The notes beneath the pieces were generated by a model. It saw only the letters and a list, made by a program, of their open reading frames with translations. It searched no databases and was not told the DNA's origin. 64,000 bases of DNA from an uncultured Nitrososphaerota archaeon (GTDB lineage: Archaea; Thermoproteota; Nitrososphaeria; Nitrososphaerales; Nitrosopumilaceae). The DNA is taken from the NCBI GenBank assembly GCA_963824385.1, contig CAWGPD010000004.1, forward strand, positions 160,001 to 224,000. Direction: 5' to 3'. Shown here piece after piece: positions 1 to 64,000 of this stretch; position 1 is the stretch's first letter, and each line of letters begins with the position of its first letter. The position numbers were made by a program, and so were the translations under genes.

Positions 1-1129
1 CATTACTTGTTCCGTATGAGGCAGATGCGAGATTTGCATTTTTACTATTTGCTATTGCGGAAAGTGCAGCCCATTGTGGAGCGCCAGCACTTGTGCCTCC
101 AACAATCCACCAGCCGCTTTCACCGTTAATTAGAACACTGTCATATACATATACACCAGTATTTGGATTACCGTCATATGCTACATCTGGAACTGTCCTT
201 TTGGTATTTGTGTTAAAATTATTCTGATAACTTGGTTTTGGTTCATATGCACTGACACCGCCTCCGCTGTCTGTCCAAGCAGTTTCACTTACCCAATTAC
301 CTGAAGTGCCAGTAGTCAGTGTAGTTCCACCTACAGATATTACATAAGGAGAGGCTGCTGGCCAGTAAACACCATGACCGCCATCTCCGGATGATACAAA
401 GAAGCTTGTTTTTGCAGTGTTGTAATGATAATCATAACTAGACTCGGTTGAAAATTCGCTGCCTCCCCAGCTGTTAGACACCTGTTGTGCTCCAGTTCCT
501 ACTGCTGTATCTACTGCAGAAAGAAGGTTACCAAGTGAACTGGTAGACGCTTCTACAAGGACAATCTTTGCACCCGGTGCTATAGAATGAGCCCATTGTA
601 CGTCAAGTGAGATTTCCAGTGCCCAGCCAGAATCAGTCGATGAGGTTCCTTGGGGAGTAGATTTTGTAAAGCAGCCATTAGCAGTAGTACATGCAGGTAA
701 ATTAAATTGCGAATCAAAGGTATTAAGATCATTTGCAACGTTTGGATCATCATATGCATCTACAATTGCAATTGTTTGACCATGACCACAAAGCAATGGA
801 TCAGTTGCATCAGTTGTAGTTGTATAAGTACAGCCCATACTGTTGAAACCATAAGCGGTCTGAATAATTGCAGGAGCATCGCCACCAGACAAACTAACAC
901 CTTGTAAGTGGCCAATGAATTTTTTGATGTGTGCTGGATGATGTTCCTCAATCTGTAGTGGATTACCAGGACTTGCAGATTGGATTGAAAGACCAGTGTT
1001 AGACATCAATCCGCCAGGACCGTTGATTTCATCTATTCCAGGCATGGCAAGTGCACCACTGCCAGCAAGACTTGAACTTAGTAACAATAACGAAATAACC
1101 GGGATTACAAAGATTGCCTTTAGCACCAT
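1..1129 (-). CDS. Secreted S53 (sedolisin-like) serine peptidase, 3' end outside window
   Basis: Manual translation from ATG 1129: signal peptide MVLKAIFVIPVISLLLLSS, then IAIVDAY, WALEISLDVQ (Glu/Asp), SSGDGG (oxyanion Asp), VISVGGT and GGTSAGAP (catalytic Ser). Absent from the ORF track because no stop lies in the window. Confidence 0.9.
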   Translation of the reverse strand, partial: MVLKAIFVIPVISLLLLSSSLAGSGALAMPGIDEINGPGGLMSNTGLSIQSASPGNPLQIEEHHPAHIKKFIGHLQGVSLSGGDAPAIIQTAYGFNSMGCTYTTTTDATDPLLCGHGQTIAIVDAYDDPNVANDLNTFDSQFNLPACTTANGCFTKSTPQGTSSTDSGWALEISLDVQWAHSIAPGAKIVLVEASTSSLGNLLSAVDTAVGTGAQQVSNSWGGSEFSTESSYDYHYNTAKTSFFVSSGDGGHGVYWPAASPYVISVGGTTLTTGTSGNWVSETAWTDSGGGVSAYEPKPSYQNNFNTNTKRTVPDVAYDGNPNTGVYVYDSVLINGESGWWIVGGTSAGAPQWAALSAIANSKNANLASASYGTSN

Positions 1130-1247
1130 TGTTGGCTCTTTGCCAAGTATACTTAAAAGCATTACTTAACTTCAAGCAGTTTCATCTAGTCAAAAAATTT
1201 GGACATTACCTCATTCTTTGAGAATATAGACACCAGTTCACTAATAA

Positions 1248-1808
1248 CTAGAGTTTAAACAAATTATTATTTTTTCGTGAGACAAATACGATGGATACCA
1301 CTATAGATAGTGTAAATATCGCTATGGAAATAGAAGGAAATTCTGGAATAGTCGTACTGTCAGATATATCAAAGGTAAACAATTTTGAGACTGTTTGCGA
1401 TTGATTTCCAGAATTATATGAGAATGTTACATTTGCGTTTGTAGTTCCAGGTGAAGTTGCAGTAAACAAGTTGGCAGAACCTGGTCCAACTACAGTAGTG
1501 TTCTGTCCGGGTTTAAGATTTGTATTAAATATTGCAAAGCATCCCATTGCTTGACCTATCTGCACATTCTTATCAAAAGTTATAGAAAGTGGAGACAGAC
1601 ATCCTCCATTAAAGTTGATTGCACTAGGAGAATTATTTACTATTGTTGCATTAATTGCAATAGGAACTCCAACATGAATCTGGGACGGACTAGAATGAAT
1701 ATTTGTAAGTTCTATTTCTTGTCCAAAAGCTGGCAAACCTCCAAAAAAGCAAACAACAGAAATCAACGGTAATAACATAATTATTTTTTGCAAGTTCATA
1801 AGTTTCAT
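1248..1808 (-). CDS. Secreted beta-sandwich protein with PEF-CTERM-type sorting signal
   Basis: Signal peptide; C-terminal IPEFP + transmembrane helix + basic tail. Confidence 0.8.
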   Translation of the reverse strand: MKLMNLQKIIMLLPLISVVCFFGGLPAFGQEIELTNIHSSPSQIHVGVPIAINATIVNNSPSAINFNGGCLSPLSITFDKNVQIGQAMGCFAIFNTNLKPGQNTTVVGPGSANLFTATSPGTTNANVTFSYNSGNQSQTVSKLFTFDISDSTTIPEFPSISIAIFTLSIVVSIVFVSRKNNNLFKL

Positions 1809-1946
1809 ATTTGTATTATTTCATAAATGGCTCTTAAAGGATTGGATTACATAAGATGTGTCGGTTGTTTAATAGTTACATCAACCAGGTTTGTGCATTT
1901 ACCACATGTGCTCAAAACTTGTACATTTTCAATACTTTAAAAAAAA

Positions 1947-2147
1947 TTAAGAAGAGTCTGCCGGCACTAAACTTTTAGGTCGCGGATTAAACTTGCTGAC
2001 AATGTATTGTACCTTGTCATCACCTTCTGGCATTGGATTTGCACATCTACCGCATTTTGGTAAAACTACAACTGCATCAGCATCTATTTCGCCTATGAAT
2101 CTATCACATTGTGAACAGTGAACTGATTTTTTATCATAAATATTCAT
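1947..2147 (-). CDS. Small zinc-ribbon protein
   Basis: CSQC...CGRC in 66 aa. Confidence 0.75.
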   Translation of the reverse strand: MNIYDKKSVHCSQCDRFIGEIDADAVVVLPKCGRCANPMPEGDDKVQYIVSKFNPRPKSLVPADSS

Positions 2148-2282
2148 GATTTATTATAGTAGATCTTGATGATAAGTTTGTAGTATGCACTGCCGTGCAA
2201 AAATTAATTTTTCAATTATAAAATCAAATTATATTTTTTAACATTGAGAATTCCTTTAGTACTTTGATTGCGTAAGGATGTC

Positions 2283-2654
2283 ATGACTATGGACACAATT
2301 CTTGAAAGCATAATGCACACGGACAAGCATATTAGATATGCTACAATTGCTGACATTCAAGGAAATGAAATCAAGACTCGAGTAAGAGAAGGAATAGAAC
2401 CATTTCTAAATCCTCAAGATACAAAAGAGACGCTACAGTATGCGGCAAACGCATGGAAGATTAGAAGGACGTTTGAGCCAAAGATTGGAAAAGGTCAGTA
2501 TGTTTTAGCAGTATATGAGAAGCTAAGACGATTGACAATGCCGCTTGCAGACAAGTATCTTATCATGATTACTTGGGGACCAGATGGTGGAACATCGGAT
2601 ATAATAGAACATATGCAAAACATGTTCTCTGGCGATGCAACAAAAGACTGGTAA
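2283..2654 (+). CDS. DUF6659/roadblock-like thaumarchaeal protein
   Basis: D-x-x-IRYATI, REGI-x-P, IGK-x-x-Y-x-LAVYEK pattern typical of this expanded family. Confidence 0.7.
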   Translation: MTMDTILESIMHTDKHIRYATIADIQGNEIKTRVREGIEPFLNPQDTKETLQYAANAWKIRRTFEPKIGKGQYVLAVYEKLRRLTMPLADKYLIMITWGPDGGTSDIIEHMQNMFSGDATKDW

Positions 2655-2818
2655 ATTTCCATTCAGATATTTTTTCGTATAATCATATCATAAGATATGC
2701 AAGTTTTGAAAGTAACTTGTTTCCAAAACCAGATTATAATACAATAAAGATTCAAAATTTATTTTAATTATTAGAATAAACTATTTTGTGCAAGATATAA
2801 TTCTAAAATAATCAGATT

Positions 2819-3115
2819 TTAAAACAAGGATTCTACAGATTTTAACGCATTCCATACTGGTGCTACATGACCAAATTCATCAAAAGCCAATTGTCTGGTT
2901 TCTCTTATCTTCTTCTTGTTATCAGGATCATCCCTTAATAAGACTACCAAATCTTCTAGCCTGTCTGCCAACTTTGACTGGTCTTCCGAGTCTACGTTTT
3001 GAATTGATTTTATCTCATCAGCTGTTAGAACGGTTGACTGTTTTTTTGATTTAGATAAGGTTCTAATTATTTCATCAATTTTCAGAATTGTTGCATCCTT
3101 GTCCAATAATTGCAA
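2819..3115 (-). CDS. Hypothetical helical protein
   Basis: 98-aa ORF with coding-like composition, TTG start. Confidence 0.65.
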   Translation of the reverse strand: MQLLDKDATILKIDEIIRTLSKSKKQSTVLTADEIKSIQNVDSEDQSKLADRLEDLVVLLRDDPDNKKKIRETRQLAFDEFGHVAPVWNALKSVESLF

Positions 3116-3208
3116 TGATGAAAATCCATTATTTAAATTGAGATCTTCATCCGTTGTTCCTTAACGTAGTTAGATGTTCAGAGGGTATAATTTATTTTGA
3201 ATTATTCT

Positions 3209-4216
3209 TTACAGTCCTATACTGTTGATTGCATTTCCAGAATTTGCATCAACTATGAGAATTATCTTTTTACCCTTGTGGTCATACTGGGCAAACCATA
3301 TTGGAACATGCAACAATTCTCCACTTGCAACTTCTTCCTGTGTCTCCATTTGTCTAATCATGTGGTATTTTGCATGAACTCTCTGCGACTGGATTTGATC
3401 AACTATATTTTTGGCCTGGCTTTTTGCAGCATCCTCATTGATATCGCCGTTTAATACCTTGATTGACTTTGGAATCTTTTTTGAGTCAAAATCAGTTTTT
3501 TGATCAAATGAAAACTCGTAACCATGAGGTTGATACGCTGTTAATGATTTTACTGCTACAACAGGACAGTTGTAGATTTCATCAAAAGTATATGCCTTGG
3601 TTGCATTGTTATTCATCATTCCACCTCCTCCCATCATAGTACCAAACAACATGCCGCTCATCATTCCACCTCCATATCCACCTCTTCTACCTCCACCACT
3701 CATTGCTCCCCCCATCATACCTGCCATGGCAGCAGTGGCAGCAAGGCTTCCAATTTCTACTGCAATATCTGTTGCAATCAGATTTGTTTTTGCAGTTACA
3801 GGTACAACCCAGTATGGCACCATTAGAAAGTCAAGTTCTTCAAGCACCGAACTTTCCTGAAGATGCCTATGCAAAAGTCCCTTGTCTATCATCTGGTGCA
3901 ATCTTGTAGTTATCTGATCCTGATCAGAAATTATTATTGGCAGCATGTAATGCTTTGTAATATTTTGCCATCCAGTGCTTTCTAAACTGATGCTGCTTCC
4001 GCAATACTCACATGATATGACCATCTCTCCAAATTTTGGAGTTATAGGTGCACCGCAACTGGAGCATTTTACTTGCTGGGCTTCAGGACTTGAATCCTGT
4101 TTTGCAGCTGGATTTGCATCTTGTTTTGCAGGTGTAATTGGAGTTTGTTTTGTACCGCATTTTATACAATAGACTGCATCATCTGCAAGCTGTAGACCAC
4201 ATTTAACACAAAACAT
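3209..4216 (-). CDS. Double zinc-ribbon protein with Gly/Met-rich hydrophobic segment (YdjG-like architecture)
   Basis: CVKC/CIKC and CSSC/CEYC ribbons, PYW and VPIW motifs, AAMAGMMGG segment. Confidence 0.8.
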   Translation of the reverse strand: MFCVKCGLQLADDAVYCIKCGTKQTPITPAKQDANPAAKQDSSPEAQQVKCSSCGAPITPKFGEMVISCEYCGSSISLESTGWQNITKHYMLPIIISDQDQITTRLHQMIDKGLLHRHLQESSVLEELDFLMVPYWVVPVTAKTNLIATDIAVEIGSLAATAAMAGMMGGAMSGGGRRGGYGGGMMSGMLFGTMMGGGGMMNNNATKAYTFDEIYNCPVVAVKSLTAYQPHGYEFSFDQKTDFDSKKIPKSIKVLNGDINEDAAKSQAKNIVDQIQSQRVHAKYHMIRQMETQEEVASGELLHVPIWFAQYDHKGKKIILIVDANSGNAINSIGL

Positions 4217-4225
4217 ATCTTTGAA

Positions 4226-5295
4226 TTATTTTATTGCATTCCCACAATGTGAACAAAATTTAGAATCAACTGCAATTATACTATTACATTTTGGACAGGT
4301 TATACCTTGAGTTTTTGTACAGTCTGCCGCGTATCTGCTCCACAACTAGGACAAAAGTTACTTGCCACTGGCATCATCATACTACACTTGGGACACTGTT
4401 TCATTGGAGGTTGATACAATCCCTGACCCATCTGTCCGGCCATTGCATATCCAATTCCAGAACCTGCTCCAAACCCGACTCCAAGTCCAGCCATAGAGCC
4501 TGCGCCTCCTGACGGATTTTTTGCAGCCTCCGTCATTGCTTGACCTGCCTGATATTGCATGTAATTTACTCCAAGTACAGACATCTCTCCTTTTGTATTG
4601 ATTGCCTTTTGTACCTCATCTGGAAGATTGATTGTAAGCCCAGAAATCTTGTTTATTTCAATTCCATATTGTCCAAAACTTGATGGCGCGTTTGATAAAA
4701 CAACTTGTTCTATATTTTGCAAGTTTGATGCTATATCAGTAACTTTGAGTCCGTTTTCTTTCATCTTTCCCAGTGCATTGAAGACTAGAAGTACCAGTTG
4801 TTCTTTGAGCCTAGATTCAACTGCATCAGATGTCTGTATTGCAAACGTTCCAACAAATTGATTAATAAAATTCTCTGGTGATGATATCTTCCATCTAAAC
4901 TCTCCAAACACTCTCAAGTTTACCATGCCAAACACTGGGTCTACAAACTGGTAAGGACCCTGTGAACCAAATTTTCCATCAAGATACCTATTTTGTAAAT
5001 AATAAACTTCAGCTGCTTGGACAACTCCTGTGAAAAATTTTAACAGTCCACCAACAATGGGAGCATTAAAGTCTGTCAGGGCATATCTATTTGGCTTGTC
5101 AAAATAAGTCAGCACCTTGCCATCTCTAAAAAATACTGCAATCTCATCTTCTCTTACTACGATATTATCATTGAGTCTGATGAGTCGTGGAGCCTTCCAC
5201 ATTATGTTGCCTTCCTTGTATTTTGATTCCCACTCCATAGTAGTTGAACCGGCTACACTTCCTCCTAGACTAGGTTCTTTTTTTCTTCCAAACAT
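4226..5295 (-). CDS. SPFH/band-7 domain protein with C-terminal double zinc ribbon (YdjI-like); 1-nt frameshift near the 3' end
   Basis: SPFH core (IVVREDEIAVFFRDG, LRVFGEF, LPDEVQKAI) and AGLGVGFGAG. One extra A at the A5 run (4312-4316) extends the frame to TQGITCPKCNSIIAVDSKFCSHCGNAIK* ending at 4226. Confidence 0.85.
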
Positions 5296-5331
5296 TTTAC
5301 TTACACCTCATGTAGTTTGTCACCATTTTTA

Positions 5332-5871
5332 TCACTTTGTAACTAGAATATTTTCTACAGAGTCTAGTCTTTTCTTCCATGACATGTCAAGGGCATCCAG
5401 CAGTGATAAAATTTGTGAGGCAATGTCTGGGATTTGTCTACCAGTGTTGTAATCAGATATGGAATTTGAACACGTTGTAAAGATTTGCTCAGATGCATTG
5501 ACTGAATCAAAATCATATTCATAGAGCTTGTTGAGAACTCCCTCGTCTATTCGTATATTGGGAGATATTCCCGCAGAACCCTGCTGAGCGTGCTGTATTG
5601 CTCCAGATACTTGCTGGATTTGAGATATTGTATTTCCCATAATAGTAAGATTGGCAAAATCATTTTTTGCAGTCATTGTTTTTCTTAGCTCTTCAAGTTT
5701 TATCTTGGAGTCATCTAGTTTGCCAGAGATCTGCTTTCTTAGCAACTGGTCGGCAGCTCTGATATCTTCAAGTTTGCGGTATTCTCGAAGAGCAGGAATT
5801 TTTAATTGTAATTTTTTTAGCGTTCCCCTATTGTCTTCTACTGTTTTTCGAATATCGGGGGTTTCAGACAT
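5332..5871 (-). CDS. Conserved helical protein, first gene of the SPFH operon
   Basis: 179-aa ORF with KIP-x-x-REY...E-x-x-R-x-AD-x-LLR; closely spaced upstream of the SPFH gene. Confidence 0.8.
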   Translation of the reverse strand: MSETPDIRKTVEDNRGTLKKLQLKIPALREYRKLEDIRAADQLLRKQISGKLDDSKIKLEELRKTMTAKNDFANLTIMGNTISQIQQVSGAIQHAQQGSAGISPNIRIDEGVLNKLYEYDFDSVNASEQIFTTCSNSISDYNTGRQIPDIASQILSLLDALDMSWKKRLDSVENILVTK

Positions 5872-5966
5872 TATATCATAGTTGATATTACAAAACTTAA
5901 AGATTCCGTAGAATCAGACTTTGATTACATCCCATTTTTAATTCGAGTCGCGAGTTATTTTCACGT

Positions 5967-7520
5967 CTAGCATTTGAAATTTTCCATCTGCTTTTGCAAT
6001 GAATCCAACTGTGAATACATTTGCAGATCTTGTTGATAGCTTTGCTGAGATATAGCTATTTTTGGCAAGTTATTGTATTGTATCTCTAGTGCATTGAATT
6101 GTTGTTGTAATGCATTATACTGTCCAATTTGGTTTACGGTACATGCATAATCTACATTGGGAGATTTGAATCCGTCTTGAACCATAGGAGTTGTTTTTGT
6201 AATAGAATATGATGTAAATGGAAATTGTTCTGCGCCATTTTGCAAGAATGCAACCATGGTGTAAACACCTCCTTGCGTGATAAACGGAGATAGGTCAAAT
6301 GAAGTATCTACATAGTTACCCATCTGTACCATCGTATTTGCAATCTCCAAAGTTTCATTACTTGGCTGATAGTATGAACCGGTTACAGGAGGTGGCACTA
6401 TAGTTACAAGTTGATTTCCTAGTTTGTAAAAACCATCATTTTTGTGCACTTCATAGGTCTGCTTTGTAGGAAGAGGATCATAGAATATTCCAATACTTAG
6501 CAATGAGCCAGTTTTTAGATTTCCTGAAAAAGTTACAACGCCATTGTTTTCAGAAGGTGACTTTATAAAACTCATATAATTATTTTCAAAGTTCTGGGTC
6601 ATGAAAAAGGAATACTTGGTATATGCAATACCAATGCTTACGTCAGTGTGATATCTATCCAAAATATTATCCCTGTGTCCGTTGTTACAACATACTAGAT
6701 CATTATTCATCATACTAGATTCACTCTTTTGAATCTCAGTTTTTGGGTCAAGTGCTGGACAAAGTACTAGAGTATCTTGGCATGCCGAGGGGTTGTCATA
6801 TTTGGAATCTGCTGCATTTTGTGCTACATTTCCAAGTCCACCATATTTTGTATACACCATGTATGGCTTTTCACCATCTGACATGTAGTGTGATAATGTT
6901 TGTGTTTTCAACATGTCCTCCGCCTGTGCCTGGGCTGCTTGATTGTCACTCAGTGTAACAGGTGGCAACCCATTAGCTGCCCTATCATTGTTGATTAATT
7001 GTAATGCGTAATTTCTTAATTCAGCAAGTACTGCAGGGGACTGGGTAGTAGCTAGAGTTGGAATTGGAACCTGCGCCGTGTTACCATTGTTATTACTTCT
7101 GATTGGAGATATGTTTGATTGTAAAATTTGTGGTTTTTGGATTGTGTTACTTGGATTAGTTTGAGATGCGGCATTGTTTGTGGTTTGAGTATTACTAGGA
7201 TTAATTTGAGATGTAGTATTGTTTATGGTTTGAGCATTACTTGGCGCAGTGGGTTTATTTGCAAGTGTTGTGGCTTCTTTTTGAATTTGTTGTGATGTGT
7301 CTAATGCTTTCTCTGATACAAGATTAAGAAATTTCTGACCTAGATTACTTGTATTTGCATAATAAAATCCAGCAGATACAATCACACATATCATTAGAAC
7401 AGAAACTATCTTTGCAAGATTTTTTGTCTTGTGTGTAGAATTTCTCTCGTATCCACAATCTATGCAAACAAACCTTCCCTTTTGAGTGGTGATATAATTA
7501 TGATTTTTACATTCGGCCAA
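5967..7520 (-). CDS. Membrane-anchored CAP (SCP/PR-1) domain protein
   Basis: LINNDR...GLPPV, AQ-x-QAEDM...LSH, GHRDNIL, VSIGIA; N-terminal C/H cluster, TM helix and N/T/Q-rich linker. Confidence 0.88.
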   Translation of the reverse strand: MAECKNHNYITTQKGRFVCIDCGYERNSTHKTKNLAKIVSVLMICVIVSAGFYYANTSNLGQKFLNLVSEKALDTSQQIQKEATTLANKPTAPSNAQTINNTTSQINPSNTQTTNNAASQTNPSNTIQKPQILQSNISPIRSNNNGNTAQVPIPTLATTQSPAVLAELRNYALQLINNDRAANGLPPVTLSDNQAAQAQAEDMLKTQTLSHYMSDGEKPYMVYTKYGGLGNVAQNAADSKYDNPSACQDTLVLCPALDPKTEIQKSESSMMNNDLVCCNNGHRDNILDRYHTDVSIGIAYTKYSFFMTQNFENNYMSFIKSPSENNGVVTFSGNLKTGSLLSIGIFYDPLPTKQTYEVHKNDGFYKLGNQLVTIVPPPVTGSYYQPSNETLEIANTMVQMGNYVDTSFDLSPFITQGGVYTMVAFLQNGAEQFPFTSYSITKTTPMVQDGFKSPNVDYACTVNQIGQYNALQQQFNALEIQYNNLPKIAISQQSYQQDLQMYSQLDSLQKQMENFKC

Positions 7521-7568
7521 ATGAACTGACTCCCTATGTTACCAAAGTTACTTGAATTTGTTCTAGAG

Positions 7569-7796
7569 TCATCCTATTTTTCCTCCAGTTAGTTGATCAA
7601 TTTTAGATTTTAGATCGTAATGACTTGCATCTCCCAAAACTTTTTCAATTAAATTATCAGCCATTGGTTGTGCCTTGTCTCGGATCATAATAAAATCCTG
7701 ATAATATTGACTGGCATTTACTCCAGTATATGCAATAAAAGCCAAACCAAGTATGGCTATTACGATTATCTTGCCTATCATCTCAATCTGATTCAT
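7569..7796 (-). CDS. Small membrane-anchored hypothetical protein
   Basis: N-terminal hydrophobic helix. Confidence 0.65.
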   Translation of the reverse strand: MNQIEMIGKIIVIAILGLAFIAYTGVNASQYYQDFIMIRDKAQPMADNLIEKVLGDASHYDLKSKIDQLTGGKIG

Positions 7797-7988
7797 TACA
7801 GCACTTGATTAGATTAAAGGTTTGTGTACCAATTATTAGTCTACTAATCAGTTATAGTCGGACATGTCATGTGAAACTAACTATCGATGGAATTTTGTTT
7901 CTTATCGAGGCATTATCATTTAATTTTTCAAAACCATGAGCGTGTAACAGAGTATGATAATTATACTAGCAAGCCAAGGATACCATAG

Positions 7989-8276
7989 TTGGATAAAATA
8001 GAATACGAAGGTACAGTCTGGGCAATTAACCATGGCTTGCCACAGCCATTACTTGACCATTGTATCAAAAAACTAGTCGATCATGGAGTAAAAAAAGAAG
8101 ATATTGTAATTACAGATGCTCCATCTGATGTTAAGGTTGGAACAGTCGTAGTTGATGTATACCCATATCACATTGAAGTGGGACGTGTAAGAACAACAAG
8201 AAATGACTCTTACATCAGCGGCAGTATAATGATTATAGAACTAAAGGCAGATCCCGAAGGCAAATACATCGATTAG
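7989..8276 (+). CDS. Hypothetical protein
   Basis: 95-aa ORF with coding-like composition. Confidence 0.7.
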   Translation: MDKIEYEGTVWAINHGLPQPLLDHCIKKLVDHGVKKEDIVITDAPSDVKVGTVVVDVYPYHIEVGRVRTTRNDSYISGSIMIIELKADPEGKYID

Positions 8277-8362
8277 AATTCAAAAATCAATCATTCCATA
8301 AGTTGAATGTATCAATTACATACTGATCTATAAAGAGTACAAGCGTATTACGATAAAGCAGA

Positions 8363-8521
8363 ATGATTACATGCGCAATCTGTGGTAAAGATATGAAGTT
8401 TGTTGAAGGAGATATTATTCATGAGGAAAATTGGTATCATGGAGCATGTTTGAAGATAAAAAATATGAGTACTGATATTTGTATTCAAAGCAAATACCGC
8501 GAAAAAAACACACGGTATTAA
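8363..8521 (+). CDS. 52-aa zinc-finger microprotein (CxxC...HxxC, half-LIM-like)
   Basis: Manual translation MITCAICGKDMKFVEGDIIHEENWYHGACLKIKNMSTDICIQSKYREKNTRY; below the ORF-track cutoff. Confidence 0.65.
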   Translation: MITCAICGKDMKFVEGDIIHEENWYHGACLKIKNMSTDICIQSKYREKNTRY

Positions 8522-8620
8522 ATTAAGCAAGATGTCGCAAACGTATCTACGAGACTTTGTGTAACATAGAATCACATACTCATCCCTAAAGATTGCCAAC
8601 TGTATTACAATACCATACAA

Positions 8621-8704
8621 ATGATTACATGTACAAACTGTGAAACCGTCCACATATCAGAATCTGCAATTGCATGTTCAGATTGTGGAAATATATTTGA
8701 ATAG
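8621..8704 (+). CDS. 27-aa zinc-ribbon microprotein
   Basis: Manual translation MITCTNCETVHISESAIACSDCGNIFE (CxxC-x11-CxxCG); T-rich tract follows. Confidence 0.6.
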   Translation: MITCTNCETVHISESAIACSDCGNIFE

Positions 8705-8822
8705 GCAAATTGCCTATAACCCCATTTTTGATTTTTTCAGATCATTTAGGATGTATTTAATTTTCAATATGCTCAAAAGTTCAAACGCATAATTATCTAC
8801 ATATTATAACATCAAACAAGAA

Positions 8823-9419
8823 TTGAAGATACAAAAACAAAGCATAGTGTTTGTAGTCAGTGTATCACTAGTTTACTGTGCAATATCTGCAGGATTTTCT
8901 CTAGTCGGAACAGTTCTTCCAGACAGAATGGTGTTGCTTAATCCAATAGAACATGGAAGTTTAAGCGTAAAAGAGATTGGAGGACATTTCATTTGGGGGC
9001 TTGTTGCAGGAATTGTCACATTACGACTCCGATACATACTGCTGGGAGGAATACTAGCAGTCCTAATAGACTCTGATCATCTCATAGGACTATTACATGT
9101 AGAAGCCATACCTCGAATGAGTCATTCCATCACATTTGCAGTATTGTCTACAATTATTTTATCACTGGTCTTTTCAAAAAAGGATTACCGATTAGGGGCA
9201 ATTGCATTTACAAGTGTACTTGCTCATATTTCATATGACATGTTTGAAGACTCGTATGGATTTCCAATCTTTACACCGTTTGTAAACAAAATAATCAATA
9301 TTCCAAGAACAGACTGGATAGTCTTTGAGATTGCCGCAATTTGTATAGTTGGAATTGTAAGTTTTATTGTCACAAGAAAAGAAACAGATGCGAAAAAAAT
9401 TAACCGTGATTCAGGTTAG
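8823..9419 (+). CDS. Inner-membrane metal-dependent hydrolase (YdjM-like)
   Basis: GH, LIDSDH, RMSHS and H-x-x-x-D motifs among TM helices. Confidence 0.8.
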   Translation: MKIQKQSIVFVVSVSLVYCAISAGFSLVGTVLPDRMVLLNPIEHGSLSVKEIGGHFIWGLVAGIVTLRLRYILLGGILAVLIDSDHLIGLLHVEAIPRMSHSITFAVLSTIILSLVFSKKDYRLGAIAFTSVLAHISYDMFEDSYGFPIFTPFVNKIINIPRTDWIVFEIAAICIVGIVSFIVTRKETDAKKINRDSG

Positions 9420-9424
9420 ATAAA

Positions 9425-10180
9425 TCATACTTCATCAAAATGACGCAGGTTAAGCGATGGAGTTGCTTCTTTCTTCCACATAGTCCTGTCTTTTAGACAT
9501 CGCGCCTGCTCAGTATCTATCGGTATATCATGCTCGATAAATACAGGAATCTCATTTACACCTAATTCATCTGCTGCAACGGCTCTATGTCTTCCATCAT
9601 GATAGACAAACTGACACTTGATCAAATCCAATTTTAGAAATGGTGCATCCTGTGGCTTGCACTTTGAAATTCGCTTTCGTTTGTGTTTTACCAAAAGTTC
9701 AGTAGTCCTTACATCATCTTCTGATCTTTTTTCAATAACCTCTCCTGCAAATGCATAGTTGAGAAATTCCGAAGGCTTCATGGTAGTATAAAGCAGCCTT
9801 CCTGTTCCGGCATCTTTTGGAAAATTGGCGTGAAAACCCCCAGTTCTGCTTCCCTCTTCAATAAAGTATTCAGGGCTTTTTTTTATTGCAGGAACTGGAA
9901 TGGTAGGAGTCCATACTGGATGATGACCTTTCTTTGCACTATTGTAGTCAAGTCTTCTCTGAAACATCTCTGTAATAGAAACAGGTGCAGATTCCAATGT
10001 TTTTAGCATGCGTTCTGCCTGCAATCTAGTTGGAATTTTCAATAGATATTTTTTTGCAGATAAGTCGTATTCTTTTTTGTAAATTTTATCCATGACATCA
10101 AGTAACTTGCAATCATCTAGTCGATTGATAAAAATATCATCACGTTCAGCTGTTATCTTGCTGTTTGTCATACCGGACAT
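9425..10180 (-). CDS. Protein with C-terminal ParB/Srx-like domain
   Basis: MKPSEFL...PFL...HDGRHRAVAADELGVNEIPV. Confidence 0.7.
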   Translation of the reverse strand: MSGMTNSKITAERDDIFINRLDDCKLLDVMDKIYKKEYDLSAKKYLLKIPTRLQAERMLKTLESAPVSITEMFQRRLDYNSAKKGHHPVWTPTIPVPAIKKSPEYFIEEGSRTGGFHANFPKDAGTGRLLYTTMKPSEFLNYAFAGEVIEKRSEDDVRTTELLVKHKRKRISKCKPQDAPFLKLDLIKCQFVYHDGRHRAVAADELGVNEIPVFIEHDIPIDTEQARCLKDRTMWKKEATPSLNLRHFDEV

Positions 10181-10292
10181 GTAACTTTACCATTATAGTA
10201 GTTTTCCAAATATTTTTCCACATTCAAGATGTATCATCTTTGGACACACTAGAAATTAAAGACAAAAATTGTAAATTAAGCTAAAAAAATGA

Positions 10293-13193
10293 TTAGACTA
10301 TAACAAATCTTCTAGATATCACTATGCTTCCAATTACAGATATTATAATTACCACTCCCACTATAGGGCCAAATTCAGGAACTGTTGGAGACATTATCTT
10401 TGACATGTTCATTATAGTTATACTGTGGGTAGAAAAGTGCGGAACTAGAACCAACACCTGTACTCCACTTTGAGTAACTACTATGGCAAAGCTTGGATTA
10501 TCTGTTGATTTTGCATGCAATATGGCATCCATGTTTGCTGCCGGTTGTATGAGCTGTCCATCATACATCACACCAAGATCCTTTAGATTTGCTACATTAA
10601 TTGTGGTAGCGTTAAGATTAAATGAAATAACCTTTGGCCCTGTATGACTGGGTGCAGTTACATTGACATTTAATGAATTTGGTGTAGTGTTGGTTGTTTG
10701 AACTGTAACATTATTGTCAATTGATGTAGTTGTGGATTGATTAGTACCAACATTTACTTCTGCAGCTATCGTTTGGTTGGCTTTGGCTTGACTGATGTCT
10801 TGAATTTCTTGTGGAGTTGCAAGTGTAGTAGTAGATAATGATGATGACAAACCATTTACCAATAATGCTGATGTTGCAGTACTTCCTGAATGAGTAGAGT
10901 CACCTGCATAAAATGCAGTTATAGTCACACTGTTACTTGGATTCAAAGGCGGGGTGTATTGAAGTGAACAAGTATTACTTGACACTATACAGGTATCTGG
11001 ACTAAATGAGCCACCTGCTCCATTATCTGTCCATGTGACTAGTCCAATCATACTTGAAGAAGGATTAGTTGTATCTGCAACCGTTACAGCAAATGTGACT
11101 TTGGCTCCAGCAGAAAATGTTGCAGGGTTTGGAATAATTGCTGCAGTTGTAGGATCAAGTCCGGTTGTAGACGATGTAGTACTAGTACTTGTTGAAAGTG
11201 TGTTTGCAGACAACTGAACCAAGCCAGTAGTTGCCTGATGTGCAGCATCACCACCATAACTTGCAGTTATGGTTATTGCACTTGGAGGATTTGCAGATGG
11301 AGTATATGTTACAGTACATGTGCCAGACGCTAGAGTACATGTGGATGAACTAAATGTACCACCAAAATTTCCGTCACTCCAGATCATTGTTCCTGTTGGA
11401 ATACTTTGAGAGTCTGCAGGGTCGGTAACTGTTGCGGTAAATGTCACTGCAGTTCCAGATACATATGTTGCTGGATTTGGCGATACTGTAACTGATGAGG
11501 TAGTAGAATAAGAGGAATTCATTGTCAAAGTTGTCGTTCCCGAGTTTGCTGCATGGTTAGTGTCACCATTATAGCTTGTTGTTATACTAATGGAATTTGG
11601 TGCGTTAGATGAGGGAGTGTATGTTACAGTACATGTGCCTGATGACAAGTCACATGTGGATGAATTAAACGACCCACCGGCAGTTCCATCACTCCAAATC
11701 ATTGTTCCTGTAGGAATACTTTGAGAGTCTGCAGGGTCGGTAACTGTTGCGGTAAATGTCACTGCAGTTCCTGATACATATGTTGCTGGATTTGGCGATA
11801 CTGTAACTAATGAAGATGAAAGGGAGTTTGTTGTCAAGAGTGACGTTCCAGAGTTTGCAGTATGACTAGGGTCACCGCCATCAGTTTGCTGTTATAGTAA
11901 TGGAATTTGGTGCATTAGATGAGGGAGTGTATGTTACAGTACACGTGCCTGATGACAAGTCACATGTGGATGAATTAAACGTCCCACCAGTATTGCCGTC
12001 ACTCCAAATTACTTGTCCCGTTGGGATATTTTGAGAATATGTAGAGCCAGTAACTGTTGCGGTAAATGTCACTGCAGTTCCAGATACATATGTTGCTGGA
12101 TTTGGCGATACTGTAACTGATGAAGATGAAGTAATAGAAGCTGAGTTTATTGCAAGGTTGTAGATCCCGAATTTGCAGTATGACTAGTGTCACCGCCATA
12201 GCTTGCTGTCATAGTAATAGAATTTGGCGCGTTAGATGGTGCAGTATATGTAACAATACATGTGCCTGATGACAAGTAACATGTAGATGAACTAAATATA
12301 CCGCCGATATTTCCGTCACTCCAAGTTACTGACCCTGTTGGCATCGTAGGTGAATTTGACATATCAGCAACTATTGCAGATAATGTCAAGGCTTGACCCG
12401 GAACATAAGATGCAGAGTTGGGCGTTACGGAAACCGATGGAGTAGATTGGTTTGAGGTTATCGTAATTGAAAATGTGCTGATCACTGGTTGAATGGGATA
12501 TTGTTGCATCCCGTTTGCTTGAATTGTCACCTGATAAGTTCCCGCTGTTTGAAACTGAAAACTAATGTTTGCTACACCTAGAGCAGTATGTGATAAAGTT
12601 GAATATATCGGATTTCCTTGTTGTGTTATAGAAACTGTATAATCTACATCTAGACTTGTTGAAATTAATTTTAAAATAAGTTGGTGTGCCAACAACTGGA
12701 TTTATCGGATAAGTAGAAAATTGTATTGAAAGTCCATTATTAGAAACCTGGATTTTGTTGTGGCATTTGATTATAGTATGAGTTATATGAACCAGAAGTT
12801 TGTCCATATGGCGGCCCTTGGGATCTCATTGTAGAATTATACCTTTGTTGATAAACATAACCTGATGATTGTGATGAGTTTTGATAATTGGATGAAGACA
12901 TAGTATGTGTACCATTATGTGAATATGCATAACTTGATGATTGCTGGGAGTTTTGGTAAGTTGATGAAGGTATGGCGGGTGTACCATTATGCGAATATGC
13001 AGAATTTGCCGTGTTCCCAATATTATATACTGTGTGTAGTACCAGTAGACGTGGTTGTACTCATTCTAGTATTATACTGAGAGTGGAAATTATGAGAGGC
13101 CATTTGGGCATGTGCAGTTTGTTCCAGAGCACCAAAAGCAAGACTTGTCATGGATACCATTATGACAATTAGTAATATCTTAGAACGATTCAG
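10293..13193 (-). CDS. Large surface protein: signal peptide, S/Y/Q-rich region, beta domain, about five Cys-pair Ig-like repeats, PEFG-CTERM anchor; split by several 1-nt frameshifts
   Basis: ORF pieces 10293-11837, 11881-12072, 12147-12695 and 12562-12807 are collinear parts of one protein. Signal peptide LNRSKILLIVIMVSMTSLAFGA starts near 13193 (start approximate). C-terminus VPEFG + TM + RR. Confidence 0.75.
11280..12380. repeat. Near-identical ~312-315 bp intragenic repeats encoding Ig-like domains
   Basis: gtaactgttgcggtaaatgtcactgcagttcc recurs near 11426, 11740 and 12050. Confidence 0.85.
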
Positions 13194-13371
13194 AATTTGT
13201 GTTAACCGTCGTCTATTAATAAGTAGATCTCACTTTTTAGTGGCAAAATATAATAGCATTAAAAGTTTGGTCAATCAATTTACAATACAAAAGTTGTAAC
13301 TTGTAGTTATCATTTAATCAAAACAGTTTGAAAACAAAAAGACAATTTAATTATTAGGCAAATCTAGTGTT

Positions 13372-13860
13372 ATGCATATGGTCTCTGAAAAAATAGTTAG
13401 GTTTCAAAACAAGAACAAGGACCTAAATCAACTAGCCCAGCAAATAACCACAATGTTGCAACAAGACGGATACAAGATACAGATGACTTCAACTTCACCA
13501 ATAGGGATAGTTATGCAGGCAACAAAGGCAGGCATTCTCAGAGACATCATAACTGCCGATAGGGCATTTACCATAATGATAAGCGGAGACCCAAACGACT
13601 TTGCAATACACATAGGAATTGGGAAATTGATACAAAATATTGCAGTTGCTGCAGCAGAGGTATTGTTTTTATCAGCGTTATTTTTAGCAGTTGACATTCC
13701 AGAGATGCTCTGGACAAGACATGTTGAAGAAGAGATATTAAAGAAAATAACACAGATTGTTGGATACATTTCGTTCTTTGAGAATACTTTCATCTTCTTT
13801 ACGAGCACGTCCTTCTCACGCTACTGCAGGAGGCGTTTGAGATACAGTGACATTTTTTAG
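13372..13860 (+). CDS. Hypothetical protein with one hydrophobic segment; C-terminal ~30 aa uncertain
   Basis: 162-aa ORF; composition changes after ITQIVG. Confidence 0.7.
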   Translation: MHMVSEKIVRFQNKNKDLNQLAQQITTMLQQDGYKIQMTSTSPIGIVMQATKAGILRDIITADRAFTIMISGDPNDFAIHIGIGKLIQNIAVAAAEVLFLSALFLAVDIPEMLWTRHVEEEILKKITQIVGYISFFENTFIFFTSTSFSRYCRRRLRYSDIF

Positions 13861-14164
13861 AAAATTTGGCATGAAGAAAGAAAATATCAAGGAACCAATA
13901 ATTTGGTCCTGTTTTATTAACTGGGCACAAATACTTCAAAGAACAGAAAACAGGGCTAAAATCATCTCTGCCAAAAAACTATCTAGCCTGCATTAAGATG
14001 CATTACTGAATTGAGACTATTATTCATCTAAAATTTTTAATAAAATCATTTTAAAAGAAAAATATCTTGTCATGACTACTTTGCAAAACCAAACCTGAAA
14101 ATCAATCCATTTGTTAATATACAAAGATTGTATTATAGTATCTGAAATAATATGGAAGATACAC

Positions 14165-14530
14165 ATGAATCATGCAAATCAGAAGGCGGCGCAAGATGCG
14201 AGTTGCGGATCAATGTCTTCTCACGAACACCATGGCAGCGGTCACATGTCATCTCATGGAGAATGCGGTTGTGGCGAGAGGCACCAATCACATTCCATGA
14301 CAAAGATGTACAAACATGCATACATGGATGCACTGTATCAAGCCCAAGTTGAACGCATCAGAAAAAGAATTGATGCCAAATTTGGAACGACACTTGATAA
14401 AATGGCAGATGCTGTAGTAGAGTCTTTTGGTAAGATGTGGGAATCAAAGATGGCAAAAATTGAAGCATGGCAGGGACTTGAATCTAAACTTAGAACCATT
14501 CTTTCTGAAAAAGGCCAAAATCTAAAATAA
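14165..14530 (+). CDS. His/Cys-rich N-terminus plus helical domain, possible metal-binding protein
   Basis: SCGSMSSHEHHGSGHMSSHGECGCGERHQSH followed by amphipathic helices. Confidence 0.7.
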   Translation: MNHANQKAAQDASCGSMSSHEHHGSGHMSSHGECGCGERHQSHSMTKMYKHAYMDALYQAQVERIRKRIDAKFGTTLDKMADAVVESFGKMWESKMAKIEAWQGLESKLRTILSEKGQNLK

Positions 14531-14674
14531 TCTCCCGTCTTTTTTTGATCTATTAATGAATCGCGTTACAAGTAAAATCATTCCGTGTTTAGGATAACAA
14601 TTTCATGTGTCGATTAGTGATGCGATACATAGTCAGTTATTGCATTTTGATAATAATCGCTTAACATTCAAAGG

Positions 14675-15364
14675 TCAAGAAATCTTGTTTGGTTTTACTT
14701 TTTTCTGATGTCGTATTTTGGCTGCTCGTACTGCAAGTAAAATTATTCCAATTATTAAAACAATAATTCCAATAAAGTACCAAGTTTGAATCATAGAGCA
14801 TATTTGTTGCGTTTGCTGTTGAATAATTTGTGCAAATATTCCAACTATAGAACTACAGAGATTTGAATACCCAAATAAAAACATGGTTGAAATTCCTCCG
14901 AGGATTATGAAAATAATTCCCATAATTGCAAGTCCTGCTTGCCGGGATTGTTTAGTGCCAAGTTTTCCTTTTTGTTGCATAGATTTTCTAGTATCAATAA
15001 AATTATGCTCGTCATGAAATGCCCCACATCTTGAACAAAAACTAAACATCAGTGGTACAAGAGTTCCGCATTTTGGACATAAATCAGCAAGATGTCCATT
15101 AGTGGATGTGGTGTCTCCCTCGTATCTCTGCTTTGCAGTTTGAATTTTTTTCTCAAGAGATCCTACGGTTGATTTTTTCTGATATTCATTTTCTTCCACA
15201 TGCGGATAGAGGTATTTTGAGACTAACATGTCCACATATCTTCGATCAGATGGATATGCTTCTTCTTCAGTTTTCAATCTGTTCAGTATGGATTCTAACC
15301 TAACAGGATCCCCATAACCAAATTCCATTAATTGTTCAACAAGTTCGATTAGCGCTTCCTTCAT
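14675..15364 (-). CDS. Zinc-ribbon membrane protein
   Basis: N-terminal GD-x-x-RL-x-x-I helical motif, CPKC...CSRC, two TM helices. Confidence 0.75.
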   Translation of the reverse strand: MKEALIELVEQLMEFGYGDPVRLESILNRLKTEEEAYPSDRRYVDMLVSKYLYPHVEENEYQKKSTVGSLEKKIQTAKQRYEGDTTSTNGHLADLCPKCGTLVPLMFSFCSRCGAFHDEHNFIDTRKSMQQKGKLGTKQSRQAGLAIMGIIFIILGGISTMFLFGYSNLCSSIVGIFAQIIQQQTQQICSMIQTWYFIGIIVLIIGIILLAVRAAKIRHQKKVKPNKIS

Positions 15365-15474
15365 GAATAATAATTTGGTAATTTCTCTAATTAAAAGACA
15401 TTTTGCTCATTTTCAATATTTTTACCCATAAGACATTAGATAAACTTGGAAAAAATAAAAAAGGAGATGGGAAG

Positions 15475-16416
15475 TTAATGTTTGTGATTTATTATTTCTT
15501 GCAGTTGATGAATTACCTCTCCTGCAGCCTTGATGTCACTCCAAATAGCACTTGATTGTGTTCCTTGATACTGGTTAGAACCTACTTGATTTAGTGCGGT
15601 TTGCGCATTAGTGATATCAACCTGTGCTTGGCCAACTAGGGATTGAAATGAAGATGCGCTATTTTTGCCAGCAAGCAGATTTAATTTTGCTTGATCTGCC
15701 TGGATTGCAGTATTTGCTGCAAAGTGGAAGTTGTCACCAGTTTTGCATCCATTGTACAAACAGAAACTATTCAATGCAGTTTGAAGTCTGTGTTTTGTTC
15801 TGAGCATCGCTTACTGCAGATTGGAATGCTTGAATTTGATCATATGCATTATCAATTGTCTGGTTAAGACTTGCAGTATTTGCCCCATGTTCTGTCAACC
15901 TGTTAGACAAGTTCTGAGCATTTGTCATAGCCCTATCAAATTTCTGAATCTTCACCTGGCCTTTTTGTTGTTGGACTGCAAAGAGACAACTCTTCTGAGA
16001 TGATTGTAGTGAGCATTATCTGATTTTAAAGTAGAGTTGACTGTCTTGCTGTGTACAGTCCTTATTGCAGAAATTGCATCAAGGCTAGATGTTCGCTGAT
16101 CAGAGTGGTATTGCTGAGAATCTATTTTAAACTGGGCTGCGTTATTGTTTGTTGCATCTGTTTGCAGTGCAGTAAGATCAGCATTTAATTTCTGAATGTC
16201 GTTGTTTGTTATGGTTGAAGTTATTGTTGAATTGTTTATGACATTTACAACATCGCTGAGGTAATCAGTGGCATGAGTATCAATACATGTCACAGATGCC
16301 AGTTACAATTGCAGGTTTGAGGATGGAGTTACCGAATCCTGATCTGCAAAAGCAACATATGGCATAATCAATATCAGTGATGCAAGAAATGCACCATATT
16401 TTACTATTGGATTCAT
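15475..16416 (-). CDS. Secreted helical N/Q/A-rich protein split by about three frameshifts (errors or pseudogene)
   Basis: Signal peptide MNPIVKYGAFLASLILIMPYVAFA; collinear overlapping ORF pieces 16303-16416, 15952-16293, 15767-15955, 15475-15807. Confidence 0.6.
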
Positions 16417-16582
16417 TATGCTTCGATGTTTTTTTAATAAATAAAACATTACGTATCTTTGTTCAGTGACAAATTTAATTTGATGTATGTAAAAAATAAA
16501 AAAGACAACTAGTAGATATGATGATTCCAAAATACACAATTACAAATATTGTATGATATAGTAGAAGATTAGGAAAAATATC

Positions 16583-16738
16583 ATGATAGGGTTTGTAGCA
16601 ATATGTAGAACCTGCAAGACTAAATTTGTAATTCCAGATATGGGTCCATGCACCGACTTGGAATACAAGGACTACATCAAAGATACAGGGTTTGTGTGCA
16701 AGTGTGGCAAAAATGACTGGTGTCTAATCATAGATTAA
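16583..16738 (+). CDS. 51-aa Cys-rich microprotein
   Basis: Manual translation MIGFVAICRTCKTKFVIPDMGPCTDLEYKDYIKDTGFVCKCGKNDWCLIID. Confidence 0.7.
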   Translation: MIGFVAICRTCKTKFVIPDMGPCTDLEYKDYIKDTGFVCKCGKNDWCLIID

Positions 16739-16836
16739 AAGATATCAATGCATGTTTTGTAATTTCTAGTAGATATAATATAGAAACAATTTTTCACGTC
16801 TGATAGATTTATTTCAGATTATACTTTAGATGTCAT

Positions 16837-17347
16837 GTGCGAAAAAAAAAGGTGTCAAATCCTAATCTAAGAATGCAGGTAGACTGTTGCAATTGGTGTT
16901 TTAATAATAGCCATAGTCATCATTGTAAATTATTATCTAGACCAGACACAGCTCTCAGGTCAGAGGTTTGGAGACCAATTGGCTCAGATTCAGCAAGATC
17001 TTAAAAATGAGACTCAGAGTTTTGATGTACACCTTACTCAATACAAAAATGGGCAGATATCAAAAGACCAGATGCTCAACATAACTGATAGTCATATAAT
17101 GATAGTACAAAACATTCTCCCCAGATATGATCAATTAAAGGCACCAGAGACTTTTGCGCCGTCACTAGAATTATTCAAACTCTCTACTCAGACTCAGATT
17201 GAAAGCGACCAGACTCTAAGAGAATGGGTAGTAACAGGAGATAATGCGACATATGCCAAATCAAACCAGCTGTTGCAGCAGTCATTCCAATATGAAATGA
17301 ATGCACTCCAGTCTTATGAAAATGCAAAATCTACAGGCTCACAGTAA
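16837..17347 (+). CDS. Membrane-anchored helical-bundle protein; frameshift near 16880
   Basis: MRKKKVSNPNLRMQV joins TVAIGVLIIAIVIIVNYYLDQ, which is in frame with ORF 16979-17347. Confidence 0.65.
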
Positions 17348-17794
17348 GCCTTTTTGATGTGCAAAATCCAGTATGCCACTTAGATTTCCTAGTAGTTCTT
17401 TTTTCTCCAATGGAACAGGAGAGTCAAATAATATTCCAAGTGTAATGCTTAGCATGTCATGGTCTGTATGAGAGACCAAGATTTTATGATGTTCAATTTG
17501 TTTTTCCATAGTCAGATTTTTCCAGGCCAAAATTCTAGTATAGACATCTTGCAGCTGTTGTGCAACATAGTCAAGGTGCATCTCTTTTCCATCTTCAAAC
17601 AATCCAAACTTGACAAGAGGCAACATCATATATCCACCTTTAATTGGATCATGATTTTTTATCATCTCTGCAATAACCTGGTCTGCTTTGTCTTCTGGTT
17701 GAATATCTCCATACTCTGGTGCAAAATATCCTGCAAGAGTCTTGCGGTCATCGTAGATCTTAAAATAAGTTGTTTCTTGCTCTATGGTCCACAT
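17339..17794 (-). CDS. Hypothetical protein
   Basis: 151-aa ATG ORF. Confidence 0.75.
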   Translation of the reverse strand: MWTIEQETTYFKIYDDRKTLAGYFAPEYGDIQPEDKADQVIAEMIKNHDPIKGGYMMLPLVKFGLFEDGKEMHLDYVAQQLQDVYTRILAWKNLTMEKQIEHHKILVSHTDHDMLSITLGILFDSPVPLEKKELLGNLSGILDFAHQKGLL

Positions 17795-17798
17795 TATA

Positions 17799-17942
17799 TC
17801 ATGCCGTGATTTTTTCTGCTACTTGATTTATCTTTAGTTCACTAAGACACTTACCGCAAAAATACTCTTTTCCAGTATTAAATATTGTAGGATTTTTGCA
17901 CTTGGGACATTCCTTATTTACTCGATTTACTTCAATTGGCAT
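17799..17942 (-). CDS. 47-aa zinc-ribbon protein
   Basis: MPIEVNRVNKECPKCKNPTIFNTGKEYFCGKC; ends 4 nt before the next gene. Confidence 0.65.
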   Translation of the reverse strand: MPIEVNRVNKECPKCKNPTIFNTGKEYFCGKCLSELKINQVAEKITA

Positions 17943-18194
17943 GATAACACTGTAAACCAATTCCTCAAAAGATGCGAGGTCAAATTTAGTTTGTAATGGC
18001 ATTGATTTTACATAAATTATAGTTCTTTTAGGTGCTTTATGGCATTCAAGAGGTCTTTGATTTTTGATAAAAATCCACTATTTTTGCCCATTACAAGGAT
18101 TAAGGTATCAGACCCCTTCATTTGATTTAACACGTATTCTTTTCTAATAAAGACCGATACTAGTTTTTTCTAGTGTCAGAAGAGGAATTACATA

Positions 18195-18653
18195 TTATTG
18201 ATATGGTATGCACTGTTGTATGTCATGCAATCGTGCAATTGCATTTAGTGCATTATTTTTGTAATCTTCATTTCTTGCAAGCCATGAGGCAATATCTGTT
18301 GCAGTCACTATTCCCGCAAGCTTACCATCTTTTCCCACAACTACAAGACGTCTTATGTTATATGCAGACATCAATGTGGCAGCTTCTACAATTATCATCT
18401 CAGGCTCTACAGATATGATTGGATGTGACATAATCTTCTCAACTAGTACTTGAGAGGGTGTCAAATCTTGAGACGCAACCTTTGTTACAATATCTCTTTC
18501 TGTAAGTACTCCCACTGGATGTCCTCCCTGTGTAACCACAAGGGATCCCATTCCTAATTTTGTCATAATCTGAGTAGCCTCTAAAACACTCGAGTTTGTA
18601 GTAATGGTCTGAATAAATTCGGCCATTATTTCCTTGACAGTCGATTCGCTCAT
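18195..18653 (-). CDS. CBS-domain pair protein
   Basis: VKEIM, GVLTERDIV, IRRLVV, GIVTATDI. Confidence 0.93.
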   Translation of the reverse strand: MSESTVKEIMAEFIQTITTNSSVLEATQIMTKLGMGSLVVTQGGHPVGVLTERDIVTKVASQDLTPSQVLVEKIMSHPIISVEPEMIIVEAATLMSAYNIRRLVVVGKDGKLAGIVTATDIASWLARNEDYKNNALNAIARLHDIQQCIPYQ

Positions 18654-18793
18654 CTTTAGAAACTATTGGATTTTAGATATTAATTCAAATATTTGAACAA
18701 TTCAAGTCTTGGTTAAATTTATTTTAGCAATATTCCACTTCAAGACCTTCATTATTAGTAGATTTAATATAATTAGCAGAAAAAAATTCAATA

Positions 18794-19228
18794 GTGAAAA
18801 ATATCAACAATGACGCACCATTAAAGTACTGTAAAACAATTCTTATCAATTCAAGCCCTGAAAAAATTTGGGCAATAATTACAAACATTGACCAATGGTC
18901 AAGATGGGAGACAGATATCAAAAACCCAAAGATAAATGGACAACTAATACCCAGTACAACATTTGACTTTAAAATAAATAGATTAAAAATTCACTCAAAT
19001 ATTCATACTGTTGAACCATTTCATCATTTTGGCTGGACGGCAAAAATTTTTGGGATGCATGTAATTCACAATATGACCCTTACAGAAACAAAAGGGCAAA
19101 CAATGGTATCAGATGACGAAAGCCTAGAAGGTTTCCTAGTACTGCTTTTTAAGAAATTATTTGACAAAAAATTAGAAAAAAACAAGCAAAACTGGCTCGA
19201 ACAGCTAAAAAAGGAATGTGAAAAGTAA
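18794..19228 (+). CDS. SRPBCC (START/polyketide cyclase-like) protein
   Basis: INSSPEKIWAIITNIDQWSRW; C-terminal WLEQLKKECE helix. Confidence 0.85.
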   Translation: MKNINNDAPLKYCKTILINSSPEKIWAIITNIDQWSRWETDIKNPKINGQLIPSTTFDFKINRLKIHSNIHTVEPFHHFGWTAKIFGMHVIHNMTLTETKGQTMVSDDESLEGFLVLLFKKLFDKKLEKNKQNWLEQLKKECEK

Positions 19229-19256
19229 GCAAACTAAATAATAAAAGAAGATGGAA

Positions 19257-19457
19257 TTATCTAATAGTTTTGGGCCTGATTTCCTTGACTCGGTCTTCAT
19301 CCACGCTTATGTATTTACAACGTACATGGTGTCGCAGGTGTTCTCTTGCCTGTTTTTTGTTCTCACCTGAAGACCAATGCCAGCAGATAGAACATACTGC
19401 AGTCCATTTATTGCCAGATTGGATATCACCTAGTCTTGAAGGACTGGTTATTTGCAT
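19257..19457 (-). CDS. Small C2H2-like zinc-finger protein
   Basis: CSIC...AREHLRHH. Confidence 0.6.
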   Translation of the reverse strand: MQITSPSRLGDIQSGNKWTAVCSICWHWSSGENKKQAREHLRHHVRCKYISVDEDRVKEIRPKTIR

Positions 19458-19590
19458 GATTGATAAAATCTCCCTTTTGTTCTTATTCTAGTTGTGTGAT
19501 CGATGTTGACCTATGTGAAAAATATTATTTCCCAATCCTCAACATTTAAAAAAATCAAACGTTATAAACAATGCAAATAAAATCTAGTTT

Positions 19591-19872
19591 GTGATTCCCC
19601 AGTCTACACGAAAATTCATCGACAGTCTAATTGACTATTATATCAGTGAAGCTGCCTCCTACAAACAGATAGCAAAGACATACCATGAAGAAGTCGAAGA
19701 TGTTAACGCAAATGCGTTTGGAATCATAGTAGGATGTGTATATTCTGGATTTTTACAGGCATATCAGAATCAGAAAGTAAAGCCATCGCTTGAGGACACT
19801 CAAGAATTTACACATATGATAAAATTGCGAGCCGCTCAGATAAAACGAAACATACTTGATGCCAAGATCTAA
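19591..19872 (+). CDS. Conserved helical hypothetical protein
   Basis: 93-aa ORF with AFGIIVGCVYSGF helix. Confidence 0.75.
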   Translation: MIPQSTRKFIDSLIDYYISEAASYKQIAKTYHEEVEDVNANAFGIIVGCVYSGFLQAYQNQKVKPSLEDTQEFTHMIKLRAAQIKRNILDAKI

Positions 19873-19877
19873 ACTGT

Positions 19878-20939
19878 TTATGGATTTACTGGCAAAATGA
19901 CTGTAAAAGTGGTAGGATTATTTCTCACACATATTGTGCCATTGTGTCGCTCAACTATCGTCTTACAGCTTACAAGACCCAATCCAGTACCTACCTGTTT
20001 TGTTGTAAAAAATGGTTCAAATATTTGAGGCATTATTTTTTCCGATATGCCAGGCCCAGAATCTACAAAATCAATCACAATTTGATCTGCATCTACTTTC
20101 CAATCAATGGTAATAGTTCCTTGGTTTTCACCTATAGATTGTATTGAGTTTAATAATAAATTTCCACAAACTGCGCTCAATTGATTCTTATCACATATCA
20201 CAGCCATATCGTCGTCTTGTGCAAAATTGACTAAAATATTGTTTGGAATAAGAACAGTTTCAATAGACGATAAAATTAAATCAGTAATAGAACATTCCAA
20301 CAAATTTAATGGTCTATTACTTACATAATCCATGACATCTTCTATCTGATGTCTCATTCTTTCGGATGATTTTAAAATCGCTGTAACACGTTTTGACATA
20401 TTTACATTTGGATTATTGTCTAATTGAAGTTCCAATAATTTTGCAGAATTTATAATTACATTTAATGGGTTACGAATATCATGTGCAATTCTTGCAGTCA
20501 TATCACCAATTATTAGCAACTTTTGATCTTTTTCTTTTCTTAATTCATCTTCCAATCTATGTATATCACTAAGATCTTTTCCCGTTACTAGATATCCTTC
20601 CAGATTTCCGGATTCATCAGTTAATTTGGCACCACTCCATATAGAAGAAAAGGTAGAGCCATCTTTTCTCATCACCTCAAGCTGAACATTTAGGTTAATG
20701 CCATCAGTCACTACCTTCCTAAAAGCAGATATTGCTTTTTGTCTATCTTTTGGAGACACCATATCTACAGGCCCAATCTTTCCTAGCGCTTCAATTTTTT
20801 CATATCCCAAGTTTTTTGTAAAATGATGATTACAGTCAAGAATTTTTCCATTTTCATCCATTATAACTAGAATATCAGGCGTGGTTTCAAAAAAAATTTT
20901 TAGAACATGTTCATTACGCATTAATCTCTCTGAAATCAT
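19878..20939 (-). CDS. Cytoplasmic PAS-domain sensor histidine kinase
   Basis: PAS domain; H-box AHDIRNPL; N-box NLLLNS; DSGPGI; FEPFFTTK; GTGLGL. Confidence 0.93.
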   Translation of the reverse strand: MISERLMRNEHVLKIFFETTPDILVIMDENGKILDCNHHFTKNLGYEKIEALGKIGPVDMVSPKDRQKAISAFRKVVTDGINLNVQLEVMRKDGSTFSSIWSGAKLTDESGNLEGYLVTGKDLSDIHRLEDELRKEKDQKLLIIGDMTARIAHDIRNPLNVIINSAKLLELQLDNNPNVNMSKRVTAILKSSERMRHQIEDVMDYVSNRPLNLLECSITDLILSSIETVLIPNNILVNFAQDDDMAVICDKNQLSAVCGNLLLNSIQSIGENQGTITIDWKVDADQIVIDFVDSGPGISEKIMPQIFEPFFTTKQVGTGLGLVSCKTIVERHNGTICVRNNPTTFTVILPVNP

Positions 20940-21134
20940 AATATCACAGGTATGTGCAAATTATGATTATTGCATATTTATGCACGTATTCATGTGCGAC
21001 ATACAAACAAGTATTTTAATATAAAATAAATCTCAAATCACACCTGTGTTGACAACAATTTTGTCAGTGCATTCTATGGCATCATCTAAAACAGTTTCCA
21101 TAGCATTAAATTGCAATATTTTCAACTGTATCAT

Positions 21135-21461
21135 ATGTCAGAATTGATCCACTATCAAATTCAACAGCTAGTAGATAACGGTCAGACTGTACAACTATCC
21201 CTAGTAGAAGATGTCCAGACAGAACCAGTTTCACAAAAACAACTCATGCTTGATGCAATAAACCAAAAGCTAGACCCAGAACTTAGAGACCAGATTGCCC
21301 CGTTTATTGAGGCTATACTTCAAGCCCAGCCAACCATAGCAATCAAAAGTTATGCACAAACATCCATTACAATTACAATGCCAAAGCGGAGATACGAGAG
21401 AATGGGTAGCCCATCTGTTGGTCAGAGACTAGAAATCAATATAAAAAAGAATCTAGACTAG
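21135..21461 (+). CDS. Hypothetical protein, possibly arcadin-1-like
   Basis: Beta-helix-beta layout ending ITITMPKRRYERMGSPSVGQRLEINI. Confidence 0.65.
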   Translation: MSELIHYQIQQLVDNGQTVQLSLVEDVQTEPVSQKQLMLDAINQKLDPELRDQIAPFIEAILQAQPTIAIKSYAQTSITITMPKRRYERMGSPSVGQRLEINIKKNLD

Positions 21462-23484
21462 TTTTTTTATATCAGACATAGTTTCAAGTGGAAGAGAGCA
21501 AGTAAAGTCTCTGCAAACATAGACCCGAGTTTTGTTTACATCATATTCTTTTCCTGCAAAAAATTGTAATTGATTTAGATTGTCAAGTTCCTCCTTTGTT
21601 GAAATCAAAACAAGAATTGCTTCAGGAATGAATTTTTTTGTCAGATAATTTTTAATTTCGGCATTTGATGAATTTATCACCGTAATCTCTAGCGGTTTTA
21701 TCAGATATGAATATACCACATTTAACAATTGTCCAAAACCAAAAGGATTTTCTGCAGCCAACATGCCAAGTGACTCCATTACTTTGATTGCAGTATCAAG
21801 ATATTTTTTCTCACCAGTGATATGATATAGTCTTAGCATTACGGCAGCAGCCACAGAATTTCCAGAAGGTAGTGACAGGTCATAGATATTCTTTGTTCTT
21901 ATGATCAATTTCTCATGATTGTCAGCAGTAAAGAAAAAGTTTTTATGATTTTCATCCCAGAAATGGTCTAGTAAATAATTTGCATAATATACTGCAAGGT
22001 CAAGATACTTTTTCGAAGGCTTAGTTTCAAAGTAATCAAGTAGTGCACTTGCAAAGTATGCATAATCATCCAAGTATGCCATCAATTTTGACTGTCCATC
22101 CTTGTACGTGTGAAGCAGTTGTCCATCTTTTGTCAATTTACACTCAATGAATTTGATGCAGTTCTCAGCAGATTTTAGAAAATCATGTTCCTCAGTTACA
22201 CGATATCCCTTGATAAATGCAGAGATCATAAGCGAGTTCCAGCTTGTCATTATTTTATCATCTCTTCCAGGAGCAACTCGTTTTGCTCTTGTGGCATAGA
22301 GTTTTTCCTTTCCTTGTTTTAATATTTGACTAACCTCGGATTCAGACTTGCCAAAATGAAATGCCACTGATGACAAGTGCATACTATTGTACAGTATAGT
22401 ATGGCCCTCAAAATTACCACCGTCTGTTACATCATAGTATAAACAAAACACATCAGAGTCTTGTCCCAAAATTTCTTGAATTTCTTTTTTCTTCCAGACA
22501 TAGAATTTTCCTTCCTCTCCCTCAGAATCTGCATCATATGCAGAATAAAATCCTCCTTCTGAGGATGTCATCTCTCGCATGACAAATCGTAGTGTATCCT
22601 GAACGACCTCAAGATATCGAGGCTCTTTTGAAATCTGGTATGCTTCGGCATATACTGGAGGAAGTAATGCGTTATCATATAGCATCTTTTCAAAGTGTGG
22701 AACAAGCCATCTTGAATCAGTAGAATATCTATGAAAACCCCCACCCAATCTGATCATACATTCCACCGTTTGCCATTTTCGTCAGTGTCTTGAATACAAA
22801 TTCTTGGAATTTTGAAATCCCAGACAATTTAGAATAACGTAGCATAAAAGAGAGATTAGATGCATTTGGAAATTTAGGAGCTTGCCCAAATCCCCCATTT
22901 GTCATATCGACAAGTGATAACAAATTGACAGCGGCTTCATCAAGGATAGATTTTTCAAGCTTTGAATCATGTACGGCAGATTCAGTTCTTTGTAAACCAC
23001 TGACAAAATTTTCTGCTGCCTGTTGTATATCATGAGGCTTTTCTTTCCAGGCTTGTGCAAGTTGCCTAACTAGACTTCCAAATCCAGGTCTTCCGTAATT
23101 GTCAAGTGGCGGAAAGTATGTACCAACATAGAATGGTCTTTGATCAGGGGTCAAAAATACACTAAGGGGCCATCCGCCACTTCCAGTATTTAGTTGACAG
23201 ACTTTTTGATAAATATCATCAATGTCAGGTCTTTCTTCCCTATCCACTTTGATATTTACGAAATATTCATTCATGATTTTTGCAGTCTCTTCATTTTCAA
23301 ATGATTCATGGGCCATAACATGACACCAGTGACATGCGCTATATCCAACACTAAGAAAAATGGGTTTGTTTTCTTGCTTTGCCTTGTTTAATGCCTCTTC
23401 TCCCCATCCATACCAATCAACTGGATTGTGGGCGTGTTGTAAAAGATATGGGCTGGTTTCTTTTATCAGATTATTAGATGACAT
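21453..23484 (-). CDS. YyaL/SSP411-like thioredoxin + (alpha/alpha)6 domain protein; frameshift near 22740
   Basis: [31 protein letters not shown]...[11 protein letters not shown] across two overlapping ORFs. Confidence 0.92.
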
Positions 23485-23681
23485 ACATAATACAAGAAAA
23501 TTACGGTATTTGTATTGATCTCCTTAACAGAAAGAGATACTGTTGTCACTTTAACTCAAGGCGATAGTAGTGAAATGGGGAATAGATTTTTTATCATATC
23601 AGTACCAGCACTGTGACATATCTGGAGTCGTGCAAGCTTAGGACTAGATCAAATTAAATAAAACTAGAAAAGGATTCAGTT

Positions 23682-23834
23682 ATGAATTGTAAGAGATGTC
23701 ATCATACAAGCGATGCCCACGTACCATCCCAAGAAAGTACTTCTCTTACAAAAATTGGAATGTGTCTTGTCAAGACTTGTTTATGCAAACAATTTGTAGA
23801 ACCTATAGAAGATATTGATGACGAGTTAGTCTGA
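23682..23834 (+). CDS. 50-aa Cys/His microprotein
   Basis: Manual translation MNCKRCHHTSDAHVPSQESTSLTKIGMCLVKTCLCKQFVEPIEDIDDELV. Confidence 0.7.
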   Translation: MNCKRCHHTSDAHVPSQESTSLTKIGMCLVKTCLCKQFVEPIEDIDDELV

Positions 23835-23977
23835 GTTGTTTATGACCTTGGACTCCAACTTTTTCTGAAAGTGACAAGGTTTTGTATGAGTGGAAGATAT
23901 GGCATTGGAAGTAGTGGCATTAGATAAATGAGATAAAGTTACATTTGCATTTGCATTAATTGCCTAGACTTGCCACA

Positions 23978-24691
23978 TTAGATGCCAATTTGTTTACCAG
24001 ACAGTGTTGCGTTTGAAACATGAGTAACGTAGATGCAGTACTGGAACTGAAACTTGAGTAGAATTATTGCAACAACTTTGGTCGAATTAGTTGTTACAAT
24101 ATTCGGAGTATTAGATGATATATTAGTAGCATTGGTGGATGCGACATTTTTGCTAGGAGAAGCTGCTGATGTGGTTTGGTTTGTTGAAGTAGAGGCAGTT
24201 TGGTTTGTCGAAGCAGCCGCTGCTTGAGCTGCGGCTTGGGCCTGTACTTGTTGCAGATGTGCTGCCTGGGCTTGGATTATCGTACTATTTGTAATATACA
24301 CCAGTTGTTTATTTGCCGAAAGAGTTTGATTAAAGATAATCACCATACCAGTTGTAGTCGGGTTTTGTTGCGCATCTTGAATCTGCTTTTGTTGTGCATC
24401 TTCCAAAGTAGATGCAGAATCTAGTAGTTTCAATTTTGCGCCAACGGGTTGTGCAGTATCATATAAAACAATATTATATCCATGCTGTGGAGTCATTGAA
24501 ACAAGTTCTTGATTGCCCATAATATCACTTGAGAAATGATAGTCGCTACCTATTGCCATGACAAGTAATCCTATGAGAACTAGAGATACAGAGATTACAA
24601 TTAGCGAATAACCAACCTTTCTGTAATTATGAGGATTCTTGTCTTTTAGAACAGGTTTTGGGGCATCAGATGGCTCGCTAGGTGCGGACAT
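23978..24691 (-). CDS. Membrane-anchored protein with A/Q- and S/T/N-rich tail; true 3' end probably nearer 23840
   Basis: One TM helix; the low-complexity tail continues in another frame as NVTLSHLSNATTSNAISSTHTKTLSLSEKVGVQG. Confidence 0.65.
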   Translation of the reverse strand: MSAPSEPSDAPKPVLKDKNPHNYRKVGYSLIVISVSLVLIGLLVMAIGSDYHFSSDIMGNQELVSMTPQHGYNIVLYDTAQPVGAKLKLLDSASTLEDAQQKQIQDAQQNPTTTGMVIIFNQTLSANKQLVYITNSTIIQAQAAHLQQVQAQAAAQAAAASTNQTASTSTNQTTSAASPSKNVASTNATNISSNTPNIVTTNSTKVVAIILLKFQFQYCIYVTHVSNATLSGKQIGI

Positions 24692-24769
24692 TCGATTCCC
24701 AACACTGGGTAGTGGAATTTAATCTTTTATTGTCGTCATATAACATGCAAATCAAAGGTAAGTTACAGC

Positions 24770-25003
24770 CTATTTCTTGCCTTGTTCCATTTTGAAGAAC
24801 TGGACTGTCAATAGATCTAGGGCTTTTTTGAGATGCTCAAATTCATCAGCAAAATGTTTTTGATTTTCTGCAAGCACCTTTAGTACACCCATTAGTGATT
24901 TTTTCTCACGGTCAGTGGTTGACGCCTCTAGTGCACCTATTCTTGATATTATTACGTCAAGTTCTTTTTTGAGTTCGGCACCGTGTGATTTGGTCTTATC
25001 CAT
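24770..25003 (-). CDS. Small coiled-coil protein
   Basis: Heptad-like pattern from MDKTKSH. Confidence 0.7.
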   Translation of the reverse strand: MDKTKSHGAELKKELDVIISRIGALEASTTDREKKSLMGVLKVLAENQKHFADEFEHLKKALDLLTVQFFKMEQGKK

Positions 25004-25068
25004 ATGATTGATTTTATTTGGCATAATATATGAACATATTAAAATCAAGGCATTATACAAAACATGTC

Positions 25069-25524
25069 ATGATTGATGAAAAACTTGCATTACTAAACAT
25101 TACACTTCCTACCCCACCAAAACCTGCAGGCTCTTACATTCCAGTTGTAAAGACAGGCAACTTGATCTTTGTATCAGGACAGATTCCCATGAAAGATGGA
25201 CAGGTACAATTCAAGGGACAAGTTCCTACAACAATCTCAATTGAAGATGCACAAAAGGCGGCAAAATTATGCACAATCAATGTCTTGGCGCAGCTAAAAG
25301 CAGAACTTGGAACACTGGATAGAATATCAAGAATAGTTAGAGTTTCAGGTTTTGTTAGTAGTTCTCAAGAATTTTTTGAGCAGCCAAAGATAATCAATGC
25401 CGCATCTGATCTTCTCTTTGAAATATTTGGAGATAAAGGAAAACATGCAAGAGTTGCAGTAGGAGTTGCAAGTCTGCCGCTAAACTCGGCAGTTGAAATT
25501 GATTTAATTGCGGAAATTATTTGA
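25069..25524 (+). CDS. RidA/YjgF family protein
   Basis: GSYIP, IFVSGQIP, INAASDL, HARVAVGVASLP. Confidence 0.92.
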   Translation: MIDEKLALLNITLPTPPKPAGSYIPVVKTGNLIFVSGQIPMKDGQVQFKGQVPTTISIEDAQKAAKLCTINVLAQLKAELGTLDRISRIVRVSGFVSSSQEFFEQPKIINAASDLLFEIFGDKGKHARVAVGVASLPLNSAVEIDLIAEII

Positions 25525-26498
25525 GTTTGGCATTAAACTTTTTAAGAAATAGACCAATTTTTTCTTTTGGAATAACTGCACCACATGCCTTGTCATGTCC
25601 TCCACCAGATCCTCCAAGTTCTGTTGCCAATTGATTTACTATTCTTCCAAGATGAATCTTGCATGTTCGTGAGCCTCTAACCGAGACTGCATAGATTCCC
25701 GGTTCTTCTCTTAATTTGTAGGCCACTCCAACTTCTTTTCCGGATAATCCCAAAACAAAATTTACGGCCATGCTTGCACCAGAGTCTTTGACCTCCATGT
25801 ATGATAGATTTTTCATCTTTTTCATGTTGTCCTTGACTTTTTGTATAACACCAGAGATTCTCTCAGCTTGGGTACTTACAAACTCAAACACATTAGGAAT
25901 TGCGTGAGGATATTTTGATTCGCTCAATTCATCAACAAGATATAGCAAGTATTCAGGATCTTTTTGATGACTTGTAATTGTAAATGTCAAAGTGGTTGCC
26001 TCTAGCAATACAAACTGTCTGTCAAATCTTTGTAGTTGTGCAGAACCAATGGGTCTGTCTTCCATATAGTCTGTAACTGCAGCACATGCAGCTGAGAAAT
26101 GAACCATAATCTCCTAGTTTTGATTTAAATGCATTATACACTTGAACGGTAGTGCATTCATTAATTGTATGAATTAGTTTTACCTTCATTGCCTTGATCT
26201 TCTTTTTGATTGACTCTTCAATGTCATGATGATCAATGTATGTAATTGCCACCTTGTTCTTTTTCAATGCCTTGAGCAATTCAATAAATTGATCCTGATT
26301 TGATTTGCTCAATCCAAGGTCACAGATATACAAGTTCTTTAGTTTTTCATCATTTTTTAGCGACTCAAGTTCATTCATCAATCCAGGATAATCAACAAGT
26401 TTTGTCTCGCCTCCAAACGCTTTACGAATTAAGGATGCAGCACCAATGCCATCGGCATCTTCTTTATGAGAAACACAAACAGTTCTTGTTCTTACCAT
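25517..26498 (-). CDS. DHH/DHHA1 family phosphoesterase; frameshift near 26095
   Basis: H-x-EDADG, ICDLG, YIDHH; C-terminal SVRGS and GGGH-x-x-ACG. Confidence 0.88.
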
Positions 26499-26532
26499 GG
26501 ATTATTGACGGGATAGTACTCCCCCATTTAAA

Positions 26533-26772
26533 CTAAAAAACAGGCTTTGTTTTCTTTAGACTCATGTATGTCTTAAATTCTGCAACTAGTGTCTGATGAC
26601 CTTTTACATCTTGCAATACTACGCAATACATGTCATAAAATGAAATTCCAAGAAGTTGAGACTCTCTGTCAAGTTCAGCAATCTCTTCCAATACTCGTGG
26701 GTCTTTGGTTTCCACTACAAAATTATCCACTAGACGGATAAATTCATCATCCCATTGGCTCATTTCTACCAA
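26533..26772 (-). CDS. Small helical hypothetical protein
   Basis: DP...LD-x-E-x-Q-x-x-GISFYDM; similar to 28118-28324. Confidence 0.75.
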   Translation of the reverse strand: MVEMSQWDDEFIRLVDNFVVETKDPRVLEEIAELDRESQLLGISFYDMYCVVLQDVKGHQTLVAEFKTYMSLKKTKPVF

Positions 26773-26874
26773 TTTATGATAAATTTTGCTATAATTACCA
26801 AGGTTACAAGATTAGACCTAGTGCTTAATTTTTTACTCTCAAAATTAGTAATAATTTAATACACATTTTCTCCA

Positions 26875-28062
26875 TTGTTAGCCGTGCAAACAAAGAATAT
26901 TGGTCTTCGAAATATTGAGGTTGCAGATACCAAGATTTCTGCAATAGACGGCATTAATGGTAAGCTCATCTATAGAGGATACGACATTTTAGACCTTGTA
27001 AAAAAATCATCATTTGAAGAGACAGCATGTCTTCTCCTCAACGAGGATTTGCCAACACAGGAGATGCTTTCTTCATTCTCAGAGATGCTTGTTACAACTC
27101 GTGAAATTCCAGACAATTTAGAAAAAACTCTAAGAAACATACCAAAAATTGCAAACCCCATGGATGTGTTACAATCAACAGTCTCGCTCATGGCAGTATA
27201 TGATAAAGAAAAAGTTGATGACAGAGATACAAATTACAAGAGAGCAATCAATCTAATTTCTAAAATTCCAATAATCATAGCATGCTGGGATAGAATAAGA
27301 AATGACAAGGAGATAATCCAGCCATCAAAAAAGCTAAATCATGCGGCAAATTTTCTACATATGCTAACAGGAAAAGAGCCAGATACAGAGGTTGCAAGAA
27401 TTTTTGATATTTGCCTCATATTACATGCAGAGCATAGCTTTAACGCATCAACTTTTGCAGCAAGAGAAGTAGCATCAACACGTGCAAACATGTATGCTGC
27501 AGTCAGTGCTGCAGTAGGTGCACTCAGTGGCGAGCTTCATGGAGGTGCAAACTTTCAGGTAATGAAGATGTTGTTAGAGATCGGTGCAGAAGATAAGGTC
27601 GAACAATGGATCGTAAACAAACTTGAAAAAGGTCAAAAGATAATGGGCATGGGTCATGCAGTATACAAGACATTTGATCCAAGAGCAGAAGTCTTACGCG
27701 AATTATCAAGAAGACTTGCTGAAAAAACAGGTCAGCCATGGTATGGCATAACAAAAAAGGTTGAAGATGTAACAGAAGAAGAGATGAAAAAACTCAAAAG
27801 CTCTGACATATTTCCAAATGTTGATCTGTATAGTGCATCATTGTACTATATGCTTGGCATTCCGATGGATCTTAACACTCCAATTTTTGCAATATCCAGA
27901 GTTTCAGGGTGGACTGCACATATTATAGAAGAAAAATTTGCAGAGGCCGCACCAAAACCAATGCTATACAGACCAAAAGCAGTCTATGTTGGAAAATATT
28001 GTGGGCCTTCAGGATGCGAATACGTTTCAATTGAAAAGCGTCTAGCGTCTACCGATACATGA
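26875..28062 (+). CDS. gltA: Citrate synthase
   Basis: GKLIYRGY, HAEHSFNASTF, LHGGAN, GMGHAVYK, DPRA, PNVD, SRVSGW. Confidence 0.96.
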   Translation: MLAVQTKNIGLRNIEVADTKISAIDGINGKLIYRGYDILDLVKKSSFEETACLLLNEDLPTQEMLSSFSEMLVTTREIPDNLEKTLRNIPKIANPMDVLQSTVSLMAVYDKEKVDDRDTNYKRAINLISKIPIIIACWDRIRNDKEIIQPSKKLNHAANFLHMLTGKEPDTEVARIFDICLILHAEHSFNASTFAAREVASTRANMYAAVSAAVGALSGELHGGANFQVMKMLLEIGAEDKVEQWIVNKLEKGQKIMGMGHAVYKTFDPRAEVLRELSRRLAEKTGQPWYGITKKVEDVTEEEMKKLKSSDIFPNVDLYSASLYYMLGIPMDLNTPIFAISRVSGWTAHIIEEKFAEAAPKPMLYRPKAVYVGKYCGPSGCEYVSIEKRLASTDT

Positions 28063-28117
28063 TTTTATTAAAAAATTTTGATCAGTAGACAAGAATAAAA
28101 CAAAAACTAAGTGCAAT

Positions 28118-28324
28118 TTAATTTCTATTTGCAAGCCAGTCTTTTGCTTTAGAATCAACATCATGTCTGTGCAGTACGTGAAATACCATCTCGTAAAATG
28201 TTATACCTCGCTTTTGTGCTTCGCCATCAATCCACTTTAGTCCTTCAGCAAGCTCGGGATCATATTTTGAAAAATCTACAAGTTCGTCAACCATATTTGT
28301 AAAGAACGAATTTGCTTCTAACAC
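28118..28324 (-). CDS. Small helical hypothetical protein
   Basis: DPEL...ID-x-EAQ-x-x-GITFYEM; similar to 26533-26772. Confidence 0.75.
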   Translation of the reverse strand: MLEANSFFTNMVDELVDFSKYDPELAEGLKWIDGEAQKRGITFYEMVFHVLHRHDVDSKAKDWLANRN

Positions 28325-28397
28325 GATAACAGGTTTTTATTTTTCTTATTCAGTAATATACAGAAAATATATTGACATATTTGGTAAATATGTTGAC

Positions 28398-28789
28398 ATG
28401 GAACACACCTACTATTTTGATGGTGATCAAAAAAGATCTCGTGGATAATTGAAAATTCTCAGACAAGATCTGAAGAAAGCAGAATACACGCAGAATATTT
28501 TTACAACCAAGTTACAATCGAACAATCAAAATACATTGCATTACATGTTGGAATTTTTTGGGGCATTGGAAGATTCATAATAAAAAATAAGGACACGGTT
28601 AAAGTCATGCTGGATCTAAATACAATGTTTGATCGTCTAGTAGAAAACAAGTCAACTAATGATATTTTTGTTGAAAGAAGGATTCGATTCATTGATCAAA
28701 TTATTCAACAACGAGATCTTGATATCAAATATCAGATAATAGATCCGGTCAAAAATAAAGCAAGCAAGTTATTATTGCCTAAGAACTAG
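28398..28789 (+). CDS. Hypothetical protein with possible RNase H-like fold; frameshift at the A-run near 28430
   Basis: MEHTYYFDGD joins ISWII...EQSKYIALHVGIFWGIG...VMLD...NKASKLL. Confidence 0.55.
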
Positions 28790-30052
28790 ACCTATATCCA
28801 TCAAGTTTGTTCCTGTAGGACCTGTAAATACTAGTCCACCATATCTTTTATAAAAATTATAAGAGTTATTTTTATCAAGGTATGATAACATCTTGCCTAT
28901 CTTTTGATCTGATTTCCAAATTGCACCTGCACAATTTGTTTTTCCATCCACACCGTCGGTTCCAACTGACGCAACAATTGCTTTTGTGCCCTGTTTTGTA
29001 AGTTCAATTGCAGTGTATAACACTAATTCTTGATTTCTTCCACCATCTCCTTTTCCGTTTACAACAACAGTGGTCTCACCACCAAAGATTACACAGTTTA
29101 TTTTTTTATCTGACATTGTTTTTGCAATCTTTATTCCAACATCTTTAACATCTCCAGACATACAGGAAAGAACTTTAGTTGAAAACCCAAGTTTTTTTGC
29201 ATGCATATTCATTGCATCAAGGCAAACTTTGTTGGTCGAAACTATATAGTTCTTAATTTTTTGTCTCTTAGGAGTCTCTGGAATTTTCCCTTGCATCCCA
29301 AGAACTATGTGTCTAAGTACACTTTTTGGAACTGATTTTTCCAAGTTGTATTTTTTCAGAATTTTTTTAGCATCTGAAAAAGTAGTTTTATCATAATATG
29401 TAATTCCTGATGCAACGCTTGTCAGATCGTCACCCACTACATCAGACATTACAAGAGATATGGCATCGGATCTCAGATGTTCAAGCAATCTACCACCCTT
29501 TATCTTTGAGAGGTGCTTTCTGATACAGTTTATTTCACGTATATTTGCACCACATTTCAGCATCAGTTCAGTTACGGTCTTTTTATCCTCCAGTGTAATA
29601 CCATCAGGTAGTGCAACCAGAGATGACGCACCTCCAGATATTAGAAAAATAACAAAATCATTTGGTTTTATGTGTTCTAGAAATGCGAGGATCTTTTTGG
29701 CTGCGATTATACTATTTTTGTTTGGCAATGGGTGACCTGCCCGTATTACCTTAAAGTTTCTAGTCAAGGAGGTCTTTGTTTTCTTTGGAACAATCAACAA
29801 TCCCCCTGTTATACTAGTAAGAGAATTAACAGATTCTGCCATAGAATATGCAGCCTTACCTATTGCAATGAGAATTACTTTATCATATTTTTTAAGATCA
29901 AATTTTTTTCCCGACATAAACAGATGGTCATGATGAATCATTCTACCAAGTTGTTTTCCAGGCAAGGCAGCCTCAAGACCTGCCTCAAGTATAGACAGTG
30001 AATTTTTTTGTGTAGAGGTGATAGAAAGTGATTTGAAATTTCTAATGAGCAT
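28772..30052 (-). CDS. Glycerate kinase (DUF4147/MOFRL family)
   Basis: IGKAA, GHPLP, LISGGASS, KIKGG, SDVVGDD, GGETTV, GGRNQE, GTDGVDG, TGTN. Confidence 0.93.
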   Translation of the reverse strand: MLIRNFKSLSITSTQKNSLSILEAGLEAALPGKQLGRMIHHDHLFMSGKKFDLKKYDKVILIAIGKAAYSMAESVNSLTSITGGLLIVPKKTKTSLTRNFKVIRAGHPLPNKNSIIAAKKILAFLEHIKPNDFVIFLISGGASSLVALPDGITLEDKKTVTELMLKCGANIREINCIRKHLSKIKGGRLLEHLRSDAISLVMSDVVGDDLTSVASGITYYDKTTFSDAKKILKKYNLEKSVPKSVLRHIVLGMQGKIPETPKRQKIKNYIVSTNKVCLDAMNMHAKKLGFSTKVLSCMSGDVKDVGIKIAKTMSDKKINCVIFGGETTVVVNGKGDGGRNQELVLYTAIELTKQGTKAIVASVGTDGVDGKTNCAGAIWKSDQKIGKMLSYLDKNNSYNFYKRYGGLVFTGPTGTNLMDIGLVLRQ

Positions 30053-30185
30053 TTATTGCAATCACATAATTAAGAAAATTTGCTCAATTTTGAGTCTTTT
30101 TATTACATCATACAAGAAACTGAATTTAAGCACTCTACCTTCATTACAATTTTTTTATATAGGATACAATCCAAGGGATATCAGG

Positions 30186-30761
30186 TTGATATCAAAAAGA
30201 TACTTGGTAATTTTAGCAGTTTTTACAATCCTAGTAACTCCGGCTTATGCAGATCCAATTGTTAAAACAACTAGTGCGGGAACAATCAATGTAGGGTTTA
30301 CAACAGATCCTGTGGCACCAAATCCAGGAGACCCAACCCAGATTAAGATCAGTTTCATAAACAAGCAAACTAACCAGATACAACCACACATAGATTACAA
30401 AATTTCTGTAATGCAGGGTGGAAATGCAGTATTTGGAATACCTATAACTCACACAGCAGAAGGCGCGGTTAGCATTCCATTCACATTTCAAACAGCTGGA
30501 ACTTACCAAGTCATTGTAGATGTAGAAGGAATACTCTTTCAGCCAATTCCTCCAGAAACAGCAACTTTTGATCTAAATGTAGGGTCTAGTTCTAGTACAA
30601 ATTCCACAGCCAGTTCTACAAATTCAACTATGAGCGATAACAACACAAATAATGCCATACCTGAATTCCCAGTAAGCTCACTAATGGTAATGGCAATCGT
30701 AGTTGGAGTGGCAATTCTATTTGTTAGAATGCATCCAAGCCTGACAAATATTAGACTATAA
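30186..30761 (+). CDS. Secreted beta-domain protein with PEF-CTERM-type anchor
   Basis: TTG start, signal peptide, HIDY...HTAEG domain, S/T linker, IPEFP + TM. Confidence 0.8.
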   Translation: MISKRYLVILAVFTILVTPAYADPIVKTTSAGTINVGFTTDPVAPNPGDPTQIKISFINKQTNQIQPHIDYKISVMQGGNAVFGIPITHTAEGAVSIPFTFQTAGTYQVIVDVEGILFQPIPPETATFDLNVGSSSSTNSTASSTNSTMSDNNTNNAIPEFPVSSLMVMAIVVGVAILFVRMHPSLTNIRL

Positions 30762-30894
30762 AAAATCAATTTAAGACTCGACATTAGCCCAAGTGATACA
30801 GTATCTACCAAACAGGGAAGTTGGTACCTATTAATACGAGTAAATATGGAAAGCAAGGCAATAGTATAATAATTGTTTCAAGTTTAATTTTTTC

Positions 30895-31840
30895 ATGAAT
30901 ACTGTTAGAATGCCAAAGACAATTAATTTTGGAAAAGACGCCTTATCTGAAACACAATATCCAAAAAATGCCCTTGTTGTAACCACGGCACCTCCTGATG
31001 TATCAGCAAAGTGGCTTGCAAGAATGAAAATTCAAGATTATATGTTATATGATAAAGTAGAACCAGAACCGTCAATAGAAACAGTAAACAAAGTCATGGC
31101 AGAATTTAAACCAAAAAATCCAGCTGTAATCATTGGTCTTGGTGGTGGAAGCTCCCTTGATGTTGCAAAGTATGCCGGAATGGAGATGAAGATTCCAAAG
31201 ATACTCATTCCAACAACATTTGGAACAGGGGCAGAGATGACAACTTATTGTGTATTAAAATTCGAAGGAAAGAAAAAACTATTACAAGATGAGAGATTTT
31301 TGGCAGACATGGCAGTAATTGATGCATATTTTATGGATGGAACCCCAGAAGCGATTGTCAAAAACTCTGTTTGTGATGCATGTGCACAAGCTACAGAGGG
31401 ATATGATAGTAAACGAGGAAATGAATTTACAAAAATGTTATGCAAATCTGCATTTGATGTGCTATATGATGCAATCATGAACAACAAGCCAGAAAACTAC
31501 CCATTTGGTTCCATGCTATCTGGAATTGGATTTGGAAATGCATCAACAACTTTGGGACATGCCCTATCGTATGTCTTTTCAAACGAGGGTGTACCACATG
31601 GATACTCACTATCATCATGTACAACAGTCGCACACCGATTCAACAAGTCTATCTTCTATGATAAATTCAAAGAAGTAATTGAGAAACTAAAGTTTGACAA
31701 ACTTCCACTAAAGACACCATATGATCAGGCAGCTGATGTTGTCATGACAGACAAGGGACATTTGGATCCAAATCCACTTCCAGTAACAAAGCAGGATGTC
31801 ATCCAGACTTCTTAAGGACATTGTAGACGGTAGACTCTGA
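30895..31840 (+). CDS. Iron-containing alcohol dehydrogenase, likely malonic semialdehyde reductase of the thaumarchaeal 3HP/4HB cycle; frameshift near 31810
   Basis: GLGGGS, IPTTFGTGAE, GHALS, PHG. Closely resembles, from memory, the N. maritimus malonic semialdehyde reductase. Corrected end is LKDIVDGRL*. Confidence 0.82.
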
Positions 31841-31928
31841 GTCGATTTTCTAAATTTTCTTTTGTCGTAATTTCCAGTCTAAACTTAAATATATCAAAGA
31901 ATTGACTAATGTGAGGATTTCGGATAGA

Positions 31929-33014
31929 ATGCTAAAATTTGGAATTCAGCAAGGACTAAACGTTGCCCGATTAGGACTAAACGAAGACCAGATTATCACA
32001 GCATGTGTTTTAGCAGACAAGACAGGATACGATTCTATTTGGTACATGGACCACAGTAATGTTCCACAGTGGGACAAGGCCATAGTAAACGATCCATGGG
32101 TCATGCTTTCTGCAATAGCCGCAGTTACAAACAAAGTAGAATTGGGCACATGTGTCACCGACGCAGTCAGACGACATCCATCAAACATTGCACTAGCATC
32201 AATTACACTTGATAGAATTTCTCATGGAAGAGGAACATTAGGCATTGGAGCAGGAGAGGCACAAAATCTCAAAGAGTTTAAGATTCAATGGGACAAACCA
32301 GTTGGAAGATTTGAAGAACAATTACAAGTTATAAAGTTACTTTACCAATCATCACCAGAGCACAGAGTAAGCTTCAAGGGAGAATTTTACCAATTAGAAG
32401 ATGCATGTTTACAGGCAAAAAGCATTCGTCAGCCAGCACCACCAATCTACATGGCAGCAGGGGCACCAAGAACACTTGCACTTTGTGGCAAATATGGTGA
32501 CGGATGGATTCCAATTGGTTACACTCCAGAATTATACGAAGATCATGTCGGAGTGATCAAGAAGTCGATGAAAGAAAATGGAAGAACTGATGAGAACTTT
32601 AACTATGCAGTAGATATCGACGTATACTTTTCAGATGATGCAGAATCTGCATGGGCAAAAATGAAAAATGCCGTAAAGGTCAGTCTATTCAAACCAGAAG
32701 TTCTCAAGGTTCACGGCATTGAAGATATCGCAGGTTTTGATTTCAAGAAATACTTTACAGAATATTCCATGTCAAACCAAGAATGGATAGTAAAGATGAG
32801 AGAAGCATCACAGACAATTCCAGATAGCGTAGCCCGCTCATCAATAGGAATGGGTACACCAGATGATATCATCCCAGTCTTTGAGAGATTCATGAAAGCT
32901 GGAGTTAATCACTTTATTGTAAGATTCTGGGGGTCAGGATACTTTGCATCGATAGACAAGTTTGGTGCTACAGTACTCAAGTACTTTAAAGATCAGAACA
33001 ACCCAAGAAAATAG
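31929..33014 (+). CDS. LLM-class (luciferase-like, probably F420-dependent) oxidoreductase
   Basis: GYDSIWYMDH, LGTCVT, TLDRISHGR-x-x-LGIGAG, PPIYMAA, YGDGW. Confidence 0.9.
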   Translation: MLKFGIQQGLNVARLGLNEDQIITACVLADKTGYDSIWYMDHSNVPQWDKAIVNDPWVMLSAIAAVTNKVELGTCVTDAVRRHPSNIALASITLDRISHGRGTLGIGAGEAQNLKEFKIQWDKPVGRFEEQLQVIKLLYQSSPEHRVSFKGEFYQLEDACLQAKSIRQPAPPIYMAAGAPRTLALCGKYGDGWIPIGYTPELYEDHVGVIKKSMKENGRTDENFNYAVDIDVYFSDDAESAWAKMKNAVKVSLFKPEVLKVHGIEDIAGFDFKKYFTEYSMSNQEWIVKMREASQTIPDSVARSSIGMGTPDDIIPVFERFMKAGVNHFIVRFWGSGYFASIDKFGATVLKYFKDQNNPRK

Positions 33015-33048
33015 TATCCAGTTACACAAAATAAAAATAATTTTCTTC

Positions 33049-33456
33049 CTACAGATATCTAAATATGGTCATCTTCTCAGAGTGTGGAAGATCGGATACC
33101 AAGGCAAAGTTAAAGAATGGATACGACTTTTTGTACTCTTTCATAAAGCTCCAGGCTACATCATGTGTCTTAAATTCAGAACGTATGCCATCAATACGAA
33201 TCTCTACTCCACACACATCAAATACTTTGACCAGATACCTTTGAGGTCGTCTATGAGGTTTTGCCTTCATTAGCCATGCAATTGCAAATAAAAAGACAGC
33301 CATCATGATTATTGCAGCACCAATTTCTTTTAGATAGACTGAAAAAAACGCCGGAATTGTATAGCCAAATAGAGTATACACATAACTTGCAAATCCAAGT
33401 ACTGCACCTACTATCATAGAAAATACAACATTAGAACAGGCATAATCCTTTTGCAT
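33049..33456 (-). CDS. Two-TM hypothetical membrane protein
   Basis: Two hydrophobic helices followed by a soluble domain. Confidence 0.7.
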   Translation of the reverse strand: MQKDYACSNVVFSMIVGAVLGFASYVYTLFGYTIPAFFSVYLKEIGAAIIMMAVFLFAIAWLMKAKPHRRPQRYLVKVFDVCGVEIRIDGIRSEFKTHDVAWSFMKEYKKSYPFFNFALVSDLPHSEKMTIFRYL

Positions 33457-33531
33457 GTCTTATGATAAACATACTTGCATTTATCTATTAAAAAACTATA
33501 TACAGAAATATCAACACCGATAACAGATTTT

Positions 33532-34165
33532 ATGCAGCTACTTGGAAGACTAGAGATCAAATCAAAAGAAAAGATAATTGAATTTCTAAACCAACAAGAG
33601 ACTGGCAGGGTATGTAGTATAGACAAGGACGGCTTTCCTCAGATAATACCAATGAACTTTGTTTATGCAAATGATGTCATATACATGCACTCTCATCCAA
33701 GGGGGGAGAAATTAGAAAACATATCAAAAAATCCGAAGGTTGGCTTTGAGGCTGACCAAAGTCTTGAATTTTTACCATCATATTTTTCATCCCCAACTGA
33801 TGCATCGCAGGCAGATACATTATACATCAGCGTGGTAATCAAGGGAAGGGCAAGTTTGGTCTTAGAACCAAAAGAAAAAGCAATGGCTCTAAATGAACTA
33901 ATGAAAAAATACCAGCCAGAAGGCGGGTATGAAAAACTTGTTCCACACATGCCAGTAGTAGAGGAAGTTGCAATAATCAAGGTAATACCAATTACAATCA
34001 GAGGCAAGTATAAAATTGGTCAGCACATGGACAAGAAGACAAGGCTTGCAATTGCAAAAAAGAATCCTAGAGCGTAACACTCCGACTGCCAAAAACACAG
34101 TCAAGATAATGGGTGTTACTATGACAAAGAATGGATTGGAAATATCAGAAGAGCCTAGTTGGTAA
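33532..34165 (+). CDS. Pyridoxamine 5'-phosphate oxidase-like (NimA-type) flavin-binding protein; frameshift at the A-run near 34058
   Basis: P-x-IIPMNF, IYMHS...GEK, NPKVGFE, YISVVIKG, GKYKIGQ; continues ILERNTPTAK...EEPSW*. Confidence 0.85.
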
Positions 34166-34219
34166 AAATATATCATAACTACCATTGCTTTAAATTTGAA
34201 ACAAGGCAATTTGTAATGT

Positions 34220-36161
34220 TTGCTAGAAAATCCAAGCTTTGAGTTAGTATCTGAATTTGACCCAACTGGAGACCAGCCAAATGCAATAGAACAACTAGTA
34301 CAAGGAGTACGAAAAAAACAAGTCCAGACTTTACTTGGAGTAACAGGCAGTGGTAAGACATTTACAGTTGCAAACGTAGTAGCACGAACTGGAAAAAAGA
34401 CGCTTGTCATTTCACACAACAAGACTTTGGCAGCTCGACTTTATGCAGAACTAAAACAGTTCTTTCCAAAAAACAATGTAGGTTATTTTGTATCATACTA
34501 TGACTATTACCAACCCGAGAGCTATATTCCACAGACTGACACATATATTGAAAAAGATACCCAGATTAATGAAAAGATAGAAAAGTTGCGTCTTGAGGCA
34601 ACTGCGATGCTCTTGTCAGGAGAGCCTACCATCATAGTTTCAACAGTATCATGCATCTATTCACTTGGTTCACCAAGTGAATGGGAAGAGATGTCAATAA
34701 CCATAGAAAAAGGTGCAGATGTTGGAAGAGGTACACTGATAAAAAAACTAGTCAATGCGCGATATGATAGAAATGACACCGAACTTTTAGCAGGAAGATT
34801 TCGAATCAAGGGAGATACAATAGATATCATTCCAGCATACTCTGACTCAATTGTAAGAATTTCATTATTTGGCGACGAGATTGACAAGATAACAATCTGT
34901 GATCCAGTATCGCTTCAAGTAAAAAAACAGGTCTCCAAAATCAAGATTTATCCTGCCAAGCACTATCTAGTTGCAGCAGATGTAAGAAAGACTGCGGTTC
35001 AATCAATTAGAAATGAGTGAAAACAAAGACTAACAGAACTTCCAGAGCTTGAAAGGCAGAGACTTGAGATGAGAACAAAATATGATTTGGAAATGATTGA
35101 AGAGTTAGGATACTGCTCAGGAATTGAAAATTATTCAAGACACTTTGATGGAAGAGATCCTGGTCAGCCTCCATTTTGTCTAATTGATTTCTTTGGGGAT
35201 GACTTTTTACTAGTAATTGATGAATCGCATGTTACCTTACCACAACTACATGGAATGTATAATGGAGATCATACAAGAAAAAAATCTCTAATAGATTATG
35301 GTTTTAGATTACCAAGTGCATTTGATAATAGACCACTCAAGTTTGAAGAGTTTGAAAAGTATATCAAAAACACAATCTTTGTTTCTGCAACACCTAATGA
35401 TTATGAAAAAAATAAGAGTTCTCAGATTCGTAGAGCAACTAATCAGACCTACGGGCCTTGTAGATCCAGTTGTTGAAGTAAGAAAAACAGAGAACCAAAT
35501 GGATGATTTGATATCAGAGATAAAAAAACGAGTAGACAAAAACCAACGTGTACTAGTTACAACTTTGACAAAAAGAATGGCAGAAGACTTGGCGGAATAC
35601 TTGTCAAAGAACAAGGTAAAGGTAAGATACCTACATTCAGAGATTGAAAACCTGCAGAGAACTGAGATCATTAGACAGTTAAGGTTAGGCGAGTTTGATG
35701 TCCTAGTAGGCATTAATCTCTTAAGAGAAGGCCTTGACATACCAGAAGTCGCCCTTGTTGCCATCCTAGATGCAGACAAGGAGGGATTTTTGAGAAACAT
35801 CACCAGCCTAATTCAGACATTTGGAAGGGCTGCAAGAAATCTAGATGGTGCAGTCATCATGTATGCAGACAAAATGACCCAGTCAATGAAAAATGCCATA
35901 TCTGAGACTGAACGGAGAAGAAACAAACAGGTAGAATATAATCAAAAAATGGGAATCACTCCTGCCTCAATTATAAAATCAATTCCACAGCAGACAATTG
36001 TACTAGATGAGACAAAACACATGTCAAAGCATGATTTACAAACACTTGCAATCGAGATTGAAACTGCCATGAAGCGATTTGCAGAAGATCTAGATTTTGA
36101 AAATGCGATTGAATATCGAGATAAATTAGCAAAGATTCAAAGACAATTAAGAAATGAATGA
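34220..36161 (+). CDS. uvrB: Excinuclease ABC subunit B; frameshifts near 35018 and 35410
   Basis: [50 protein letters not shown]. Confidence 0.96.
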
Positions 36162-38972
36162 TAAATTAATCATCCGTGGTGCAAGGGAGCACAATCTAAA
36201 AAACATCAACGTGGACATTCCAAAGAATAGACTAGTAGTAATCACTGGATTATCAGGTTCTGGAAAATCAACACTTGCTTTTGATACAATATATGCAGAA
36301 GGTCAGAGAAGATATGTTGAATCACTTTCAGCATATGCAAGACAGTTTCTTGAGATGATGAACAAGCCCGATGTTGATTCAATTGAAGGACTATCACCTG
36401 CTATTTCAATACAACAAAAGACTACAAGTAAAAATCCAAGATCAACAGTTGGAACAATAACAGAAATTTACGATTATCTAAGATTACTATATGCAAGAAT
36501 TGGTACGCCTCACTGTCCAAGATGCGCACGTAAAATATCAAACCAATCAGTAGAATCAATTTGCGAATCAATTCTAAAAGAATCAGAGGGAAGAAAGATC
36601 CTAATCCTTGCATCGCTTGTTAGAAGAAAAAAAGGAACTTATGAAAAATTATTTGAAGATGTAAAAAAACAAGGATATTCAAGAATCAGAGTAGACGGAG
36701 AAATAATTGAGATAACTGGAGAGTTTCCAACACTTGACAAGCAAAAGTGGCACAATATAGAAATCGTAGTTGACAGAGTCAAGGCATCATGGGAAGAAAA
36801 AAGTAGACTCTATGAATCAATCCAGACAGCACTCAAGGCAGGTAAGGGAGACGTCATGGTTGTTGATACCGAAGAAAAAGTCTACTCTCAAAATAATGCA
36901 TGTCCATTTTGTGGAATCTCAATAGGAGAATTAGAACCAAGGGGTTTTTCATTCAACTCGCCATTTGGAGCATGCAAGACATGTCATGGATTAGGAGTAA
37001 AAATGGAGTTTGAGCCAGATTTGCTAATCCCAGACAAGACAAAATCAATCCTAGATGGGGCAATAGTTCCATGGTCAGGCAGGTTTTCGTCATTTAGAAG
37101 ACAGACTCTAAGAGATGTTGGGAAAAAATATGGCTTTGATTTGATGACTCCAATTAACAAAATGACTCCAAAACAACTTCAGGTTATTTTGTATGGCAGT
37201 GGAGAAGCTGTTAAGTTTTCATACGAATCCCAATCAACTGACTCTAGATGGGAGTATACAAACACTTTTCATGGGGTAATACCCAGTCTTCAGAAAAACT
37301 TTGCAGAAACAGATTCTGAATCAAAAAGAGAAGAATTAAGCAAATTCATGAGGGAGACTCCGTGTAACACATGCAAAGGTAGAAGACTAAAAGATGAAGC
37401 ACTTGCAGTCTCAATAAGCTCATTATCAATCATGGATGTTTGTGACTTGTCAATTGATTCATGTTATGAGTTTTTCAAAAATCTTCAGATAACTGAGACT
37501 GAAAAATATATTGCAAAATCTATTTTAAAAGAGGTTCTCTCAAGACTAGAATTTCTAAAAAATGTCGGATTAAATTACCTTACACTTAATCGAGTAAGCT
37601 CCACCTTATCAGGAGGAGAGGCCCAAAGAATCAGACTTGCAACACAGATAGGTTCAAACCTTACAGGAGTGCTCTATGTTCTTGACGAGCCAACAATTGG
37701 GCTACATCAAAGAGACAACGCAAAACTAATCAAGACATTGACTAAGCTTCGTGATTTAGGAAATACAATACTTGTAGTAGAGCATGACGAAGAAGTAATG
37801 CGTAACTCGGATTGGATTATAGATCTAGGTCCAGGTGCTGGAGTTCATGGTGGAAATATAGTCTTTGAAGGAACGATAAACGAAATTCTAAAAAGTGAAA
37901 AATCAATTACAGGAAAATATCTCAAGAATCATGATGCAATAAAACGTGTCAAAAAAAAGCATGAACAAAAAGGCATGTTAATTCTAAAGGGTGCTGCAGA
38001 GAATAATCTCAAAAATATTGATGTCGAGTTCCCGCTAGGCGTGATGATTAGTGTGACAGGAGTGTCAGGCTCTGGAAAATCCACTCTAATAAATGACATA
38101 TTGTACAAGGCACTAGCATCAGAAATTTATGGTTCCATAGATAGGCCAGGTAGGCATAAGACAATTAGCGGTATGGATGAGATAGACAAGGTAATAGGAA
38201 TAGATCAATCTCCAATAGGACGCACTCCACGCTCAAATCCTGCCACATACATTGGGGCATTTACTCCAATTAGAGAACTATACGCAGGAACTGAACTGTC
38301 AAAGGAGCGCGGGTATACCCCAGGGCAGTTTTCATTCAATGTTGCAGATGGCAGGTGTTTTGCATGCGAAGGAGACGGAGTCAAAAAAATAGAGATGCAG
38401 TTTTTATCAGATGTATATGTGGTGTGTGATGAATGCAAAGGTAAGCGATACAATTCTGAAACACTTGCAGTTCACTATAAAGACAAAAACATTTCAGACA
38501 TTCTTGCAATGACAGTAGAAGAAGCGTTAGAATTTTTTACAAACATACCTTCAATTCAGAGAAAGCTTCAGACAGTAGTAGATGTAGGCCTGGGGTACAT
38601 CAAACTTGGACAAGCTGCTACAACATTATCAGGTGGAGAAGTCAACGGGTAAAACTTTCGTCAGAATTATCAAAACGCGATACTGGAAGAACAATATACA
38701 TCTTGGATGAGCCAACAACTGGACTTCATTTCGCAGACGTTCAAAAATTACTCGAAGTGTTAAACAGACTGGTAAAACTAGGAAATACAATAATCATCAT
38801 AGAGCATAACATGGATATCATAAAAAATTCTGATTGGATAATCAATCTAGGTCCAGAGGGAGGAGATGGGGGTGGAACAATTGTTGCGACTGGAACTCCA
38901 GATCAAGTGGCACAAAATCCAAGAAGCTATACTGGTCAATATCTGAAACGTATCTTGAAAAATGACTCTTGA
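36154..38972 (+). CDS. uvrA: Excinuclease ABC subunit A; frameshift near 38641
   Basis: Two GSGKS Walker A motifs, LSGGEAQR, Zn fingers, DEPTTGLH. Confidence 0.97.
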
Positions 38973-40546
38973 CATATCAAAGATAACCATCCCATCACAT
39001 CCTGGAATTTACATCATGAAAGATTCAGATGCCAAGATATTATATATTGGAAAAGCAAAGAATCTGAAAAATCGTGTCAAGTCATATTTTTTGAAAAATC
39101 AAAACTATAAGACTGAAAAACTGGTTGAGAAAATCCATGATATTGAGTTTGTCTTGACAGATAATGAAGAGGAGGCATTTTTACTAGAGGCAAACATGAT
39201 CAAACGATACAGGCCTCCATACAATATCGAACTTAAGGACCAGCAAAGATACACATATCTTAGAATAACTAGCGAACAATATCCTCGCCTTATGGTAGCA
39301 AGGCGTACAAGAACTGGAGAATTTCTTGGCGAAGGAAGGATTTACGGTCCATTTACACATGGAAGCTCAAAGATGCTATCCATTGGTCTTTTGCGTAAGA
39401 CGTTTAAGATTAGAATTTGTAAAAAACTGCCAAAAGAGGCATGTCTAGAGTATCACATTGGAAACTGTGAAGCACCATGTCAGTTCAAACAGGCTCAAGT
39501 AAATTATGGTAAAAATATTACAGAGTTGGAATCAATTCTAAAAGGAAAACAGAGACTAGAAGACTTTGTAAATAAATTAGAAAAAGAAATGAAACAAGCT
39601 GCCAATAATCGCCAATATGAAAAAGCAAAAGAAATTCACGAAACATTGCAACGACTTTCCAGCTTACAGATAAAACAAAACATGGAAACTCCAAGGATGG
39701 GCTCAGATGAAGAATATTTTGGAATTAAGATAAAAGAATCAGACCGCATATTTGATGAGCTTTAGACTTTCAAATGGAGTAATAAAAGATAGAACCAAGT
39801 TTTCCTTTGATCTTGTTGGAGACAATTCATTTTCTAGTTTTCTGTCACAGTATTACTCTACAAATCCAATTCCAAAGTATGTAATAGTAAGTGAAATACC
39901 AGAGAAAAAAGACATACTAGAAGAAGTGTTTTCCCGAACATCAGGATTTAAGGTAAACATTACAGTTCCAATGTCTGGAAAAAGACGAGAGATAATTGAT
40001 CTTATCATGAGAAATATTTCTCTTACAATGTCAAAGGGTGCAGACCCCGCACTAATTGAATTACAAGAAAAACTAGGACTCGAAAACATTCCTAAAACAA
40101 TAGAATGTTTTGACATTTCAAACCATGGTGAAGATTATGCAGTAGGTTCCATGTCCTGCCTAGTAGATGGAAAACCACATAAATCAGGATATCGAAAATT
40201 CAAGATAAAGACAGTAAAGGGAAGAGATGATTTTGCAATGATAAATGAGATTGTCAAAAGACGCTATCTGAGACTAAAGGAAGAAAAAACAGGCATGCCA
40301 GACTTGGTTTTAATTGACGGTGGACGCGGTCAGCTAAATGCCGCACTTGAGGCATTACATTCGGTGGGTGTGAAAGTTCCTTGCGTATCTCTTGCAAAAG
40401 AAAATGAAGAGGTGTATCATCCTAGAATCAACAAACCAGTTATCATGCCAAAGAATAATTCAGCACTCAAGATTTTACAACATGCAAGAGATGAGGCTCA
40501 CAGATTTGGTGTCATGTACAACAGAGCAATTCGCAAATTCACTTGA
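38962..40546 (+). CDS. uvrC: Excinuclease ABC subunit C; frameshift near 39735
   Basis: GIY...[28 protein letters not shown]. Confidence 0.95.
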
Positions 40547-40556
40547 ATTTTGCGTT

Positions 40557-41607
40557 CTATTTAGTACCATTAACAGCTATGATGGTAGTACTATTGGCAA
40601 GCGGTAATACAAGTAATGTGGAATTGGTATGTGTCATAATCACGTTTTGAGTAATTGCATGAACACTTGATGTGCTGTTAGATGATGTCAAGATAGGCAA
40701 TGTGGAATTGGTATGTGTCATAGTCATGTTTTGAGATGGCATTGTAGGTGTACTTGCAGTATTGTTAGATGATGTCAAGATAGGCAATGTGGAATTGGTA
40801 TGTGTCATAGTCATGTTTTGAGATGGCATTGTAGGTGTACTTGCAACAACTTTGGAGGAGGAAGTTGAGACTGACGTATTATCCAAATGCATGGGTACTG
40901 ATGATATTGTCCTGTTTTGAATCATATTTGTAGGATGTGTTTTTTCTGCACTTTGCATTACATTTCTTGCATGGGATAACACAATTGGTGATGGCGTTAC
41001 ATCGTTAATCATGTAAACCTGTGTACTTACATCAGATTTTGCTCCATAGGCATCTACTGCAAAGAACTTTAGAATTGTGTTAGAACTAATTTCCGGCAAT
41101 GTTACAGAATCTTGTCCATGTGGACTAGATACAGTAGGTGTTGAACCATCCAAAGTATAGAATATAACAGCAGACTTCATTTGCTTCAAGTTTCACAATT
41201 TGTGGTTCCTGATATGTGCCATTAGGCAATGATGCAATTATTACAGGAGAATCATTATAGATTGTAAACAATATTGTTTTGGATGTAACCAATCCTGCAG
41301 AGTCTGTGGCATTGATTTGTAAAGTATGCAATCCATTTGATAAATCTGGTATACTTAGAGACCAAGAAATTGTGTTGCCCTGAATAGTTCCAGGAATTGC
41401 CAGAACGTTTCCGTTATCTACATTCCATGTGAGAGATGAAATTTGTAAAGCATCTGCTGCAGTACCAGATACTGAAACCGTAGGAGTCATGACAATTGCA
41501 TTGTTAGACAAGGAGATAGAAAGAGTCGGAGTACCTCCAGTCAAATCAGATGCAAAAACAAGATTCGTATGAATTATGAAAGAAATCAATATCAAACCAA
41601 TCACCAT
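40557..41607 (-). CDS. Secreted protein: Ig-like domain, Fn3-associated/chitobiase C-terminal-like domain, S/T-rich repeats; frameshift near 41178
   Basis: Signal peptide, VSGTA-x-D...GLHTLQINATD, IFYTLDGSTP, LKFFAVD; start approximate. Confidence 0.72.
40677..40845. repeat. 87-bp tandem repeat (two near-perfect copies plus a degenerate third at ~40610)
   Basis: Encodes ASTPTMPSQNMTMTHTNSTLPILTSSN. Confidence 0.9.
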
Positions 41608-41794
41608 TGGCAATACTCGAAAAACTTCATTCCACTCATAGAAAGTAATTTTAATCATTATGATCACACAGGGGATTATATGCACGTGAAATAATATAGC
41701 GAGATGGGCAAATCCCATAGTTTTGAAATTCCAAATTGGAACATCAGTTATGCTTGTAACGTGTTTCCATCAAAACATGGTTTTAGGTAGCAGA

Positions 41795-42793
41795 CTATAC
41801 AAAATCATCAAGTGAATTCTCTCGAAGAGGTTGTGCATTATAACCCATTTTGGACAAATCTGCTGCAAACTCATCTACAAAACCGTGAACGGTATAGATT
41901 TTTTCAGGATTACATCTTTTTACAAGTTCAATCAATTCGTTGTAATCACAATGGTCACTTAGTGGAATTGAATAATCATGACCTCGTGCAAATGAAAATC
42001 TCGATGATTGTGCCCATCCACTAAAACCAATAGTTATTGCATCATACTTTGACTTCATGTGGGTTACAAAGGCATTTCTTCCACTCATATTTGGGGCAAT
42101 CATAAGCCATGGTTTTTTCTCAAGCAATCCTAATGACTCGGCTTCAGTGTGACCCATAGATGAGTTAAGATTAACACCAAATTGTCGGTACAAGTCATTT
42201 ACTTTTTTTACTGAATCATGATAATATGGCTGCCAGTGAGAAAACAAATATGATAAAATTTGAGCCTTTCCAAGCTCATAACCCAACAATATGACAGGTT
42301 TTCCTTTACCATATAGTTCGGAGATAATCTCGTTTACTCGTTTTACAGTATCATCAATTGAAGGAAAGACATATTCTGGCATTCCAAAAGTGCATTCAGT
42401 AATCAGAGTTTTACATTTTGGGGCCAACGCGCCTTTCATAAATCCCCTGTCACGTAGTGATATATCTCCAGTGTAAAAAATATCGTCAAACAAAAGGCCT
42501 TTGGCACCTAGGATATGCCCAGCATCAATCATTGAAAAATGCTCATATTCTTCCACATAGTTTTCAATTGAATAGCCCCTAAGCTTTGCAATCTCTGTTG
42601 TCTGTTTTGATGCAATAAGTATACCATTTCCACGTTGATTGTGAAGATGATCCAAGTGTGCGTGAGATACAAAACTTATGCCGCTTTCCATTCCCCGTTT
42701 TGGATCAAGATTAACTGTTTTACCATCAAATAATACTACGATTCCATTTGATGTCATCTTTACCCTGGATTTCAATTTGAGAGATGTGGTCAT
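41795..42793 (-). CDS. MBL-fold/beta-CASP nuclease
   Basis: SHAHLDH, AGHILG, YTGD, ECTFG, LGKAQ, SDHCD. Confidence 0.9.
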   Translation of the reverse strand: MTTSLKLKSRVKMTSNGIVVLFDGKTVNLDPKRGMESGISFVSHAHLDHLHNQRGNGILIASKQTTEIAKLRGYSIENYVEEYEHFSMIDAGHILGAKGLLFDDIFYTGDISLRDRGFMKGALAPKCKTLITECTFGMPEYVFPSIDDTVKRVNEIISELYGKGKPVILLGYELGKAQILSYLFSHWQPYYHDSVKKVNDLYRQFGVNLNSSMGHTEAESLGLLEKKPWLMIAPNMSGRNAFVTHMKSKYDAITIGFSGWAQSSRFSFARGHDYSIPLSDHCDYNELIELVKRCNPEKIYTVHGFVDEFAADLSKMGYNAQPLRENSLDDFV

Positions 42794-42965
42794 CAGATTG
42801 GATATAAATTGCAAGATTGATCCAGTGTAACATCTGGTGTAATTGGATCTATATCAATCATTTACTGTTTCAAATCAAAAATCACCATAATACTCTACAA
42901 GCAAATATCAAAAACATAAACTGGAATTAGTAAAGTGTTTATTTATACAAAGTCAAGGTAAAAAC

Positions 42966-43583
42966 ATGCTAAATATAGCAATATTAATTTCAGGCAGAGG
43001 AAGCAACATGGAAAATATTTTAAAGTCAATTAAAAGAAATAAAATTCCAGTTAATCCTGCAGTTGTGATTTCAAATAAACCAGATGCAAAAGGTCTCAAG
43101 ATTGCTCAAAGACTCGGAGTAAAAACAGAGGTTATTGAAAGCAATGGTCTCAAAGGAGGAAATTGGGAATACGACTCTAAACTAGTAGAGGCATTAGAAA
43201 AATGCAAAGTTACTCCCCAAAATGGCCTGATATGCCTTGCAGGATTTATGAGAATAATGAGTCCAGAATTTATCAAACATTACAAGGGAAGAATTTTGAA
43301 CATACATCCTGCAATATTGCCATCTTTTCCAGGATTACATTCCCAGAAACAAGCACTAGAATACGGAGTAAAATATACTGGATGCACAGTTCATTTCGTA
43401 GATGAAGGAGTTGATACAGGACCCATTATTTTACAGTCAGTTGTCAAGGTAAAAGAGGGAGACACTGAAGATACTCTTGCAAAGAGAATTCTAAAACAGG
43501 AACATAGAATTTATCCAAAAGCCGTAAAGTTATTTGCAAAGAACAAGATTAAGATTGTAGGAAGAAAGACAGTATTTTCCTAA
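42966..43583 (+). CDS. purN: Phosphoribosylglycinamide formyltransferase
   Basis: ISGRGSN, LAGFMRI, NIHPAILP, TGCTVH, VDTGPII. Confidence 0.96.
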   Translation: MLNIAILISGRGSNMENILKSIKRNKIPVNPAVVISNKPDAKGLKIAQRLGVKTEVIESNGLKGGNWEYDSKLVEALEKCKVTPQNGLICLAGFMRIMSPEFIKHYKGRILNIHPAILPSFPGLHSQKQALEYGVKYTGCTVHFVDEGVDTGPIILQSVVKVKEGDTEDTLAKRILKQEHRIYPKAVKLFAKNKIKIVGRKTVFS

Positions 43584-43912
43584 GTGTCTGGCCCACTAAA
43601 AAAATACATTACAACAAGTTCTTTTTTATTTCCATGGAATCTGTGAGGAACATTTTTGGCAACATAGTATGACATTCCTTCTGAAACAGGATATTCTTTT
43701 CTATCTACTAAAAGAAATCCGTCTCCTTTTACTACATAATAAATCTCATCGTTTTCATGTGGCTCTTGAGTATCTTCTTCACCTGGGTCCAATCGAAGAA
43801 TTCCGGCTGCAAGATTTTCTTTATTTATGAACGTATGAAAGTACGTATTATTTTTCTTGATTTTTTTGATGTACTCGTTTGTATTAAAGTCAATTTTCAA
43901 TGATTTCTCCAC
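43580..43912 (-). CDS. Cupin-domain protein
   Basis: QEPH-x-x-DEIYYV-x-x-G...PHRF. Confidence 0.88.
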   Translation of the reverse strand: MEKSLKIDFNTNEYIKKIKKNNTYFHTFINKENLAAGILRLDPGEEDTQEPHENDEIYYVVKGDGFLLVDRKEYPVSEGMSYYVAKNVPHRFHGNKKELVVMYFFSGPDT

Positions 43913-44003
43913 AAATTACATCTTAATGATTTTAACTAAATTCATCCTGGGAGACAATTATTGTTTCCAAAGATTAAATATCCAAAAAATAATCCAAGTT
44001 TGT

Positions 44004-44873
44004 TTGACAGGTCAGAAAATAGATGGTATCATAGTAGCAACTCATGTTAAGGATAGAGTAAGGGCAGCCGTAAAGGAATTACAGAATGATGGAATTACTC
44101 CATGCCTTGCCACTGTATTAGTAGGCGATGATCCTGCATCTGCCATTTATGTTAGAAACAAGCAAAAAGCATGCGCCGATGTTGGAATAACAACTAAAGA
44201 CCATAAACTTCCTACAACATTTTCTCAAAAAGAAATGAATTCGTTAATTGATTTATTAAATAAAGACGACACTGTTCATGGAATTCTAGTCCAGTTACCA
44301 TTACCTAGCCAGTTAGTTGAATTTACAACAACCTCTAGAATTTCCCCATTAAAAGACGTGGATGGGCTCACACCTTACAACATTGGCCTTTTGACATCAG
44401 ATAAAGCAATCCTCAAACCTTGTACGCCCTCTGGAATTATGGAACTGTTTGAATATTACAAGATTGAACTTGAAGGAAAAGACATTGTAATAATAAACAG
44501 AAGTAATCTAGTTGGAAAACCTCTTTACAACATGTTGCTTGAAAAAAATGCCACTGTTACAACATGTCATTCCAGGACAAGAAATATCATAAAACATTGT
44601 CAGAGAGCAGATATCATAATCACAGCAGTTGGAGACAGGAAAAAATTCATTCTAACTGAAGACATGATAAAAAATGATGCAGTTGTAATTGATGTGGGCA
44701 CTGCGAGACTTGAAGGAAAACTTGTTGGAGATGTAGATTATGACGGTATTATCAAAAAGGCATCATATGTCACTCCAGTTCCAGGAGGAGTTGGCCCTAT
44801 GACCATAGCGATGCTTTTAAAAAACACCGTAACAGCTGCATCAATTAGTAAGGAATTTGTCCAACACAATTGA
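44004..44873 (+). CDS. folD: Methylenetetrahydrofolate dehydrogenase/cyclohydrolase
   Basis: YVRNK, GILVQLPLP, KDVDG, PCTP, TPVPGGVGPMT; TTG start. Confidence 0.96.
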   Translation: MTGQKIDGIIVATHVKDRVRAAVKELQNDGITPCLATVLVGDDPASAIYVRNKQKACADVGITTKDHKLPTTFSQKEMNSLIDLLNKDDTVHGILVQLPLPSQLVEFTTTSRISPLKDVDGLTPYNIGLLTSDKAILKPCTPSGIMELFEYYKIELEGKDIVIINRSNLVGKPLYNMLLEKNATVTTCHSRTRNIIKHCQRADIIITAVGDRKKFILTEDMIKNDAVVIDVGTARLEGKLVGDVDYDGIIKKASYVTPVPGGVGPMTIAMLLKNTVTAASISKEFVQHN

Positions 44874-45416
44874 AAAGGCAAGGCTTCGCAAGCAACTGTT
44901 AGATGCACGGGATGATCTCTCACTTGATTTTATAAAAATTGCAAGTAACAGAATTCGTGATAATTTAAGAAAGATCGACTTTTACAGAAAAGCTGCTTCA
45001 ATTGGAGTATACTATTCAATAGGAAGTGAAGTCCAGACATATGACCTGATACAAGAGTTTTTCAATCAGGGAAAAGAGTTTGCACTTCCAAGAGTGGACA
45101 AAAATGATCTAGTCTTTAAGAAAATTTCAAGTTTGGGAGACCTTGAGTTGGAAGCTTTGGAGTAATGGAGCCTAAGGAAAAATGTGAGACTGTAAAAAAT
45201 TTGGACGTGGTATTGGTTCCAGCAATTGCACTCACGCGTGAAGGATACAGATTAGGATATGGTTTTGGGTTTTATGACAGATATCTACACGGGGAAAAAT
45301 CAAAAAAGATTGGTATGACATATGCAAAACAAGTGCTTAGAACATTTCCTCATGACGACCATGATGTAAAGATGGATTGTGTCGTAACAGAAGATGCAGT
45401 TATTTACGTAAAGTAA
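44857..45416 (+). CDS. 5-formyltetrahydrofolate cyclo-ligase; frameshift near 45148
   Basis: KARLR, SEV, LPRV, EP, GYRLGYGFGFYDR, HDV. Confidence 0.9.
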
Positions 45417-45501
45417 AAAGGGAAAGATCAGTATTCTAGGTTTTAGAGCTTTTGAAATAGTGATTTCAATAATGAAACTAGTTGATTGAGGTCTTGGCTG
45501 A

Positions 45502-48447
45502 TTATGGCTGAGGGGTTTGACGACGATTGTTGTTTAGCGTTTCCGCTTGTTTGACTTGAGTGGGTGTGGTTTTAGAAGTTGGTTGAGTTGTAGACGGAGT
45601 TGATGGGGTTGTTGTAGACGGAGTTGATGGGGTTGTTGTAGACGGAGTTGATGGGGTTGTTGTAGACGGAGTTGATGGGGTTGTTGTAGACGGAGTTGAT
45701 GGGGTTGTTGTAGACGGAGTTGATGGGGTTGTTGTAGACGGAGTTGATGGGGTTGTTGTAGACGGAGTTGATGGGGTTGTTGTAGACGGAGTTGATGGGG
45801 TTGTTGTAGACGGAGTTGATGGGGTTGTTGTAGTATTTACTGTCAAGGTTGATGTCGCCGTACTTGCTAAATGAGTTGAGTCACCTGCATAAGTTGCAGT
45901 TATTGTGATACTATTAGTAGGATTAGCAGGTGGAATATATGCAAGAGCACATGCGTTATTTACCAATATACAGGAAGATGGACTAAAAGAACCACCTGCT
46001 CCATTATCAGTCCACGTTACTAATCCTGCCATAGTTGAAGATGGATTTGGTGTATCTGTAATTGTCACAGTAAATGAGATTGAAGTTCCACCAGAAAATG
46101 TGGCAGGATTTGGCGTGATGGTTGAAGTCGTTGGATCAACGGTGGCTGAAGACAATGTGGATGTACCTGTGCTAGCCTGATGTGTTGGATCGCCGCTATA
46201 ACTTGCAGTTATGGTTATTGCGTTTGGAGGATTTCCAGAAGGAGTATACGTGACAGTACATGAGCCTGAGGAGGATAGGGAGCAGGAAGATGGACTAAAT
46301 GTTCCTCCTCCAATTCCATCACTCCATGATACAGAACTAATCGGTGTGGTGGGGGAACTAGAAGTATCAGCAACTGTTGCTGTAAATGTCACAGTTCCAC
46401 CAAGAGCCACTGTTCCAGGATTTGGTGTAACAGATAAAGTTGTAGTATCAAGTGTGCTTACGGTTAGATTTGATGTTCCAGAACTTGTTTGGTGTGTAGT
46501 ATCTCCACCATAGGTTGCGGTAATTGTTACAGAGTTTGGAGATGTGGTAGACGGAGTGTATGATGTGGTGCATGTACCAGATGCTAGTGTGCAGGAAGAT
46601 GAACTAAATGCACCACCAACGTTACCATCACCCCAAGTTATAGTACCTGTTGGAGTCGTAGGCGAACTGGATGTATCAGCAACTGTTACAGTAAATGTGA
46701 GTGGTGTACCTGATACATATGATGCAGGGTTTGGAGTTACTGTAACTGATGTAGAGGAGAGTAAACTTGATGTCAAGATGGATGTTCCTGAATTTGCAGT
46801 ATGTCCAGTATCACCAGCATAACTTGCAGTAATAGTAATAGGATTTTGTACGCTAGATGATGCGGTATATGTTACGTTACATGTACCTGATGACAAAGTG
46901 CATGAAGTAGAGCTAAACGTACCACCAACGTTACCATCATTCAAAGTTATTGCTCCTGTTGGAGTATTTTGAGAGTTTGTCGGATCAGTAACCATTGCAG
47001 TAACTGTCACTTGTCCTCCTGAAGATATGGTTGGTGATGATAAGGTTACAGTTACTAATGCGGTGTCTTGAGTGCGTAATAAGTTGGATGTTCCAGAACT
47101 TGTTTGGTGTGTAGTATCTCCGCCATAACTTGCAGTAATCGTTACAGAGTTTGGAGCACTTGCAGCTGGAGTGTATGATGTGGTACATGTGTTTGCTGAC
47201 AAGGTGCATGTTGATGAGCTAAATGTACCACCTGCACCTCCATCACTCCAAGATACTTGTCCGCTCGGTGTTGTAGGTGTACTAGAGGTATCAGTAACTG
47301 TTACAGTAAATGCAATGGCAGTTCCAGATACAAAGGGTGATGAATTGGGAGTTATGACAACTGATGTGGTATCCAACGGGGCGATTGCAAGTGAAAACGT
47401 CCCAGAACTTATCTTATGAGCGGCATCCCCCCCATAACTTGCAGTAATTGTTATAGAGGTCGGAGAAGTGGTAGATGCGGTGTAGGTTGCAGTACATGCA
47501 CCCAATGACAAGTTACAGGTAGGCGGGTTAAAGTTTCCACCAACAAGTCCATCATTCCAAGTTATTGTCCCTGTCGGTGTCGTCGGTGAACTTGATGTAT
47601 CAGCAACTGTTGCTGTCACTGTAACCGAGCCTCCGGAGGATGTAGAGGATGTGGATGAGGTTACCGCTACTGATGTAGTATCTTGTGCACCGGATAATGA
47701 CAATGTTGCAAAACTTGCTTGGTGTGTGGTATCTCCACCATAACTTGCAGTAATCGTTATAGAATTAGAAGCGCTTGCAGCTGGAGTGTATGATGTGGTA
47801 CATGTGTTTGCTGACAAGGTGCATGTTGGAGGATTAAAAGAACCTCCAGCATTTGCGTCATTCCAAGTCACTGTTCCTGTAGATGGAGTAGAAGAACTAG
47901 AGGTGTCATTAACTGTCACAGAAAATGTAAGTGCAGTTCCTGCCACGTAGGATGCAGTATTTGGAGTTACTTTAACGGATGTAGTGTGAGGGGTATTGGC
48001 AGTAGTATTTACCGATAGGCTTGATGTTCCAGAACTTGTTTGGTGTGTAGTATCTCCACCATAACTTGCAGTAATCGTTACAGAGTTTGGAGAAGTGTTA
48101 GATGTAGTATACGTCACATTACAAGTACCAGATGATAAATTACAAGAAGATGAACTAAAGGTACCACCTGTGGATCCAGCACTCCAAGTTATTGTCCCTG
48201 TTGGAGTTGTAGGCGAATTTGAGGTATCTTTCACTGTTGCAGTAAGTATTACTGAACCTCCAGCCGTGATACTAGTTGGACTTCCAGTCACTGTGAGAGA
48301 CGTAGCATCGGGGGAAGTAGCAGATGTATTGTTCCCCCCACTTGTGCTGTTACCGGTTGCCATTGCCTGAGAAACAAGCATACCATTTGAAAATAATGAA
48401 GAGAATAGTACAATTGTAAATAGAAATATGATGAGAATGCTTTTCAT
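45502..48447 (-). CDS. Large secreted S/T-rich protein with eight Cys-pair Ig-like repeats and a Pro/Ser/Thr stalk
   Basis: Signal peptide; repeat PTG-x-ITW-x-D-x-x-x-GG-x-F...C-x-L-x-x-x-x-C-x-x-x-Y...ITA-x-YGGD-x-x-H; true end may be 45443 in another frame. Confidence 0.88.
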   Translation of the reverse strand: MKSILIIFLFTIVLFSSLFSNGMLVSQAMATGNSTSGGNNTSATSPDATSLTVTGSPTSITAGGSVILTATVKDTSNSPTTPTGTITWSAGSTGGTFSSSSCNLSSGTCNVTYTTSNTSPNSVTITASYGGDTTHQTSSGTSSLSVNTTANTPHTTSVKVTPNTASYVAGTALTFSVTVNDTSSSSTPSTGTVTWNDANAGGSFNPPTCTLSANTCTTSYTPAASASNSITITASYGGDTTHQASFATLSLSGAQDTTSVAVTSSTSSTSSGGSVTVTATVADTSSSPTTPTGTITWNDGLVGGNFNPPTCNLSLGACTATYTASTTSPTSITITASYGGDAAHKISSGTFSLAIAPLDTTSVVITPNSSPFVSGTAIAFTVTVTDTSSTPTTPSGQVSWSDGGAGGTFSSSTCTLSANTCTTSYTPAASAPNSVTITASYGGDTTHQTSSGTSNLLRTQDTALVTVTLSSPTISSGGQVTVTAMVTDPTNSQNTPTGAITLNDGNVGGTFSSTSCTLSSGTCNVTYTASSSVQNPITITASYAGDTGHTANSGTSILTSSLLSSTSVTVTPNPASYVSGTPLTFTVTVADTSSSPTTPTGTITWGDGNVGGAFSSSSCTLASGTCTTSYTPSTTSPNSVTITATYGGDTTHQTSSGTSNLTVSTLDTTTLSVTPNPGTVALGGTVTFTATVADTSSSPTTPISSVSWSDGIGGGTFSPSSCSLSSSGSCTVTYTPSGNPPNAITITASYSGDPTHQASTGTSTLSSATVDPTTSTITPNPATFSGGTSISFTVTITDTPNPSSTMAGLVTWTDNGAGGSFSPSSCILVNNACALAYIPPANPTNSITITATYAGDSTHLASTATSTLTVNTTTTPSTPSTTTPSTPSTTTPSTPSTTTPSTPSTTTPSTPSTTTPSTPSTTTPSTPSTTTPSTPSTTTPSTPSTTTPSTPSTTQPTSKTTPTQVKQAETLNNNRRQTPQP
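45591..45830. repeat. Perfect 24-bp tandem repeat x10 encoding (TTTPSTPS)n
   Basis: tagacggagttgatggggttgttg at 45591, 45615 ... 45807. Confidence 0.97.
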
Positions 48448-48736
48448 ACCTCACCTAACATTTGAAAATATCCACTACGATCAGTTTCCACGTGAAATAT
48501 CACTAAAAAATACGTTTGGGAGGTATAAACCATTATGGATCTTTGTTCACTAACATTGTTAACTAATAATGTTTGAGAAACGCTATATCTCAAGCTAAAT
48601 AACATTAGTCATGTGGGCATTTTTTGATACCAGTGCATTTTCCACAAGATGTTATCGCCAATTCCCCAATAAGCAATAGATAATCCATGCACTGGCCCCA
48701 CAAAGATATTTAGTCTCCTGACTCGTAAAATTCAAT

Positions 48737-49069
48737 ATGTCACTGAGTAAAAAATTTGGATTTTTCACTAGTTTGTTGCCAAAAAAAATTGGAAAATTTG
48801 ACAAGAAATCAATCATAGGACTAATTCTACTACTATCACCATACATTGTAGGTATCATAACTCGTCAATCTGCCTCCATTGATAACACACTCCCAAAAAG
48901 ATTCCCCGCATGTGACAGTTTTATTCATGGGCTTTGCATCCCTACAATGTACATTCCAGTACCTTTAGGAGTCGGTTTTCTTGTGATTAACTTGACATCA
49001 GTTCTTTTGAGCGCGTCATTATTCTTCACCGGTTATTTCATAGTAAAGAAAAAAACAGTTTCAAAGTAA
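48737..49069 (+). CDS. Two-TM hypothetical protein
   Basis: Two hydrophobic helices with a Cys pair in the loop. Confidence 0.55.
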   Translation: MSLSKKFGFFTSLLPKKIGKFDKKSIIGLILLLSPYIVGIITRQSASIDNTLPKRFPACDSFIHGLCIPTMYIPVPLGVGFLVINLTSVLLSASLFFTGYFIVKKKTVSK

Positions 49070-49130
49070 ATGTCATTACAGTAGTCATTTAGTTTCTAAA
49101 ATCATATTTTAAAAATAAGACATTCTATTT

Positions 49131-50396
49131 TTATTTATATGATACAAGGCCTTTTTTGCCAATATCTGTTCTACAATATTTAGAAGGCCATGTGATAGCA
49201 TCCACTCTGGCATACGCATTTTTTATTGCGTCTTCTAGTGTATCTCCAGTTGCAGTAACTCCCAACACCCTTCCACCACTTGTCAAGACCTTACCATTTA
49301 CTTTTCTTGTACCAGAATGAAAGACCTGTGAGTTAGGAGTTGCAGTATCAAGTCCCAGTATCTCTTCATCTTTTGAATATGATTCAGGATATCCTTTAGA
49401 TGCCAAGACAACACATACCGCACTTTGTTTCTTCCAGGAAATTTGTGGTAGTAAAGATAGAGTTCCATCAATGGTTGCTTGAATATAATCAAACAAGTCA
49501 GATTCCATGCGCATCATTATTGGCTGACATTCCGGGTCGCCCATTCTTGCATTAAACTCCAAGACATATGGCTTGCCATCTTTTAACATTATTCCAGCAT
49601 ACAAAAATCCCTTGAATACAATTCCCTCTTTTTTCATTGATGAAATTGTTTTTTCTATAACATTTTTTTGAATCTCCTTTGCAGTTGAATCGTCAATTAC
49701 AGGAGTTGGAGAATACGTTCCCATCCCACCAGTGTTTAGCCCCTTGTCATCATCATAGATTCTTTTATGATCTTGGCTTGTTGCCATTGGGTATGCGACA
49801 TTTCCATCAGATATTGCAATAAAGGATGCCTCTATTCCATCAATTCTCTCTTCTAGAATAATTCTAGAGCCAGCATTGCCAAAAATTTTCTCAACTAATA
49901 TCTTGTTTATGGCATCAATTGTTTCAGAAGAATTATTGCAGACAATAACTCCTTTCCCTGCAGCAAGCCCATCGGCTTTAACAACTAATGGGTAATCTAC
50001 AGACTTGGCAAATTCAATTGCTTTTTTTGAGTCGTCAAAGACTTCAAACCTTGCAGTCAAGATACCATTTCTTTTCATAAAATTTTTGGCCCAGATCTTG
50101 CTTGATTCTAACTGTGCAGCATTTTTTGTAGGACCAAATATTAAAAGACCTTTTTTTGTAAACTCGTCAACTATGCCCATAGACAATGGAACTTCTGGAC
50201 CTACAACTGTTACACAGTTGTTCTCTTTAGCAAATTTGGTAAGACCTTCAATATCATCCGATGAAACATCCACATTGTTTTGAGTGCCACCATTTCCAGG
50301 GGCAAAGTAAATTTCATCCACTTTATTACTCTGCATAAGCTTCCAGCCCATAGCATGCTCTCTTCCACCAGAGCCTACAACTAGAACATTGACCAA
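49131..50396 (-). CDS. purD: Phosphoribosylamine-glycine ligase
   Basis: GSGGREHA, VVGPE, KADGLAAGKGV, QDHKR, NTGGMG, EFNARMGDPE, GGRVL. Confidence 0.97.
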   Translation of the reverse strand: MVNVLVVGSGGREHAMGWKLMQSNKVDEIYFAPGNGGTQNNVDVSSDDIEGLTKFAKENNCVTVVGPEVPLSMGIVDEFTKKGLLIFGPTKNAAQLESSKIWAKNFMKRNGILTARFEVFDDSKKAIEFAKSVDYPLVVKADGLAAGKGVIVCNNSSETIDAINKILVEKIFGNAGSRIILEERIDGIEASFIAISDGNVAYPMATSQDHKRIYDDDKGLNTGGMGTYSPTPVIDDSTAKEIQKNVIEKTISSMKKEGIVFKGFLYAGIMLKDGKPYVLEFNARMGDPECQPIMMRMESDLFDYIQATIDGTLSLLPQISWKKQSAVCVVLASKGYPESYSKDEEILGLDTATPNSQVFHSGTRKVNGKVLTSGGRVLGVTATGDTLEDAIKNAYARVDAITWPSKYCRTDIGKKGLVSYK

Positions 50397-50478
50397 TGCT
50401 TTCGGCTTTGATTATGAGGTATATAATCCAAGATTGAATTTAGTAATATTGATTAAAGCACTGATTGGATGTACTTTA

Positions 50479-50778
50479 TTGATTAAAGTAGATACAACAA
50501 AAGCTGTTTATCTTTTCACACATGGTAGAAGAGATTTAGAACAAGCCGCAACAGATGCACTTGTTGCAAACGGTTTTGCAAAAGACAAGATTTCATCTGC
50601 AAGACCTGATGCTGTAGGAAATATTGGTGACTACATGGCAATGCTTTGGATGCCACCAACTCCTGACCATATTAAAATCCAAAAAATAACAAAGGTAGAA
50701 GAAGTAAAACCAGAAGGCATGATTGGATTATGGAAAGGAGTATCAAAAGAAGATGTATTTACAATACCTCTAAAGTAA
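50479..50778 (+). CDS. Hypothetical protein
   Basis: TTG start; about 99 aa with coding-like composition. Confidence 0.7.
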   Translation: MIKVDTTKAVYLFTHGRRDLEQAATDALVANGFAKDKISSARPDAVGNIGDYMAMLWMPPTPDHIKIQKITKVEEVKPEGMIGLWKGVSKEDVFTIPLK

Positions 50779-50825
50779 ATCACAAATAATTTTTATTCTC
50801 AATCAAGATTAAGATTGTATATTTT

Positions 50826-51128
50826 CTAAACAAGATCTTGTACCAGTGCCAAAATAAAACTCTCAAACTCGGAATCTTGAAATTTTACCACCTCAATTTT
50901 GTCTTGTTCAATTGCAGTCTTGACTGCACTTAGGTGATAGCATTGCCTTCCCTTTTCCATTGCATTATAGAAATAATCTTCACATGAGCAATATCCTAGA
51001 TTCAAGTCAAGCCAATGCTCATTTTCTTTTCCTACTACAGTCCAGATCTTTCTGTTGCTTGGCTCAAACAGGTGTAATTTTACACCGTTAGACGATATGA
51101 TAGACTCTACATTACCAGTCTCTTTCAC
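50826..51128 (-). CDS. SWIM zinc-finger protein
   Basis: CSC...CYH. Confidence 0.85.
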   Translation of the reverse strand: MKETGNVESIISSNGVKLHLFEPSNRKIWTVVGKENEHWLDLNLGYCSCEDYFYNAMEKGRQCYHLSAVKTAIEQDKIEVVKFQDSEFESFILALVQDLV

Positions 51129-51163
51129 AAGAATTTAATTGAAAAAAGACACGTATATCTTAA

Positions 51164-51910
51164 ATGGTAAAGACCAGAATCATCCCTTCACAACCAGCCT
51201 TAATTTTAGAAGATGTTCAGAAGTTTCTGGTTGTAACTGATTTACACATAGGGTTTGAGCTTGGCATGATCTCAAATGATATCAATGTAAGACCAGAGGA
51301 GATGATTCAAGAGATACATTCCAGTCTCGATTCATTGATTGAATCTGAAAAGCCTGATACGCTAGTTCTCCTGGGAGATGTAAAATCAGGAATAGAGTCA
51401 ATCTCAAATATAGAGTGGCAGACAGTACCAATGTTTTTTGAGATTGGAAAAAAAATCAACACCATAGTAATACCAGGAAATCATGATGGTAACCTGTCCC
51501 GTCTAGTTCCAGATTATGTTACCATGACAGGACCATCAGGTCTAGTCATAGGAGATACATTGTTGACACATGGTCATGTAATGCCATCTGAGAATTTCTC
51601 TCAGATAAATAGAATTGTAATGGGTCATCTCCATCCGGTATATTTTCAAGAAGGCTCTGTCTTGGACGGACAACGATTATGGGTATCAATCAAGGCAGAC
51701 AAGAGCAAAATATTTCCGTCAAGTAAAGGCGAGATCGAGATAATCATCGTTCCCTCTTTTAACAAGTATTTTTATGCCACAACTAAAAGATATCACAGAA
51801 AATCAATCTCTCCAATACTTGAGAGAATAAAAGATCTTTACTCTGCAAAGATTGTGACACTTGATGGAACCATAATTGGGGACGAATCAATACTAAAAAA
51901 TGTAATTTGA
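51164..51910 (+). CDS. Calcineurin-like metallophosphoesterase
   Basis: DLHIG, LGDVK, GNHD, THGH, GHLHP. Confidence 0.9.
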   Translation: MVKTRIIPSQPALILEDVQKFLVVTDLHIGFELGMISNDINVRPEEMIQEIHSSLDSLIESEKPDTLVLLGDVKSGIESISNIEWQTVPMFFEIGKKINTIVIPGNHDGNLSRLVPDYVTMTGPSGLVIGDTLLTHGHVMPSENFSQINRIVMGHLHPVYFQEGSVLDGQRLWVSIKADKSKIFPSSKGEIEIIIVPSFNKYFYATTKRYHRKSISPILERIKDLYSAKIVTLDGTIIGDESILKNVI

Positions 51911-51913
51911 TAT

Positions 51914-54900
51914 CTAGTCTATTTTTTCATATGATTCTAATGGTTTTTTTGTAGTTTCATTATGCTTTAACCACTCCAAAGTCTTTGCAAAAGAATCTGC
52001 AAGTTCTGTAGTTATCAATACAGGAATTCCAAGCTCTACTGCCTTTCTTCTAATTTGATATTCATCATAAAGCATGCCTACATATTTTTCAAGTGTCGAA
52101 GTACTTGGTACATTAATAATAAAATCAATTTTTCGTTCATATAATAAATCTGCAATGTTTGGCTTTCTTTCTGGTTCACTTATTTTATAGACCACTTCGA
52201 CATCCCCTATTCTTTTATCAGACAAAAATTCGGCAGTGTGTTCAGTTGCAAGTAGCTTGTATCCAAGACTTTTGAGTAAAAGCGCAGTCTGCAAGAGTTT
52301 TTCCTTGTTTTCAGAACCACCCGCACTGATAAGTACCGAGCCTTCTTTTGGAAGAGAATATCCTACAGATGTCAGACCCTTTGCAAGTGCATCATAGAAA
52401 CTCTCACCAAAGCATGCCGCCTCACCAGTTGACTGCATCTCTACACCCAATACAACATCTGCCCCCTCTAGCTGCATAAAGGAAAACTGTGGTACTTTGA
52501 TTCCATAATTATGAATTTTACGCCATCTATCTTTTGGGACATGTGGAAGAGGTTTTCCCAATACTGCCCTTGCTGCCAGGTTGATAAGATTCATCCTTAC
52601 AAATTTTGAGACAAATGGCATGGAGCGCGATGCCCTGATGTTAAGTTCTATCACATAGACCTGGTCTTGGTGAATCAAAAATTGCAGGTTAAACGGTCCT
52701 TTGATCTTAAATGCAACAGCCACTTTTTGCGTGTAATCAAGTATAGCATCAATTGCTTTATTGTTTAGAGTCCATGGAGGAATGCACATCATGGAATCAC
52801 CAGAATGCACTCCAGCGCCTTCTATGTGTTCAATTACTGCGCCAATCACAACATGTTCTCCATCTCCCACACCATCAACTTCGGCTTCAAGGGAATTTAG
52901 CATAAATTTTGTAATAACTACTGGATAGTCTGGTGAAACATTGGTTGCTTCTTGAAGATATTTTTTAAGCTGAGTTTCAGACCAGACAACTTTCATTGCA
53001 GCCCCACTTAGTACATAGGACGGTCTGACAAGAACAGGATATCCAACTTTGACTGCAAATTTTTTGGCATCAACAAGACTTGAAAATGCCTGCCATGGAG
53101 GCTGTCGGATATTTAGATCATCAAGTACCTTGCTAAAGGTAGAACGATTTTCCGCTCTATCAATATCTTCAAACGATGTTCCAATAATTTTAATTCCATT
53201 TTGTGCAAGTTTGGGGGTTAGATTATTTGCAGTCTGTCCTCCGACAGCAGTAACAATGCCGTCTAGCTTTTCAAATTCTGCAATATCCAAAACCCGCTCC
53301 AGTGTAAGTTCTTCAAAGTATAACCTATCACATATATCATAATCAGTTGATACTGTCTCTGGATTACAATTAATCACAGATACTTCTTTTACACCATTTT
53401 CTTTTAATCCCCAGACCATGTTTACTGTTCCCCAGTCAAACTCTACACTACTACCTATCCTGTAAGGACCAGCACCAAGTACTGCAATTTTTTGAGAGTC
53501 TGATGTTATCTCAAAGTCGCTAGTCTTTCCACCATATGTCAGATATAGATAGTTGGTCTTGGCAGGCCACTCTGCTGCAAGTGTATCAATTCGTTTTATT
53601 ACGGGTAAAATTCCCTCTTTTTTCCTTATTTTTCTAATCTCGAGGTCGTCTTTTCCAGCAAGCCTTCCAATTTGTTTGTCAGAAAAGCCTAAAATTTTTG
53701 CCTCGTGAAGTACTTCTTTTTCAAGTTTAGACTCTTTGATTCTTTTTTCAGAATTTACTATATTTTGAATTTTTTCTATAAACCACGGGTCAATTGCAGA
53801 TAACTTGTAAATACGCTCAACAGACATCTCTTGTCTTAGTGCCTCTGCCACATAGTACAAGATACGGTCATCAGCATGTTGTAGTTTGTTTTCAATCTCT
53901 TCAATATCGTATTTTTTATCCCCATTACGATTTGCAACTAGACCATCGTTTCCAATTTCAAGCATACGTATTGATTTTTGTAATGATTCTTCAAAGCATC
54001 TTCCAATAGCCATGACCTCACCTACTGATTTCATGGTAGGACCCAAGTTACGATTAGCAAGTTCAAACTTGCCAAAGTCCCATCTAGGATGTTTGCATAC
54101 AATATAATCTAAAGAGGGTTCAAAACATGCAGTTGTAGTTTTGGTGATGCGATTTACAAGTTCTGGTAAAGTATAACCCATTACAATTTTGGCTGCCATG
54201 TATGCAATAGGATATCCAGTGGCTTTACTTGCAAGAGCTGATGAGCGAGAAAGTCGTGGGTTCATCTCAATTGCAACATACGTGTCAGAATTTGGATCTA
54301 GTGCAAACTGGACATTGCATTCTCCAACAATTCCCACATGTTTTGCCGCACGTAATGCCGCAGAACGTAACAATTGATATTCATAATTGTCAAGTGTCTG
54401 CGATGGCGCAACTACAATATTGTCTCCAGTATGTACACGCATTGACAGCACATTTTCCATGTTACAGATTATCACATTGTTTCCGGCATAGTCTGCCATT
54501 ACTTCATACTCGATTTGTTTCCAGTGACCTACATATTCTTCAATTAGGACTTGGCCGACAAGACTTGCATTAAGACCACGTGATACAATTTCATGTAATT
54601 CGATTTCATTATGTGCAACACCACCACCCTTTCCGCCCAAAGTATATGCGACTCTAACAATTACTGGATAACCCAATTCATTTGCAATTTTTTTTGCGTC
54701 CTCAAAGTTGTATACAGTCCTACTTTTAAGAACCGGTACATTGCATGCTATCATTGAATCTTTGAAGAGCTGTCTGTCTTCTGTGGCTTTAATCCCAGAC
54801 ACCTGAGTTCCAAGTACTTTGATGCCATATTTTTTCAAGATCCCAAGTTCATCTAGTTTTACTCCACAGTTGAGTGCTGTCTGACCTCCAAAGCCAAGCA

Positions 54901-55181
54901 TTAGACCATCTGGCCTTTCTGCTTCTATGATAGATTCCACATATGCAGGATTTACTGGAATAGAGTATACCTTGTCTGCAAATCTTGTATCAGTTTGAAT
55001 TGTTGCAATGTTTGGATTTACAAGTACACTCTTGATTCCGTCTTCCTGGATGGCTTTGAGGCATTGGCTACCGGAGTAGTCGAATTGACGGCCACTTGAA
55101 GTGACTTTCGCCTGCTTCTCCGATTTTAATTGCCCCACTGCCAAGAACTAGAATCTTCTTTAACGACTCATCTTTTGGCAT
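51914..55181 (-). CDS. carB: Carbamoyl-phosphate synthase large subunit; exon 1 55181-55107, exon 2 55084-51914 (1081 aa if joined)
   Basis: ATG 55181 follows a GGGGAGG SD. MPKDESLKKILVLGSGAIKIGEAGE joins FDYSGSQCLKA once 22 nt are removed. Two ATP-grasp halves and an MGS domain. Confidence 0.95.
55085..55106 (-). other. Putative 22-nt bulge-helix-bulge intron in carB pre-mRNA
   Basis: mRNA reads GGCG-AAA-GUCACU(UCA)AGUGGC-CGUC-AAU. Cutting after the second nucleotide of each bulge gives GGC GAA UUC GAC. Confidence 0.85.
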
Positions 55182-56340
55182 TGTCCTCCCCTATGAGTTT
55201 CTTGAGCTCTTCAAAAATAAACATGCAATCAAAAGGTCCAGGCGATGCCTCTGGATGAAATTGTACAGCGATTATCTTTTTTTGTTTGTGTTTTATTCCT
55301 TCTACGGTTTTATCATCTGCATTTGTAAACCATAATTTAAAATCAGTATTTTTCAAAGATTCTGGGTCAATACAATATCCATGATTTTGACTAGTAACAT
55401 AGACTTGATTGTTGTCAAGATCAATACAAGATTTGTTTTGTCCTCTGTGGCCATACTTTAGCTTGTATGTATTTGCACCACCTGCCAGTCCCAAGATTTG
55501 TGCACCAAGACAAATTCCTAGTGTTGGAATATTTTTTTCAATGAGTGATTTTGCAGTCTTCATTGTTTCGGCACACTTGAGTGGATCTCCGGGACCGTTT
55601 GAAATTACAACTCCTTTTGGATCATATGATAAAATTTTCTCAATTGAATAATTCCATGGAACTTTGATTACCTTGTAACCCAATCTACGAACATTTCGCA
55701 ATATGGCATTTTTTACTCCAGTGTCAATTACTACAATGGATTGAGATTCTGAACCAAATGTTTGTGGTTCTTTTGTAGATACAGTATTCATAAACTCCTC
55801 ATCATTGTATTTTTTCACTGATGTCAACTTCTTTTTAAGTTCAGATACATCAATTGGAGTATCAGATACTGCAAGTGCTGCCATCATAACTCCGCTTGTT
55901 CTAAGTTTTATTGTAAGTTCCCGAGTATCAATTCCTGAAATTCCTGGAATTTTTTCATTATAGAGCCATTCATCAAGTGTCATCGATAAATTCCAGTGAC
56001 TTGCAGTAAGGGATAATTCATGCACAACTAGTCCTCTTGCCTGTATCATTTCAGATTCAAAGTTCTTTCTCATACCATCAGAGTCTTTTGCCATAGGATC
56101 CGGAACTCCATAGTTTCCCACGAGTGGATAGGTAAGTGTCAGAATCTGGCCGCTATAGGAAGGGTCTGTGAGTGCCTCAGTATAGCCAGTCATGCCAGTA
56201 TTGAATACTGCTTCACCAAAGACAGTAGTAGAATAACCAAATCCCATGCCCTCAAAAACAGTCCCATCTTCTAAGATCAATATACCAAACTTTTTTGCAT
56301 GTTTGGCTTTTTTTGTCGGAATCCTTGAAACCCTCTGCAT
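55168..56340 (-). CDS. carA: Carbamoyl-phosphate synthase small subunit
   Basis: GEAVFNTGMTGY, TDPSY, SNGPGDP, GICLG, GHRG, SQNHG, QFHPEASPGP. Confidence 0.97.
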   Translation of the reverse strand: MQRVSRIPTKKAKHAKKFGILILEDGTVFEGMGFGYSTTVFGEAVFNTGMTGYTEALTDPSYSGQILTLTYPLVGNYGVPDPMAKDSDGMRKNFESEMIQARGLVVHELSLTASHWNLSMTLDEWLYNEKIPGISGIDTRELTIKLRTSGVMMAALAVSDTPIDVSELKKKLTSVKKYNDEEFMNTVSTKEPQTFGSESQSIVVIDTGVKNAILRNVRRLGYKVIKVPWNYSIEKILSYDPKGVVISNGPGDPLKCAETMKTAKSLIEKNIPTLGICLGAQILGLAGGANTYKLKYGHRGQNKSCIDLDNNQVYVTSQNHGYCIDPESLKNTDFKLWFTNADDKTVEGIKHKQKKIIAVQFHPEASPGPFDCMFIFEELKKLIGEDNAKR

Positions 56341-56433
56341 GTGGATTTTGATAGGAATTTAAATTTTATGCCGATCTAAATTTTCAAAATAGAAATTTCC
56401 ATCAACTAGGACAAAATTTTTAAAAAATAAAAT

Positions 56434-57620
56434 CTAGAGTGCTTTGAATTGTTCAGTCCACTTGTAGTATGCCCTAATCATTTCCATACTAACACTTGGT
56501 TTTCTTCTTGATATTATCTCTTTGAAGTCAGCAGTTGTAAGTACTCTGGGTTGTGATTTTGGCTCTCCTAATACTTCTTCTCCAAAGTTTGGAGAGTGGA
56601 ATAAATCATTTACAACCATTAGTTGTGCTGATTGGCAGATGTCTTTGACATCAGATGCGCTGTATCCATCTGCAAGTTTTGCAAGTTCCATTGCCTTTAC
56701 TTTATCGTCCTTGTGCAATGGAGCAGTATAGAGATTAAAAAGTGCCTCTCTTGCTTCAAGTGACGGAAGTGAAACATAAACCCTCTTGGTGAATCTTCTA
56801 AGAAATGGCCAATCAAGACTCCATGGTTTGTTTGTTGCACCAATAACATAGAGTTTAAGATCTTTTCCTTTTCCGTTGATTCCATCCATCTCGGTTAAGA
56901 ATTGGTTTTTGACACGAATCTCGCCACCAATCTCACTGTTACGGTTACCAAGAAGTGAATCTACTTCATCGATGAATAATATAACTGGGAGTCCCTCTTT
57001 TTCTGCCAATCCCCTTGCCATCTGGAATAGCTTGGATACATTTTTTTCAGACTTCGCCTAGCCACTTGCTCATCATGGATGCGGCATCTACATTGATAAA
57101 ATAACCATCAATCTCATTTGCAGTAGCTGCTGCAATGACTGTCTTTCCACAGCCCGGTGGACCATAAAGTAAGATTCCTCTTGGCCATCCAAGTGGAAAC
57201 AAGTCTGGTCTCTTTGCAGGATATACAATTGATTCTCGTAAAGCATTCTTTGCATCGTCTAAACCGATAACTTCTTGCCATGTTACATTGGGTTTTTCCT
57301 TCATTATCAGAGAGTCTAGTTCATTTTTGGTAAGAGATTGCTTTTGCTCTTCAGGAGTTGCTTTGGGATCTACAGCTGGCTCCAATTCAACATTGTTCAT
57401 CTGTAATGCCTTGATGCGATTCTGGTATGCGGCTGTTCTCTCTTGATATACTCTGTTTAGTTTGTTTTCTGGATAAAGCTGGATTAATTTAACAAGTGAT
57501 TCAATCGCCCTTTGGTAATTTGCAATTGCCATTCCTCTGGCACCTTGAGAATCAAGACTTTATTGCCTCTGCGGCAAATTTGCTTGCACTATTTTCCAAT
57601 TCTTGAGGAGCTAGACTCAT
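56434..57620 (-). CDS. cdvC: Vps4-like AAA+ ATPase CdvC; frameshifts near 57557 and 57052
   Basis: N-terminal MIT-like region from MSLAPQELENSASKFAAEAIK; GILLYGPPGCGKT, SKWLGE, FIDEVD, GATNKPW-x-LD...RRF. Confidence 0.9.
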
Positions 57621-57631
57621 AATATCATCAA

Positions 57632-58210
57632 CTATATCTCGACTGCGGTTCTTTCAAGGTAATCACCATTGTTAATTCGTCTAGTAGAATTTGTTAAATT
57701 AATTGAACCAACTTCAGTTCTTGTGATTTCAGCCTTCACAGGCTCGATTTCTACAGGTTCAGATTTAGGAGTAAGAATATACAGAAGTGAAGGAATCCTA
57801 AAGTCATCAATCTTGGTTTGTGCCACTTTACCAAATACAAGGTTCCCAGTCACATCATCATGTAGTGCCTGAATCTGATGTAATGCAAATTCAGCAGATA
57901 TGACCAAGTCTTCAAGTTCAGTCTTCAATCCATTAACAGAGTTTGCTGCGTGCAGTATGATTCCAACAAACTCTTGCAAAAATACTTTGATATCACGTTT
58001 ATCTTTATATTTTGTAAGCAAATACTCGGCAGCTAGCATCACTTGTCGTATGTCTTTCAACTCTTCCACAGAAAGCGTTTCAATAAAAGAATCACTTGTA
58101 TCATTACCCTTTTGAGATATTTTTTGCTCAACTTTTGACGATAGGATTTTGATTTTATCAAGATGATCAGACAAGTCAGATTGACTAGCATTCTTTGTGA
58201 AATTTAGCAT
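57632..58210 (-). CDS. Helical hypothetical protein between the ESCRT-III-like gene and cdvC
   Basis: 192-aa ORF, 9-11 nt from both neighbours. Confidence 0.75.
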   Translation of the reverse strand: MLNFTKNASQSDLSDHLDKIKILSSKVEQKISQKGNDTSDSFIETLSVEELKDIRQVMLAAEYLLTKYKDKRDIKVFLQEFVGIILHAANSVNGLKTELEDLVISAEFALHQIQALHDDVTGNLVFGKVAQTKIDDFRIPSLLYILTPKSEPVEIEPVKAEITRTEVGSINLTNSTRRINNGDYLERTAVEI

Positions 58211-58219
58211 GTCAGTGCC

Positions 58220-58783
58220 TTACCAGAAATCTAGATTAGGGAACTGCTTGTATATTTTAGAGTCAGCAATCAATTTAGCTTCATCTAACAGTCTACTTGA
58301 GATATCATTTGCCTTGCCAAAGTCTAAATTTGTACTTGCCAAGTGCGCTGCATCAATTATAATTCCTCCCAACAGCAATGACAACTCTCCTAACTGAAAG
58401 TCCATGGCTGGCATTAGTGCCAAGAGTTTAGACCTAATCGTTCTAACAACAGATATTGTGGGAGATAGTATGATAGGCACGTTTTCAAGTCCAGATATAC
58501 GGTCAATGCTTCGTCTTACCTGCCTTAGTGATTCAATTGTATAAGATAATTCAAGTTCATATCTAACTTGTTTTTCAAGTGTAGAAAGTAACTGGGAGTC
58601 CTTGTCTAGTCGACCATACAAATCCAAATTATTTTTGTTTACATCTTGTCTGTGTCGTGTCAGAACATCAAGCAGATCATCTACAATTTCAGTTGCATAG
58701 TCTATTCGTGGCTTGATTGTACTTGCCCGTACAAGTTGACTCTTGCCATTACTTTCAATAATCCATTTTGATTGATTTATCAT
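58220..58783 (-). CDS. Divergent CdvB/ESCRT-III-like protein
   Basis: W...IKPRI, SPTISVVRTIRSKL...MP, RLLDEAK...FP match the thaumarchaeal CdvB pattern; lies upstream of cdvC. Confidence 0.7.
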   Translation of the reverse strand: MINQSKWIIESNGKSQLVRASTIKPRIDYATEIVDDLLDVLTRHRQDVNKNNLDLYGRLDKDSQLLSTLEKQVRYELELSYTIESLRQVRRSIDRISGLENVPIILSPTISVVRTIRSKLLALMPAMDFQLGELSLLLGGIIIDAAHLASTNLDFGKANDISSRLLDEAKLIADSKIYKQFPNLDFW

Positions 58784-58793
58784 TCCCTACAGG

Positions 58794-58836
58794 TGACTTG
58801 ACTTTGCACTTATACGGTCCTTGTTACGTCAAGTCA
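58794..58836. promoter_or_regulatory. 9-bp inverted repeat flanking a TATA-like box upstream of the cdv cluster
   Basis: tgacttgac-N25-gtcaagtca; minus-strand TATAAG at 58809-58814. Confidence 0.4.
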
Positions 58837-58942
58837 TGTCACTACAGTCACACAATCTGAAGATACAGCTTAGTATTTTTTCAAAGCTTTGTTCAATGAA
58901 TTTAGCTATTCAGCTTACCTTCCAACTTGATAAATCCAACTG

Positions 58943-60118
58943 ATGGTAAAAGGCCAAGACCTAGCCGTAAGTCTAGAAGAGTTCGGATTAAGCAAATATG
59001 AGGCTCAAGCCTATGTCACCATGATTACAAAAGGTACAATTTCTGCAGGCGAACTTGCATATTATTCTAATTTACCAAGAACTAAAGTCTATCCAACATT
59101 ACTCAAACTTGAGAAAAAAAAGATTGCAATAATATCAAAGAGCAAGCCAATCATGTGTACTGCAATTGCACCAGAAGATGCTTTTGATGAAATCATACAA
59201 GAACAGATTAACCGAGTAAATGCCATGAACAATCTTATTACAAAATTAAAAGAGTTAAGCGAAGATAGCAAAAAGGCAAGAGGTTCAGAGGAGCAAAGAT
59301 ACTTCCACTTGGGCGCAAATTATGTATTCAAACAACTCCAGACAATGATAGAAGGTTCCAAGACGTCAATACATGTAGTAATAGATTCATGGGGGCTCAA
59401 TCTTTCGTCACAATGTAAAGAAGTGCTTCTGCAGGTATTAAGAAAAGACATTGATGTCAAGATAGTAATTCCCCCAAGCCTTGTATGCTCTGAGACTTTT
59501 CATGGACTTCCAACAGGAATCAAGATCAAGACCGCAGACATATCACAAAATGTATTCATCTTTGATGATTCTGAAATTCTCATGATAAACAGCAACAATG
59601 GGAAAGGCGCGATATTTCATTCAACGGATGTTTTAGGAACTAATCAGGTCAAGTCATTTGATCAGATATGGAAGAATGGAGTCAGGATAAGTAATTTGGC
59701 AGACATGACAAAAAGTGATGCTCAGGAGACATTAAAGACAATTCAAGTAATAACTGAAAACGGATTAGGTTACGTACTTAATTCCATGATAAACTCAAAG
59801 AGTAAGGGAATAGACATTTTAAATTTCTTGAACAAAAATGGTATCGATCTTGAATCAAAGACACTTGATGAAATTATAGCACTTGTTGATTCTACACTGG
59901 ACATTACATGTTCTGGACATCTAAAGTATGAATCAAGTGCAAACCACTTTGTAATCGAGTCCAAAGTCAATAGCGGCCACTCTATTCCCTGGGCGTTGCT
60001 GCTTGAAGGATATCTCAATAAAAAAGGAATTAAGACAAAGATGATCTATAACGACCATGTTCACAATGGCGAGCGGATCCACATCAAGGTAGATTCAAAA
60101 ATTAGCCTATCATCGTAG
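58943..60118 (+). CDS. TrmB-family transcriptional regulator
   Basis: FGLSKYEAQAY...LPRTKVYPTL HTH, coiled coil, PLD-like effector domain. Confidence 0.9.
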   Translation: MVKGQDLAVSLEEFGLSKYEAQAYVTMITKGTISAGELAYYSNLPRTKVYPTLLKLEKKKIAIISKSKPIMCTAIAPEDAFDEIIQEQINRVNAMNNLITKLKELSEDSKKARGSEEQRYFHLGANYVFKQLQTMIEGSKTSIHVVIDSWGLNLSSQCKEVLLQVLRKDIDVKIVIPPSLVCSETFHGLPTGIKIKTADISQNVFIFDDSEILMINSNNGKGAIFHSTDVLGTNQVKSFDQIWKNGVRISNLADMTKSDAQETLKTIQVITENGLGYVLNSMINSKSKGIDILNFLNKNGIDLESKTLDEIIALVDSTLDITCSGHLKYESSANHFVIESKVNSGHSIPWALLLEGYLNKKGIKTKMIYNDHVHNGERIHIKVDSKISLSS

Positions 60119-60215
60119 ACTACGGAGAGTATACTTTATTTTCATACCAAACGAAGCGTGGACGTGTTGATATAGAGCATAAATAGTTATATGTACTCTA
60201 TTTAGAATAAGAATC

Positions 60216-60819
60216 ATGAATAGCAAACTCGTTAAGGCATCAAGTGCTTTGACATTGTTCATTCTTATGGCATCTGTTGTTGCATCAAGTGCTCCTGCAT
60301 ATGCATCTACTACAGTGCAGTAAGAAATGGACCTCATTTGGTGGAGGAACATTACTAACATACCAAGATGGCCTTAAGATAAATAATGCAACATTTGACA
60401 TCTCAAAACACTACACAACAATCCCAACACAAAATCTCATAATAGGCGACAAGTCAAATATCAAACTAAAGATCTTTGATAACGTCGGTGCTAAAAATAT
60501 AGTCAGTGTGCTTATGTTTGTGAACCTTAGTGGAAATGACCCAGTAGCATCTAAGACTCACACATACATTGCTTGGGAGAAGAGCGGAGGAGTGTCAGTA
60601 TCAGACCCAACGGGAGTATTTCAGAAAGTAACTGGATGGGTAAAAATCAAGCACCAATTAATGTGGCTTACATTCCACATAATACCAGCAAAGTCCTTGA
60701 CAGGAAATGACATAATAATTAAAGCATGGGATTCAAACTATGCATCAGGTCAAGAGGAGATCTTAAATGCAATCAACTTTGGTGTGCTTCCAACAGGTTC
60801 CGTTAACACTGTCCAATAA
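60216..60819 (+). CDS. Secreted beta-rich protein; frameshift(s) near 60320
   Basis: Signal peptide MNSKLVKASSALTLFILMASVVASSAPAYA joins SFGGG...DGLKIN...IKAWD. Confidence 0.65.
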
Positions 60820-60904
60820 AAAGCCAAACAAAAACAACAACTTTTCTTTTTCTATTTTTCAAGTTTGTACCTTTATAATATGATATGATTCATTTCAACC
60901 TTGA

Positions 60905-63900
60905 ATGCAGTTATCTACGGATTTTAATCCAAAAAAGATAGAAGATGAAGTAAAAGAGCAATTATCCAAACTTGATTTAGAGAAATTAATTTTTGAATCA
61001 CAAAACAAGACAAAAAAAATTGCGTTCATAGAAGGGCCTCCCACCATGAATGGAACACCACATGCTGGTCACCTTCGCGGAAGAATAATGAAAGACTTGT
61101 GGTATAGATATGCAACTCTACGAGGCTACAAGATAATTTTCAATGCAGGGTGGGACACCCAAGGACTTCCAGTGGAATTACAAGTAGAAAAAGAACTGGG
61201 CATCTCGGGAAACAAATCCCAGGTTTTAGAATCAATAGGAATTGAAAAAATAGTTTCAGAGTGTAAAAAAATCGTCCACAAATTCAATGAAAAATGGGTT
61301 GAAGTTGACAAACTTCTTGGCATGTCATTTAATCAACAAAAAGCATACTGGACATACAAGGATGAATATATTGAGCGAGAGTGGAAGTATCTAAAAAAGG
61401 CGCATGAAATAGGAATTCTATCAGAATCATACAAGGTAGTAGCGTATTGCCCCAGTTGTCAAACATCGCTTAGTCAGAGAGAAGTAACAGAGGGATATGA
61501 TACTGTAGTAGACCCATCTCTGTACTATAAAGTAAAATTACAAGACGAAGATCTACATCTGATCGTCTGGACTACAATGCCATTTACTTTAGTAACTGAC
61601 ACCATGGTGGGCCTAAGTCCTGATGAGAATTATGTTCATGTGAAAGTTGGAAGTGAAATATGGCTTGTTGGAGAAAAAAGATTAGAGGAATTCATGAAAG
61701 AAACAAAAATAGAACAATATGAAATAATCAAAACTATCAAAGGAATAGAACTTGAAGGAAAAAAATACATCCACCCATTACTAGATGAGATTACTGGACT
61801 ACAAGAGTTTTCAAAATTACCTAAATTTCACATAGCTGTTGCAGAGAGTTTTGTAGATATACAAACGGGCAGTGGTCTTGTCCACCTTTCCCCTGCAAAC
61901 GGAGAGGAAGATTTTGAAATTGCATCAAAAAGATCAATACCAATATTCAATCCAATAAATGATGAGGCCAAATTCACAAAAGATGCAGGAGTCTATGCTG
62001 GGTTATTTGTAAGAGATTCTGATGAAAAAATAGTAAGCGCCCTGAAAGAAAAGGGCGCCCTAGTCAAGATTGGAAAAATAAAACATCAATATCCACTTTG
62101 CTGGAGATCACAGCACAAGCTTCTCTGGCTTGCACGAAGAGGGTTTTTCTATTTTTTAGACAGACTTGGCGACAAGGCGATAAAAGCTGCAGAAAGCGTA
62201 GAATACTTCTTTGAACCTCCGCGCAATAGATTTTTGGAGATAATAAAAGACAAACATCCTTGGTGTATCTCAAGGGAGCGCATCTGGGGATGTCCTTTAC
62301 CCATATGGAATTGTAAAAAATGCAATCATAACAAATGGTTCTTCTCAAGAGATGAAATTGTAAAAGCGGCATCTGAACTTCCAGATGGCCCAAATTTTGA
62401 ACTTCACAAACCATGGATTGACAACATTGTCATAAAATGTGAAAAATGCGAAACCAAGATGGAAAGAGAGCAGTTTGTTTTAGATACATGGCACAACAGC
62501 GGTGCTGCACCTTATGCATCGCTTACTGACTCTGAATATAACGAACTAATTCCCGCACTTTTCCTAACTGAGGGAATAGACCAGACAAGAGGATGGGCAT
62601 ACACGCTTTTAATAGAAAATGTGATTTTCAATAACGCTCCAATTGCACCATTCAAGTCATTTTTGTTTCAAGGTCATGTACTTGATGCAAATGGAAACAA
62701 GATGAGTAAAAGTAAAGGAAATGTAATGGATGCAGAAGAATTATTGAGAAAATATTCTGTTGATTTGATAAGATTGTACTTTATGTGGAAGTCAAGTCCA
62801 ATAGAGCCAATTAATTTCAGTACAGATGAGCTTGTATCAAGACCATACCAGATTCTAAGTACTTTATATCATCTTCACCTATATTTTAAACAAAATAGCC
62901 AATATGACAAATATGAAAAAAATTACAGTGTACAATGGGCAAAAGACAAAGGCCTTCTAAAAGAATCAGAGGTTTGGATTTTAGCAAAACTTCAAAAATT
63001 AATTTCCTCAGAAATCGAATCATATGACAAGTGCAAGTTTCATGAAGCTGCAAGAGCAATTGATGACTTTCTCATAAATTCTGTAAGTCAAGTATACATT
63101 CCCATTACCCGTGAAGAGTTATGGGCAGAAGACGAGTCTCAAAAGGACAGAAGGTTTGCAATTTATGCAACACTTGCAGAGATATTACGAAATTTAGACG
63201 TATTACTGCATCCGATATGCCCCTTTACGACCCAGTATCTGTACAATACAATGTTTGCAGAGAAAAAGAACATACTTTTGGAAGACTTTCCATTAGCACA
63301 AGATTCTCTTACAAATGACAAAGTCGAAGAAGCATTTGATTTATTGAAAGAGGTAGTATCAGTTTCTGCAGCTGCAAGAATGAAGGGTAAACTCAAGAGA
63401 AGATGGCCATTAAACGATGCGATAATTTGTGTTGAACCATCTCAAAAGGTAAAACTAGAGACCCTCTCAGAACTATTACTATCACAACTTAATGTAGAAA
63501 AATTTAACATTATCGAATTATCAAAATCAGAAGGACTTGAACTTGTGTCAAATATGTTACATGCAAAACTTCCAATAATTCCAAAAGTAGAACTTGAGAG
63601 GAAAAAAATAGGACCCAAGGCAAAACAAGATATGGGAAGACTATTGGACAAGTTTTCTCAAACTGATCCAAGTGCAATAGTAGACAGTCTTTTGAAGAAC
63701 GGAGCATATACTTTTGATCTTGGAGACAGTAAAATTGAATTATCTAAAGATGATTTCATTGTAGGATATTCTGAAAAGGATGGTTTTGCAATGTCAAATC
63801 GTGATTCACTTGTGGTATTCATTAGCACAACTAGAAACCATGAAATGCTTGCAAGAGGACTCATACGTGACATTGCAAGAAGATTACAAGTATTAAGAAA

Positions 63901-64000
63901 AGAGAGAGGTTACACCCCAACTGACGTATTAGAGGCGGCATACATCTTGGGTCTTGATGAAGAGTCGTTGGAGATGGCAAAAGAAAAACAATCAGATCTT
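60905..64000 (+). CDS. ileS: Isoleucine-tRNA ligase, 3' end outside window
   Basis: Manual translation: EGPPTMNG-x-PHAGH, GWDTQGLPVE, WTTMPFTL, GSGLVH, WCISRER-x-WG, EGIDQTRGW, KMSKSKGN. Confidence 0.96.
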   Translation, partial: MQLSTDFNPKKIEDEVKEQLSKLDLEKLIFESQNKTKKIAFIEGPPTMNGTPHAGHLRGRIMKDLWYRYATLRGYKIIFNAGWDTQGLPVELQVEKELGISGNKSQVLESIGIEKIVSECKKIVHKFNEKWVEVDKLLGMSFNQQKAYWTYKDEYIEREWKYLKKAHEIGILSESYKVVAYCPSCQTSLSQREVTEGYDTVVDPSLYYKVKLQDEDLHLIVWTTMPFTLVTDTMVGLSPDENYVHVKVGSEIWLVGEKRLEEFMKETKIEQYEIIKTIKGIELEGKKYIHPLLDEITGLQEFSKLPKFHIAVAESFVDIQTGSGLVHLSPANGEEDFEIASKRSIPIFNPINDEAKFTKDAGVYAGLFVRDSDEKIVSALKEKGALVKIGKIKHQYPLCWRSQHKLLWLARRGFFYFLDRLGDKAIKAAESVEYFFEPPRNRFLEIIKDKHPWCISRERIWGCPLPIWNCKKCNHNKWFFSRDEIVKAASELPDGPNFELHKPWIDNIVIKCEKCETKMEREQFVLDTWHNSGAAPYASLTDSEYNELIPALFLTEGIDQTRGWAYTLLIENVIFNNAPIAPFKSFLFQGHVLDANGNKMSKSKGNVMDAEELLRKYSVDLIRLYFMWKSSPIEPINFSTDELVSRPYQILSTLYHLHLYFKQNSQYDKYEKNYSVQWAKDKGLLKESEVWILAKLQKLISSEIESYDKCKFHEAARAIDDFLINSVSQVYIPITREELWAEDESQKDRRFAIYATLAEILRNLDVLLHPICPFTTQYLYNTMFAEKKNILLEDFPLAQDSLTNDKVEEAFDLLKEVVSVSAAARMKGKLKRRWPLNDAIICVEPSQKVKLETLSELLLSQLNVEKFNIIELSKSEGLELVSNMLHAKLPIIPKVELERKKIGPKAKQDMGRLLDKFSQTDPSAIVDSLLKNGAYTFDLGDSKIELSKDDFIVGYSEKDGFAMSNRDSLVVFISTTRNHEMLARGLIRDIARRLQVLRKERGYTPTDVLEAAYILGLDEESLEMAKEKQSDL

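Follow-up and report, generated by a model that had tools for sequence, protein, structure and literature searches.

The 5' end of carB in an uncultured Nitrososphaerota archaeon (genome G000) raises a question. How is a complete CarB made when the 1056-codon body of the gene, which starts at 55084, lies in a different frame from the 37-codon frame that is opened by its ATG? The window analysed here is the whole stretch of 64,000 nucleotides, and positions refer to it unless another contig is named. By comparison with intron-less orthologues, an insert of 22 nt sits between the codons for Glu25, which we take to line the carbamate tunnel, and Phe26. An earlier note on this DNA described a 37-aa ORF of the unspliced mRNA and a carB start within the last 14 nt of carA, and both were correct when the sequence was rechecked. 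The coding features are these:

55168..56340, minus strand: carA, encoding the CPSase small subunit of 390 aa, with its stop codon (55170-55168) 14 nt into carB
55107..55181, minus strand: carB exon 1, ATG through Glu25 (25 codons), placed by homology to intron-less orthologues
51914..55084, minus strand: carB exon 2, 1056 codons, the first residue corresponding to Phe26 of E. coli CarB
55068..55181, minus strand: dead-end reading frame of the unspliced mRNA, 37 aa, ending SHFKWPSIRLLR

The spliced CarB is 1081 aa long. Its partner in the carB tree is a record named Nitrosotalea (support 100/95), and Nitrosotalea names are also present in the protein cluster of this CarB. The neighbouring regions (49131-51910 and 56434-57532) contain purD, a SWIM-finger protein and a phosphoesterase-like ORF, and an AAA ATPase ORF near 57050 is split across two frames. 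Elsewhere in the assembly, G000:C1 at about 303400-305500 has a G+C content far above that of the genome and is perhaps foreign DNA or contamination. A promoter scan, which used a bacterial consensus, was uninformative.

The change of frame could reflect an assembly error or a dead gene, and the assembly does contain at least one likely indel error elsewhere, in rtcB. The probability of this explanation is practically negligible. An insert of 19-22 nt is common to all 56 matched genomes of the genus (63 were searched) and is therefore no artefact, as the earlier note had argued. Exon 2 is open over its 1056 codons and belongs to the single carB copy in the assembly, which also speaks against a dead gene.

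The insert extends well beyond the genus, with its position in the gene conserved. It is present in 109 of the 115 matched genomes of family f15 (141 searched), and at the level of the order 312 of 401 genomes were matched, with both intron states among the 150 places listed. A contig scan of all genomes found at least 119 loci, of which at least 110 are carB with such an insert; 6 of the 119, which are not carB, were left out of the counts, as were L094 (a duplication), L105 (a run of N) and L116 (a bacterial palindrome). Among the matches listed, insert carriers include records named Micrarchaeota, Woesearchaeota, Thermoplasmata, Methanomassiliicoccales and Methanosarcinales. In L116, from a record named Chryseobacterium, a palindrome of 20 nt is inserted at this codon boundary; it is not BHB-like, and beyond it the frame soon leaves CarB. 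L124, from a record named Heimdallarchaeota, is a 2.5-kb contig with a carB nearly identical to that of marine Nitrosopumilaceae and is likely a binning error.

The inserts are 17-38 nt long and are spread over all three phases. Every version brings a frameshift or a stop. An in-frame stop is found in 48 of 48 distinct 3n introns, and the other two frames contain one in 1 and 11 of 42. In a tree of 143 rows, computed with rough support from a short alignment that left out the stem, there are 20 changes of intron state, at least 12 of them on well-supported branches; many lineages therefore live without the intron. CarB N-termini are wrong or shortened in public records of the group (1046 and 1074 aa forms), and records P0002, P0004 and P0013 have either a false N-terminus in the wrong frame or a protein cut to 1046 aa.

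The insert and its immediate flanks can be drawn as a bulge-helix-bulge (BHB) with the following parts:

55085..55106, minus strand: predicted BHB-type intron, 22 nt, with predicted cuts between 55107 and 55106 and between 55085 and 55084, after the second base of each 3-nt bulge
55087..55112, minus strand: BHB central helix, exon GGCG (55112-55109) with intron CGUC (55090-55087)
55108-55106 and 55086-55084, minus strand: BHB bulges, 3 nt each
55091..55105, minus strand: intron hairpin GUCAC/GUGGC with a 5-nt loop

Excision at the predicted cut points restores the carB frame. The anatomy is well preserved. Of 151 distinct genes, 139 have all four pairs of the central helix and the other 12 have three; its compensatory forms are GGUG/CACY and GCCG/CGGC. 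An intron-side helix of 3-11 pairs is present in all 151. The exon-side pair next to the bulge is present in 112 of the 151 genes and is followed by a small loop before the long helix, which is a relaxed BHB. In an alignment of 89 sequences, each with a different intron of at most 23 nt, compensatory change is seen in all 5 pairs of the intron hairpin, and the covariation score was reached by none of 500 shuffles. The hairpin cells are paired in 90% of cases, as against 29-45% when the partners are slid by 1-3 columns. An unconstrained consensus fold returns the BHB together with the inner exon helix. In G000 itself the central helix has a probability of about 0.13 and is absent from the lowest-energy fold; in relatives the median probability is 0.82, and it exceeds 0.5 in 96 of 145. 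Rfam gave no family match up to an E value of 5 within 54500-56500. A group I or II intron, a riboswitch or another Rfam family was rejected on this basis and on the size of the insert, which is just 22 nt. We conclude that the insert is very likely a BHB intron that is excised from the mRNA in the manner of a tRNA intron.

Three public sequences bear on the removal. L054, L057 and L060 come from f15 relatives, are 97-99% identical to intron-bearing genomes and belong to records unlabelled as RNA or DNA. Over 2990 columns L054 shares 97.4% identity with G494, and it lacks the 27-nt intron at the sole possible cut points. Its 5' end is at the start of carA and its 3' end, judged by length, about 190 nt beyond the carB stop, as a two-gene transcript would have. 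L057 differs from L107 by 4 mismatches in 532 besides a missing 32-nt intron, and L060 from L158 by 5 in 453 besides a missing 25-nt intron. No close genome for L057 above 70% was found in g48 and five other groups; the match to L107 came from named records. The piece missing from all three has the same boundaries as the predicted cuts. They are probably spliced cDNA, to judge from the sequences, and a recent exact loss of the intron from the DNA behind them is possible. Exact excision of the carB intron is strongly indicated by these alignments.

A scan for the exon-exon junction returned 11 contigs, of which 8 are unrelated intron-less genes and none belongs to the genus of G000. In RNA libraries, 4 of 4 contigs of relatives that bridge the site retain the intron (three studies, depth 3-4, with DNA carry-over possible), and a spliced joint was absent from the RNA-library matches listed (contigs from 4 of 24 runs, depth 2-4). 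These contigs are shallow and possibly DNA, and are therefore no measure of splicing. The scarcity of spliced RNA from the genus, none among the 11 junction contigs and the 4 RNA-library contigs, would agree with a ribosome that skips the insert by bypass or frameshift, the intron-less contigs then being alleles after loss. This is highly improbable: the inserts occur in all three phases with one BHB geometry, the borders of the gap in L054 are precisely the BHB cut points, and a shared take-off and landing codon is absent.

The genome encodes the expected enzymes, with two genes of the EndA family (PF01974) and an rtcB. A 1-nt insertion close to the YDV.HN motif splits the rtcB gene (G000:C3:196812-198120; L267 and L268). 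This frameshift is without counterpart in the 3 relatives matched out of 5 searched and is probably an assembly error, given these comparisons. A second intron in rtcB was considered and ruled out, as the insertion is of 1 nt and is not in the three matched relatives. Introns are present in 8 of the 39 tRNA calls. The cbf5 gene of G000 is uninterrupted and thus has no intron. A genome-wide scan for BHB introns in mRNA gave 21,878 motif hits, of which 926 would join a frame and 198 have an exon duplex below -12. By exon duplex energy carB ranks first of the 926, and it alone was convincing among the best 45 when these were judged by eye.

The exons on either side of the intron pair with each other over a considerable length:

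55070..55124, minus strand: inner exon helix, 55124-55118 with 55076-55070, plus AG/CU, 55116-55115 with 55079-55078
55051..55143, minus strand: outer exon helices, 55137-55131 with 55063-55057 and 55143-55140 with 55054-55051

The pairings listed in the earlier note are all present, namely AUCGGAG (55124-55118) with CUCCGGU (55076-55070), AG with CU, (U)GGGGCA with UGCCUC(A), and UGGC with GCCA. Each of the 20 exon pairs has a predicted probability of 0.78-1.0. Across the alignment 96.6% of cells are paired in the inner helix and 81% in the outer helices. The outermost UGGC/GCCA helix, of four pairs, is lineage-limited and lies outside the alignment consensus.

The 121-nt fold has an energy of -38.5 kcal/mol (z -3.2), and none of 200 dinucleotide shuffles was equally stable. 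Folding stronger than that of shuffled sequence, which the earlier note proposed as a check of its stem, holds also against synonymous resampling at genome codon usage (z -3.5; 4 of 2000). With uniform codons the value is z -1.9 (74 of 2000) and with GC3-rich codons z -0.8 (416 of 2000). The excess is thus carried by C/G-ending codons. An excess of such codons had been remarked before and is borne out by the count: 13 of the 25 stem codons end in G or C where 5.9 are expected, and the GC3 of carB exon 2 overall is 0.28. Among control windows in exon 2, 2 of 25 have z below -2.

Such a stem might be a by-product of the protein motif and of G+C content, unselected, beside a real intron. The stem is in register with the codons, second positions lying opposite second positions. 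Part of it is therefore given by the protein and recurs in intron-less genes, where the second-position pairs are identical; half of the exon stem is fixed by the protein. The ordinary stability against GC3-rich codons would fit this reading, as would the lack of double changes in the inner helix and the z values near 0 in two G+C-rich Thermoplasmata genes. It is nevertheless very unlikely. Synonymous entropy in the core stem codons is 0.43 in intron-bearing and 0.94 in intron-less genes, so third positions are fixed in the intron-bearing genes only, and downstream control codons are alike in both (0.87 and 0.91). In g24 the exon duplex is -24.5 kcal/mol in 6 genomes with the intron and -8.9 in 20 genomes without it. 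The by-product reading is already largely refuted by these data.

Further comparisons of genes with and without the intron agree. The exon duplex was compared with synonymous resampling at each gene's own third-base usage, and three twin-intron loci were omitted from the stem tests. Intron-bearing genes average z -3.25, with 115 of 144 below -2; for intron-less genes the average is -0.06, with 4 of 68 below -2. Entropy in the outer helices is 0.74 with the intron and 0.90 without it, and loop codons stay free. In all 6 within-group contrasts the stem is stronger with the intron. A strong stem tracks the intron on 11 independent pairs (7.1 for, 0.7 against; median p 0.039, range 0.004-0.29).

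Two signals named in the earlier note fared differently. Covariation is found in the intron hairpin (5 of 5 pairs) and is scarce in the exon helices, where compensatory double changes occur in 0 of 9 inner and 2 of 11 outer pairs. Synonymous-site conservation holds up, with stem codons fixed only where the intron is present, and so does the selection on synonymous sites that the earlier note had claimed. The constraint on the stem consists of conservation and G-C to G-U changes rather than double changes. The exon stem is under selection and is held by conserved codon choice. In folding models the stem brings a modest rise in the probability of the BHB, from a median of 0.65 to one of 0.81, and the value is higher with it in 98 of 179. 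With this weak effect in the model, and with the BHB a minor conformer in G000, a role as scaffold is inferred from selection and not from energy.

[quoted passage not shown] The flanking exons would zip into the stem and hold the splice motif, taking the role of the tRNA body. EndA would then cut the intron and RtcB would seal the exons, as a housekeeping step. The stop or frameshift carried by each intron may serve as a fail-safe, so that no CarB is made with extra residues in a conserved motif. The site itself may have been favoured because the protein motif already folds back at second codon positions.

The earlier note went further and suggested possible control of CPSase by splicing, with ribosomes on exon 1 competing with folding. 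Spelled out here, ribosomes on exon 1 would unwind the stem and end at the intron stop, and the spliced fraction, and with it CPSase, would rise when translation across the junction of carA and carB slows or when EndA and RtcB are free. This is possible, if on the doubtful side. In a simulated ribosome footprint the stem is intact up to codon 10, is without its outer helix at codon 13 and without its inner helix at codon 16. The modelled footprint thus melts the stem from about codon 13-16, and competition between ribosomes and folding is therefore physically possible. The first stop is inside the intron in 109 of 145 genes, and 42 of 64 distinct frameshifting introns, which would not need a stop, have one. 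The retention of the intron in RNA-library contigs of relatives would also fit control by splicing, although these contigs may be DNA carry-over, and a role as negative regulator has been proposed for the cbf5 intron (PMC2738675).

Start codons point in the same direction. In several lineages the start position is occupied by CTG, GCG, TCG or ATA in genes with the intron and by ATG, GTG or TTG in their kin without it. Such non-standard codons are found in 6 of 6 intron-bearing and 0 of 20 intron-less genes in g24, and in 4 of 4 and 0 of 1 in g28. The counts are 14 of 14 and 0 of 6 in g63, and 2 of 2 and 0 of 2 in f13. However, the trend is non-significant when only independent pairs are counted (5.6 for, 1.0 against; median p 0.125), f10 does not show it, and the genus of G000 has ATG in 31 of 31. 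Weak starts would equally suit a housekeeping step whose stem has to be shielded from ribosomes. The loci concerned are L289-L302 (g63), L269-L278 (g24 and g28), and L039 and L280 (f13). A single C-to-U change would turn GCG, TCG or CTG into a standard start. These codons and ATA could mean weak initiation, a start further down or, which is unlikely, RNA editing.

Other features also weigh against a control step. There is no conserved sensor codon or leader, and the tails that read-through would add differ between genes, with SR, S, SH, SQ and longer ones among them. Arg codons are missing from exon 1 of G000, and the intron state changed repeatedly on the tree, leaving many lineages without an intron to control. 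An out-of-frame Met-Ser-Arg-stop ORF (55171-55160, minus strand), whose ATG overlaps the carA stop, is present in 25 of 32 loci tested in the genus and its kin; its Ser codon is rare in G000 (4%). As an arginine sensor it was rejected, as it fails to follow the intron on independent pairs (p 1).

The intron stops and the weak starts all fit a housekeeping design in which the substrate is protected from ribosomes and unspliced RNA is harmless. A fuller version of the control proposal holds that a once-mobile tRNA-type intron was domesticated in ammonia-oxidising archaea as a translation-sensitive switch, made of the stem, the intron stop and the weakened start, through which ribosome traffic and EndA/RtcB capacity set the amount of CPSase. 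We think this rather unlikely. If it were true, it would be the first regulated mRNA splicing in archaeal metabolism.

Whatever its present function, the carB intron has neighbours that bear on its origin. In 4 of 5 loci from outside the ammonia-oxidising archaea (AOA), a LAGLIDADG-like gene above the Pfam cut-off lies directly upstream of carB:

L310-L313: LAGLIDADG-like genes, free-standing and 350-490 codons long, upstream of carB

In L310 the LAGLIDADG-like open frame continues into carB exon 1. In G000 no LAGLIDADG gene was found in an assembly that is 86% complete, and carA overlaps carB instead. L148, L177 and L191 have a second hairpin insert of about 29-30 nt in the GSGA-LKIG motif of exon 1, upstream of the main intron. 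If it were excised at relaxed BHB-like points, the frame would be restored, giving twin introns in a short exon. The twin-insert loci come from these non-AOA lineages. We infer a mobile origin of the intron, with later loss of the endonuclease. It would have begun as an element travelling with a free-standing LAGLIDADG gene that was lost from the lineage of G000.

CarB is the entry enzyme of arginine and pyrimidine synthesis, and the groups that host the intron include abundant soil and marine ammonia oxidisers and several phyla. With a second intron in a coding region, splicing of mRNA would gain a wider place in the biology of archaea. Closely related genomes that differ in the intron are natural pairs for asking whether introns regulate, which has been a question since cbf5. 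The adjacent LAGLIDADG genes suggest a possible route for the spread of ORF-less BHB introns, a point left open by the cbf5 study (PMC2738675).

The closest known system is the cbf5 intron of Desulfurococcales and Sulfolobales, the report of which confirmed no other pre-mRNA splicing and proposed a regulatory role (PMC2738675). Both introns are short (16-44 nt in cbf5, 17-38 nt in carB) and lie within a conserved coding motif. Both have a relaxed BHB, a cut after the second base of the bulge, a variable inner loop and repeated losses. Unlike cbf5, which encodes an RNA-modifying enzyme, the host here is a metabolic enzyme, and the carB intron is spread over mesophilic ammonia oxidisers and several other phyla. 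All in-frame carB introns hold a stop, whereas some cbf5 introns keep the frame and break a catalytic codon. A LAGLIDADG gene adjoins carB in some lineages, which is also unlike cbf5, and selection on the exon stem has been measured here for carB. A BHB intron in the 5' UTR of HVO_1309 of Haloferax volcanii likewise makes an mRNA a substrate of the splicing endonuclease, as we propose for carB; the accessible text of that report names cbf5 as the sole other mRNA case (PMC7714728). The HVO_1309 intron is described there as non-coding and from one species, whereas that of carB is in a coding region.

Neither carB nor further mRNA introns are mentioned in the accessible text of PMC12397907 and bioRxiv 10.64898/2026.10.13.758758, and splicing is absent from the account of CPSase control in the corresponding part of PMC6245113. 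No published report of a carB intron was found in the literature searched, which excluded most subscription journals and all supplements. The carB intron is apparently the second coding-region BHB intron of archaea, after cbf5, and unpublished.

Archaeal tRNA and rRNA introns share the BHB motif with carB and presumably the same enzymes. They differ in that the outer helix of carB is made of codons and its intron encodes no endonuclease. The phage introns that spread by collaborative homing are group I introns. They resemble the carB case, as far as the accessible part of the report goes, in pairing an ORF-less intron with an endonuclease gene, which at carB lies beside the first exon in the non-AOA loci (PMC10448857). 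The carB intron differs from them as a putatively protein-spliced intron of a cellular gene, with no such endonuclease gene in the 86% complete assembly of G000. Ciliate 3n introns, in the accessible portion of their description, contain stops such that retention yields no full-length protein, as in carB (PMC5014332). Those introns are spliceosomal and tied to nonsense-mediated decay, whereas carB presents one intron across many genomes.
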